Made by a program: the position numbers and the translations under genes | In this document: in pieces, positions 1 to 64,000 of the stretch | How positions within the stretch are numbered: position 1 is the stretch's first letter | How the letters are laid out: the number at the start of each line of letters is the position of its first letter | The notes under the pieces: model-generated | Told to the model about the DNA's origin: nothing | Seen by the model: only the letters and a program-made list of their open reading frames with translations | Databases searched by the model: none | Assembly (NCBI GenBank): GCA_001600695.1 | Contig: BCKQ01000002.1 | Coordinates: 1,674,334-1,738,333 of the forward strand | Direction of reading: 5' to 3' | DNA from: Ascoidea asiatica JCM 7603 | Taxonomy: Eukaryota; Fungi; Ascomycota | Length of the DNA: 64,000 nt

Positions 1-699
1 TTAAAACGTGAGTATAATTATAATCGATAAATAGTAGTTTATTAATATAAATATTGAAATATTGAAATATTTAATGAATTGAATTATAATAATCAGTTTA
101 GTTATTTTTAATTTAATAATATTATAATATAAAATACTTTGAAAATATTATGAGATTGATGATATGAAAAGGAAAGAAGATATGAATATATATTTTAATT
201 CAATATGAAAATATGCTGTTAAAGGATATATTTAAAATTGAGGATTTAGACGCGGTAAGTTTTGAATATTTTATTTGATAATTTATATCTTAATATATTA
301 TATTTATAAATTTATATTTGAATTGAAATGAATTGAAATGATTATTTAATATATTTAATATATTTGAGAGAGAATTGAATTGTTTTTAAAGGAATCGAAT
401 TGAATTTAGAAAAATAATGAAGAATATAAAATCAATTAACTCTTTCTTATATGAATTTTGATAGGAATTAGTTAACTTTGATACTTTTAAGCTAGTTGAA
501 ATTTTTCTGGGATTGAAATTCAGTTTTAATTCAGATTACAAGAAGAAGAGAATTGATAATAAGAATAAGAATAAGAATAAGAATAAGAAAAAGAAGAAGA
601 AGAAAAAGAAGAAGATATAATGTAAAATGACAATAACACGAAAATTATATAAAATGGATTTAAATCAGATCAATTGACTAAATTAATAATTGTATTTCT

Positions 700-1235
700 T
701 GATTGATTTCTTGATTGATTTCTTGATTGAAGACTGGTAAAACCACTGCTAGAACCATTTCTGGTGATTGAACTAACTCAAGTATCCATGGCAGTTTCCT
801 GAGAGAAGAAAACACTCGAAAATACTTCTGCTGCAGATTTCTCATCTGTTTAATTGTAACGTTATTTCCTTATTCGTCAGGCACTCTTTATCAGGTTTAA
901 GCATTAAGCATTTGTTGCCGGTGCTAGTACTAGTGCCAGTGCCAGGGCCAGTGCCGGTGCCAGGGAGAAGACGCGTAACGTTGATCGGTGATTGCCTCGT
1001 CTCTTTCACTTCGGTTTTGTGTTTGTGGTTGGTGTGGAGGTAGTTTGTGGTGGTGTTGGTGGTGGTGTTGGTGGTTGGAGTGGCGGCGCGCGGTGCAGTG
1101 GCCAGCCTTTTGCGCACACCGCTCCTGACTCGGGGATCGCAGCCGCCTGCTAAAGTACCTTGGCACTAAAGTACCTTGGCACTAAAGTACTAAAATACTA
1201 CTGTAGTAAAACTGCTAGTAACGTTACTAAGTTAT
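700..1235. promoter_or_regulatory. GC/CpG-rich promoter-like island, probably for a minus-strand gene beyond the left edge
   Basis: GC-rich block with CGCG runs, ACGCGT (971-976) and palindrome TAGTAACGTTACTA (1216-1229). The purine-repeat stretch to its left (540-615) resembles the leaders of PUF3 and NBA1. The overlapping short ORFs are low-complexity. Confidence 0.5.
1150..1190. repeat. 16-bp tandem repeat CTAAAGTACCTTGGCA x2.6
   Basis: Copies at 1150-1165 and 1166-1181, with a partial copy at 1182-1190. Confidence 0.9.
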
Positions 1236-1844
1236 TAGTAGAAATAATACCAAATATATTATTCCATATTTAGAAATTTCTGGTTTTTACATTGAAGTCA
1301 ATTCTCAAATTTTATCAATTGAAAAAATATTTTTTACAATTATTATTTTATAATCCTAGTAATTTTATTTTACTCGGTCCTTAAATTTCAACTGTTTAAA
1401 GAATATAAATTAACTTTTTTCAATAATTATTTTCAATAGAATTGTACGATTAAAGATTTAATAATTAGTTAAAATAAAATAAAATTAGTTATTGAATTGA
1501 AATAAGTTGAAATAAAACATTAACATGGGTTAATTTTCAACAAAAACTTAATTTCAATTTCATCAAAGCTGGTTAAAGTTCTGAGCCATCAATTAACAAC
1601 CCCTTCGTTCAACTACCACTCTCACTAAACAACCACTAAACAACCACTAAATAACCATTATTATTATTTTCGTGTCTATGATCTATTAAATCACTAAATT
1701 AAATTAAATTAAAAAAAGTACCTGAAACACGTGATGTACCAATTTAATATTCCCGATCTATGACTATCAATATACTAAATATACTAAATATATTAAATAT
1801 ATTAAATATATTAAACATAATAATACCATTGAAAACAATTTAAT

Positions 1845-3965
1845 TTATATATTATCCATGAAACTTTTACGTAATTCAATTCTTTCAATTCCATGTTTTT
1901 CTAATAAATAATTTAAATTATTATTAAATTCTTCTTTATTATTAAAATTATCATAATTAAAATTTCTTGATTTTTTTTTAATTTCATTCATTATCTCAAT
2001 CAAATTAAAATTCTCTTCAATTCTTCTTAAAATTTCATCATCTTCAATTGTCCAAATTCCAGATATATTTTCTGGTGGATTAATTCCAGTAACTAAAACA
2101 TATTTAATATATTTTGAAATTAAACTTAAATCTCCACAACAATTTGTTAAAATTTCTATACCAAATTCTTTTTCAACTCCTAATTCTAAATATAAATTAT
2201 CTAATAATTCATCTGCTCCTTGAATTGTATAATCTCTTGAAACTATTTCATTTGCTTTATTTATAACTTTTGAAAATGGTAAATCAAAAAATGCTGGTGA
2301 AAAATATTTTTTAAGATTTTGTAAATTTTTTAAAATTTTTTTATCTTCATTATTATTATTATTATTATTTCTATTAATTAATGAAATTTGTGATGCATAT
2401 AATTTATTTCCATTTTTATTTCCATTTTTATCTTCACTCTTATCTTCAAGTTTATCTTCAAGTTTATCTTCAATTTTTTCATCTTCATTATCATTATCAT
2501 TAATATGTTCAAAACTTTTTTCAATATCATTTGAAAATTTTTTAATTATATCTTTTTCATTATTTTCTTTTAATTTTTTATGTGATTTACCTGTATAATT
2601 TTTCATAGGTTCTGGAATTTTATTATTTTTAATTTCATTTTCATAATATTTTATATAATTTAAAATTCCAAATTCCATTGCAAATTTTCTATATCTATCT
2701 CTCCATGCAGATTTTGTATGATTTGGTTGTTGAATTTCAAAAATGTCAAAAAATTTATTTGGTAATGAAAATTTTTTAATTTCTTTAATTTCATTATTTT
2801 CATTATTTTCATTAATTTTATTCATTTTTGAATAAATTGTTTTACATAAAATATAATCATCATATGATGTGAATTTTTTTTTTAAAGTATTTGGCATAAT
2901 TTTTGTTTTTATTGGTTCATTTAAATTATTTAATAATAATTCACCATTTTTATTTGTTTTATAAACATAATTTAATTTTTTATTTAAATAATTTCTAAAT
3001 CTAAATCTTATTGAATTTCCAGTATGTTTACCTAAATTATTTGCAATTTCATTAAATAATTTATGTGATGATCTTCTTTTTGGATTTTTACGTATAAATT
3101 CTAAAATTAATTCATCTTCAGATTCTGTAAATGAATTTTTATTTGAAATTAAAATTTTTTCTTTTTTTTTTTCTTTTTCTTTTTCTTTTTTAATTGATTT
3201 TAAATCTATTGATTTATTTATGAAATTAATTTTATTATTTTTAAAATTATTTAAATTTAAAAATTTTGAATTTTTTATTGATTCATAAATAAATAATGGA
3301 GAATATGAATTAGTTGAATTTAGTAAACTATTATCATTTAAATTTTCATTGTTTATATTTGATGATATAACTATTAAATTTGAATTTGAATTTAAATTTA
3401 AATTTTGAATTGAATCAATAATTTCACCACCATGTAATTGAATTAATTTTTTTAAATTTGTATGATTTAAAGTATTTTTTATTATATGAAATTTATATGG
3501 AATTTTTTCTTTATCATTAAAAAATATTTTTCTCAGACTTGTATTGTTATTACTATTATCATAACTAATGGCATTAGTATCAATATTCTTATTTATATTT
3601 TGGCAAATTCTTTTATTTGGATACTCTTCATTATCTTGATCATCATTTTGATCTTGACTTTCATGTAATTTATGGACTGAAGGCATATCAATATTTGAAG
3701 CTGAACTTGACTCTTTGATATTTGTATTTTTAATACTAATTATTTGCAACTGAGAATCTACTTGTATTGTCTTATCATCTCCATTATTATCATTATTAAT
3801 AATTTCAACTCCAGTATTTGATTCTAAAACTTCATTAGAGCTTTGAACTAATGAATTTTTTATTGTAAGTTTCTCATTATTTAGCAAATGCTTAGTAGCT
3901 TGAATGGAGGTTAGGGATAATACAGAACTATCTTCTGTTGGTGGTGCTTCTAAAGAAGTGATCAT
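1845..3965 (-). CDS. RAP1: Repressor/activator protein Rap1 (BRCT, tandem Myb domains, C-terminal RCT)
   Basis: BRCT-like LKKLIQLHGGEI; Myb1 KNSFTESEDELILEFIRKNP...HTGNSIRFRFR; Myb2 KKKFTSYDDYILC...HTKSAWRDRYRKF; RCT GIWTIEDDEIL...KHGIERIELRKSF. The ORF track starts at GTG 4088; the first ATG is at 3965 (706 aa). Confidence 0.93.
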   Translation of the reverse strand: MITSLEAPPTEDSSVLSLTSIQATKHLLNNEKLTIKNSLVQSSNEVLESNTGVEIINNDNNGDDKTIQVDSQLQIISIKNTNIKESSSASNIDMPSVHKLHESQDQNDDQDNEEYPNKRICQNINKNIDTNAISYDNSNNNTSLRKIFFNDKEKIPYKFHIIKNTLNHTNLKKLIQLHGGEIIDSIQNLNLNSNSNLIVISSNINNENLNDNSLLNSTNSYSPLFIYESIKNSKFLNLNNFKNNKINFINKSIDLKSIKKEKEKEKKKEKILISNKNSFTESEDELILEFIRKNPKRRSSHKLFNEIANNLGKHTGNSIRFRFRNYLNKKLNYVYKTNKNGELLLNNLNEPIKTKIMPNTLKKKFTSYDDYILCKTIYSKMNKINENNENNEIKEIKKFSLPNKFFDIFEIQQPNHTKSAWRDRYRKFAMEFGILNYIKYYENEIKNNKIPEPMKNYTGKSHKKLKENNEKDIIKKFSNDIEKSFEHINDNDNEDEKIEDKLEDKLEDKSEDKNGNKNGNKLYASQISLINRNNNNNNNEDKKILKNLQNLKKYFSPAFFDLPFSKVINKANEIVSRDYTIQGADELLDNLYLELGVEKEFGIEILTNCCGDLSLISKYIKYVLVTGINPPENISGIWTIEDDEILRRIEENFNLIEIMNEIKKKSRNFNYDNFNNKEEFNNNLNYLLEKHGIERIELRKSFMDNI

Positions 3966-4491
3966 TAGAGAAAGAGAGGAAGAAAGAAAGAAAGAAAAAG
4001 AGATTTGATGGATGGTTCTGAAGAAGACGAGGATGATCTTGGTGGCGACTGAGAATTCGAACGATGGCAGCAGAAGCAGAAACAGCACTGAAGAGTCTCA
4101 GCTGGTGTAGAGTTGTTCGCTTCTTCTTCCTGCTTGGTGTAGAGAAGAAGAGAAGTTTCTGCCTCGTTCGTCTCCCGGGCAACGCAGCTGCGGATGTGAG
4201 TGCAAATCCAGCAGTCCGCGCTTATCCACGCTCAGGAAATAACAAGCGCAAGTTTATTTATTTCCAGACACCGGCAACAGGAAATACGGGTTTTTGCTTT
4301 GATTCCGGATTTGATCCACATTTTTCTTCATGATACAGAAATATTTCTTTGAATTTAATCAATTTCCAATATTATCGAATTGTAATTATAATATAAATAA
4401 TGATATTCAATGATCTGAATTTCAGTAAATTGTTTATAATTAATCATCAATGGAATATCAAAGAAGTTAATATTATACAAATTATGGAGAG

Positions 4492-5307
4492 ATGGATCCC
4501 AATACAACTTGTTTGTTTTTAAAAACTAAATCAACTCCTTCTGATAAATATGAACAATTATTTTCAAAATCATTTAATATTCAAAATTTAACTTTTATTC
4601 CATTAATTAATCATATTTTTTTGAATCATGATAAAATTATAAATCTTATAAATTCTGAAACTTCAATTTTAAATATTGATGCTTTTATAATAACAAGTCA
4701 AAGAGCTGTTGAATCTCTTAAAGAAATTTTAATTTCAAATTCTTTTAATCAAAATTTTTTAAAAAATTTCTTAAATAAAAAATTTTATGTCATTGGTTTA
4801 ACAACTGGTAATTTATTAAAAGAAATTGGATTTAAGAATATTTATGGTGATTTAAATTCTGGTACAAGTGAAAAATTATCTGAATTAATTATAAATTCTG
4901 AAATTCCAAATAAAAATAAAAACTTAATTTTTTTATCTGGTAAAAAAAGAAAAAATACTTTACCAAATAATTTAAAAAAAAATGGTTTTAATTTAATTGA
5001 ATATACTATTTATGAAACAATTGAATTACCAAATTATCAAATTAATAAAAATTTTCAATCTTATTTGAAAAAACTTAATATTAATACTAATAATTGGATA
5101 ATTTTTTTTTCTTCTCAAGGAACTTCTCAAATTGTTGATTATTTAAATGAAAATAAAAATTCTAAAAATTTTAAAAATTTTAAATTTGCAACTATTGGTC
5201 CAACAACTCAACTTTTTTTAAAAAATAATGGTATAGCTACTCATATAACTTCTTCAAAACCTGAACCTACATCTCTTTTAAATTCAATACAAAATTTTGA
5301 AATTTAA
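4492..5307 (+). CDS. HEM4: Uroporphyrinogen-III synthase
   Basis: LFLKTKSTPSDKYE, IITSQRAVE, FFSSQG, ATIGPTT and KPEPTSL match the Hem4/HemD pattern. Confidence 0.93.
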   Translation: MDPNTTCLFLKTKSTPSDKYEQLFSKSFNIQNLTFIPLINHIFLNHDKIINLINSETSILNIDAFIITSQRAVESLKEILISNSFNQNFLKNFLNKKFYVIGLTTGNLLKEIGFKNIYGDLNSGTSEKLSELIINSEIPNKNKNLIFLSGKKRKNTLPNNLKKNGFNLIEYTIYETIELPNYQINKNFQSYLKKLNINTNNWIIFFSSQGTSQIVDYLNENKNSKNFKNFKFATIGPTTQLFLKNNGIATHITSSKPEPTSLLNSIQNFEI

Positions 5308-5369
5308 TTCTATTCAATAATTCATTCATTTATTTATTTATTTATTTATTTATTTATCTATTTATTTAC

Positions 5370-8300
5370 TTAAAATGAAAATGTAACACGATCTAATTCA
5401 GGTACAACTAAAACAACTTGAGATTCATTTTTATAATCAATTTCCATAGTAAATGAATCATTCAAATGATTATTAATTGATTTAATATCAATTTTAGGCA
5501 TTAATAATTTCCCAACTTTTAATGGTATTAAAACAATCTCAATATCTTCATTAATAAATTCATATGTATTTTTTTTACCTTTATCAATACTAAATTGAAA
5601 CATTTTTTTACCACTAATTAACCATGCATCTTGATTAGTTTGAATTTCAACTTGAAATTCTTCTAATTCTCTATCTTCATTAGGATCAATAAATAAAACT
5701 CTTTTTTTATTTTTTTTATTCATTTTACTATTACTTTCTTTCTCTTTTTCTTTCTCTTTTTTATTCTCTTTTTCTTCTCCTCTCCAATTTATTAATGTCT
5801 TTGTACTTAATTTTACCAATATTGGTTGTCCAATAATATATTGAGGTTTAACATCAAAATTTATCTCAACTATATGAATTATTTCAATTAATGGAATTGG
5901 TACTGAAATTTCAAGTTTTCTGGTAATTCTTTTAAAAAATTTCTTTAATCTAACATCATTTTTTTTAATTTTTTTATTACTTTCAATTAAATTAGAATTA
6001 TTAAAAGAAAATTCTTCTTTTTCTTTTAAAATTTTTTCAATTATTTTTCCATCAATAATATCATTAAAAAATAATCCAATTTTTTCATTAAAAAATTTTC
6101 TAATCTTAGGATTAATAAATAATAAAAAATTTTCAACTTTTTTATCAGAAATTGAAGAAATTTTAACTTCATTTAATAAACAATAATAATTTAAATCTAT
6201 TTTTAAAATATCTTTAAAAAAATTCTTTAATATAAAAATATAAATTAAAATATTTTCAGAAATTTTTTCCTCTTTTAATAAATAAAAGTTTATAAATATT
6301 AGCCATAAAATTTCAAATGCTTCTTCACTTAAATTTCTATATTCAACTGTTAAATTAACACTATCATTTTTTTTTATTATATATTTTGTTGAAGTTGGTT
6401 CAATTTTAAAAAAAAATGAAACTGGTTGATCACCAAATGCCACAAGTGGTTTAGGTTTTGAAGATGTTGATATATGAAAATTTTCATTTGAAGTAAGATT
6501 TGTAGATAAAATTCTAACTGGTAATGTAGAATCAGATGTACCTACTGAAAATTTTGAAAATAATTTTGAAGATTTAAAAGTATCTTGAACTGAAACTGAA
6601 ACTGACAATCCTGTATCAATATCATCATAAGAAATTAAACTAAAACAATTCTCTTTACCATCAATATCAATAAAATATGTTATTTTAGTTTTTAGCTTAA
6701 TTATATTTTTATTTTCACCAGGATTTGGTATTACATCTTCAACTTTATATGGAACAACAATTCCAGCTATAGAATTCATATCTACATTTTCAAAATTAAA
6801 AGTGGTATTACCGTTGGCCCCATGTTGACATTGTATTTTCATTTCTTTTATATCAGTAACCTCTTCAGATGAAAATGAATTCCATTGTTTATATCTGATA
6901 AGTTCTTTTGTTGGATCAATTTCATCTTCACCATTTTTAGAATTGACAGTACATTGCAAATTATCTTCAAATATTTCAAATCCATCTGTTCCAGACCAAA
7001 ATTCTAAAAATCCCCTTTTTATACCCATTCTACCAACATTTACATTTACAAGAAACTTTTTTTGTAATAGTGTCAAATTTAGGGGATTTTTTAAATCAAG
7101 CAGTAAATTTTTGAAAAAAGGAAATAATTGAATATCTTTACTAGATGTCTGGTTTTTGAGAACTTTCCCTGACTCACAATCATTATCAAATAACACATTA
7201 TTGGACTCCTCTATTGAAAATGTTTTTGTAAAAGTTATTTTTCCAATTTTAATAACTAAACTCTGAAGAGAAAAACTTCCAGATATTAAATCTTTACAAT
7301 CAAGAACAATTTCATTTAATTTTTTTTCTAATAGAAAAGAGTCTTCGTGCGATTTGGTATTCCAAGAGAAGGTGACAACTTCTTCAACATCAATTGAGTT
7401 TTTTAATGTGAGTTTTATATCATCACAACTTAATGCTGAACTCTTTATACCAAACTCAAAAAGAATATTGCTTAAGATTAACTTTAAGTTGTAAGTGTTT
7501 GGAGATAAACTAAAGAGGAATCTCGATACTTTGACAGGAAAAAGTTTCTCCAAGTCATACTCTATTGAAACTTTATCCTTCAAAATAACTATTTTTTTCA
7601 TTGTGCTTTCAATCTCCTTCATATTTATTGAACTTTCAGAAATTTCTTTAAGCCTATTGTTAACTTCACTCAATATTTTAGTTTTATTTGTTTCTAGTGC
7701 TTCTTCATCATTATCATCATCTAGGCTTATTTCTGAAAATGAGTCCATTGCATTAAATCCCTCAAATGAAGACAGTGAAAAAGAATTAAGCTTCATCGAT
7801 GAATGAACAACAGTTGAAAGTAAATCAAGATAACTAGTAAGTAGCATTGCTTTATTATCTTCAAGTGTTAGATATAAGACATTATAATCTCCACTTGAGG
7901 TATCAGTTGACAGTAAATTACTTTCTTCCTCAGCAATTATTTTTTCCAAACATTGAACGTATACGGTGAGTAAATAAAATCCAATAAAATTCCAGCCTTG
8001 TTCATTATAGAAAGCAGGACAATTTTGTAAAACCAAAAGAGCATCCCTATAATTTCCATTCTGAAAATTAACTAATGCAACATCTATAGATAATATATCT
8101 ACACTTCGAGGCTTGTCTGCAATGTTGAAATTGTTTATAGCCATCTCAGTTTCTTGGACAAAAGCTTCAGTGAAATTATCTACATTCGATAAATTCTCTT
8201 TTAAGGTCATATACTCTATCGGAATTTTCTCTTCTGGTCTTTCACCTATTTCCTTCAAAATATTAGATATATCCAACTTCATGAAGGGATCGCAAGAAAA

Positions 8301-9947
8301 AAAAACAATTTCGTACTTATATATATTTCCTAAATTAACCAAAAAATATCTTTTGAATAACGTTAAATCACCTAAAATATCATTTACTCTTTTTTCCTGA
8401 ATGAAAAACCTAACGGAATTTGCATCGAACTTTCCTTCAGTTAATCTATTTGGTTTTAAAAAAACTTCTTCTGTGAGTAAAATGTAATTGTCTAAAAGAG
8501 CAAAACTCCATTCAAATACTTTGAAAATATTTTTCTTGAACGATTTGTTAGATAATAAAGTAAAATTTATATCCACAATAAAACTTTTCAATCTAGACAA
8601 AACTTCAAATAAATGAGACGCTATTGTTGAAGGAGAATACACACTGGAATCCAAATATGATAATATCAGTGAAAAGGTTAATATTGACTGATTCCAAAAT
8701 AAGTAGGCTTTCAGCTCAAATACAGAAATAGTATTATGAAGAATTTTAAGACGAATTTCTTTAAATAAGTCAATGTAAGTGAATCCATCTTTATGCTTTT
8801 TATTCGAAGTTATGTTGGAATTGTCAATCACTGAAAAAATATTTAAAAAGCTATCTTTTAGATTATCAGAAGATTTTTTCAGATTATGATCAAAATACAA
8901 TAAATTTTTAGAGATTAGTTTATCATCAAAACCTATATCATTAATGAAAGATCCAATAGCTTTAGAATTTTTTGAAATAAATTTGTCAAAATAAAAATTA
9001 AATATTTTTTCCAAATTATCATAATAAGCTAAAGAATCATCAAAGAAAGTCAAATGCTTGAATAAAATTCCCAAATTTTCATTCAACAATAAATAAAGCC
9101 CAAGATTGACATTCGAAGTTAATGATTGAAAGTTTGGTAATATAGAAGTGGAATGAAAAGTTCTTTGAGAAAGAATCTTAGATTCAGTTGGTTCGACTTC
9201 CCCTTTTTGTTGGGATTCTGTATTTAATAAATCAGATATTACCGATTCATAAAATTTTATTCTATTTGAAAATGTACTCAAAATTCCATCCTTTAATTTC
9301 GATAAAAAGTTGTTCCAATTTGAATCGTAATCCATTTTACTTCCATATTCTGCTTTTATTTTTAAGACTCTTATTGTTTGATTATTGGATTGGCCATGAG
9401 TTGCATTTAATGGTGACACATAATTGTTAAAGTCTAATCTTATTTTATCCAATAGTGTAGTTTTAAATCTTGTTTCCACATCGTCTTTAGCACCTTTAGG
9501 GACATAAAATATCAATAACCAATCTGTAGGAAGCTTTGCATTATCAATAGACTGTTTGAACCATTCCTTAATGAAAGGTCGTACTTTGTTTTTATACTCT
9601 TCAAGTCCCTCTGTACAAAAAAAAAACATAATTTTTAAATAGGGATCATTGACAGAATTTATAAGATCATTGAAAAGAATTGATTGTGATTGAGATCCAG
9701 GATCTAACTCTAGGGAATTATTATTTGATCTGATTGCATTTGCGTTTATTGAATTGGGGATTTCTTCAATCATGTTAATTGGCAACACTGGTATAGATTT
9801 TAAAGGGGAATTTTCCAATCTCCAATGGAGATTGGTTAAAGGTAATTTAGACTCTAAATCTTCTTTAATATGTTTATATATATCAAATGGATCATAATAA
9901 GCTACTTTAACAAACGTCTCAGCATTTTCATTCTTTTCCGGGACCAT
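5370..9947 (-). CDS. TRS130: TRAPP II subunit Trs130/TRAPPC10
   Basis: N-terminal YYDPF...LPLTNLHW; SVFELKAYLF; C-terminal WLISGKK and LIPLKVGKLLMPKIDI; 1525 aa. Confidence 0.9.
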   Translation of the reverse strand: MVPEKNENAETFVKVAYYDPFDIYKHIKEDLESKLPLTNLHWRLENSPLKSIPVLPINMIEEIPNSINANAIRSNNNSLELDPGSQSQSILFNDLINSVNDPYLKIMFFFCTEGLEEYKNKVRPFIKEWFKQSIDNAKLPTDWLLIFYVPKGAKDDVETRFKTTLLDKIRLDFNNYVSPLNATHGQSNNQTIRVLKIKAEYGSKMDYDSNWNNFLSKLKDGILSTFSNRIKFYESVISDLLNTESQQKGEVEPTESKILSQRTFHSTSILPNFQSLTSNVNLGLYLLLNENLGILFKHLTFFDDSLAYYDNLEKIFNFYFDKFISKNSKAIGSFINDIGFDDKLISKNLLYFDHNLKKSSDNLKDSFLNIFSVIDNSNITSNKKHKDGFTYIDLFKEIRLKILHNTISVFELKAYLFWNQSILTFSLILSYLDSSVYSPSTIASHLFEVLSRLKSFIVDINFTLLSNKSFKKNIFKVFEWSFALLDNYILLTEEVFLKPNRLTEGKFDANSVRFFIQEKRVNDILGDLTLFKRYFLVNLGNIYKYEIVFFSCDPFMKLDISNILKEIGERPEEKIPIEYMTLKENLSNVDNFTEAFVQETEMAINNFNIADKPRSVDILSIDVALVNFQNGNYRDALLVLQNCPAFYNEQGWNFIGFYLLTVYVQCLEKIIAEEESNLLSTDTSSGDYNVLYLTLEDNKAMLLTSYLDLLSTVVHSSMKLNSFSLSSFEGFNAMDSFSEISLDDDNDEEALETNKTKILSEVNNRLKEISESSINMKEIESTMKKIVILKDKVSIEYDLEKLFPVKVSRFLFSLSPNTYNLKLILSNILFEFGIKSSALSCDDIKLTLKNSIDVEEVVTFSWNTKSHEDSFLLEKKLNEIVLDCKDLISGSFSLQSLVIKIGKITFTKTFSIEESNNVLFDNDCESGKVLKNQTSSKDIQLFPFFKNLLLDLKNPLNLTLLQKKFLVNVNVGRMGIKRGFLEFWSGTDGFEIFEDNLQCTVNSKNGEDEIDPTKELIRYKQWNSFSSEEVTDIKEMKIQCQHGANGNTTFNFENVDMNSIAGIVVPYKVEDVIPNPGENKNIIKLKTKITYFIDIDGKENCFSLISYDDIDTGLSVSVSVQDTFKSSKLFSKFSVGTSDSTLPVRILSTNLTSNENFHISTSSKPKPLVAFGDQPVSFFFKIEPTSTKYIIKKNDSVNLTVEYRNLSEEAFEILWLIFINFYLLKEEKISENILIYIFILKNFFKDILKIDLNYYCLLNEVKISSISDKKVENFLLFINPKIRKFFNEKIGLFFNDIIDGKIIEKILKEKEEFSFNNSNLIESNKKIKKNDVRLKKFFKRITRKLEISVPIPLIEIIHIVEINFDVKPQYIIGQPILVKLSTKTLINWRGEEKENKKEKEKEKESNSKMNKKNKKRVLFIDPNEDRELEEFQVEIQTNQDAWLISGKKMFQFSIDKGKKNTYEFINEDIEIVLIPLKVGKLLMPKIDIKSINNHLNDSFTMEIDYKNESQVVLVVPELDRVTFSF

Positions 9948-10436
9948 TTCTCAAATAGTTTTCATTAAAAGATCCAAATATGCAAATTTGGAACAAAGAC
10001 ATTTACTTTTCAATGCTTTATTTATATTTTGTAGATACGAAATAACAAACTTGATGATTAAAACCTGATTTCTATCAATTTTCAAAAGTTCCTTTTTAGA
10101 AGTATCGATAACGTTAAACTGCCACATCATTGTTGTTTACCGCACAGTGAAAAATAATAATTTTGTCTTTTTCTTGAAAAATCAAAATATCTAAGGTTTA
10201 ACTGAATAATTTCAGGCACAATTTTTAAGGAAAATTTCAATTTAAAATCTTTTTCTGAAGATACAATAATCTGAAAAAGCTAAATAAACAGATAGATTAT
10301 ACTACTGTACAAAACATATATTTTTGAGAAAATTAGTAAAACAATTGCAAAGAGAAAGAAAGATAAAAAAATGATAAATTATATAGATTTTCGACATTGC
10401 ATCGACAAATATTACAATAAAGTATTGGAGATTGAT

Positions 10437-12464
10437 TCAAACCTTTTCGTCTTGATGATTAGAATCGCCCTCTTCAAACTTATTAGCTTCTGGTCCAGAT
10501 GAACCATTTTGATTGAAAAATTCTTCACCATTATTATATTCACCGTTGAAATCCTGGCTTTGATTCTGTTGTTGTTGTTGCTGTTGTTGTTGATGATCAT
10601 AATCATAATCAAATCCTGATTGTTGTTCTTGTTGTTCTTGCTCTCCATTTCTAGGAGGGGCAGGACTTCTATCTCTAGTAAATTCAGAACTCTCTTCACC
10701 TCTTACAGGAGAATGGTCTCTTTCACTATAATTCTGAGTATTTCTTCTATCTTGATAAGAACCACCTCTACCACCTCTTCCTCTGTAATTGAAATTTCCT
10801 CTGTTATTATAATTTCCTCTCATTCCGTAACCCCCTCTTTGTTCATAACCACCTCTTGGTTCATATCCACCTCTGGATTCATAGCCACCTCTTGGTTCGT
10901 ATCCTCCTCTTGGTTGATAACCACCTCTTGGTGCTCCATATTCAAATCCTCCTCTAGGAACAAAGTTATTGTAACCACCTCTTTGATAATAACCGCCTCT
11001 AGGCATATATCCACCTCTAGGCATGTATCCTCCCCTAGGCATGTATCCACCTCTAGGCATATATCCTCCCCTTGGATTAAATCCACCTCTGGGGTTGAAA
11101 CCACCTCTAGGCATATATCCTCCTCTTGGTGCATAACCACCTCTGGGGTTGAAATAGCCACCTCTAGGAGCACCACCAAATGTACCTCTTGGTGGATGAG
11201 GAAGAGATCTTGCCCATTGAACTCTTAAAACACCATCTGTGGCATTATTATGATAATCTGGGTCTGGATTTGGATTATTTGGATCATCATAACCATATTC
11301 ACCAGGTTGAGGTTGATGTCTTTGTTCTTCAGGCAAAACAACAGGAGTTTCATTCAATCCTTTTAATGCTTTTTCCGCATCTTCAGGATTGACAAATTCT
11401 ACAAACGCATAAGGTGGACCATCTGGAGTTTTGGTTGGGGGAACAACCAATCTGATTAAATCTCCATATCTATATTTTATATGAGTAATGTTAATATTTG
11501 AAAATTTTGATTATAAAATTAAGGCGATTTTTGAATTTGAAAGGAAATTGAGAAATTGAATATACTATTGTTTGTTTGATTCTTTCTTTTGATGATGAGA
11601 AGAGGTGATTATGATGTTGGAGGTAGAGAAGGAAAAAGTAATTTAAATAAAGATTTGAAAATGATATTAAAAAATTATGGAAATGGATTTCAATTTGATT
11701 TAAGTTGAATTGGAAAAAATATGAGAAACATTTGAGTTATTTTCTTATTGATTTAAAGTGATTTTGATGATTCTTGAAATATTTATGCAATGTTATTGTT
11801 TTTGAAATTATTTTTTTTTGAAAAAATGAAAGAAAAATTCAGTGATCATAAAACGGATTTTGAAAATCGATGAATCAATAAAGACTCGGAGAATAATAAC
11901 AAAAAACAAAGCACCAAAATAAATAACCAAATTAGTAAATCAATAATTCAAAAGTTCAATCTAAAAAAAAATGGTTGTCATCAAAGCAAGATAATCCCAA
12001 AGGGCAATAATCAGAAGAATAATCCAAAAAGTCAAATCAATGAACAAAAAGGCAAAACAAAGAGAAGAGGAACAAGAACAAGGAGAGATTTTATCGCAAT
12101 CAAAGGTTGCATTTTAAACCAGTATTCGCATCTAATAAAATACTTTCTGTTCAAAAAATTTTCAACAAAAGAAAGAAAAAAAAAACAATGGCAAATCTAT
12201 TCAGCAATTTCACCAAAAAAAAACCAAAAAAATCAAAACAAAAATCTGGTTCCATGAGAGCTTAAAACTTACCCTTCAAAAAAAGGTGCTAGGACACTAG
12301 AATCAACAGCTTTTCCAAAGCCTTTTCAAAAATTGCAAAAAAAATGTTAGTACTTAGCGCTAGAAAGGTATAGACAGTGGTAAAATTGAAGAAACTTTAA
12401 AAGTATCAAAGTATCTTAGATAAATGAGCTACTTACCAGTAACATAAAGAGTATTTTTAGACAT
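10437..12464 (-). CDS. SLR1: Single-RRM SR-like protein of the Srp1/Slr1 family with RGG-repeat tail; spliced join(12464..12437,12321..12273,11469..10437), 369 aa
   Basis: Splicing restores the RRM: MSKNTLYVTGFGKAVDSSVLAPFFEGYGDLIRLVVPPTKTPDGPPYAFVEF...VLRVQWAR. This closely parallels S. pombe Srp1 as recalled (TLYVTGF...FAFVEY...VLRVEWAK). Both donors are GTAAGT and the exon phases give one open frame of 1110 nt. Confidence 0.85.
10770..11190 (-). repeat. Coding minisatellite with an ~18-nt unit encoding (xPRGGY/F)n
   Basis: About 18 PRGG/QRGG/SRGG units such as YMPRGG; on the plus strand, repeats of CCACCTCTAGGCAT. Confidence 0.9.
11470..12272 (-). other. Intron 2 of the SR-like gene (803 nt)
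   Basis: GTAAGT donor at 12272, non-canonical branch TATTAAC at 11496-11490, TAG acceptor ending at 11470. Confidence 0.82.
12322..12436 (-). other. Intron 1 of the SR-like gene (115 nt)
   Basis: GTAAGT donor at 12436, TACTAAC at 12352-12346, T-tract, AAG acceptor ending at 12322. Confidence 0.85.
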
Positions 12465-12836
12465 TTTTTGATAAAGATTTTGATTAAAAAGATAATAAAA
12501 TTAATCTTAGTTCTTCTTGAGAAAGTTATTTATCATTACATTTAATTATTAAATAGTTAGCTGAATTTCAAATTATTTTTTTGGTTGATGAACCGGTAGG
12601 GTTTGGAAAATCTGAATTTTCGTGTCTATCATGTGACCATTTTTTAAAGTATCCATACTGGTAAAGTTAGTGTTTTCGAAACTTTATATGCAATATTACA
12701 GTAATATTTAAAACTGTCGTTACTTTCAAGACGCTTCTGAAATAAAACTATTACAAACATCATTTTTTTATTAACAAGAGAAAGATTTGAATTTAATTTT
12801 TTAAGTATCGTAATTGATTAATAACATATATCAGGA

Positions 12837-15719
12837 ATGGAACACGAATTAGATGATTTGATAATATGGATAAAAGAAGCAAAGAAAAGTGCAAGAGAAC
12901 TACTTCAAGAAATACGGTTTAAGGAATCTCAGGAAACTGATGAAATAGATTTTGCAAGTTTTGTTCCTATCATTTCAGAACCTGTCATAGAAGAGCATGA
13001 AACAGAAGAAAATGTCTTTAAAGATTATGAGAACTATGAAAATAGTTTTTCCCAAGAAATTGAAGAAAATAATAGTTATAGTGATGAATATTCCTCAAAA
13101 GAAGAAGAGGGACACAACACAATAGAAACTAATAATAATCAAAAAATTCCATATTTTCCGGAACCATATAATTTAAAAAGTAATAATGAAGATAGTGAAG
13201 GCGATAACATGAGTAATCAAGAATATCAAGAAGAAGATTACGACGAAGAATATGACGAAGACATTAGTAAAGGCACATCTGAGGAATTTATTGATAAAAG
13301 ATCTAATCAAGTTGAAAATATCAAGTATGAGAGTATCGAGTCCGAAGAAGAAGAATCCAAAGAGGGATTCGAAGAGGGATCCGAAGAGGAATTTGAAGAA
13401 GAATCCGAAGAAGTGGAATATGAAAATGAGAATCCCGATCAAATAGAAGACAACAAGGGGAAAAAGCACTATGAAATACAAGAAATCGATGATTTAAATT
13501 ATGGCACTCAACAAAATGATGAAAATCAAAGTGATGAGGTAAAATCTATTAATGAAGAAGATAATGAAGATCAAGATCAGTATGAAAATCAGTTTGAGTA
13601 TGAACAAAATTCAAATATAAATAACCGATTTCACGTAAACAATTATGCTGAAACTAATAGAAATCAAATTGTCTCAAGTCGACATTTGAATGTTGAGAAA
13701 AATGCAAACAGTAATTTTCAGAATCAGTATATAAGCAACGAAGCTGAAGAAGACAATAATGATGTTGATAGTGATTATTCTGATGATTATGAAGAATATG
13801 AAAACGAAAAACAAAAATTGGAGGAAGACAACGAAGAAGAAGACCAGGTGGTAGAATACCAAAATGATTTTCAAAAGAAAAATCAGAATTACTACCAAAA
13901 AGATTCTCAGCGGAAGGAAGATCAAAACAAGTACCAGGAATATCAAGAGGAAGATGACGAGACAGATCATGGGAAATATTACCAAGAAGAAGATGAAAAA
14001 CCGGAAACAAAAAATGATTTGAAGGATAGAATAGAAATTCAAAGAAACAAAAACTATAGCCAAGATTCTCAATCTTTTAGCTATGAAAGTAATGCCTCTA
14101 GAAATGTATTTCCTACAGATTTTGAAAATTCAGAAATCGTTCAAAAAGAAGTAAATCAAATAACTAACTCTATAACTCAAAACTCTCAATTTCAAGACTA
14201 TAGCTCAGAACGAGAAGAAATTGATAAAAACGCTGAAATTGTTGATATATCTTCAGATGATGACGATGATTCCTCGAATAGTGAAGAAGGTGAAGGTATT
14301 CTTATTGATTTCGATAGGCCTATCAACAAGAGTGTATCTCTTACTACTAATACAATGGAGCATGAGGTAACTGATATTATACCTTCAGCTCAAAATAATC
14401 AAGTGCAGTCTTCAAATCACTTTTTTGGAGAAAATATTATAAACGAAAGAGAGAATTTAAATAATATTGACCAATTTTCAAACCATTTTATTCCTCGAAA
14501 AAACAATTTGGAAATAGTACATGATTCTTCGAGAAATAATGATGCCAAAAATATCTCAAATGAAATTGAAAGAGAAATCAATAACTTTCCAGATATGAAT
14601 TCTAATTTGATAAATGAAAATTTTGGGATTATTATTCCAAATCCAGGAGAATTTGAGATTGATCCATCTTTGCACTCTTCAATAGATACAAATTTAATTG
14701 AACAAAATCTTTCTTTAGCTGTGTCTGGATTTCAAAATGATATTAATATGAACCAAGAAGGTGAGGAAAATAATAAGAATCCTTTTATAATAACACAAGA
14801 ATCTAATCTTATATTCACAGGAAGTTCAAGCCAGATCCAAAAGGATAATTCAGAAATCGAAAATAAAGAAAATAGTTCATCAAAAGTGCATCCTTATTTG
14901 AATGAGATAGATAGTACAGAAGAATTAAATATTTCAAAAAATGAGAATGAACAAATAAATGAAAAAAATGTAAAACCCAATTTTTTTAAACAAAAAGAGA
15001 AATCTTCAGAAACTTTAAATGAAATACGAAAAGAAAGTGATAATCATGATACCTTTTCATCTCAATTGAAGGAAACCATTGATGAAGAAAATACTAATCA
15101 AAAGTTTGTATCCTTTGTAAATACAGAATTAGATAATGATAAATTTAATGAAAATAATTTTATGAGAAATGAGACTTATATTCCCATAATAAATGAATGT
15201 AAATATGAGTCTGAGTGTATAAATAAAGTTATTTTAGATGATATTCCAATAAAATCTACTTCAAAAGAAATAGTGCAAAAAGAAATTAATAAATCTACTA
15301 TTGATAAGAAATTGAATGATAATATTGAAGAAAAAATAGATAATTTGAGTTCTTTAATTGTAAAAGAAGATAAAGTTGAGGATATTTTAAATGATGATAT
15401 TTCTACTAGTACACAAGCAAAGGCTATAAAGGGTATTGAAAAGGTAAAAAAAAAAAAAATTGTAGCTAATGCAGAGGAAGAAGTAAAAGAAAAAGTTGAA
15501 TTAAGCCCAAAGGTGGAAAGTATAATTGTAAAAGATGATAATATACCTTTTAATATTTCACTAGAAGCTTCTACAACTCCAAATCAAAATAATCAAAATA
15601 ATCAAGATAATCAAGAGAGTAAAGAAAGTAAAGAAAGTAAAGAAAGTGAAGCTGAACCTAGTTCGACAGAAAGTGAACATGAAAGGGTATTCAGTATTGA
15701 TAGTTCATTTTTTTCATAA
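12837..15719 (+). CDS. Highly acidic, low-complexity 960-aa protein; probable divergent Esc1 orthologue
   Basis: D/E/N-rich, with an N-terminal amphipathic helix LIIWIKEAKKSARELLQEI and a SIM-like IVDISSDDDDD. It lies divergent from and one gene away from TRS130. The ORF is solid; the identity is inference. Confidence 0.7.
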   Translation: MEHELDDLIIWIKEAKKSARELLQEIRFKESQETDEIDFASFVPIISEPVIEEHETEENVFKDYENYENSFSQEIEENNSYSDEYSSKEEEGHNTIETNNNQKIPYFPEPYNLKSNNEDSEGDNMSNQEYQEEDYDEEYDEDISKGTSEEFIDKRSNQVENIKYESIESEEEESKEGFEEGSEEEFEEESEEVEYENENPDQIEDNKGKKHYEIQEIDDLNYGTQQNDENQSDEVKSINEEDNEDQDQYENQFEYEQNSNINNRFHVNNYAETNRNQIVSSRHLNVEKNANSNFQNQYISNEAEEDNNDVDSDYSDDYEEYENEKQKLEEDNEEEDQVVEYQNDFQKKNQNYYQKDSQRKEDQNKYQEYQEEDDETDHGKYYQEEDEKPETKNDLKDRIEIQRNKNYSQDSQSFSYESNASRNVFPTDFENSEIVQKEVNQITNSITQNSQFQDYSSEREEIDKNAEIVDISSDDDDDSSNSEEGEGILIDFDRPINKSVSLTTNTMEHEVTDIIPSAQNNQVQSSNHFFGENIINERENLNNIDQFSNHFIPRKNNLEIVHDSSRNNDAKNISNEIEREINNFPDMNSNLINENFGIIIPNPGEFEIDPSLHSSIDTNLIEQNLSLAVSGFQNDINMNQEGEENNKNPFIITQESNLIFTGSSSQIQKDNSEIENKENSSSKVHPYLNEIDSTEELNISKNENEQINEKNVKPNFFKQKEKSSETLNEIRKESDNHDTFSSQLKETIDEENTNQKFVSFVNTELDNDKFNENNFMRNETYIPIINECKYESECINKVILDDIPIKSTSKEIVQKEINKSTIDKKLNDNIEEKIDNLSSLIVKEDKVEDILNDDISTSTQAKAIKGIEKVKKKKIVANAEEEVKEKVELSPKVESIIVKDDNIPFNISLEASTTPNQNNQNNQDNQESKESKESKESEAEPSSTESEHERVFSIDSSFFS

Positions 15720-16066
15720 ATTAAATGAAAAAGCTTTAATATTTTTTGGTGATTATATTATTATATTATTATATTATTATATTATTAAATGGATTAGATG
15801 AATATAAGTAAGTAATTAAAATTAAAAATTTGATGAAATATATAAAACAAGTTAAAAAAAATACACTATTTACAAAGTATATATTAAAAAAGATAAAATA
15901 AATATTAATGATTTAATGATATAATGAATATTTTTTTTTTATTTAATGAAAGAATATATGAATGATTGAATGAATAAATGGGTATGAAAAAGTAGAATAT
16001 TAATATAATGAAATAGATGAGAGAAAAGTCGTAAATAAAATAAATGAATAAAATATTAATAAATTT

Positions 16067-17110
16067 TTAATCAATATTTTTCATTAAAAATTCAAACATA
16101 AAAAAAAACATTGCATTATTAATCATAGATCTTGTAACTGAGATACCTAAACCTTTAAAAATTTTATTTTTATTTGGAAATTTTAATTTTAAATTTAATT
16201 TTGGTAAACCTGCTTGAGATCTTAAAATATTTGTAACAATATCTCTTTGAGATAAAGATTTTATTGTATCTAATGGAAAAACTAAAATCCAACTTACAAT
16301 ACCAGATAAAGCACCTGCAATTGTTATTATAAATGGACCAATTGGTATACCATTATCTTTATCATTATTTTTATCATTATTTTTATTTTTATTAAATTTT
16401 AAAGAAATATTAATTAATAATAATTTACAACTTTCATAAGTTGAGAAATATAAACCAGAACCTAAAGAATCTCTAATAAAATGAAATTTAAAACCAGAAT
16501 ATAAACCTAAGATTCCTTGAGATTTTATAATTTGTAATGGAATTGAAATTTTTTTTAAATTTATATATAAATTTTTATTTTTTTTTATTGAAATTTTTTC
16601 AAGAAATGAAATTTGTGCAAATAATTTTGAAAATTCAAATGGACATGCAAATATTGAAACTAAAGCACCAGAAGTCATACCTGTTAACATTGATACAGGA
16701 ATATTATTTAATAAAGAAGAATAATTATTATTATTTGAATTATTGAATTGAAAAAGATTATAATTATTATGAAATATATTTTTAAAAATTATTGGTTTTA
16801 AAGAAGTATATAAAATTACTGAAGTTGATTTTGAAATTGAAGTTGAAATTAAAGGAGCATAAATACCTTTAAAGAAACCATGAATACCTTCATTTTTTAA
16901 AGTATCTTTAAAACAATGATTAAAATTATTATAATAAGAAGTTTGTAATCTAGTTTTAATAGTATCCAATGGATAAACTAAAGTAAATGAAGAACATGAA
17001 GCAAGAAATGAAAATATTGAAGTTTTATAAATTTTTAAAGATTCTGGTAATATAACACATAATGGATCAGAATTTTCACCAACTGCAGTTATTGCAGGTA
17101 TTTTTTCCAT
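16067..17110 (-). CDS. Mitochondrial carrier family protein (Ymc/Crc/Ort-like branch, substrate unassigned)
   Basis: Three carrier signatures: YPLDTIKTR, CPFEFSKL and FPLDTIKS; also GFFKG and GLYSG. Confidence 0.9.
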   Translation of the reverse strand: MEKIPAITAVGENSDPLCVILPESLKIYKTSIFSFLASCSSFTLVYPLDTIKTRLQTSYYNNFNHCFKDTLKNEGIHGFFKGIYAPLISTSISKSTSVILYTSLKPIIFKNIFHNNYNLFQFNNSNNNNYSSLLNNIPVSMLTGMTSGALVSIFACPFEFSKLFAQISFLEKISIKKNKNLYINLKKISIPLQIIKSQGILGLYSGFKFHFIRDSLGSGLYFSTYESCKLLLINISLKFNKNKNNDKNNDKDNGIPIGPFIITIAGALSGIVSWILVFPLDTIKSLSQRDIVTNILRSQAGLPKLNLKLKFPNKNKIFKGLGISVTRSMINNAMFFFMFEFLMKNID

Positions 17111-17827
17111 TTTTTTTTTCGTTTAAAAAAGAAAAAAAAAAAAAAAAGCAAAATAATAATTAATTCATAAATGTTTACTTATAAAGATATAAAAATATGA
17201 ATATAAATACAAATATAAATATGAATATAAATACAAAGGTAAATAAATAAATATTTCAATCAGCAGATCTTCAGCTTTAGCACTTTGTTCAGATAAAAAC
17301 TCGAAAATAATCAAAATTATCAGTCAGGAGCCCGAGTGGCATAGTTAACAGTTAACAGTTAACAGTTAACTATGCTGGGCTGCGGCAAGTGACGAATTGA
17401 CGAATTGCACCCTGCACGATCCAGAAACACAGCCACAGCACCAGCCACAAAAGAAGAAGACCCGCGGAAATGGTCTCGAAAAGAAACTAGGCGGATGGTG
17501 TCCGGATTGTTGTTTTTAACTTCCATGCTCCGGAAACACGTATCCGCGTGCTTTCCGCGTGTTTACGTATTCCGTGCCATGGAATGCGTATCCGAGCTGC
17601 ACCCTGCGGATATTTCTAATTTTTCACTGTAAAATCACGTGGCTATTCAGATTTCATCAATTCAATCAATTAATGAAATAATGAAATAATGAAATAAATA
17701 TAAAATAATGAATAAATATAAAATAATCATGAAATATATATGAAAGTATCTTTATTATCAAAAGTTTATGAGACTCTAAGTTTAACAAGCAATTACAGAT
17801 TCATTCATTCAAAAAGAGAATTTCAAA

Positions 17828-18148
17828 ATGAGTATACCACTTACACAACTTAAAGAAAAATTAAAATCTTTATCAAAAATTTCTGCAAAAATTTTTAATC
17901 AAAATTATAATCCAAAAAATTTAAGAACTGGTGCAAAATATTTAAAAAAACAATTAAAAGGTCCAACTGTTGCTAAATATTATGGTCCAATAGATTTCCC
18001 AACTTTTAAAGATATTAAAACTTTATATCCAAATATAAATTTTGTAAATGAAAATGAAGAATATCGTTTAAAAAGAATAACTGCTTTAAAAAGAAGAGGT
18101 AAAAGTGCTCCTGCAAAAATTAAAAAAGGTGATAAAAAAAAGAAATAA
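17828..18148 (+). CDS. RSM27: Mitochondrial small-subunit ribosomal protein mS33
   Basis: KIFNQNYNPKNLRTGAKYLKKQLKGPTVAKYY...KRRGKSAP; convergent with GPI1 as in S. cerevisiae. Confidence 0.93.
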   Translation: MSIPLTQLKEKLKSLSKISAKIFNQNYNPKNLRTGAKYLKKQLKGPTVAKYYGPIDFPTFKDIKTLYPNINFVNENEEYRLKRITALKRRGKSAPAKIKKGDKKKK

Positions 18149-18181
18149 TGATTCATTAAATATTTTAAAATATACTCTTTT

Positions 18182-18191
18182 CATGTAAATA
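18182..18191 (+). promoter_or_regulatory. Puf3 element CATGTAAATA in the RSM27 3'UTR
   Basis: Exact CxUGUAAAUA, 33 nt after the stop. Confidence 0.8.
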
Positions 18192-18265
18192 ACTAAATAA
18201 TATATAAATATATCTCATTCATATATATATATATATATACTCATTCATATATATATATATATAAT

Positions 18266-19776
18266 TCATCTATTGGAATTCATTTTCATCAATTCTTCTC
18301 TAAATTTCAATGTTCTATCAAACGATATTTTGTAATCTTCATCAAAATCTATATTATCACTTGATTGATCATTTAATTCATTATTTAATTCATCATTTGA
18401 TTCATCATTTTCATAATAAATTTCTCCAATCATTGCTTTTTTTAAAAATTTTAAATTAAATCTTTTTTTAACTGAATTTTTAATTGATAAAAAATAAAAT
18501 GATTTAAAAAAAATATCATTTAAACTTAAAGATTCATTTAATAATTCAATATAATTAATATTATTATTAATATTATTATTATTATTATTATTATTATTAA
18601 AACTTTTAATTAATTTAAATTTAATTCCATTTGGAATTCTATTATTATCTTTAAATTTTAACATTATTAAAAACATTGGAAATAAATTTAAATCAATTAA
18701 AATTATTTCTATAATTAATTCAATAAATTTTATAAAAAAATTTGTTAATAAAAAAAATGAAAAATAAAATCCAAAAATTGTTGGTAATAAAAATATTAAA
18801 ATTATAAACATTAAAATTCCCATTAATAATTCATCTAATTTATAATTATTTTCTAAATCTATTCTTTTTCTTAAAATATTATATTTTTTACCATAAAATA
18901 ATCTAATTAAACTTAATGACATTTCTATAAACCAATTAAATATTTTTGATGATGAATAATAAATTAAATAAATTTGTTTTGTTAAAATTTTATAAAAATC
19001 AAAAAAAATTGAAATTAATAAACTTGATCCACCAATTATTAAAATTAAATTTATTATTTTATTTAAAAAAAAATTAAATATATTATAAATTTTAAAAATT
19101 TTAAAAATTAAATTAATAAATTTTATTAAAATTAATGAATAAACTTGAATAACCCAAATTATTAAATCTCCAAAAAATTTTGATAAATTTTCATTTAATT
19201 TTATATTTCCAGGATTATTCATTAACCAAAATGTTAAATTAATTAAAAATTTATTTAAATTATTAAATAAATAAATTATAAAATTTTTAAAATAAATTGA
19301 ATTAAAATTTTTATTTGAATTAAATAATTTTATTATTGAAATTCCAATAATTATATCATTTATTATTAACCAAATTGTATTATAAAGTTTTATATAATTT
19401 AAATAATTTTTTATATTAATTTCATTATTAATTTTATTATTAATTTCATTTCTTGATTTATATTTAACTTTATATTGATTTAAGAAAAAAATTGGAATAA
19501 AATAAAGTTGATATAATCTTAAATTTAATTGAGTTAAAAAATTAAAATTTTTATTATTTGTAAAATTTGTAAAATTTAATTTATTTAATAAAAAAATTAA
19601 ATAAAATAAAAAAATTTGATAAATAAATAAAAGATTAATTAAAATTTTTATAATTAAATTATTAAAATTTAAAGTTATAAGTTTTAAAATTAAATTAATT
19701 AAATTAAAAATAATATTACTTAAATTGAATAATAAATTATTAAATTGAAATTGATATTTAAGTTGATAATTATTGA

Positions 19777-19817
<41 letters not shown>

Positions 19818-20524
19818 GATGAAGATGAAGATGAAGAAATTGAATTAATTCTTAAAGAATGAAAATTATTTAAATTTTTTATAATTTTTTTATTAAAAGT
19901 ATTATTAATTTTTATAGAAGATTTGAAATGATTTTTAAAATTTAAATAATAATTTGGATAAATTTTATTATTTTTAAAATTTGAATTATTTAAGAATAAA
20001 TTAGTATCAATTCTTATTGGATTAATTGAATAAAATTGCATTAATCTTGGATCAGGAGGATTAAATATTATAAAATTATAATTATAATTTAAATTTGAAT
20101 TTAAATTTGAATTTAAATTATTAGATATATATAATTTTGGATAAATGAAATTTAAAGAATTATAAATTAAATAAATTGGATTATTAATTGTTGAAAATTT
20201 AAAAGTTTTATCATTAATTGAACCTAATAATTGAAATTTAATATTTTTATTATAATTGTTATTATTATTATTATTATTAATAATATTATTAAAATCTTTA
20301 ATAAAATCAATTGAATTTGAATATTTAATTATTGAAATAATTAAATAATTATGAATATTAATATTTAAACCAAATAAAGCATATTTATTATTTGGAATTA
20401 AAGATAAATCAGAAGGCCAATATATATAATCTGGAGACATGATATTAATTAATAAATTGATTAACTGATAAAAATAATAAATGATAAAAGAATGAATATT
20501 TGTAAAATCATTAAAAGGGTCCAT
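18266..20524 (-). CDS. GPI1: GPI-GlcNAc transferase subunit Gpi1/PIG-Q
   Basis: YIKLYNTIWLIINDIIIG, WLMNNPGNIKLNENL, LFYGKKYNILRKRID, ELLMGILMFIILIFLLPT. Confidence 0.92.
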
Positions 20525-21405
20525 TGAAATTAAATGTTTTTTTATTATTATTAACGTTTTTGGCAGATGACGTGAAAAAAATCAAATAAAAAAGCTTAAC
20601 AGTTAACAAAGAGGCGTTACCCGGCAAAGAAGCAGCGGCAATTCTAAAAAAGGAAACTAAAATAAATAAAAATATCAAATCGGGTGACTGGTCGGAAATA
20701 AAATACACGTGAGTTAGTTATGTAGTTGAAGGCATTAAATATGCATAACCAAAAAACAGACGCATTAAGTCACGGTTGAATGAGCATTTGTGACCCACGC
20801 GAAACCATGTTTTTGTTCCAGGTAATGCGCTGGTCCGCAGGGGCCTCTTCATTTTGCGGGTCGTCCTAAATATTTAAATGGGACGAAAGCAAATTGGTGG
20901 TTTTGTGGAGGAAATAATGAAATAATGAAATAATGAATCTGAATCTGAAGGTTGTGTTCAATTCCAGGCTGGTAAGACTCAACAGCTAAGAGCTAAGAGC
21001 TAACTGGTACCAGTCACCAGTCAGCAGTTAAGTGAATAATTGCCAGAGATTTCGTTCTTTTTCTTATTGTCTCATACTTTTTCGTGTTTTCTCCTAGTTA
21101 ACAATGTTATAACACTCACTTAGCGCTGTTTTACGCTGTTTTGGACTGTGAATTGATAATGCTGTGTCTTTTTGGTTATTTCTGGCCCCATTTCATAACT
21201 CATAATTCTTATTTCTTATTTCTTATTTTATTCCTATTCTTTTTGTTCCTGTTTTATATTTAGATATTCTTTTTATTACTAAATTCAATATTATTTTAAA
21301 CTTGTCTTTTTCAATTGCATTCATTTATCTATTTATTCACTTATTCATCTCCTTTTTAAATTTCATTTTCATTTATAATCAAATTCTTAAAATATATTTC
21401 AAAAA

Positions 21406-22005
21406 ATGGCTGGTGATGATGATTTAATTCCTGAAGATGCTCCAGGTTATATTGTTGGTGAAAAAAAGACTCTTGAAGAATATAATAAATTAGATGAAAA
21501 TGATGAATCTTTAGTTAAATGGAAAAAATCTTTAGGTTTAGATACAAGCGCTTTATTACCTGTTGATAAAAATGATAAAAGAAAAGTTGTAGTACAAGAA
21601 ATGGCTTTATTAGTTGATGGTAAAAATCCTGTAATTGTTGAATTAACAAATGAAAAAACTTTAAAATCTTTACCAAAAAATCCATTTAAAGTTGAAGAAA
21701 AATCAATTTATAAATTAAAAATTAAATTTAAAATACAAAATGAAATTGTAACTGGTATTAAATATTTACAAGGTATTAAAAAAGCTGGTATAACTTTAGA
21801 TAAATTAGAAGAACCTTTAGGTTCTTATGCTCCAAATACTGTTGATAAACCATTTTATGAAGTAATTTTACCAGAAATGGAAGCTCCTTCTGGAATGTTA
21901 GCAAGAGGTACTTATGCTGCTATTTCAAAATTCGTTGATGATGATAAAGTTGTTCATTTATTACTTAATTGGGCTGTTGAAATTGTTAAAGTTGGTAAAG
22001 CTTAA
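21406..22005 (+). CDS. RDI1: Rho GDP-dissociation inhibitor
   Basis: LDENDESLVKWKKSLG, LGSYAPNT, EAPSGMLARGTY, FVDDDK. Confidence 0.97.
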   Translation: MAGDDDLIPEDAPGYIVGEKKTLEEYNKLDENDESLVKWKKSLGLDTSALLPVDKNDKRKVVVQEMALLVDGKNPVIVELTNEKTLKSLPKNPFKVEEKSIYKLKIKFKIQNEIVTGIKYLQGIKKAGITLDKLEEPLGSYAPNTVDKPFYEVILPEMEAPSGMLARGTYAAISKFVDDDKVVHLLLNWAVEIVKVGKA

Positions 22006-22477
22006 AATTTTCTTCAATAATTAATTCAATAATTAATTCAATAATTATTCTATTCAAAATTTCTCTTCTTTTATTTAAACTATAAATAGTATTTAAAATG
22101 AAATGAAATGAAAAGAAGAAAAATAAAAATTTTTGAAAAAAAAAAAAAAAAAAAAAAATAATAATAATATATAGAAAAAAATTTATATCGCGCTATGTTC
22201 AGTATTTTTGTTATATCCAAGAAGTATTTTTTTTTGTTTTTTTTGTTTTTTGATTTTTCCTTTTCTTTTTTCTTTATTATTTATTTTTAATTTTTTGTTG
22301 TTTTTGTTGTTTTTATCATCTTTTTCTTTCTCATCACCATTCATTTTCATTATTTTATTTAATAAACATATTTTCATAATTAAAAAATTTCATATAATAA
22401 ATATCATCATTAAATAGCAATTTCATTTTTCTTCACAAAAATCAATCAAATAATAAAATAAAATAAAATAAAAAATT

Positions 22478-22513
<36 letters not shown>

Positions 22514-22685
22514 TCTATATATAATTATGTAAAAGTAAAAGTTTTAAAGTTATAAACAGTTAATAATAGGTTATCAAACATTGAGGTTTAATATATTAAA
22601 AAAAAAAAAAAAAAAAGGTGGAAATTTGAAGTATAATTGATAATAAAAAGAGGTATTTACATAAAATAAAAAAAAACTTTATTAA

Positions 22686-24178
22686 TTAATCAATTTCATC
22701 ATCAAGTGAAGATATTGAAATTAATTTTTCAATTGAAGCTAAATGTTTACCATATGAAGGTAATTTTTTTAAATATTGTTTAATTTTTTTAATTAAAATT
22801 TTCTTTTTTGTACCTTCACTAATTTCAACAAGAGTTTGAACAACATAATTTGCAAATTGATCTTTCATCATTAAAGCTAAAGCAGAATTATCTTCAACTT
22901 CTTTATCATCATCTTTTTCATTACCTTCAAGAACTTCATCTAAAACTCTATTTCTATTAATTTTAGAACCATAAACAATTGTTTTTTCAACAACATTTGA
23001 AGCAAATTTATGTTTTGAAAAATTTACAACATTTCCAAGAACAATTTCACACATTGCATTTTTATAAGAAGATTCACCATGTTGTAAAATATGTTGAATA
23101 ACATAATTACCATATTGATCTTGACTTAAAAAAAATGCATATTTTGAAATTTCATCCATAATAATTCTTTGATCATCTGCATTACCAAATTGAAGTAATC
23201 TTTGTATAACTCTACAACCATAAGGATTTGTTGAAAGATGATAAATATGTTTTTGTAAAATTTGTAAAATAAATCTAACTTTTTCAAAAGGTATTAATTC
23301 AATTGATCTTTGAACAACATGATTACCATTTTGATCTTTAACACAAATTAAAATATGATCTTTTAATTCATTAATAATTGAAATTCTTTGATTATTATTT
23401 ACAGCTTCAATTGCTTTTTGAACAACTCTACAACCATACATTTGTAAAGATAATTCATAAATTTTACCATTCATTTCTTCAAAAAGTACATTTTTTTGTA
23501 TATCAGAACCAAATTCAAAAAATTTTTGAATAACATAATTACCAAATACATCAGTCATTAATTCAAGAGAAATATCTCTAATTTCATTAAAAAAAACTTC
23601 TTTTTCAGCTTCTGGAGCAATTTCAAGTTGTTGTTGAATAAATCTTGAACCATGTTGATCTTTTGAAAATTCAATACCATGATTAAAAATATCTTTTAAA
23701 GTATATTCTTTATTTGATTTATTTGCTCTAAATTTTTCAAGTAATGGACTTCTATAAATATGGCCACCACCAGTACCATTTGATTTTCCAGAAGAACGTG
23801 GAGGTGGAGGAGATTTAGATTTAGATTTTGAATTTGAATTTGAATTTAAATTTGGGTTAAGATTATTTTGATCACGTTTACGATTACGCTTAGAATTCGA
23901 ACTTGAATTGGTAGGTGGAACTGTAGAAGATGAAGAAGATGATGAATTATTATTATTATTATTATTATTATTGTTATTGCTATTGTTAATAGGAATTTGA
24001 TTTGAAATATTTGATTGATTATCTAAAGATAAAGAAGGAGATTGTGGAATTAAAGAAGGAGGAGATAATGGAGATTGAATTTGATTTGGAGAAAATGGAA
24101 TTTGAGGTTGAAATAAATATGGATTAAAAGAAGGAAACATATATTGAAAAGCTCTTAAAGAATTTAAATCATTTGTAG

Positions 24179-24209
<31 letters not shown>

Positions 24210-24653
24210 TGTTGTTGTTGGAATTTCTAAATTTTTTTTATTTAAATTATTATTTTCCAGATTTGATTCTTTTTCATTGTTTATGGTATTATCATTATTC
24301 TTTGAAATTGAGTCATCTGATTTTTCAATAGAATTTTTAATATTTTCAGAATTTAAATTAGATTGTAGTTGTTGTTGTTGTTGTTGTTGAAGGTAACTAT
24401 TCATTTGCATAGGCATCATTTGCATTGGATAATTACCAAATGGAAAACCAAAAGGATTATACATTTGTTGATAAAGTGGTTGAGGTTGAGCTTGATTTTG
24501 ATTTTGAAGTTGAGATTGTAATTGAGATTGAAGTTGAGATTGAGATGGAAGTTGATTTTGATTTTGTTGAGAAGAGAATAATTGAGATTGAGAAAACATT
24601 GGAGTAAAAGTTTGAGCAGAAGCTGGATTCCACATTTGATTTGTTGAAGTATG

Positions 24654-24691
<38 letters not shown>

Positions 24692-25037
24692 CATTAGTTT
24701 GAGAGGAATTAGAATTATTAATAATATTACCATTTTGACTTAAAGTATCAGAAGTAAAAGATAAAGATCTTTGATTATTAGTTGCAGAACCTAAATTATT
24801 TAAATTTAAATTTGAATTATCAAGAGTTGAAAGTGAATGTACAGGAGAATTATAAAAATTATCAATTCTTTCAGAAAGAGATTGATTATTAGAACTATTA
24901 TTATCATTATTAATATTATTAATATTATTATTTGAATTTGAATTTAAATTTAGATTTAAAGAAGTTGAACCTTTTGCAGAAATTGGAGAATTAGATAATA
25001 ATAATGAATTTGAATCTCTTGATAAAAATGGAGAATG

Positions 25038-25076
<39 letters not shown>

Positions 25077-25790
25077 GATACTATTATTAATACTATTATT
25101 ATTATTATTATTAATATTATTTTGATCATGAAAACTTGTTCTTCTTGAAGATATACCAGATTTTATATTATTTGCACCAATTGATAATTTATTTAAATTA
25201 TTTAAATTACCTAATAATTCAACTTCTTTTGTTGCTTCAGCTACAGAAGAAAATTTTTCTAAAAATTTAGCAGGATTTGAAACAGTTGTTGGAAACCCAC
25301 CAGAAACAGAAGCTGCACCAAATATTTTTGATTGAGTTCTTGAATTATTAAAAGTTCCTAAAGGTGCAGAAATTGCAGATAAAGTACCTTTTGTAAAACC
25401 AAATTGATTATTACCAAAAATATCACTATCAACATCACTACCATTAATACTACCACCAGTTACAGAATTTGGTTTTGAGAAAAATCCAGAAGATAAATTA
25501 TTTGAAGAATGATTAAGACTTGAAATATTAAAATTTGAAACAGAATTTATAATATTACTATCTATTTGTCTATCCATTTGTTTTAAAGCATTTTGAAATT
25601 CATTTGTGGTAGTTGAATTAGTACTATTGTTGTTATTATTATTGTTATTTGGAGTAGAGGAAGAAGTATTAAATGGACTCCATGGATTTGAACCTAAGCT
25701 CATACCCATAGGCATAGACATAGGCATAGACATATTAACAGGAACAGATACAGGAGGAGAAGTTAAAGTTGTATTATTATCATCTAACAT
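22686..25790 (-). CDS. PUF3: Pumilio-family RNA-binding protein Puf3
   Basis: RSPLLE lead-in, then PUF repeats FSKDQHGSRFIQQ, DVFGNYVIQK, QMYGCRVVQK, DQNGNHVVQR, YGCRVIQR, DQYGNYVIQH, HKFASNVVEK, DQFANYVVQ; N-terminal KFLEKFSSVAEATKE. Confidence 0.93.
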
Positions 25791-26039
25791 CTTTTAAATT
25801 AAATTTAATTTAGTTTATTTAACAAGAAAAGAATTTTATAATTAATTACAAGCAATAGAGATAGATAAAAGAAATACAAGAGAAATAGAAGAAAAAAAAG
25901 ATACAGGAAGAGAGAGAAAAAGATTATATACACGAAATCTGGACTAACTATAGATATAAAACGAGCTGTAAGGGCCTTTGAAGGGAAGATTGTGATGATA
26001 TGAGATGAAGTTGGATCTTTGCAGGAAGTTCAGATGACA

Positions 26040-26101
26040 AAGAAGAAGAAGAAGAAGAAGAAGAAGAAGAAGAAGAAGAAGAAGAAGAAGAAGAAGAAGA
26101 A
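26040..26101. repeat. (AAG)~20 microsatellite upstream of PUF3
   Basis: Perfect trinucleotide run. Confidence 0.95.
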
Positions 26102-26647
26102 ACTCAGGATTCTGAATCAGAGGCATGTTTTATCCACTTCGATCACGCGCTGTGGGAAAGAGTTTGAATTTGAATTTTCTTGCGGTTGCCCGTGCACACA
26201 ATCCAGAAACAGACACGGATCAAACACCAGAGCCAGCGGAAACGGACGGATGTGTGTCATGTGACTATGGATCCAACTTCTTCCGACTGTTTTCCTTCCG
26301 AAGCTTCCGGTTCCGATGGTCACGTTTTGGAAGTTTAAAGAACTACCGCAGTTCTGGCTACAGATCATCTATTTTGAATATAATCATTTTTTCATATCAG
26401 AGATAGATACTGTAGATACCAGTGAAATTTAATCCTTTTTTTTTTATTTTATTATCTAGTTTTCCTATGTAATTTTAACATGTAATTTTAACATGTAATT
26501 TTCTTTTCTAAAAATTTAATATCATATTACAATATCAAATCTTAAAACTATTCACAAATAAACTAAAAATATCCATAACCATACCCATGAAAATGAAAAA
26601 AAAAAAAAAAAAAACAGGATAAAACCAAATTCTCATTATTTGTAAAT

Positions 26648-29600
26648 TTATGGTATTGAAAACAAACTAAAATTAAATTCTGAATTTCTTTTATTATTAT
26701 TATTATTATCTTGATCTGAAATATTTAAATTTATATTTAAATTATTTTGTTGTGAATTTGAAATTGAATTGGAATTTGGATTAGAATTAGAATTAGAATT
26801 AGAATTTAAATTTGAATTTAAATTATGTAAATTTTGTGAAATAATTTTTTTCTTTAAATTTATCATATATTCAAATCTTTTATTCCAATTTGATATAAAT
26901 GATGTATTTTCTCTCCAAATTGATGAAAAATCTGTTGCATTTAAACATAAATTTCTTATAAATCCTCCAAGATTTTTCTTTGATACTATTTTATAATCAC
27001 ATGCTGAAAATAATCTAGGTATACTTTTATCTGCAAATATTATTTCAACTTTAAAAAATTTCTCATTTTCTTTTTTATTTTTTTCTTCTTCATCATGATC
27101 TTCATTAATGCCCGCATTAATTTCTTTATCATTATCATTACCATTATCATTACCATTATCATTATCTTCATCAAATTCTTCATCTATTTTATTTATTGAA
27201 TTTTTATTAAATCCAATTTGTAATAAATCAATTGGTGTTATAATAACATTAACTGTATTAAATGCTCCAAAATTTAAATTAAATTTTAATCCGCTTTCAT
27301 TAAAATATATATTAACAAAACAATTTCCAATATGTCTTTTTTTATAATTTCTTTGAATATCTTCTTTATAATTTGGCATTAATGTAGTAATTAAAAACAT
27401 AACTTGAGTAATTTTATCTGTCCAAATATATGAATATTTACCATCTTCATCTTCACTACAATCTAATCCTCCATTATAAAATTCTTTATTATTTTTTAAC
27501 CTTATAATCTTACCAATATCATTTAAAAATTCTTCATAATCTTTTGATCCATTTAAATTTGTTAATATTTCTTCTTTATTATTTTGTCCAGGTGATATAT
27601 ATATAATTCCAAATTTAAAATAATCAACAACTAAAATTTTATCTAAATTAGTTTTAATTCCTCTTAAATAATTTTCTGGTACTGGAATTGGTCTAGTTTC
27701 TATATTTTTAAAATTAAAATTATCTGAATTTAAAAATTGTAAAAAAATAAAATTTGGATTAATATTTAATCCTTCTTTACTATTAAAATTATTCATATAA
27801 TTATCCATATAATCTTCCATATTATTCTTATACATTTCAATTTTATATTTTATTATTCCAGATGGTCTTCTAATAATTATTATTGAAATTCTAGTTTTTT
27901 GATTGCAATGAATTGAAATTATACTATTATTATAAATCCATGTACCTGATTTATAATCTTTATCTTTTAAAATTTCTTCATCATTTAAATTTACCGTTAA
28001 TGGAAAATTAGAATATGAAAATCTTTTTAATAAATCTAAACAAACAAATGCTTGACTTTTACTTAAATTAAATCTATTACTACCATCTTCATTTTTTAAA
28101 TTTAATGAAAGTTTAGATATTATATATGAAACTAATTTACTTCTCATATCTAAATTTGCTGCTAAAAACCATGTAATTATAACATCATATGATAATGCAA
28201 TAAGATAATCAGAAATTTTATTTTCTTGAATATAATTTAATGACCTTAATGAAGAATTTTGTTTTCCAATCAATTTATGTTTATAATTATTATTTAAATT
28301 ATTACTTTGATGTAATTGAATATCTTGAGAATGTTTATCTTGTGATGATTGAATATAAGTAAATGCTGTTGCAAATATTGAAACATAATCTTCATAATTG
28401 AAATTTGATGTTAATGATGGTAAATGAACTAATGAAAGTAAAAATTCAAGAATATCTGCTGCATAATTACGATTAGATACTAATGTTTGTAATTTGGTTA
28501 TTATTGGTTTTAATGATCTTTTTAATGCTTCTGGATATTCATAACAACATAATGTTAAACATTGTATACAACTTTTTCCTGCATCCATATGAAGAAAATC
28601 TAAACCTTTTAAAAGTGATAAAACAATTAAATTTCTATTTTCAATTGTGAAAAATTTTTTATATGGTACTAATGAAAATAAAACTTTTATATAACATTTA
28701 TGAATAATTTTTTTAGTATTTGTATTCATTGTTATACCTGTGGAAATTTTTGAATAAATACAATCACAAATTGTTAACATTAAATTTTCTATATTTTCTT
28801 TAGAATTTTTAAATAATGTTACATTATAAATTTGACAATCTAATAATGACCAAATATATTCATAAATTTCTAAATGAAGTCCTTTTATAATTATGATTCT
28901 TGAAATTATAAGAATATGATCAGTGTTTAAATATTCAAATTCTTCTGTAGGAAATGATTTAACTTTTGAGGAAGGTATATCAAAAAAATTGGAATTATTA
29001 TTATCAAATTGAATATAATTATCCTCATTTTTTTCTGAAAATGGATCAATTTCTAAATTAGATGTACTTCCTTTAAAATATATAAAACCTTCATTTGTTG
29101 CTCTTATTCTAAGTAAACATGATAATATGGAATGTAAAATTTCTATAAGTTTATTTCTATACTTAAGTAATGAAAAACTTGAACCTTTTAAAGAATCAAT
29201 CTGATTTAACTTTATTAAACAATAATGTGCAATTCTAATTAAGTTATTATATACAACAACACATTTATTTCCATCAGTTTGTAAAAAACCAACAAAATGT
29301 TTTATTAATCCTTTAACTATTGTTGAAAAAAGACTATTATCTATAAGGGAGGTTATTAACAGAATTTTTTTATCCTCTTTATCAACATCATCTACTTTGA
29401 AAGATGAATAAAATTTGTTATTATCATTAATAGTTTTAGATAAAACAGGAACATTTGATGGTAAATATGATATTTCATTATCATTTTGTCCACTTGTTTG
29501 ATAAATAATGTTCATTGATAACTGAGATAAATCATCCAAAGAAATACATTGAAATTCTTTTAAAATAATATTTGAACAAAATTCATTAAATAATTCTGGT

Positions 29601-31779
29601 GATAATTTATTGAAAACATGAAATAAATATTTTATTAGAATAATTATAACTGAATCAGAATATCTTTCATCATTTTCTGGCTCTGATATTAAATAACATG
29701 GAATAGGATTACTTTCATCATCATCAATTAATAAATTATTTTCAATCCCAAAAATATTTTTAGCTAGTTTTAAAATAGTTTTATCTTCTGCTTCAATTGT
29801 TGTGGCTGTATCAAAATATTTTTTGAATAATTTTAAAATTTTTAACTTAAGATCCTGATATGATTCTTTGGAAAAATTTAATTCACTTGAAATTTTTGTA
29901 AAATACTTCAAATTAAAAATCTTATTCAAAAATGTTAATTCATTCCAATTGAAATTTAAAATATCAATAATTGATGATGTTTTAAAATAGTTTAAAATTA
30001 TATTACAATTACCAAAACTTAAATATTGATAATTTTTTATTAAGAAATTTATAAAATTTGAATCATATTTATCCACAATTTTTCTTTCTAAAATTATTTC
30101 TATTATTGAATGTAAGAATTCTAGTAAAGTAAATTCTTTATCAAAACTTGAATCAGTAAAAATGATTAAATCCAATTTTTTTTTATCGAAATCTGTTTTT
30201 AATTCAGGATTAAGAGTAAGTGTATAGTTCATATTACTTAAAACATGAAATATTGATTTATTAGAACTAGAATTAAAAGTTGAATCAGAATTTTTTCTTA
30301 AATTTGAATCTAAAGTTGAAGTTGATAGATAATCATTGACACCATTATTAGAATCAATAAAACACCAAAATGGATAAGTAAATAAATGTGATAAATTCTG
30401 ATTTTCTAATATTTTTTTAATAAATGAGATTATTTCTAAAGATATTATTAAATCATTTGGATGATTAATTAAAGCAATATTTAATGCATTAAATAAATCA
30501 GATAAATATACTTTTAAAATATCTTCATCATTTTCATATAAATCATTGCTTGAATTTTTAATATTGTTAAAACTTCTTTTACGAATATTATTATTTAAAA
30601 TATTAAGATCACTATTTTTATAATAAGTTTGAAAAAATTTTGTTAATAAATAAATCGAACCAATTATTGAATTAAAAAAATTTAATGTATTTGTAATTTT
30701 ATTAAAATTTGTAGATAATATATTATCCAAATTACTTGAAGAATGACGTAAAGAAGTTGAATGAAAATGAGATAAACTTTTATTAAAAGAATAATCTCTT
30801 TTAATTGATTGAGGTTGAGATTTTGATTTAGAATTAAAATTGGATTTATATCGAGGAATTAATTTATTAAATTGATTATTAAATACAAATTTTGTATCAT
30901 TATTACCATTTAAAGTATTAATTAAAGAATCTAAAATTAAGAATTTTTTTTGATTAGTATTAGCAAAAGAAGATAAAATATTCCAAATAAGATTATCAAA
31001 ATTAATTAATTGAATTTTAATAATTGAATATGAAGAAAGATATTTTATTAATAAAGGTAATAAATCAAAAGGTAAATAATTTTTTTCAGATAAAATTTGA
31101 ATAATTATTAAAGTTTTTTGAAAAATTTTTTGACTATTTGTAATTGAAGATAAAAATAAAATTTTTAATAAAATTTTTTTAATAAATATTAAACTAAAAT
31201 CATAATTTGAAATTGAATTTGAAAGAAATTCTAAAAAATTTATTAATAATTGTTCATTTTTTTCTAATAAAAGTTCTTCATTTAATAAAACTTGATTAAT
31301 AAGTTTAGTAAAAGTTATAAAATTTTTTTTATTAGAATTTATTGATTTTTTTTCTTTTTTCGAAATATCATTATCATTGTTATTATCGTTATCGTTATTA
31401 TTGATGTCATCAAAGTCATCATTGTCATCATCATCATAATCATTATCTTTATCTAAGTTAATGAAATCTTTAGTATGTAAATGATTATTAATATCATATA
31501 TTGAAACACTAGTACTTTTACTATAACTTTTTTCATTATTTTTTATATATGATTCCATATAAGGAATCAATGGGACTGATTTATCAATTGAGTGAATTGA
31601 AGATGTTTCATTGTTGTTTTCATTATTATTTTCATTACTATTATTAATATCATTATCATTTATAGAATTATTATCTTTATTAATGTCATTATTATCTTTA
31701 TTGACAGATAAATTTCTCATTAAATTATTTAAAATGAAATTATTATTATTTGAATTTGAAGAATTATTTAAACTATGAA

Positions 31780-31820
<41 letters not shown>

Positions 31821-32509
31821 GTAGTGTTAGTAGTATTAGTATTATTAGTGTTATTAGGGGTATTATTATTTGAAAGATAAAAAGAAATTGAATATAATTC
31901 AGTATAAGTACCATTTGAAGTTAATAAAATTAAAGCATTTAAGAATTTTTCAAAATTTGGATCTAAAATTTTTTTATTATCATAATCAATTAAAATATTT
32001 GATAAAATTGATTTATAATAAATTGATTTTATACAAATATCATTTAAATCATCAGATTCAATACATTGAATTAAAAGATCAAGAATTGAATTTCTTAAGA
32101 AATTTTTAGAATCATTTAAATTTGAATGATCAAATAATTTTGAAACTGATAACCAAGTATGAGTTATAGAAGTTATTGATCTATTTTGAATTGCAGTAGT
32201 TATACTTAAAATTGAAGCTTTTTTTTGTTCTTGATTACCTTGTTTTAAAGCATTTAATAATTCAAATTGATCAATTGAACCTCCAACAAAAGGTGGAAGT
32301 TGTAATTGTAATTGTTTTGATTGAACTTTTGTAGAAGCAAATGATCTTGAAAAGAGTTTATTAAGGAATGAATTTGAAGTACTACTACTACTACTACTAC
32401 TATTATTATTATTGTTATTGTTATTATTATGGTTACTCTTAGTATTCTTATTCTTATTCTTATTTGAAGGATTATAACCAACTGAACTTAAAGGGGATAT
32501 TGGAGGCAT
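26648..32509 (-). CDS. TSC2: Tuberin (Tsc2), Rheb GAP
   Basis: C-terminal Rap/Ran-GAP domain (KFGIIYISPGQ, FYNGGLD, WTDKITQVMF..TTLMP, KKRHIGN.FVNI.FNES) and tuberin region (CIQCLTLCCYE, ILEFLLSLVHLP, IIRRPSG); 1953 aa. Confidence 0.9.
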
Positions 32510-33466
32510 TATTTCAAAAGCAAAAATAAATAAAAAATTGAAGGGTATAGAAAAGAAGGAAATAGCATTAATAGATTAATAGATTAATATTCACAAGATA
32601 TCCATTAGTAGATTTTTAAAGCTATATATGTCTGAAATATTTTTCCAGTAAATGAATTCTTGAAGTAGATTTACTATTCTATTTATATTATATTATTAAA
32701 TTATGATTTATTTTTTATGAATATGATTTATTATTAATATTTTATTATTTAAATCAATTAATTATTTAAATATTTAAATATATAATTATTTAGTTATTTA
32801 GTTATTATTTAATTATTTCAGTCTGCGAGTATCACACTCGTATCACCAATTCACACTCTAGAGCTGGGAGCAAGTTCAGGTGCCTGAGATATGTTCGTGG
32901 AGCGTTATTGAAATACCCATGAAATAGCCAACTTTATTGAAACCAGAGCCAAACTAAAAAAAAGTCAGGTGCCGGACTGCGGAAACACCAAGGAAAAGAC
33001 ATAGCCCGGAAACTTTAAAAAAAAAAAAGAACTACCGTTTCCCTGGTCTCGTTATAAGAAGATCCAATATTATGGTCTCAGTGTAGAGATTCCCTTCAAC
33101 TGGTCTCAAATTAAAAATACCCACAAATTTGGTTTCATTTAACAGTTCCCACAAAACTGGACACAATCTTCAAAAAATATTCAAATATCACGTGCGATAT
33201 TTATAAAACCATAATTGAAAACGCGGTGAAAAGAAACGAGCTTGTTTATTGGTGGATGAAAAGAAAATTTGATATTTCACCGGTTCAAGTTCTTGTTGCC
33301 AGTTTGAGTATTTCAGTGATCAGAACAATCATCAGAGGAAGTAAGCAAAGCATACAAGAAAGACAAGAAAGTCAAGAAAGACATTTTGATCAAGAAGTTA
33401 AAGAAGAGATTGAATCAGAACCAAATATATCAGATACAATCCATTTATCAATTCTCTTTCCAAGAC

Positions 33467-34996
33467 ATGTTATCCAAAAACCTTTCTTCAACAGCCAGAT
33501 CTGTCAAATCTCTTCGAGTTATATCAAGATCTTTTGCTACTGAACCTCCATCTGATTCAAAACCTTCATCAAATTTTTCTAATGACTTCTTAGATAAAAT
33601 ATTAAGCAGAGTTTCAAAGACATCTTCAAATTCTGCAAATAATGCAAAAGATTATAAAAAAAAACCTAGAACTTCATATACAGAAAATGCTTTAAAAGCA
33701 GGTAACAAAGGATATAATAACAATTTTGAAAAACCAAGACAATATAATAATAGATTTAACAATAGAAATAATAGTAAAAATGGTTCTGATAATCAAGATA
33801 CTCAATCCAGACAAAATAAACCAGATAGATCTAATTATTTCTCTAATGATAATTCTCAAAACCCATCAAGAAATTTTCCTAGAAAATCTTTTATAAATAA
33901 TAGTAATAATAATAACAATAAAAATAATTTCAGATTTAATAATAAAAATGATGCCAATAGTGGTAATACTCCTAATAACTATAATAATAGAAATAATTTC
34001 AATAAACCTATAAGAAATAACAATATGAAAAAGTTATCTAATTTAGGTTCAACCAATATTACTGACTTAATGGATCAAGCTGCAACTGTAAATACATTTC
34101 AGAAAAAGAATTTAAAATTAAACTCCAATCCAAATAATCTTAATTCAAAATCTCCAAGATTTTCTCGTTCTTCAACTTTTGGTAATAATAGTCAAAGATT
34201 CAATCAAAGAAATGGTTCATTCAATAATAATACAAATAATACAAATAACCCTAATAATACCAATAATAATAATAATAATAATTTCAGAAGATCAAAACCA
34301 AAACCAAAATCTTTAAATAATGCAGGTTCAAAACAATATAAAAATGATCAAAGTCAAATTGAAATTGATTTACCAAATTATACTCCTAAAATTTATAATC
34401 CAAATTCTGATTTAATTAATCCAAAAAATTTAATTTCTTATAATCCTTTAATTCCATTTAATTCTGATAATAGAATTTTAAAATCTGTAATTTCAATAAT
34501 TGAAAAAAAAAATTATTCAATTCCACTTATTCTTGATCAATCAAATAATTCTCAAGCTTTTAAAGAATTTAATACAATTTTTTTATCAAAAAATATTGAT
34601 TTAAATTTATCAAAAAAATTTCCAAATAAATTACCTCCTCCTTCTTTACATTCTTTTAATGTTGATAGTCATTCAAATATATCTCCAATTAAATCAATTC
34701 AAAATCTTTCTTCTTCATTTTTAAATAAAAATCAAAATAATAAAAATACCTTTAATTCAATTGTTAAAGGTGATTATGAAAATAGCTTAATTAATAATGA
34801 TTTTAATAATAATAATATTATTGATCAAAAATTAAAATCAAATAATGATATCAAAGGAGATTTAAAATTCAATCATAATACTGTTAAATTAGCTTTAAAT
34901 AATAATCCTTATATTAATTCAGATATTAAAAATTTAGTATTTGGTTCTTTAGTTGGTACTGAAAATGTTTCAACTTTAAAAAAATTAATTCAATGA
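33467..34996 (+). CDS. RSM28: Mitochondrial small-subunit ribosomal protein mS46
   Basis: ATG at 33467 gives a presequence (MLSKNLSSTARSVKSLRVISRSFA). DFLDKILSR, NLISYNP..NRIL..KKNY and the C-terminal VKGDY...VKLAL...LVFGSLVG parallel Rsm28 as recalled. A Puf3 site follows the stop. The ORF track uses an upstream TTG. Confidence 0.75.
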   Translation: MLSKNLSSTARSVKSLRVISRSFATEPPSDSKPSSNFSNDFLDKILSRVSKTSSNSANNAKDYKKKPRTSYTENALKAGNKGYNNNFEKPRQYNNRFNNRNNSKNGSDNQDTQSRQNKPDRSNYFSNDNSQNPSRNFPRKSFINNSNNNNNKNNFRFNNKNDANSGNTPNNYNNRNNFNKPIRNNNMKKLSNLGSTNITDLMDQAATVNTFQKKNLKLNSNPNNLNSKSPRFSRSSTFGNNSQRFNQRNGSFNNNTNNTNNPNNTNNNNNNNFRRSKPKPKSLNNAGSKQYKNDQSQIEIDLPNYTPKIYNPNSDLINPKNLISYNPLIPFNSDNRILKSVISIIEKKNYSIPLILDQSNNSQAFKEFNTIFLSKNIDLNLSKKFPNKLPPPSLHSFNVDSHSNISPIKSIQNLSSSFLNKNQNNKNTFNSIVKGDYENSLINNDFNNNNIIDQKLKSNNDIKGDLKFNHNTVKLALNNNPYINSDIKNLVFGSLVGTENVSTLKKLIQ

Positions 34997-35008
34997 TTGT
35001 AAGGTGAA

Positions 35009-35018
35009 CTTGTAAATA
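35009..35018 (+). promoter_or_regulatory. Puf3 element CTTGTAAATA in the RSM28 3'UTR
   Basis: Exact CxUGUAAAUA, 12 nt after the stop. Confidence 0.8.
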
Positions 35019-35402
35019 TGTATCAAGAACTGAAAATATACGTTTATATATACATATATATATATATATACATATATAAGTTTATATAAATACAATTTAA
35101 AAAATAAAGTTAAACTATCTAATATTATAAAAAATTCAAAAAAAATAAATAAAAATTTTAAAACTGAAAAAAAAAATACTAACACAAATTTAGTATAAGA
35201 AAAATATAATATTTTGAAGAAATTGAAAAACTGAATTCAGAAAACAATCGTTAATATAATTCAAAGGTCATTTATAAACATTCGTTTTCTCACAAAGAAA
35301 TAATAAAAAAAAAATATGATCACCAAAATTGAAAAAATGAAAAAAAGAATGAAGAAAAAAATTTTTACAGATTATTGTGTTTAAATTATGATAAAATTCA
35401 TT

Positions 35403-37919
35403 CTAAATAAACCCATCTAAAGCCCTTAATGCATTACTTAATCTTCTTATACCTTCATCATATCTATCTGGATCTGCTATCATATCTGCAGTTAATTTTG
35501 ATAATGCATCTACTATTTTTTCTAATAATTTTTTCTCATTTAATGGTAAATCTAACCCTGAAAATTCATTACCAATAACTGTTCCTTCTGTTGCATCTAA
35601 AAGTCTGGAAAGTGTAGAATATGAAAATGGTCGAATTTTTTCTTTGCTTTTTTCTCTTTCGTGTAATCTCTTTTTAACATGTCTTTTAGAAGATTTTTTC
35701 TTACTGGATTTTTTTTGTTTTTTTTCTTCATTCAAATTAACAACACCAAGAATTTGAATATCATCATTTTCATCTTCATAATCTAAATCATTTGGATTTA
35801 ATATTTCAGTTACTTCTTCTCTTTTAATTTGAGGTTCTTGAATTTCTTGAATGTCTTCAACTTCTTGAATATCTGGAACATCTTCAATAATTCTTATTAA
35901 TTTTCCTTCAACCACTCTATATCTAACAGGCATTCCATTTTCATCAATATCATTAATAATAGCTTCTTGTTCTTCTAATTGTTTATTGAGTGCACCAGTT
36001 AATTCTTGTAAACTTGCAGAATTTCTTATTGCAACAATATCTCCTTCAACGGTTAAATTATTCATTTTCTTTGGAGAATTTGAATTTTTTTTAAGTTTAA
36101 CTAAAGGTATTGGCAATGGTCTTGGAGCTTTTCTTATAGGTTTAGATTTAGAATTATCTGAACCAGAAGGTGATTTATTTTCATCATTCGCACTTTGAAA
36201 AGATTCCATTGAAGAAATTGCAGTAACATATGAAGATGATTTTTTATGTTTATATTTTCCTGGATTTGTATTATATATTGATAAATCTTTATTATTTATA
36301 TTAATTTTATTTTCAAAATTATTTGAATTATCTAAGGAATTATTGAAATTTGAGTCTTGATTTGAATTTTGATTTAAATTTTGATTTAAATCTTTATTCA
36401 ATTGAGAAATATCTTTAGAAGAAATATCTTTAGAAGTAATTCTAGAAGGAGAATTAATCATGGAAGAATTTCTTTCATTTTGATTATTTATTAATAACAT
36501 TCCAGAATGTGAAGTTGAATTAGATTGAGATCTAGAAGATCTAGTTTTTTGATTTAATAAATCATCTGGTTTAAGAGTTGTTGCACTACTTGTTTTTCTA
36601 CTATCAGTTGTTAAACTTTTTCTTGAATTTAAAATTTGATTTTTTGATTCATTTGAAGCTTTAATTTCATTAATAAAAGTTGAAAGTTCTTCTTCAGTAG
36701 TTATATCTGCAGTTGAAGAATTAGGTTCATTTCTTGTTAAATTTTCTGGTTTTTTAAGAGGTGGAATACTTGGTAATGGTCTTCTTTTATTTTGAGAAGG
36801 AGATGATGAAATATTTAAAGAATTATTTTGATAATTACTTGAAGAATTACTTATAGAATGTTGTAATTGATTTTGAATATCATCATTTTGAGCTAAAATA
36901 AAACTTGTTGGTCTTTTATCAGATCTTGGAGGAATTGGAGAATTTAATTCAATTATATCAGTTCTATCAGGTAATCTATAAAGTGGATTTGAATTTGATC
37001 TTTTATGAGAATTAAAAGGATTAGAATTAGGATTAAGATTTGAATTAAATTGATTGATACTTTTATTAATATTATTATTATTATTATTATTATTTGTATT
37101 GTTATTACTATTTAATCTTAATAGTAAATTTGGTTTAGTTTCTAAAGAATAAACTGATTCCATATCAGGTTCTTCTGGAATACTATTAACTAAACTATGT
37201 TGTCTTGAATGAGAAATTCTTCTTGAATTAATATTATTATTTTTAAAATTAAAAGTTGAATGAGTTGGAGTTTGTGGTTGTTGTTGTGGTAGTTGAGAAT
37301 TAACTGGAAAATGAAAATTTTTTGATTGATTATATTGATTTGAATCATCATTTGTATTAATACTACTATTATTACTTAAAATACTACCTTTAAAAGATTT
37401 TATAGATTCTACATTATTTATATTTGATTTAACATCTTTTCTACCAGTTTTTGATAAAATTAAATTTGAAATTTTTTCTGAATTTAAATTAGATTCTAAA
37501 TTTGAATCTATATTTGATTCAATACCAGTATCAATAGAAGGTAATGAATTTGAAGAAGAAATTTCATCATTTGTATCATTTGAAACAGTAATTATATTTG
37601 AAGGTTTATGATTTAAATCTAAATCTAAATCTAAATTTAAATTTGAATTTAAATTTAAATCATTAGAAGAATTTGATTGAATATCTTTTAAATTTTTAAT
37701 ACCTTTTTTAGATTCTTGTTGTTGTTGTTGTTGATTTTTTAAAGGTGAAATTTTTTCAAAATTAAAAGAATCATGTTGAAATTTATTTGGAGGTTTTAAA
37801 TCATCTAAATTAGATTCAGAATTTGAACGATTATGAGAATTTTGATAAATTGAATCATCAATTAAATTTTTAATTCTTGGATTTGTTTTAAATGAAGTTG
37901 ATCTATCAATATTTATTGA

Positions 37920-37982
<63 letters not shown>

Positions 37983-38579
37983 GTTATTGTTAATATTTTT
38001 ATTATAAAATAAATCTAAATCTTTTAAAGAAGGAGAATTTGGATTTGAATTTTGTTGATTTAAAATTTGATTTAAATTATAATTTTCATTACTACCACCT
38101 GAATAATGTTGAACAGGAATTCCTTCAACAACTTGACCAGAATATTGAGAAACAAAAGAATGTCTTGAAGATACAAAACTATTTCTATTTTTATTATTTA
38201 TATTATTTGAATTATTTGTATTTATACTTGTTATATTATTATTACTATTACTATTATTATTATAATCAATTAAAGTATTTGAATCTAATTTATTCTTATC
38301 ATTATTATTATTTAAATCTAAAACTTTACTCATTGAAGGTGTTAAAGTTTTATAAGATCTTGGAGAATTTGAATTAGTAATTTGATTATTTTGATTATTT
38401 TGAAAACTTGATCTATTTGATATATTTGAAATATTTGAAATATTTCTTTTTGGAGTTAAGGGAGTTGTTAAAGAAGTTGAAGAATCATTATTTAAATTTG
38501 ATAAAGATATATCATAAATAGAATTTTGATTTGAAGGTGATCTCTTCGGGGATATATATGGATGAGAAGTTAATTCCAT
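35403..38579 (-). CDS. NBA1: Nba1/Nis1-family bud-neck protein
   Basis: C-terminal GTVIGNEF...EKKLLEKIVDALSKLTADMIADPDRYDEGIRRL...ALDGF and internal IPPRSDKRP; the remainder is N/S-rich and disordered. Confidence 0.8.
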
Positions 38580-39595
38580 TTAAAATATTAAAAATATTAA
38601 AAATGTTGATGATAAAGCAAAATATTAAATTAGCAAATATTTATTTTAAAAACTAAGTTTTAAGTAATTTGAATATTACAAAAAAAGATTTCTCTTTGTT
38701 TATAATTGTTATATCTTAAGCCTTCGATTGTAAGATTTGAAAAGAAAAGAAAAGAAAAGAAAAGAAAAGAAAAGAAACTAATTACTGGTAAAATATTTTT
38801 TTTTTTTTTTTTTTTGTTTCTAGGATGGAAGATTGGTTTCTAAGATAAATAAAAGAAAAGAAATAAAGAGAATTGAAAATAATTGAATCGAATTGAATCG
38901 AATTGAATCGAATTGAACTGAATTGAACTGAATTGAATTGAACTGAATTGAAATGAAATGAAAAACAAGGTAATGGTAAAGGAAGATGAAAGAAAGAAAG
39001 AAGCAAAGAAATTACCGAAGAGAATATAAATATTTTAACCAGATTATTCAAATTGTTGTCATTACCAGATTCAGGAGATTAATGAATAAACAAAGATTTT
39101 AAGATTGTTGTGATCTTGTTTTATTGTTTTTTTTTTGTTTTTTATTGTTTATTTTGTTTCCTGTTTTGAACCTTCTCAGCTTTTATCAGATCTTGAGTTT
39201 CAGTTGCAGTTTTAGAACAGAGCCAGGCAAATAAAAAGAAAAAGAAGCAGAAGCAGAAGCAGGGGTTTGTTTGTTTACCAATTGCCTGTTTGGGAAGGGC
39301 AGATCTAGATCCCAGCGAGAATAAAGCTAGACGGCGAGAGGAAACGTGACACAAGAGAGACCACAACTACCAATTTTGCTTTGGAGACCAGTTCTGTGGA
39401 TTGAAGGTACTACACTGCCACTAAAACTACTTCTGGGGGAACGGTGGCGCGTGCGCTGAGTTTCTTCTAAATTTAAAATGCAAAAGCAACCGGAAATCCG
39501 TGCCACGGCTGCCCTTTGACTGTGATTGTTAATCATTTTATTCTTTTATTGGAATTGTCTTCGAATATTCTAGGCTATTCTTAGACTTTCTCAGA

Positions 39596-39792
39596 TTGCA
39601 TAGATTGTTCTACGACTACATTATATTGCGTTCTCAGAACTTCTGTGTGCATAGAACAATACTTTATTCTATTTCTTTTCTTAAGTATGGGAAGTGAACT
39701 TTCACATACTAAATTTACAAATTTATTCTTAAGATGGGTTACCCGCTCCTATTTTCCACTAATATAAATAGGGCACTTACCTCCCATATTTT
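39596..39792. ncRNA. Putative structured small RNA (three hairpins; H/ACA-like boxes possible)
   Basis: Stems 39604-39614/39650-39660, 39684-39689/39705-39710, and 39734-39738/39783-39787 enclosing 39748-39754/39766-39772. No target was assigned and the strand is unresolved. Confidence 0.3.
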
Positions 39793-41379
39793 TTATATAA
39801 TTTTTATATATTTTATATTTTAATTAACAATTGTTTATAATTCGAATTAGATATCTTCTTAGTAATAATTAGATATTTCGCTCGAACTACAATCACCGTT
39901 GCGCCACCTTGCCGTCCTCCGTCTCTCGTGACGGTGTCTTGCTATTCGTTGATCTTAAGCGTTGTCCCAGATAAAGCTAATGTTAACGTTAATGTCAACG
40001 TTACTTTGATTCCAATTCTGTGCTTGATTACGTTACCACAAACGTTAATTGGGAAAATATTTGAAGCCAGTTTAACAGTTATTAGTAATAACAATTATAA
40101 AATATTATTGTGTGAAAAATAAACATTTCTGTATTTCAATACATACGAAATATTTCAATGGATCTAATCTTAAATGATTAGATTGATTAATAACTATATT
40201 TTGAATGAAAATTGATGAAAATTTTAATTTGATGAAGATTCTTTTTTTTTTTCAATTTTATTATCTAACTGGTTCAATATTCACTTCAAAGTACAAATAT
40301 TTCAATCTTTCTTTCATTTATTACAGTATACATTCTCGTAAATAATTTTTTATTGTTCATCAATAAGAAAAATTATTGAAAACTCTAAGTGTCTTGTTTT
40401 GAAATTAGGATTTATAATCTCAAGATACATTTACATTATTCACTTCAAGCATTTTCAATAATTTTGCTACTACCGATAGTAATTAAGAACAAAAAAAGAA
40501 AAAAAAAAAAATTCAGAAAGATTTTCACTGGTTTTCATCAATCTTACTCGATCTTGCTTTTAATGATGTTCGCTTCACAAGTTAATACAATATAATACTT
40601 ATTATTCGAATACGGTACAATTCACGATAAAAACTTTGTAATGTAAATAATTAAAAATCAATAAATAATTTGAAATAAAAATATAATAGACTAAAATAAA
40701 ACAGAAATGCTTTCAATCAAAAGTAATATCTTTTACAGTTTTATTTTTCATGTTAGAAAAACAGAAGTTGATCATAATATATACAAATTTTTTTGAAATA
40801 GAAGCTAAATATTTTTTCTATGAAAGTAAATAATTTAACCCTAATTAATGTTTTACTATATAAAGAATGAAGAATATTCAATTGAGAAATAAAATGATTG
40901 AATCATGAATCAGTGAATCAGTGAAAGAGTGAGTGATAGTGACATTAAATTCGAGACCAGAATAAATTAAGCGAGTGAGGTTAAATTAAAATTGAAGTTA
41001 AAAATAAATGATTTTAAGTGGAACTTATGAACAAAAAGAAAAGAAAAGAAAAGAAAATGAAAGTATAAAGAATGAGAATGAGAATGAGAATCAAAATAAG
41101 AATGAAAATGAAAATGAAATAATAAAAAAAAAAAGAATAAATGGAGTTTTTTTTTTTAGTTTGAGTTAAACGAAGATAATTAAAATTGAAAGAGGAAAAT
41201 CAAAAATATGGTTAAATAACAAAAAAACAAAATGACAAATATTTCAAAGAGTGAGAATTAACAAAAATTTAAAATAAAAAAAAGAATTAAAAAAAAAAAT
41301 ATTAGCAAATTACATCATTATTCCATCCCTTTACAAACTTTGTTTTCAATCAAAAAAATATAATTAAATAACAAATTAA

Positions 41380-43035
41380 CTATTTAGGATGACCATTTGA
41401 CCCAGAATAATAATTTGTTTGTTGTTGATTATCATTAGATGTTTGACTCAGAAATTTTTCAGTCGATAAAGCATTATTATTGTTAATGATATTTCCAATG
41501 CAATTGTTTTCATCAATTTTTTCATTTTCATTATCACTATTCTTATGATCTTTTTTCTCTTCTTTTTTTTCAGCCTTTTGATCTCTTTTATGAAGTTTCA
41601 TATGCCTTGTCATATTAGATCTAACTGAAAAAAATCTTCCACATCCCTCCCATGTACATTGAAATGGTTTTTCACCAGTATGAGAATAAACATGAGTTTG
41701 TAATGATGAAGGTCTTTTGAATTGTTTACGACATTTTTGGCATCGATTTCTAGCAGCAGTTTCGGGAGTCATTCCAGATGTTGTTGCATAACTGTTTGTT
41801 CTTCTCCTTCTTCTAGTCTTTCCTGTTGAAGTTACTTTTGATGACAAAGGTAAGGAATCTTCTAAAGAGCCTATCTTTGTTCCAGAATTTGGCATTGATA
41901 TACTTTGTGATGATATATGTCCTATAGGTGAACTTGATGATTGTTCAGGAAGAGAAGTTAATTGTGAATTAGTAATTATATTTAAATTTCGGAAATCCGT
42001 TGCTAAAGGATAATTTAGTCTTTGATTTCCTAATTGATTGGGTAAAGTTCTAAAATTAAGTTGGTTATTTGTTTCTAAAATATTATTTGAAATACCAGTC
42101 AAGGAATTCTGATTTGAAGTAGAATTTGGTGATACATTATTAATTGTAGGAATATGAAGTGTGTCTTCTTGTTTGAAAGACTGAGCCGCCTGAAAAGATG
42201 TTGAATAACCTGAGAAAAACTGAGATGAATTAGACGTGTTATTCGATGGATAAACAGATGGAAATTGAACTTGTTGATTTTGTTCTTGAGTAGGAGTTAC
42301 TACCGGGTTAGGTACTGAATTAATTGGTGGAATGTTTGAAGATGAATTAGAAAAGAAAGGATTTTGAGAATTAGTATATGCATTAGGATCTAAACCCAAA
42401 TTTGTGCTTGATTGACTTTGAATAAAATTTGTATTAATTTCTCCCAGTTTAGGAAGATTTAATTGCCCCTGAGTAGATGAATTGGAAGGTTGAGTAGAAT
42501 ACGCAGTAGACCATTGAGGTAAAGACAGATAATATGGTAAGGTAGCTTGAGAATATATTTGTGGAGGTGGAAAAGCAGAAGGATTTGAATATATTGTTGG
42601 AGGAAATTGAGATGGATGATTTAAATATGTTGATGGTTGTTGATTAAGCTGAGGTAAATAATTTGCTGGAATAGTATAACTTTGATTAGGTTGCAATTGA
42701 TTAGATTGTTGTTGTTGCTGTTGCTGATGATTTTGTTGTTCCAATACTTGAAAATCCTGATTGAAAGCCAGATTATTTTGAGTAATGAATTGATTTGCAT
42801 TTAAAGGATCTTGATATTGCAGTGATGGATTTGCGTTATACTGATTATACTGTCCAGAATTATTTGGCAAATCTTTTATTACATAACTCATTCTTGAAGT
42901 ATTATTGTCTTGGTTTTCCCCTTTTATTTTTTTATCCTCTTTATTTTGATTATTGTGATTATTATTGGGTTGATTATTATATTGATTATCATATATATTA
43001 TAAGGAGGTTTGGGTGGTGTAGACATAATGAACAT
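41380..43035 (-). CDS. Two-finger C2H2 transcription factor of the Ofi1/MtfA/Loz1 type
   Basis: CQKCRKQFKRPSSLQTHVYSHTGEKPFQCTWEGCGRFFSVRSNMTRHMKLH; RPSSL..H.YSH and SVRSNM.RH are family signatures. Q/N/P-rich N-terminus; KTRRRRR NLS. Confidence 0.85.
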   Translation of the reverse strand: MFIMSTPPKPPYNIYDNQYNNQPNNNHNNQNKEDKKIKGENQDNNTSRMSYVIKDLPNNSGQYNQYNANPSLQYQDPLNANQFITQNNLAFNQDFQVLEQQNHQQQQQQQSNQLQPNQSYTIPANYLPQLNQQPSTYLNHPSQFPPTIYSNPSAFPPPQIYSQATLPYYLSLPQWSTAYSTQPSNSSTQGQLNLPKLGEINTNFIQSQSSTNLGLDPNAYTNSQNPFFSNSSSNIPPINSVPNPVVTPTQEQNQQVQFPSVYPSNNTSNSSQFFSGYSTSFQAAQSFKQEDTLHIPTINNVSPNSTSNQNSLTGISNNILETNNQLNFRTLPNQLGNQRLNYPLATDFRNLNIITNSQLTSLPEQSSSSPIGHISSQSISMPNSGTKIGSLEDSLPLSSKVTSTGKTRRRRRTNSYATTSGMTPETAARNRCQKCRKQFKRPSSLQTHVYSHTGEKPFQCTWEGCGRFFSVRSNMTRHMKLHKRDQKAEKKEEKKDHKNSDNENEKIDENNCIGNIINNNNALSTEKFLSQTSNDNQQQTNYYSGSNGHPK

Positions 43036-46000
43036 TTCCCAGAACTTGTTTACTCCTTTTAAACTTATTACTATAATAATTATAGAAAATTTTATTAAAT
43101 TTGAAAAGTAATTTACCCCAAAGAAAAAGATTTAAGATGATTATTTTTTGATTGAAATTTCCTTTTTTTTTGAATATTAACTAAAGATGAATAATAGAAT
43201 GAAGAAATGTATATACTTGTAGTATAAATTTAATACTTAATGAATATCAAAGATCTGAAATTAATTTAAGATTTATTTATGAAAATCCGAAAATGAAGTA
43301 TTGATGATTATTAATGCTAATTATTATATTAAGAAAAAAGATCAGTGAAATAGATGAAGAATTTGATTTTCAATTTAGAATAAATTTAGTCTTTATAGTG
43401 GTTTAAAATGAAGAGAATTCCTTAAAGTACTTATAATTTGAGAATTATAATATATATTATATTATCTTTTTTTGATTAAACAATAGTTTCTTTTTCCATA
43501 TAAATTTGATTATTAAAAATCAAAAGAAAGAAAAATAATGATAAAAAAAATGAAAAAACAATAAAAAGTATAGTAATTAATTAATAAAAAAATGTATTAA
43601 ATGATTATTTTGAGAATCTGTAGTACAGTAATAAGTAAATAGAGTATGTAGTATTAGTAGTGTAGATAATATATGAAAACAATGAATGAAGAAAATAAAT
43701 GAAAACAATAAATGAAGACAAAATAAAAAATATAGAAATGGAAAAAAAAAAGATTGGCAGAAGAAAATCATTTTATAATAAAAGTCAAAAAGAAATTTCT
43801 TTTATTATATAAAGCATATCAGAAGTTCAAAAGGGTAAAAAAAAACGGTATTATTAAGATATACCGTTGGCAGCGATCGCTACAGTAAGTTAACTGTACA
43901 ATGAAGCTTGGTATGAGAATTAGAATTCAAAGAAAATGTTTAAAAATTGTAAGTTGTAACTTTGAAAAGTGGATTACTTTTGGACAATAAAGCATTAAAC
44001 AGATGATATCGATATGCTGTAATTATATCCCAGGCAAACCTAGAAACTAAAAGTAAAGTACATGAATGTGAATTTATTCTGATGATCAACAAAAAACAAA
44101 AAAGATTTGATATTGTGCAGCTCCAAATTGTTTTTCGAATAGTTTTCAAGTTTTTTCTGAGAGTGATTTCAAAAAATGAGATCACTTAGAAATTTGAAAA
44201 CAGTATGAATCAGTGTAATATTTTATTTTATTACAATTATTGTTATAAACTATCTTTCTGAAAATTCAAAATTTGGAAAAAAAAAATGGTATCTATGGTA
44301 CTGAATTATATTTTCATTCAGACAGTCAATCATATAAATTACTATAATCCGATTGAAATAATAAATATTAATTATATTTCTTTTTGGTTTTAACCGGTGA
44401 AATTGTGAATATCAAGATAAATCACATACGTATCTATGAGAAATTGAGAAATAGGAATTTTGATATTATTCTTTTAAAATATATTGTATTTAACCATGAA
44501 TTCTACGATAAATATCTTAAAAATATCTAATATATTTAATTTTAAAACTTTCAAAAGAATTTAAAAGTTTTGTTTTCTGTATTAGAATTCTTTTTGAGTA
44601 GCATGGTTTTTCTCTTTAGTACTAAAATTTTGTATGTGACAAAGAAAAATTTTGAATATATTATTTTGAAATTTGTATTTGTAAGAATTTTACAATATTA
44701 GACAGCATTTTCTGTAGCACTACGTAAAAAAACTAGACCTACTAAAAAAGGCAAGGATGCTTAACTTTAGGTGCTTCACATAAAATAGCGAAAGTTATAA
44801 TGATATTTGTTTTTATTGTAGATTAGGCAAAATTTTTTTTTTATTGTTTCTTTGTTTCTTTTTAAAAGACATGGATGAAAGAAGAAAAAAAAGAACTCTT
44901 TTGGGGCTATTGAAAGTTTCCAATTAATGGAGTGAATGCTGCTCTTTAATGAAAGTATAAGCTTCGATTCAATTATCTTTCATTAATATTATTATAATTA
45001 TTAAATTTAGAAAAATAAGAAAAAATAAAGCAAATCCACTCAAGCTCGTGTTCAAAGGAGTTCTTATGTTTGATTCTTGTTTTGCTGAATAAATTAAAAA
45101 AGGAAATATATTTTCTTCTTCAATTAACCTTAAATGCACACCTCTTTTAAACGGAAGCAGCTCAATATAAGAAGAAAAATAGGTAAAAATTTTGAAAATA
45201 ATACTACAGCAAAATACAGACGAACATACAATTATACAGCCTTATGCAGACTATAACGTTTTGCTCTCCACTTTGTGCAGATAGGGGTATTGACAATAGA
45301 ACTCGAATAAATAGGATGATTTTGAGAATTATTTTATTTTGCTCATAAAATATGAGGCAACACAGCTTCCTTTTATTTTTCCTCTTCATAAATGAAAGTT
45401 GCGAGTTGTCGCTTTGCAGCTTCTTTAACTTTCAAGCTTAAAAAACTAATATGTCTTGGGTTGAACAGTTACACATTGCTGTATAGTTACAAATTATTTT
45501 CTCTAATGCTACTATATTTACCATACCATCAGTAGTATTTGGTTCAAATATAAAAAACCTTTGAAAATGGTATATTTAACTCTACGAAAATTTAGCGGGA
45601 AATTTTTGAGATTGATTGATATTGACAGTGCTCTGAGATTGGCGTCAGCTATTGAGGCAAAGATAGTAAAATTGTGGTTTTTATATTTTCATGGCATTTC
45701 TGCTCATTGACCTTTAACGCATAATATTCTGCTGATTATGCTGATCATCCGGATTAGAAAGATTGAAAAAAATGAAAATCAAATAATAGCATTCAAGTGT
45801 ATTATGACGCTTAATATTTAATTAGTGAGATCCGCCGCGCGTCTGCAGACATACTGAATACTTTTTAATTTATAAAACGCTGTGCAAAGCATAAAGCTAG
45901 GACAAATACTGCAAATGTTCAATTTTTCCAGAGTTCCGTGAAAAAACAACTATTAATAGAGCAAAGAATTACAATACGCCGGCGGCTCTGAGATTTCAGT

Positions 46001-49000
46001 AAAATTTCTGGAGCCTGAAGAATCAGAATCCTGATTTGGGACAAAGGGGATAGGACTGGGCCGCACCGGTTTTAGGATCGTCGAAACCTTTCTGAGTGAC
46101 TTAATGTGAATTGATTCATAAATACGGAAGTTATTAACTTGAATGGACCCTATGGCTTTTGCTTGAATGTTTATAGCAGGATTTTATAAAGATCGTTTAT
46201 CATTAAAGCTTTTCCAATTTTATGGCGACTAGCCATTAGAGTGACATTGAAAATTGATTGGCTGAGTTTTTTGTCTTGGCTTTTTCCAGTTTCAAATTGT
46301 TATTATTTTGCTGAATTTATACTCAATAATAAAAATATTTTGAAACAGCTTATATTGAAATTTTGAAACGAGGTAAAAGAGTGAAAAAAACAAACAATAT
46401 CACATGGTTTAAATAAATAATAATACTGCAGATTGTTCTTTATCTTCATTTTAAATTTATTGTAAAGTATAAATATATTCTTTCAAAATATAGTATTGAA
46501 AGTTCTTTTGAAAAAATCCTTTTTAGTGTACAAACACTCAAATTCTCTTTCTTTACAAGATTGTGGTTGTAAGGAAAGAGAATTTGCACACACAGCCAAT
46601 AAATGGTGTTTTATCTTTCGGTCGTCTGGATCTTGGTGGTAGTTCCAATATTGTGTCAGCTGCAGAACGTACCTTGCATGGCTGTTCAACTTTAAATTGG
46701 CTGCATGCACAAAAATGGCAGTAAGAAGCTACCAATATTCCGGTCTACAAGGACTGGATGGAGGTATACTTGCACAATTTACTCTGCGCTCAGTTTCTAT
46801 TCCTATTTATCAGTTTATCTTAAATTCACAAAAAAATATTATGAATCAATTTGTTTGATACAGTTAAAATACTAGAATTCGAAATGGAAGTAGAATTTGA
46901 AACAGAATTGGAATCAACTAAGAAAAATATAAAAAGAATTAGAAACAAAGTTAGAAATGTTCATTAAACTGCTTTTTGTAAAATTTATCGTTTTTCCAAA
47001 TATTGATTATTCCTTGAAGATGGTATATCTTCTGCATATAATCGATTCAGAATGGTTTTTGCTGGTTCTATCAGGAAGATAATTAATTATCATATATATA
47101 TATATATATCTTGGAATTGTAACAAATAGGCTATATATAGGCTATTAATGCCCAACTGTATATAGACAATGAAACAAAAAAGTTTTTTTTATAGACATAT
47201 TTGTCTCGGATAGCTTCTCTTATAACCAAATAATTTCAATGCGATAGTGATTTAACAAAAATCATACAACTAAGATAGGTTTTATTAACTTGAGACTTTT
47301 AATTCGATTTACCCGTTGTTTTTGAAATAGCTGATTGAATTCATTGAAAAATATGATTGTTCATTATTGATTTTTCGAATAATATTTGCTTTTTTTTTAA
47401 CTCTTTTTTAAATTGTTTTCTTAATTTCAGTAATTTCGATATTGAAAAATTTACGAATATTAATATTTCTAAAATTTACGGTATCATGTCTTATAACCTA
47501 AGTTAAAATGGCGCTTTTTTTCTCACCTTTTGAAAACAAGACTTGGAATTCATGATACCTATGTTTTTTTTTTTTTTTTTCACTACCGAAAGTTTATTAT
47601 TCTTATTTCGAAATCTTAAAGTTTTCAAACATTATTTTTAATTAAATGGATATTGAGAAAGTGATATTTATGCAAATATCACCAGAAGAAAGAAAGAATC
47701 GTAAGAGATTAGAATGAACACTTAAAGTCCGTGATATGCATACACTATTAAATCAATTCATAATCTAAGAATAATCTATTATTTTAAAACGATCATCAAG
47801 CCAAATTTAAAAATAACCATAGTCTATTGTTTTTTTTCAAAGATAATTCCTTTAGCTGGATATTTTCTTCTTTTTTCGAGATATCTATACCGACGCTATA
47901 TTCTTTCATAAACTAGAAACCGTGTACACTGCACTATCTGTGATTTCACTCGTAAGTTTCTACTCACACAAGGTTAAAAGAAGACCTTAGTCAGAAATGT
48001 GAGTATATATTTTTGTACCTTACATGTTTCAATGAAATTCATGCACCAATTAGATCAAATTTATCAATAATCCGGCAACAATCAAGCACTAATCAAGCTC
48101 CAATCCCTGCAAGACCATTTAAGAGTTCCTCACCCATAATCAATATCAAAAAACTCTTGTTTTCTTTTTGCTTTTTTTGGAATTAATCTTTACTTATTTC
48201 ATAGAAAAAAGGTACCAAATCTAGTAGATCTACAAATAGAAAACTATTTTCAAGTTCAAATATCTGAAGAATTATTCTACTGTGAGTTTTCACTTATCAA
48301 TGACTTCAATAATTAATCCTGGTTGAAAACAATTATTTTTTAAGCTAAATACTTCAATACAATTTTCAAATTTTAAAATCGTTAGATTTTTCAATCAAAA
48401 AAAGAACAAAAACTGAAATTACACTTAGTCTCCAAATTATTCATATAATATTTTTAAAATTCAACAAAATCAATTAATCTCAATATTTTTTTGGCTTAAC
48501 TTGACCTCTTTCTTTTTAGTTGAAATAAATTACTTCAAATATCAGAATTTATCAAAGAATTTGTAGAGAATTCCTTGATTTTTACTACTGTAGCACGTTT
48601 TATAAATTTTTAAATTGTGAAATGTAACTTCTTCCTTTTGTAAGCTATTTACATACCTATCAATGAGAAATTTCTCAAACTGAATTTGCAAAGCTTATTA
48701 GAATAGTTACATACAAATTTTTCTTTATGAAATGTAAATTCCTCTCTAAATTACACCTAGAGAACTTTGTATAATCTATTTTACAGTAGTTGCACTTGTT
48801 TAATTCCAACATGAAAACTCTCGTGTAATCTCAATTATCTAACTACTTCAAATTCACAATAAACAAATAAGAATATTAACTATTTAAAAGGTAATTATGA
48901 TCTGACACCTTATCGATGAACAATAGCTTTTAATCTCAAACGTTAGAACCGTCACTCAGACCAACCGACCAACGTATTTCCGTTTTTGGACAATATTACG

Positions 49001-51573
49001 ACCTCATACTCTGGAATTAAAATCTCTTAAGTCCGAAATTGTATGAAAACTCATATTTTGCTTTACAAAACCCTTTTTGTTAGGAGATAGTCTTTTAGCC
49101 TTGAAGGTGTTTAAGAATACAATACGTAGATTTCTTCAGTATTCTGAGGGTGGGCAGCACTACTTAAAACAAGATTTTGTAGTAACTTTTTGTCAGCTTA
49201 TCCACCATTTATGTTTTATCCATTTTTTTTTTTTTTTACAAAAAAAAAGGAAATTAATTAGCAGTGAAAAACAAAACTACTTTTAATACAAGTTGGTTTC
49301 ATATTTTGCTTCTTCACCGAAAATCGCAAAAGTTTTGAAGATAATATGATAAGGTATGTAAAAAATAAGTATGTTATTAGGTTCTAAGCTATTGAAAACT
49401 TGATATCCAATTCCTTAAATCAAAATAGGTTGTTCACTAATTTTATTCAGAGAATTTCAAACATTCAAATTAGAGAGAATATCTTCAGATTCCAATATCC
49501 AAACAAATTTTGTTTTTTGAAATTCCTTTTCCAAGAATCTGACAGTCAGAAATCACTATTTAAACTCAAATAGTGTTACAATTCAATAAAAGAAAAAGAT
49601 TATTTTGCTTTATTCTCATAAGCAAAAATATTATAAAAAGTTGTTAAAAGAAAAGGGTTATTTGATCTTTTTTTTTCTCTCTCAAACAACATACCAATAA
49701 TTAGTCTCAAGAATCAAGAATTCACCCCTCTCATTATCAATTTTTTTCACGAGATATTAACATAAACAAAATTTCAAGCGTTTTGATTGGAAACGAACTC
49801 CATATTAAACATGTAACGTTACCAGAATTTTATGTAAATCCTTCAATTAAAAATGTGAGAATTCCTGTTCAGGAATTTGCAACTTTTGATGCCTTTTAAT
49901 ATATCTCCGTAATCAAAGGACTAATTAAAATTAATTAAAATTAATTAATGACTATTAATTTGTATTAACAAAACCGCACGATCCTTCAGATACGAATGAT
50001 TTTCTAAAGAAAACTTTTATACAGCAAAAAAAAGTATTCTTGGCTTGCTTAATTACTTTTTTTTTCATTATGATAGTAATCCAACCAATTAAATAAAAAC
50101 AAAAGCTTTATTCCTGATTCCACAGACTTAACTGTAGATCTAAGAGGATAATTACATTTTGTAAATCGCAACATAATTCAATAATTAAAATCACAATTAC
50201 TTCAAGCTTGATACAAAATTGTAGTCATATTTGTGCGATCACTGTAGCAATTAAAATATTATTAGGATACAAGCGATATGATTGTCGATTTGTAATCATT
50301 AATTAATAATGAAATGTAAGTTTATTACAACCAATATCCATATTATATTTTTTAATAAAGTCAGCTTTTTCTTTATTACTAAAAACATTTTCATACTCTA
50401 TTGATTTACTATCATACGCGATACTTTGAAAAGTGATTTTCTGTAGAGATCAGTGATTTTTAAATTCTTGTAAAAGGCAACTTGTTTTGTTCACTGTTAT
50501 TCATATCGATAAAGACTCTGAATAATAAAAAGCCAATTATTCAGTACAAAAAATGAATCCAGTGCAAGACAGACTGTAGAAATTTGTAATTAAAAGTGGA
50601 AAAAAACAGCTGATCTGAATATAATATTTTTTTTTGAAGAAACCCAAATAATCTTTCATTTCCACAAACGATTTAAAAAACAACAATGAAATAATGATCT
50701 TCGCATTTTCTATGATTCAATATTATAAAGCAACTAATTAAGTTAAGGATAAGTGGAATAATTCAACTTTTAAACCAATTCAATGAAATCCAATAAAATA
50801 AATATACAAACAGCTTATTGTTTTTTTTTGAGTACAGTAGGAAAATTTTAGAAACCTTGAAAGAGATTATCCTTTTTCTTTGACTACCACCAGCAAACAA
50901 ACAAAAATCCCAAAAAGTATTTTGAAGTTATAAGCATTAATGATGAACTTGTTGCTGATCTTGGGGAAGGTTGAGTTGATACTTTTTAAAAGATTTTCCA
51001 AATATTATTGATTTACAACAGACCAAACCTTTTCTAATAAAGCATATCTAAAAAGCGGATGAAGGATTTTCCGTGCCGCAATTTCCGTTCCGTTCTTCAA
51101 ACACAGGACCCTTTTTCACCTTTTCAATCTCTTAGGCCAACAAATGCTAATTACTGTAACGGTATGATACTTTTTAAATCGATAATATTATTTACTAATC
51201 GTTTTTCTTTTATTCAAATTTCAAAAAATCTGCCTTTGTATAAAAAAAAAGAATAAAGAAAGAATTTTAGAGTTACTGATGCTTTTATTTCATTTTGTCT
51301 CTATTTATTAAACTATTTATTCAATAGTAAATTGAGAATTTGATTCAAAAATATTTTACTTAAACATATAACTGTGATTATGAAACCAATAAATAATAAT
51401 AGCACTATGTCCTAGCACTTATTTAATGTAGGCATAGTTGTCAAATCTCCACCTAGAAATCAACTATAAATATCCAAATCACTAATATTTTGAGAAAAAA
51501 AGCTTTCTCTAGTAAATAATATTTCAAATCATGTTCAATAATCAGTTTTAATTAGTAAACCTGTATCAAAATT

Positions 51574-54180
51574 TTATGCCCTTTTTAAAATAGTGAATCT
51601 TGGCTTAGGTACATCATCGTTTGGTTTTGGAACTCTTTTAAGAATTGTTATTTTTTTCTTTTTTGGAGGAGTAACATTATTAATAAGAGGTTGTTTTGGG
51701 ATTTGAGAAAACAAATCATTCAGGTTTAATTTTACTTCCTGAATTGAATTATTTTTAGATTCCATAATACGTGAAGAGTTACCTCCAACCATTGAATTAT
51801 ATTGAGTATTATTTTCATTTTTATAAAATTCCTTTTCTGGGTTAGCAGATAAATCAGCAGGTTTCATAATTTTTTTTGATGATTCATTTCTTGATTGAGC
51901 AAAAAGTTCTAATGGATTTAATTTTTTTTCATTAATAAATTGCTTAGGGGTTCTAGAGGAATCTTGTGAATTAAGTAATTTTAACAAATCAAGACTATTG
52001 TTTCCAATTGTATTATTTGTATAATTATTAAAATCATCACTATTATCAGATCCTAAATCGGCAGAATTATCACTTAAACCAACATTTAATCGATTTTTAA
52101 TATCTAAATTTGCAAATTGATTACCAAACGAAATATCATCATATGACCTATCAGAAGAAGAAGGATTATCGGTTAATCTAGTGGTTGTTTCTGTGTCATT
52201 TATTAAAGATTCTTCATCAGCTATTTCACCACTGGTAGTAGAAAATGCTGGGGAAGAAGGACGATTTGGTTTCGAATTAAGTAAAGAAAGTAATTCTCTA
52301 GTATTTGATTGATTATTTAACTTTTTCTTATTTGATAAAACAGACATAGTAAATGAAGGTCTAGATAATTCTTCAGGGTCTGGACTGAAAATTGAAAAAT
52401 ATGGACCAGCGGGAGCCATTTCCGATTTTTCATTTTTAGTAGAAAAACTATCACAAGAATTTGATTTTTTATGAGATTTTCTAGGCGACGATTTCTTTTT
52501 TGGAGATTTTCTTGGTGGTGACTTATTATGAGAGTTTGAATTATTAGTTCTAGCAGTAACCATATTAATATTATTATTGTTATTATTATGAATTGCATTA
52601 TTATTAGAATTAATAAGATTTTCAATTAAATTACCATTAGTCAAAGAAATACCTTGAGTTGGTGGACTAATAATAGTTGGAAATGGTGGTTGAGATATTT
52701 GTATACGAGAGGCAAAAGGTGAATCATTCCTTTGATTAATTTGAGATTGTTGAAATTGAAATTGTTGTGAGGATGGTTGAATTTGTTGATGAGTTTGTTG
52801 TTGAGCATGCTGTACTTGTTGTTGTTGTTGGGATTGCAGATTTTGATGGGTAACATAAGGAGATGGTGGTGCTGCATATGAGTTAGAAAATCCGGGATAA
52901 AGAAGAACCAAAGGAACAGGAAAACTTTGTGGAGGCATGAAAGATTGTACGTATGGCATTTGATAAGAAACAGGATATTGTTGATGTTGTTGTTGTTGAG
53001 ATACCATAGGGGCAATCGGTGAATAGGGAAGCTGAGGTGATGATCTTGAGCCTTGTGTTTCATATTCTAATGTTTGAGGTTTTTGAAGTTCATTATTAAG
53101 AACTGATTGAATTGCAGGATCTGAAAATTCAGAAGATAAAGGCTGTTCAAGTAGTGTTTGTTTACGAGTAGTTTGTTTAGGAGTAGTTTGTTTAGGAGTT
53201 GTTTGTCTTGGAGTCGACTGTTTAGATAATGATAAATGTCTTTTTTCTAATAATTGTAAAATTTCTCTACCAGCAGATATTTGTTTCTTTGAATCTTCAG
53301 CATGATTTTTAGATTCTCCAATACCTAATTGTAATTTTAATTGAGATTCAGCATATTTTTTCATTGATTCTTCATCTTTTAAACCTTTTTCTTTATTAAC
53401 CCATTTTAATAAAGGCTTTATCATATAATTAATTATGTAATATTGATCATTATATGATTGATTTCCAGAATTATTATTTTTATTATTGTTATTATTATTA
53501 TTATTATATTTTTTAACATTTTTCATTTGTTTATTTACTTGTCTTGAAATTTGATCAATTTTTTTCCATTTAATATCTCTAATTTCATTTCTACCTTTTG
53601 GTAAAAAATTAAAATCTTCAGGAATATTTTTCATTAAATAAATTTTATAATTTTTACCCTTTATGGTTCTTTCAATATAAGATTCTTCATTTAAAAATGG
53701 AGAAACATCAAAACCAATTTCTTCAAAAGTTTCTCTAATTGCACAAGATATATCAGATTCATCTTTTGAAATTTTACCTCTTGGAAAACTCCAAGATGAT
53801 GATTCAGTACCTTTAACTAATAAAATTTTATCTAAATTTGAATTAAATAAAGCTGCACCTCTAACTGGTATTGTTGATTTATATTTACCAAATAATGATA
53901 TTGCAGAAGATGGATCATAAACATTCCACCATTTCCAAATTATTGGACATTTTTGTATTATTTTTTCAGAAAAAATCTTCATTTTTAAACTTGGTAATCT
54001 AGGATTTATTGATCTTATAAAATCAGTATAAAACCATTGAGCTTCTTCAATTTGAAAAAAAACTCTTTCTTCAGTTGATAAATCTTCTGCAGGACAATTT
54101 ATAACAAATCTTGCAAGAAGATCTTCTAAGACTTCATCTAGAGACTGATTAGCAAAACCATCTCTTAAAGATATAGACAT
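51574..54180 (-). CDS. DCP2: mRNA decapping enzyme catalytic subunit
   Basis: Box A LEDLLARFVINCP..ERVFFQIEEAQWFYTDF; Nudix box PRGKISKDESDISCAIRETFEEIG; leucine-rich motifs QLKLQLGI, RELLSLL and LDLLKLL. Confidence 0.97.
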   Translation of the reverse strand: MSISLRDGFANQSLDEVLEDLLARFVINCPAEDLSTEERVFFQIEEAQWFYTDFIRSINPRLPSLKMKIFSEKIIQKCPIIWKWWNVYDPSSAISLFGKYKSTIPVRGAALFNSNLDKILLVKGTESSSWSFPRGKISKDESDISCAIRETFEEIGFDVSPFLNEESYIERTIKGKNYKIYLMKNIPEDFNFLPKGRNEIRDIKWKKIDQISRQVNKQMKNVKKYNNNNNNNNKNNNSGNQSYNDQYYIINYMIKPLLKWVNKEKGLKDEESMKKYAESQLKLQLGIGESKNHAEDSKKQISAGREILQLLEKRHLSLSKQSTPRQTTPKQTTPKQTTRKQTLLEQPLSSEFSDPAIQSVLNNELQKPQTLEYETQGSRSSPQLPYSPIAPMVSQQQQHQQYPVSYQMPYVQSFMPPQSFPVPLVLLYPGFSNSYAAPPSPYVTHQNLQSQQQQQVQHAQQQTHQQIQPSSQQFQFQQSQINQRNDSPFASRIQISQPPFPTIISPPTQGISLTNGNLIENLINSNNNAIHNNNNNNINMVTARTNNSNSHNKSPPRKSPKKKSSPRKSHKKSNSCDSFSTKNEKSEMAPAGPYFSIFSPDPEELSRPSFTMSVLSNKKKLNNQSNTRELLSLLNSKPNRPSSPAFSTTSGEIADEESLINDTETTTRLTDNPSSSDRSYDDISFGNQFANLDIKNRLNVGLSDNSADLGSDNSDDFNNYTNNTIGNNSLDLLKLLNSQDSSRTPKQFINEKKLNPLELFAQSRNESSKKIMKPADLSANPEKEFYKNENNTQYNSMVGGNSSRIMESKNNSIQEVKLNLNDLFSQIPKQPLINNVTPPKKKKITILKRVPKPNDDVPKPRFTILKRA

Positions 54181-55218
54181 TTCGTGATTATATTATTAAT
54201 TAATATTAATATTGAATTATATATTTAGTAAAACTTGAATTATATTCTTTTAAACTGTTTTTTTCTTTCAATAAAGGATTATTATTAAGTAGTTTGAGAT
54301 TATTTTTTGTCTCTTTTTGCTGGCTATAGTGTATTTATAAACAAATAAGTATTTTTTAGTATTTTCTTTTCTAATGTATATAACATATATATATTGGGTA
54401 TTTTCAAAGTTCTTTCTTTCTTCAACTCTTTATATCTTTCTTTCTTTATTTCTTCGATCTCTGGATTCTAAATCTCAATCTGCATAAGCTCAGCATGATA
54501 CAAACACTCCAAGAGTCTGAGACTATCATTATCATTATCATTATATCATTATATCATTATCATTATCACCATCACCATCCTGAACATTATCCCTATTTCT
54601 TTGCGGTTTTCTTGCGGTTTTCTTGCAATTGGCTTCGAAATCCTTGATATTTCCGTGTGTTCCTGTGTTTCTGAGCTTTGGTGACCCTTTTCCCGCCCGT
54701 CTAGTTTTCTATTTCAACTGAATTTTAACTCTGATTCCAGCTCATTTTGAGGTTCTTTTTTGACTTTAGGTGAGTTTCAAATTTATTGGCATTGAAATAT
54801 ATATTAATACACTACTGTATATTCATTTATTGAATTGAATTTCTAAATGAAGTTACAGATTTGTTATTCAAATTATCTCAAAACAAATAAGATTAAGATT
54901 TTAAAGAACTATGTAAGATTTGTCATCTATTTAAAAAATTGAATTTTTTGTGGATACTAATTTCAAATGCTTTCAACTAATTCTAGATTATAATTTCACC
55001 TAAAATTTCACCTAAAACAGATTAATAAATTATTACTCATAAAACCTTTGTGAGACAAACTTATATAAAATAAGTTTTCATTTCTTTTTGAAAGTTCTTC
55101 TTGAAGCTTTTTCATGAATTTTTTCTTAAAAAATTTCACTTAAAACTTATTTAATTTAATTTAATTTAATTTAATTTAATTTAAAGTTATAAACTTTTAA
55201 TAAATGAAAATTAATTAA

Positions 55219-56215
55219 TTATTTATTTAATCTGTTTATATGACCATCATAATTTCCAACTCTATAATCAAGATGAACAAAACATCTTTCAACCATTGGT
55301 AAAGTTTCTATAGCATATTGAACAGCTTCACCAATATCATGACTATCTTTTAAATTTAAATTTCTATTTAACATTAAATCAATTTCAACATTAATATTAT
55401 CACCAACATGATAACAATTAATTTTTGTAATTTTTTCAATAGAATCAGAAAATCTTAAAGTTAAATATAAAACTTGATTTTCATCAAATTGAGAAGCTTT
55501 TGAACCTGTTAAATTATTTATATGTTCTAAAGCAGTTAAAGACCATGAAATTATAATATATATACTTAAAAATAAAGCACAAATTGGATCAAAATACCAA
55601 ATTTTAAAATAATAACCTAATAAAGGTATAAAAATTGAAAAAAAATTAAAAATTATATCAGTTAAAGCATCTTTTGATAAAGCTTGAATAGAAGAATTTT
55701 TAATTGATTTACACCATAAATAAATAAAAAATTTTATTAAAATTGTTAAAAACATAATAATTATTGAAATTAAATCAAAATTAAAATTAATTTTTTTTTT
55801 AATTAATGAATTTAAAGATTCTTGACCAACTTGAATAAAAGAAAAAATAATAATTATTGAAAAAATTAAAACTCCAATTGGTTCTAATCTTGATCTACCT
55901 ATAGGATATTTTGAATTTGATTTATTTGATAATGAATTTGTTAAATAAATTATTGTTGTTGATAAAAAATCTAAACATGAATCAACTAAAGAAGCTAAAA
56001 TTGATAATGAAGAAGTTAATAAAGTTGCAATAATTTTACCAATTAATAAAATTAAATTAACAAAATAATTTATTAAAATTGCTTTAATAATAAGTGAAGA
56101 ATCATAATCATCAAATAAAGTATTAATTTCTTTATCAATTGGTAATTTATGTTGTCTACTTGTATTTTTACTTAATTGAGATTGACTTTGAGATTGCAAA
56201 TCATTATTATTACTG

Positions 56216-56246
<31 letters not shown>

Positions 56247-56799
56247 CAAAAGGGCTAGGATTTGAATTAAATAATTGATCATTTAAATCAGTTCCATAAT
56301 TATTTAACATATTTTCTTGAATACCAGAATCTAATAATTTATCAACCATAATATATCTATTAATTAAATTATTTTGAAATTGATAAAATTTTTTAATTTT
56401 TTTATTATTTTTTTTTAAATTTTTTAAAAAAATTTCATCTTTATAATAATTATTCCAATTTTTTAAAGGTCTTGAAGTTTTATTACCAATTAACCTTTTT
56501 GGTCTCATATCAATTAAATTTTGAAATCTAGAAAAATTAATTTCTGCAAATTCATTAATATTATTATTTGAATTTAAATTTTCTTCACTTAAACTACATG
56601 ATCTACCACCAGAAGATATTGCACCAAGAGAAATTGAATTCATTAATGAAAATGATGCTCTACTTGGTCTTCTTTCTTGTTCATGATAATCAATTGTATT
56701 CAGAGTATGACTTCTTTTGATTATTGGATTTGAAGAATGAAGTCTTGATGGATCTGAATTTAAAGATGAAATTAATGGTGTATTCTCATTTACAGTCAT
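55219..56799 (-). CDS. Cation diffusion facilitator, Mn-CDF (plant MTP8-11-like) type
   Basis: SLSILASLVDSCLD (DxxxD), YPIGRSRLEPIG, KDALTD (DxxxD), HDIGE...VERCFVHLDY; N-terminal acidic dileucine-type ENTPLI. Confidence 0.9.
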
Positions 56800-57344
56800 T
56801 TTTTTATTTTTTTATTTTATTTTATTATTTTATTATTTCTAATTGAATTACCTTTTTTGTCTTATGAATTATTTTCTAAACTATTTTTCTAATACTATTT
56901 AAATCTTAGTTGTTGAAACATTTTCTGATAAAAGATAGGAAATGGAAAATAGAAAATGGAAATAGTCTTTATCCTTCGGAATCTCTTAGGTTAAGTTATT
57001 GCACTGCACTGTATTCAAGGGTGCTTGACAAGCAAGTAAATCAACCGCTGACAATCTCAAATATTCAAATATTCCCCGGGGCAGTGACTGCACAAACAAA
57101 CAGCAGCACAAGGAACCGCAGTCATGTGACAACGGCCGGGGCAGAACATCCTCAGACAACTCCGCACTGCGGAAATGATAGATCCAGTACTTTGGGTCAG
57201 TGCTTTCTCGAGGGTGATGCTGCTGGCGATGGTGATTCAGCTGCTGGTGCTGACACAAAGAGACAAGCAGAAGAAGCAGAAGAAGCAGAAGAAAGAGAAG
57301 AAAACACTTATTTAACATAGAATTGAATACTTTCTATTATCATT

Positions 57345-57354
57345 TATTTACATG
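57345..57354 (-). promoter_or_regulatory. Puf3 element CATGTAAATA in the MRPL37 3'UTR
   Basis: Plus strand TATTTACATG, about 100 nt after the stop. Confidence 0.75.
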
Positions 57355-57451
57355 TTATTGACTACCATTATACAATTATGAGATTTGATACTATTATTAT
57401 TAATAAAGTTAAGTTGAGATTAAATCTTATTATTTGTATAATGAAATTTGA

Positions 57452-57820
57452 TTATTTCATCTTAGCTAAGAAATTATTACCTTTTATTTTTTTAACATTG
57501 TTTTTTCTTAATAATTTTTTTCTTAATTTTATTGGATCTTTACTTAATTCTTCTTCTTGTTTGTTAGAATCTAATAAACTCCATAACCATTCAGGATATT
57601 CATTATCTTCTAAAGCAATAGGTTCATCTCCAGATTTATTTATTTTTAAATTCAATACTGTTCCTGCAACACATGATGACTTCATATTATTAATTGGCTT
57701 TTTATCTATATTTGATACTTTTTCATTATAAATTTTAAAAGATTGTGAAAATTTTCTTTTTTGATAATTTAATATATTCAATTTTTCTATTCTTATACTT
57801 TTTGTAAATGATTTAAACAT
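57452..57820 (-). CDS. MRPL37: Mitochondrial large-subunit ribosomal protein mL54
   Basis: SSCVAGTVLNLKI.KSGDEPIALEDNEYPEWLWSLL...LRK.N..KIK.NNFL. Confidence 0.93.
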   Translation of the reverse strand: MFKSFTKSIRIEKLNILNYQKRKFSQSFKIYNEKVSNIDKKPINNMKSSCVAGTVLNLKINKSGDEPIALEDNEYPEWLWSLLDSNKQEEELSKDPIKLRKKLLRKNNVKKIKGNNFLAKMK

Positions 57821-58191
57821 TGTAATTATGATTATATTTAAATATTTTTATTTTCCTTTATAATCCTATTATGATATTAATTCTATATTATTTTAATCTC
57901 AAGATTCAATTCTATATAAAATAATTGAGTTAAATTGAATTAATTCACCAATTTTCTTTTTTCAATTTTCAATTTTCAATTTTCTCACTGTTTAGTTTTT
58001 AAACTCTTTATTCAAAACCGCGCAATGCATTATGTGTAAAGATCAATGCGTTCACATTTTACATAAGCGCGTCCCATTCTTTAAGATAATTGAAGATAAT
58101 CTGAATTATTAAAGAAATATTAACTAAAAATATTGTATATTAATAAAAATAAAATAAAAATTATATCTACTTAAATTTAACAAACACAAAC

Positions 58192-59250
58192 TTATAGTTT
58201 AAAATTATTTACTTTCTTAAAAAGTAAATCAGTTGCTGCATTTGACCATCCAAATCCAGATTGATATCCATATCCACCATGTCCATAATTTGATATTAAA
58301 ATTTTATTTTCTGGTAAAATTTCTTTTTCAATTCTTGGTCCACCATGTCTATAAGGTCTTAAACCTGCTGCAACTCTTTTAATTTCTAAATCTTCAATTT
58401 TATTACCATTTAAATTTTCTTTTAAAATCTTTGGTAATAATTTTATTGTTCTTTTTAAAATATCTTCAGTTTCTTCACCAAATGTATCTCCTGTCCAATT
58501 ATCTTTTTGTATAAATCCTCCTAAAACTAATGAATCATTTGAATATGGTCTTGGAATTATATATGTTGCAGAATTTATACCCCATCTAACACAATTTTCT
58601 TTAATATGTGGTGCTTTAATAACAACAACTTGTCCTCTACCAGGATAAACATTAAAATCTTTAACTAATTCTCTTGCTCCAATACCTGAACAATTAAAAA
58701 CAATTTTAATATCATTATTAAAATATGCTTGAGAAATATGTGTTAATTTTTTTTTAATAAATTTAACATTTTTTGATTTCATATAATTTGTCATTTTTTT
58801 TAAAAAAATTGGACAATTAAAATTCCAAGTTATATAAGATATACCAAATTTAATTTTTGATTCATTTTTTAAATTTAATTCTTCTTTTGATAAAATTTTA
58901 AAATCTTTTAAATAACTTTTAAGTGAATTTAATTTAATTTCATTTGGTTTAAAATCCCAAAATTCAGTCATTGGAAACATATCTAAACCTGAATTTTTTG
59001 ATCCACCTAAAATTTTTTGAATTTTAAATAAATTTAAATATGTAAATTTATCCATTTTTAAAGTTAATGGATCTGAAGGAGAAATTGCACAAAAATTACC
59101 TCCTGCCCATGGTGATGTATAATAAGTTGATTGATCATCAGAAAAATATTCTGCAATAACTGTAATATCTTTAATACCTTTTTCAAGTAATGAAAAAACT
59201 GTATATAAACCAATAATTCCAGCACCTATAACTACAACTTTTTCACCCAT
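58192..59250 (-). CDS. DAO1: D-amino-acid oxidase (peroxisomal; PTS1-like FKL)
   Basis: VIGAGIIG, YTSPWAGGNF, RGQVVV, TYIIPRP, GLRPYR, NYGHGGYGYQ; very like Candida boidinii Dao1 as recalled. Confidence 0.92.
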   Translation of the reverse strand: MGEKVVVIGAGIIGLYTVFSLLEKGIKDITVIAEYFSDDQSTYYTSPWAGGNFCAISPSDPLTLKMDKFTYLNLFKIQKILGGSKNSGLDMFPMTEFWDFKPNEIKLNSLKSYLKDFKILSKEELNLKNESKIKFGISYITWNFNCPIFLKKMTNYMKSKNVKFIKKKLTHISQAYFNNDIKIVFNCSGIGARELVKDFNVYPGRGQVVVIKAPHIKENCVRWGINSATYIIPRPYSNDSLVLGGFIQKDNWTGDTFGEETEDILKRTIKLLPKILKENLNGNKIEDLEIKRVAAGLRPYRHGGPRIEKEILPENKILISNYGHGGYGYQSGFGWSNAATDLLFKKVNNFKL

Positions 59251-60130
59251 TTTATTTCCCTATAATATTATTGTTAAAAGAACCAAATATGAAAGAATCA
59301 AAGAATATTCATTCTTTTTAAATATTAATATAATAATATATCCTCATTATATTTCTGCTGAATGATAAATAAAAAAAAAGAAATTTATTATTGAGGGATA
59401 AATTATTAAAAAAAAAATCGAAAATTTCGACCTATGATTATGAAAATTAATAGAATAACTATAATATCGAACCATTATTTCAGGAATAATATATCCATCA
59501 GTGAATAATATGATTTATTCAGATCCTAGATAAAAGATAAAGACTACTTTATCTATTGATTAATTAAAATGTCTGCTATTCTAATTCCTATTTTAGATTT
59601 TAATCAAAGCGTATCCATTTCCATATTCAGAGATAATCAAAAAATTAAATAATCAAAAAGTGTAACGTTACCCCGGAAGTGTCATGTGACCTCTACACCC
59701 TGAACACCGTTATTTGAATGCTGAAAAGTACAGCTGTTTTTTTTTGATTGGGTATCAGGGTTTAAAACACCAGCCACGAATGGGTCACTGAAAGTTCATT
59801 GAAACACAAAACCAAACATTTTGATTTGAGGAGGCGTTCGAGTTCCGTAATTAAGAAAAAACCCTCAATTTTATTCACTGTATAAAAAAGTCCTAAGCTG
59901 CATAAGACTATTTGCATACCGAGACTCACTTTACTGTACAGTGTTTAGGTACTATTTTACAAGTTCCATGATTTTGGTCTTTGAAATTCAAAAAGAAGGA
60001 ATTTTACAATAAGAAGTTATAGGCTTTTATTCTAGACAAGGAAACAAGAACAAAGAAAAAGAAGCATTAAATAATGTTATTGTAAAATATATTTATATAA
60101 ATTGAATAAAAGAAATATTTGATTTTTTTA

Positions 60131-61240
60131 TTAAAAATCGGATAATTCATGACCAAAATTTAAAGAATTAGATTTTTTATATAAAGTAACTGAAGCCGCA
60201 ACATCCATAATACTCATTCCTACTAATTTACTTAAAATAATTTTTGGATAACCAAAATATTCAATTAAATTTTTATTAATATTATTTGATGAATAAATTT
60301 CACCAATTTCAATTAATTGATTTGGTAAAACTTTAGAAGATATTAATTCACCAGATTCTTTTAAACAAAATTCTTTACTATCAACAATAATTTTATTTAA
60401 TTTTGAATTTTGAATATTATATTTAATTAAATCTTTATCACATTCTAACATATAAGGTTTATATGAACCAATTAAACCAATATATCTTATTGGAGAATTT
60501 TTTTCATAATTTATCATTTTATTTAAAATTATTGGTTTTATTGAAGGTGTACAACCAAATATAAATAAACTTTCATTAATCATTTTAGAAATATTATTAA
60601 AATTATTTATAATATCTAAAATTTCACAATTAAATATAATTTCAATATTATTATTAATTTTATTTAAATCTTTTGATAAATTTATAATAAATTTTTTTGA
60701 ATTATCTAAATTTCTATTAATTATATTAATTTTATTAAAAAAACCAGGATATAATTTTATTAATAAAAAAATATGCCAATAACTTTGTAAACCAACACCA
60801 AAAGAAGTTATAGATCTTAATTCATTATTAATTTTAATATTATATTCAATCATATTATTAAATAATCTTTGAATAATTATTGAATTACTTAAAGCAGTTC
60901 TAAAAGCTGTTAAAACTCTTGCATTTATTAAACAATTTAAATTACCATTAATTGAATCAATTACAAGATTAATACCATTAAAACCATGTTTTGAACCTGT
61001 TAAAATTTTTATACCTAAATTTGTTTTATTTAATTTACTTGGCATAAATAAATATGTACTATCACCAGTTTTTAAATCATTTGGTCTTTTTTCTTCCATT
61101 ATTATACGTTTGGGTATCATTGATTTATCTTTTGAATAATCAATTAATGAATCAATTAAACATTTTTGAAAATCTTTTAAATCTGATTGTGATATAGATT
61201 TAAGATAATCATCAACAAGTTTATCACTAATTACTTTCAT
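60131..61240 (-). CDS. Ornithine cyclodeaminase/mu-crystallin (ketimine reductase) family, YGL159W-like
   Basis: LFMPS, GIKIL, INARVLTAFRTAL, FGVGLQSYWH, IGSYKPYMLE, ESGELI, VGMSIMDV. Likely start MKVISD at 61240; an in-frame ATG at 61309 adds 23 aa. Confidence 0.85.
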   Translation of the reverse strand: MKVISDKLVDDYLKSISQSDLKDFQKCLIDSLIDYSKDKSMIPKRIIMEEKRPNDLKTGDSTYLFMPSKLNKTNLGIKILTGSKHGFNGINLVIDSINGNLNCLINARVLTAFRTALSNSIIIQRLFNNMIEYNIKINNELRSITSFGVGLQSYWHIFLLIKLYPGFFNKINIINRNLDNSKKFIINLSKDLNKINNNIEIIFNCEILDIINNFNNISKMINESLFIFGCTPSIKPIILNKMINYEKNSPIRYIGLIGSYKPYMLECDKDLIKYNIQNSKLNKIIVDSKEFCLKESGELISSKVLPNQLIEIGEIYSSNNINKNLIEYFGYPKIILSKLVGMSIMDVAASVTLYKKSNSLNFGHELSDF

Positions 61241-61587
61241 TATTTTAATAATAAAAAGTAATTGTTTCTTCAGTTGAATATAAATATAATTTATGAATTT
61301 TATATTCATAAATAATTGTAATCTTGTTACAGTTCAGTTACTCTTTGACTTAAATCACCCATTGAAGAAACAAGGTCCGGAAAAAGAAGGTTCATTGGTT
61401 CGAATTAGTCGATCCATCAGACCCACACCACTGGGTTTCTGGAATTGAAGAACTACGAGGCTCGGTGACACTAAAGAGGAAATAACAATTGTATGTGGCG
61501 CATGCACACAAAAATGTGTTTTAAAAGAAGAAGAATAAAGTGAGGTGATTGATTGTATTTAACATGTTTGAATAACTAACTGAGAAA

Positions 61588-62706
61588 TCACCCAAGAGTT
61601 ATGTACTTGGTTAAGTTCTTTGGAATGCATTCCAACAATCCTTTGGATTCTAACCATTTCTTAGAAAAAAGTCTATCTGAATATTTATGAGCAGAATCTG
61701 CTAAGATTGTAACAACATTGGATCCTTCTGGTAATTTTAAAGCAAGTTTTACAGCTCCTACAACATTTAATGCTGATGTACCTCCTATAAACAATCCTTC
61801 ATTATCTAATAATCTATAAAGCATAATAATAGATTCTGAATCTGGAATTTTTAATGCATCATCAATTATTTCAATATCTTGTTTTAAATTATTTGTTATT
61901 CTACCTTGTCCAATACCTTCTGTAAATGATGATCCTGAATTATCTAAAGATTTTCCATTTGATTTAATATATGAATAAATACATGATCCAGGTGGATCTG
62001 CAATATAAATTTTAGTTTTACCATTTGAAATTTCTTTAAGATATCTTGAAATACCTGCAAATGTACCTCCAGTACCTGTTGAACATGTAAATCCATCAAC
62101 TTTACCATTTAATTGTGCCCATATTTCAGGTCCTGTAGTTTCAATATGTGCTTGTCTATTTGATAAATTATCAAATTGATTTGTCCAAACTGAATTTTTT
62201 AAAGATTCTGCATGCCTTTTAGCTTGATGATTATAATTCATTGGATTTGAATATGGTACAACTGGAACTGGATTAACTTCAGCTCCTAATAATTTTAATA
62301 AACTTATTTTTGATGGTGATTGAGTATTTGGCATATAAATTATACATTTATATCCTTTAGATCTACAAACATGTGCTAATCCAATACCTGTATTTCCTGC
62401 AGTTCCTTCAATAATTGTACCTCCATTTTTTATTAATCCTTTTTTCTCAGCATCTTCAATTATAAATTTTGCTGCTCTATCTTTTACTGATCCTCCTGGA
62501 TTCATATATTCTGCTTTTGCATAAATATTTCTACCTAATTCTTTTGAAAGATTTTTTAATCTAATTAATGGAGTATTTCCAATAGCTTCAACAAAATCTT
62601 TTGCAACTAATGGAACAAATGGAGGTCTAATATCTCTATTAGATATAAATCTACGACATATAATTCTTGAAGATTTTTGAAACATAATTGAATTTTTAAT
62701 CATCAT
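61588..62706 (-). CDS. Cysteine synthase (O-acyl-serine sulfhydrylase, Cys11/CysB type) with a mitochondrial-type presequence
   Basis: [20 protein letters not shown] (PLP lysine), [29 protein letters not shown]; no CBS regulatory domains. Confidence 0.92.
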
Positions 62707-63009
62707 GGAAAAATAAAAAAAAAAATACTTTTCAATTCGAAATTCTTATCCAATTTCATTTAACATCATTAAATTTATAATCTTTTAAAAAAAATCCATT
62801 TTATTTTATTTAATCCTTCAAAAAATCAGTGATTGGCTATTTGAAATGCATTTCACATCCAACATTCATCGAAAATTACACCTTAAATTTTTTTTTTTTA
62901 TTGCAACTTTCAAGATTATTCGCTTTTAAGTTATTAAAGAAAGAAATATTAAGTAAATATTTTAAAAAATATCACTTTAAAAAGATTATAAGTCAATTTA
63001 TTGAATATC

Positions 63010-63957
63010 ATGGATGCTTTAAGGAGTTATACTTCAGATTCAAATTCTGATAATGATTCAGATACAGATTCTACATATTCTGTCCATGTCTTAGAAAATA
63101 AAAATGAAATACAAAATTTAAAAACTCCTCCTTCCAGTTTATTAAAGGTGAATATGAATAATAATAGAACTACATTCTCAAAAGTTTTAGGAAAAGGAAT
63201 TAAAAATAATTTCAATGGCTCTGAAGTTTTAAATGAATATAATGGACAATCAATAGAAACAAATAAAACAATAACTTCATTTCTTCCAGTAGCAGTTACT
63301 AGAAAAACTTTGAATAAGTCAAATAATAACGCTAAGTCAAATAAAAGTAATAAAAGTAATAAAAGTAATAAAATTAATAAAGTAACAAAATTAAAAAACA
63401 TTAATAAAGATAAGGTCTCTAATCAAAATGTACAAAAAATTTTTAACTTTAATGAAAAAAATATCAAAAAAATTGAAAATATTAATTTAAATTTATTTTC
63501 TAGAATCAGAAATAATGAAAATACAAACAAAAATAATTTAAATAGTACAGAATATGAAATTAAATCTATTTTTTCAAATAAAGATATTTATACAATATAT
63601 AATGATAAAAAAACCAATAGCAATAATGATAATAATAATAATAATGAAGAAAAAAAAACCAGATTAAGTAAATACGAAGAGAAAATAAGGAAAAGAGAAG
63701 AAACTGAAATAAAAAAAGATTTAAAGAATTATGAAAATATGATTGAATTTAATATGGATGAATTTTATGCCAAAAACATGGAATTATCTAAAAAAGGTGA
63801 CTTAAATGAAAATTCTTCAATAAATTTGAATACAAAATTTAACGCAAATGGTAAAAATCAATTATCTTCACTTATAAAAGTAGCAAATGATAATATTGGT
63901 ATAATGGAAAAAAAATTTGAAAAAGAAAAATTAATGAAAGAAATTAAAAAAATTTAA
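63010..63957 (+). CDS. Hypothetical protein with a PRCC/Cwf20-like C-terminus
   Basis: First ATG at 63010 (MDALRSYTSDS, a YxSD-type start). C-terminal FNMDEFYAKN...GKNQLSSLIKVA...MEKKF resembles the fungal PRCC motif. Confidence 0.55.
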   Translation: MDALRSYTSDSNSDNDSDTDSTYSVHVLENKNEIQNLKTPPSSLLKVNMNNNRTTFSKVLGKGIKNNFNGSEVLNEYNGQSIETNKTITSFLPVAVTRKTLNKSNNNAKSNKSNKSNKSNKINKVTKLKNINKDKVSNQNVQKIFNFNEKNIKKIENINLNLFSRIRNNENTNKNNLNSTEYEIKSIFSNKDIYTIYNDKKTNSNNDNNNNNEEKKTRLSKYEEKIRKREETEIKKDLKNYENMIEFNMDEFYAKNMELSKKGDLNENSSINLNTKFNANGKNQLSSLIKVANDNIGIMEKKFEKEKLMKEIKKI

Positions 63958-64000
63958 ATCCAAAATTTAAAATCCAATTACTTCTTTTTGAAAAAAGAAA

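What the first reader, a model, noticed from the sequence alone, without database searches (positions are those of the whole stretch)
58192..62706. Candidate metabolic cluster: D-amino-acid oxidase, ketimine-reductase-family enzyme and cysteine synthase
Seen: three consecutive co-oriented amino-acid enzymes. Known chemistry: DAO oxidises D-proline and D-pipecolate (and D-lysine after cyclisation) to the cyclic imines pyrroline-2- and piperideine-2-carboxylate. OCD/mu-crystallin members reduce these to L-proline and L-pipecolate, and also reduce sulfur-containing cyclic ketimines derived from cysteine adducts. The fungal YGL159W-like family is, to my knowledge, uncharacterised. Inference: DAO1 and its neighbour form a two-step D-to-L stereoinversion or salvage module, which would give the YGL159W family a function. 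Cysteine synthase could extend it to sulfur ketimines but may be an incidental neighbour, since the predicted compartments differ.
Basis: partly seen in the sequence, partly recalled or inferred. Interest (0 to 1): 0.7.

Follow-up and report, generated by a model that had tools for sequence, protein, structure and literature searches.

The report
Three ordinary enzymes, likely chance neighbours
Three intact, widespread yeast enzyme genes sit side by side here but apart in every other yeast checked, so the 'cluster' is likely a chance neighbourhood, although the middle enzyme likely can reduce the oxidase's cyclic imine products to L-proline or L-pipecolate.

Summary
Observation confirmed: three intact minus-strand genes in an Ascoidea-like yeast. 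They are a D-amino-acid oxidase (63% identical to Candida boidinii DAO1), an OCD/mu-crystallin reductase and a CysB-type cysteine synthase.

The cluster reading is weak. The oxidase and reductase are adjacent in 0 of 15 named yeast genomes and 0 of 11 yeast metagenome loci. The cysteine synthase is next to the reductase in 0 of 12 genomes and lies on another scaffold in the closest relative. Co-orientation is trivial: the trio ends a run of eight minus-strand genes.

The reductase family is not uncharacterised. Its closest solved relative, C. parapsilosis CpIM1 (PDB 8H8P), is an NADPH imine reductase that oxidises L- but not D-proline, and the family includes Aspergillus PrnX.

The chemistry is still plausible. 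In filamentous fungi I found PrnX-like genes beside imine-making enzymes: a 3-hydroxyproline dehydratase, an L-lysine oxidase, a proline racemase-like gene and, once (1 of 80 loci), a distant DAO.

Verdict: probably a species-specific neighbourhood of ordinary genes (0.7). A young selected DAO–reductase pair is not excluded (0.2); a sulfur-ketimine trio is unlikely (0.03). The scan had not reported this on other DNA.

The parts
58192..59250 (-). D-amino-acid oxidase, DAO1/IFG3 clade, 352 aa; FAD motif GAGIIG, N52, Y230, R298; C-terminal FKL (non-canonical PTS1)
   Evidence: 73-74% to A. rubescens ODV61923, 63% to C. boidinii DAO1 Q9HGY3
59681..59690 (+). GTCATGTGAC near-palindrome 431 bp upstream of the DAO start; candidate bHLH-type site (class recalled); also upstream of the cation-efflux and Puf genes, absent from the reductase and cysteine synthase promoters
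   Evidence: 3 copies in the window, 0.03 expected from shuffles
60131..61240 (-). OCD/mu-crystallin family imine reductase (CpIM1 / YGL159W / PrnX-related), 369 aa from the conserved start (longest ORF runs to 61309); R45, M66, K78, R114, GxGxQS 148-153, N175-R176, Y260, D346
61588..62706 (-). Cysteine synthase (CysB/'cysteine synthase 1' type), 372 aa; N-terminal extension that reads like a mitochondrial presequence (inferred from sequence, no predictor run)
   Evidence: 84-85% to A. rubescens ODV58274

Best explanation
Three ordinary single genes of yeast amino-acid metabolism lie next to each other in this genome, likely through lineage-specific rearrangement rather than selection for a cluster. 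Shown: gene identities, intact active sites, and separation of the three in the other yeasts examined. Inferred mechanism of each: the oxidase is likely peroxisomal and would oxidise neutral D-amino acids, giving Pyr2C from D-proline and Pip2C from D-lysine or D-pipecolate. The middle enzyme is likely a cytosolic NADPH-dependent Pyr2C/Pip2C reductase that would return these imines, from any source, to L-proline or L-pipecolate. The two can therefore work in series, as they would in any yeast holding both genes, without needing to be neighbours. The cysteine synthase likely serves mitochondrial cysteine synthesis and has no part in this.
For: DAO and reductase adjacent in 0 of 15 named yeast genomes: 12 on different contigs, 3 on one scaffold but 141 (A. 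rubescens), 416 and 125 accession numbers apart. Cysteine synthase next to the reductase in 0 of 12 genomes, and on another scaffold in A. rubescens. No DAO in 11 of 11 yeast metagenome loci and no cysteine synthase in 80 of 80 loci; yeast neighbours are housekeeping genes. The trio lies in a run of eight minus-strand genes. The DAO promoter shares its one enriched motif with unrelated genes. A YGL159W-like reductase is kept in a locus that I read as S. cerevisiae (L010), a species I recall lacks DAO. Reductase function: closest structure 8H8P (E 6e-50 by sequence; TM 0.83-0.88); CpIM1 oxidises L- but not D-proline with NADP+.
Against: One independent fungal locus (L046) has a DAO-clade gene tail-to-tail, about 130 bp from a PrnX-like gene, and four sibling loci lack it. 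A rough chance estimate is 0.01-0.03. PrnX-like genes recur beside imine-producing enzymes in filamentous fungi. Exact adjacency of two given genes in one yeast genome has a prior near 3e-4, though the scan looks at very many windows. The A. rubescens distance rests on accession order, which I could not show to be positional. Only the best-scoring DAO paralogue of each named genome was checked.
Confidence: 0.7

Rival explanations
1. A young, selected two-gene module: DAO1 and the imine reductase were brought together in this lineage and are co-regulated to convert D-proline, D-pipecolate or D-lysine to the L-forms. It would be one more case of PrnX-family genes being recruited next to the enzyme that makes their imine.
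For: L046 shows an independent DAO next to a PrnX-like gene, with a different DAO paralogue (31-32% identity) and absent from siblings L041, L043, L044, L077. L017 has a Cys/Thr proline-racemase-family gene (best match human 3-hydroxyproline dehydratase, E 4.7e-68) beside PrnX in a prn cluster; L033 has a Cys/Cys proline-racemase-family gene; L067 has an L-lysine alpha-oxidase homologue (E 1.8e-177) about 5 kb away. Azospirillum LhpI is needed for growth on D-proline and D-lysine (PMC3958920).
Against: No conservation in any yeast examined, probably not even in the congener. No transporter or regulator gene beside the pair. No shared enriched promoter motif. The reductase is evolving fast in this lineage (44% to A. 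rubescens against 74% for DAO and 85% for cysteine synthase), which does not suggest a tightly kept module.
Confidence: 0.2
2. A three-gene cluster for sulfur ketimines: cysteine synthase supplies cysteine or lanthionine-type adducts, the oxidase makes cyclic ketimines and the reductase reduces them.
For: Mammalian mu-crystallin is a ketimine reductase (PMC3958920 discussion); PDB 8H8P is titled thiomorpholine-carboxylate dehydrogenase.
Against: Cysteine synthase is beside the reductase in 0 of 12 genomes and 0 of 80 loci, and is on another scaffold in A. rubescens. It is a highly conserved standard enzyme (85% to the congener, 70-77% to other yeasts). Its predicted compartment differs. The passages I read on CpIM1 report no sulfur-ketimine assay, so the PDB title appears to be a family label.
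Confidence: 0.03
3. The reductase in this lineage is under relaxed selection or has shifted to another imine (for example N-alkyl amino acid formation from keto acids), so it does not act downstream of DAO at all.
For: Long end branch (0.91 against a median of 0.33) and biased composition. Identity to the congener is far below that of other yeast pairs at similar cysteine-synthase distance (44% against 59-69%). CpIM1's highest activity is pyruvate plus methylamine, and the passages read report no direct Pyr2C assay.
Against: All 33 invariant columns of a 40-sequence alignment are kept, including the carboxylate-binding and NADPH-binding residues; the model is complete and confident (pLDDT 92.9). 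The low G+C of the genome can explain part of the drift.
Confidence: 0.07

Closest known systems
CpIM1 of Candida parapsilosis (PDB 8H8P; PMC8446579)
   Same: Closest solved relative by sequence (E 6e-50) and fold (TM 0.83-0.88). Same Arg/Met/Lys/Arg set and the same Tyr at the cyclodeaminase Asp position.
   Different: About 33% identity. CpIM1 was studied as a biocatalyst, and its gene is not beside DAO in the related Candida genomes checked.
Aspergillus nidulans PrnX in the prn proline-utilisation cluster (PMC5983819)
   Same: Same fungal OCD/mu-crystallin family: sequences named PrnX form part of the Pezizomycotina clade sister to the yeast clade that holds the window's protein. Function described as unknown.
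   Different: prnX lies in a conserved, PrnA-regulated cluster with permease, proline oxidase and P5C dehydrogenase. The window has none of these genes.
Azospirillum LhpH/LhpI and Thermococcus LhpI Pyr2C/Pip2C reductases (PMC3958920, PMC4141209)
   Different: Bacterial or archaeal, about 20% identity, clustered with 3-hydroxyproline dehydratase and transporters rather than with DAO.
Candida boidinii DAO1 (UniProt Q9HGY3)
   Same: 63% identical, same clade and active-site motifs.
   Different: Ends in AKL rather than FKL. I could not read its activity on D-proline in the library.
Mammalian DAO plus CRYM (ketimine reductase) route
   Same: Same two enzyme families and the same two-step chemistry.
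   Different: Genes unlinked (recalled); CRYM has Ser where the fungal proteins have Tyr.

Membership tests
Fungal metabolic gene cluster | Physical linkage conserved in more than one lineage | tested here: not met
   DAO-reductase adjacent in 0 of 15 named yeast genomes and 0 of 11 yeast loci; cysteine synthase-reductase in 0 of 12 and 0 of 80. One non-orthologous DAO case in a filamentous fungus (L046).
Fungal metabolic gene cluster | Co-regulation (shared cis sites, co-induction) | tested here: inconclusive
   No enriched motif shared; two G+C-rich 8-mers shared by DAO and reductase promoters against three by DAO and the cation-efflux gene. No expression data.
Fungal metabolic gene cluster | Pathway transporter or regulator in the cluster | tested here: not met
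   Flanks are MRPL37, a cation-efflux transporter, DCP2 and an unassigned 315-aa ORF.
OCD/mu-crystallin Pyr2C/Pip2C (imine) reductases | OCD/mu-crystallin fold | tested here: met
   Model pLDDT 92.9; best matches 8H8P, mouse CRYM and 6T3E.
OCD/mu-crystallin Pyr2C/Pip2C (imine) reductases | GxGxx[A/S] motif and (Arg)-Lys-Arg-Asp carboxylate site | tested here: met
   G148-V-G150-L-Q152-S153; R45, K78, R114, D346, against features given in PMC3958920, PMC4141209 and PMC8446579.
OCD/mu-crystallin Pyr2C/Pip2C (imine) reductases | NADPH-type Asn-Arg after the Rossmann strand | tested here: met
   N175-R176, aligned to CRYM and CpIM1 NRT.
OCD/mu-crystallin Pyr2C/Pip2C (imine) reductases | Measured NAD(P)H-dependent reduction of Pyr2C or Pip2C | not testable with these tools
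   Only the reverse reaction on L-proline is reported for the homologue CpIM1.
Ornithine/lysine cyclodeaminases | Catalytic Asp228 (with Glu56) for cyclisation | tested here: not met
   Tyr260 holds the Asp228 position, as described for CpIM1. The Glu56 position was not mapped.
D-amino-acid oxidase (not D-aspartate oxidase) | FAD motif, Tyr/Arg carboxylate site, closeness to a characterised DAAO | tested here: met
   GAGIIG at 9, Y230, R298; 63% to Q9HGY3; best PDB match is a DAAO. Several homologues carry automatic 'D-aspartate oxidase' names.
D-amino-acid oxidase (not D-aspartate oxidase) | Asn rather than His at the fungal specificity position | tested here: met
   N52 aligns to Asn in 7CT4 and 1C0I and to His in the D-aspartate oxidase 9VPF. 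The role of this His is recalled, not read.
D-amino-acid oxidase (not D-aspartate oxidase) | Activity on D-proline or D-lysine | not testable with these tools
   No assay; no paper giving this for the yeast clade was found.
D-amino-acid oxidase (not D-aspartate oxidase) | Peroxisomal PTS1 | tested here: inconclusive
   Ends FKL; among the homologues under 400 aa, 44 end SKL, 23 AKL and 1 FKL. FKL was among seven PTS1 tags that all gave peroxisome-type products in S. cerevisiae (PMC4882508).

The most novel reading that the evidence does not exclude
The fungal PrnX/YGL159W family is the missing fungal Pyr2C/Pip2C reductase and is recruited again and again next to whichever enzyme makes its imine (3-hydroxyproline dehydratase, L-lysine oxidase, D-amino-acid oxidase). 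This locus is a newborn yeast D-to-L proline/pipecolate inversion module of that kind, assembled after the split from A. rubescens. The family function alone I put at about 0.75; that this particular pair is selected is the uncertain part.
Probability: 0.2. Interest if true: 0.55.

Novelty: new member of a known kind. Interest (0 to 1): 0.27.

Why it matters
As a cluster it probably does not matter: each gene is a common orthologue, and the oxidase-plus-imine-reductase route is known in bacteria and proposed in mammals. The useful by-product is a testable function for two long-unassigned genes, Aspergillus prnX and yeast YGL159W. Neighbourhoods in filamentous fungi and the CpIM1 data both point to Pyr2C/Pip2C reduction. 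If the pair here proved co-regulated, it would be a small example of a yeast metabolic cluster caught at birth.

Tried and rejected
No whole genome is held for this window, so paralogues and gene order beyond the window could not be checked. I tried to calibrate whether A. rubescens accession numbers follow gene order by finding its cation-efflux orthologue; the three top hits looked up were not A. rubescens, so the 141-accession distance stays uncalibrated. Sequencing runs: no RNA holder listed; not used as evidence. Promoter scans for recalled Put3/PrnA, oleate-response, Cbf1 and Met31 motifs found none in the three promoters. Dropped before counting pairs: C. maltosa (contigs of 3.7 and 13 kb), C. 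haemuli and C. albicans/africana (genes from different strains). Cyclodeaminase function rejected (Tyr at the Asp228 position). D-aspartate oxidase rejected on identity to Q9HGY3 and N52. Loss of peroxisomal targeting considered because of FKL, but not supported. No complex prediction was run, since no physical binding is claimed. Literature searches: YGL159W (6 papers, 4 listed, none on its function by title); prnX + proline (3); DAO + Pyr2C + D-proline + fung (1); Ascoidea + DAO (1, unrelated passages); hydroxyproline dehydratase + cyclodeaminase + fungi + cluster (3); a search for a statement that S. cerevisiae lacks DAO gave 0 and 1 papers without it. Earlier scan notes gave nothing on this DNA.
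Full report
1. What is there. The window is an A+T-rich (about 24% G+C) yeast sequence. Its proteins' best named hits are from Ascoidea rubescens. Three intact minus-strand ORFs fill 58192-62706: a DAO-family oxidase, an OCD/mu-crystallin protein and a cysteine synthase. The middle gene most likely starts at 61240 (369 aa), where its homologues start. Upstream lies an unassigned divergent ORF; downstream lie MRPL37, a cation-efflux transporter and DCP2. The common orientation carries no weight: 15 of 20 listed ORFs are on the minus strand and the trio closes a run of eight.

2. The oxidase. It is 73-74% identical to the A. rubescens protein and 63% to C. boidinii DAO1, UniProt Q9HGY3. FAD and carboxylate motifs are intact. 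Position 52 is Asn as in two DAAO structures, where a fungal D-aspartate oxidase has His (the role of that His is recalled). Many homologues are auto-named D-aspartate oxidase, which I discount for these reasons. It ends in FKL, while most homologues end in SKL or AKL. FKL was one of seven PTS1 tags that all worked in a yeast engineering study (PMC4882508, two passages seen), so peroxisomal location remains the likely reading. Activity on D-proline is inferred from the family and was not found in print for this clade.

3. The reductase. Its closest solved relative is PDB 8H8P from C. parapsilosis (E 6e-50). An AlphaFold model (pLDDT 92.9) matches 8H8P best, then mu-crystallin and the Thermococcus Pyr2C reductase. 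The paper on this C. parapsilosis enzyme, CpIM1 (PMC8446579; first fifth of the text and passages seen; supplements not read), reports NADPH-dependent imine reduction and reductive alkylamination, and NADP+-dependent oxidation of L-proline but not D-proline. I take 8H8P and CpIM1 as the same protein from the matching organism, length and N-terminus. The residues it names (Arg48, Met65, Lys76, Arg118, Tyr in place of the cyclodeaminase Asp) are R45, M66, K78, R114 and Y260 here. The GxGxxS motif, the triad Asp (D346) and the NADPH-type N175-R176 described in PMC3958920 and PMC4141209 (passages) are also present. In a 61-row tree the window protein pairs with the A. rubescens protein (100/99) inside a yeast clade that includes the YGL159W-like protein of L010. 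[quoted passage not shown] So the family has one biochemically characterised member but no assigned physiological role in the papers I could search (most subscription papers are outside the library, and I recall a 2012 JBC paper on the human 3-hydroxyproline dehydratase that may discuss fungal neighbours and that I could not read). The protein is drifting fast in this lineage: 44% identity to the congener, against 59-69% for other yeast pairs at similar cysteine-synthase distance.

4. The cysteine synthase is a standard, highly conserved enzyme (84-85% to A. rubescens, 70-77% to other yeasts). Its N-terminal extension reads like a mitochondrial presequence (inference).

5. Test of linkage in yeasts. 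(a) Named genomes, from contig lengths, locus tags and accession numbers: DAO1 and the reductase are adjacent in 0 of 15. Twelve have them on different contigs or chromosomes (for example D. hansenii chromosomes B and E). Three have them on one scaffold, 141 (A. rubescens), 416 (Spathaspora passalidarum) and 125 (Scheffersomyces coipomensis) accessions apart. I assume, but could not verify, that accession order follows gene order, and I saw only the best 120 of 518 DAO hits, so other paralogues are unchecked. The cysteine synthase is adjacent to the reductase in 0 of 12; in A. rubescens it is on a 0.30-Mb scaffold and the other two on a 1.13-Mb scaffold. (b) Metagenome loci around reductase homologues (best 80 of 229 confirmed): 11 are yeast loci in 8 groups, 6 groups with at least 7 kb on both sides. 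None holds a DAO, and none of the 80 holds a cysteine synthase. Yeast neighbours are alkaline phosphatase, MFS transporters, GPI1, HIS5-like and other housekeeping genes. L010 has the gene order I recall for S. cerevisiae RAD54-YIP5-AIM14-YGL159W-RCK1-ARI1; that species, by my recall, has no DAO, so the family does not depend on DAO. (c) Promoters: the only clearly enriched motif found, GTCATGTGAC (3 copies, 0.03 expected), is upstream of DAO, the cation-efflux gene and a Puf gene, not of the reductase or cysteine synthase.

6. Results against my reading. Among the 69 filamentous-fungal loci, one (L046) has an intron-containing DAO-clade gene ending in AKL, tail-to-tail about 130 bp from the PrnX-like gene. 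It is a distant paralogue (31-32% to the yeast clade). Four sibling loci run straight from the reductase to ADE6 without it. With 57 informative flanks and an assumed 2-6 DAO genes per 10,000-12,000 genes, chance gives at least one such case with probability 0.01-0.03 (rough, gene numbers assumed). Other loci place PrnX-like genes near further imine sources (Pfam scans of 197 filtered ORF pieces from one representative locus per group). L017 is a prn cluster (aldehyde dehydrogenase, permease, proline dehydrogenase, transcription factor) with a Cys/Thr proline-racemase-family gene, best matched to human 3-hydroxyproline dehydratase, which makes Pyr2C. L033 has a Cys/Cys proline-racemase-family gene directly upstream. 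L067 has an L-lysine alpha-oxidase homologue, a NikD-like oxidase piece, homocitrate synthase and a PQ-loop transporter. That is 4 of 37 filamentous groups against 0 of 8 yeast groups (groups at 80% DNA identity; many have short flanks). Most of the rest sit among housekeeping genes. These neighbourhoods support a Pyr2C/Pip2C reductase role for the family and show that oxidase-reductase pairing does occur in fungi. They keep the selected-pair reading alive at about 0.2.

7. How it most likely works. Shown: identities, intact sites, lack of conserved linkage. Inferred: DAO oxidises D-amino acids in the peroxisome; for D-proline and D-lysine the products are the cyclic imines Pyr2C and Pip2C; the reductase, with no PTS1-like end, reduces them with NADPH in the cytosol to L-proline and L-pipecolate. 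This route is shown in Azospirillum, where the OCD-family LhpI is needed for growth on D-proline and D-lysine (PMC3958920). It needs both genes in the genome, not side by side. The cysteine synthase belongs to cysteine synthesis.

8. Verdict. Real genes and sound chemistry, but the cluster is probably a one-lineage coincidence (0.7). A young two-gene module 0.2; a drifted reductase with another substrate 0.07; a sulfur-ketimine trio 0.03. Novelty: new members of known kinds. Interest 0.27, mostly for the testable function it suggests for prnX and YGL159W.

Noticed in passing
L067:1258-11092 (also L061 in part): Candidate fungal lysine-to-pipecolate/picolinate cluster: PQ-loop transporter, L-lysine alpha-oxidase homologue (E 1.8e-177), NikD-like flavin oxidase (E 6.6e-9 on one exon piece), homocitrate synthase and a PrnX-like reductase within 10 kb.
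   Followed up: partly
L017:575-14409: [quoted passage not shown]
   Followed up: partly
L033:2603-4955 (also L036): Cys/Cys proline-racemase-family gene directly upstream of a PrnX-like gene in a filamentous fungus; a fungal proline racemase or hydroxyproline epimerase candidate.
   Followed up: partly
L046:9992-12312: Three-intron DAO-clade gene ending in AKL, tail-to-tail with a PrnX-like gene and absent from four sibling loci; Leu at the position where DAAO has Asn.
   Followed up: yes
window 26256, 57121, 59681: GTCATGTGAC occurs three times (0.03 expected), each 320-470 bp upstream of a minus-strand gene (Puf protein, cation-efflux transporter, DAO); likely a bHLH factor site, factor not identified.
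   Followed up: partly
window 43036-51573: 8.5-kb stretch with no stop-to-stop frame above 90 aa and no tRNA, upstream of a C2H2 zinc-finger gene; a long regulatory region, RNA gene or centromere-like region is possible.
   Followed up: no
window 18266-20524 against L002 and L006: GPI1 lies 5-7 kb from the reductase in two other yeasts and about 40 kb from it here: a faint trace of older linkage.
   Followed up: no
P0032: A protein labelled 'Asgard group archaeon' clusters at 90% with Candida tropicalis proteins: probably yeast contamination of that assembly.
   Followed up: no
window 63010-63957: Divergent 315-aa Asn/Lys-rich ORF with no Pfam match.
   Followed up: no
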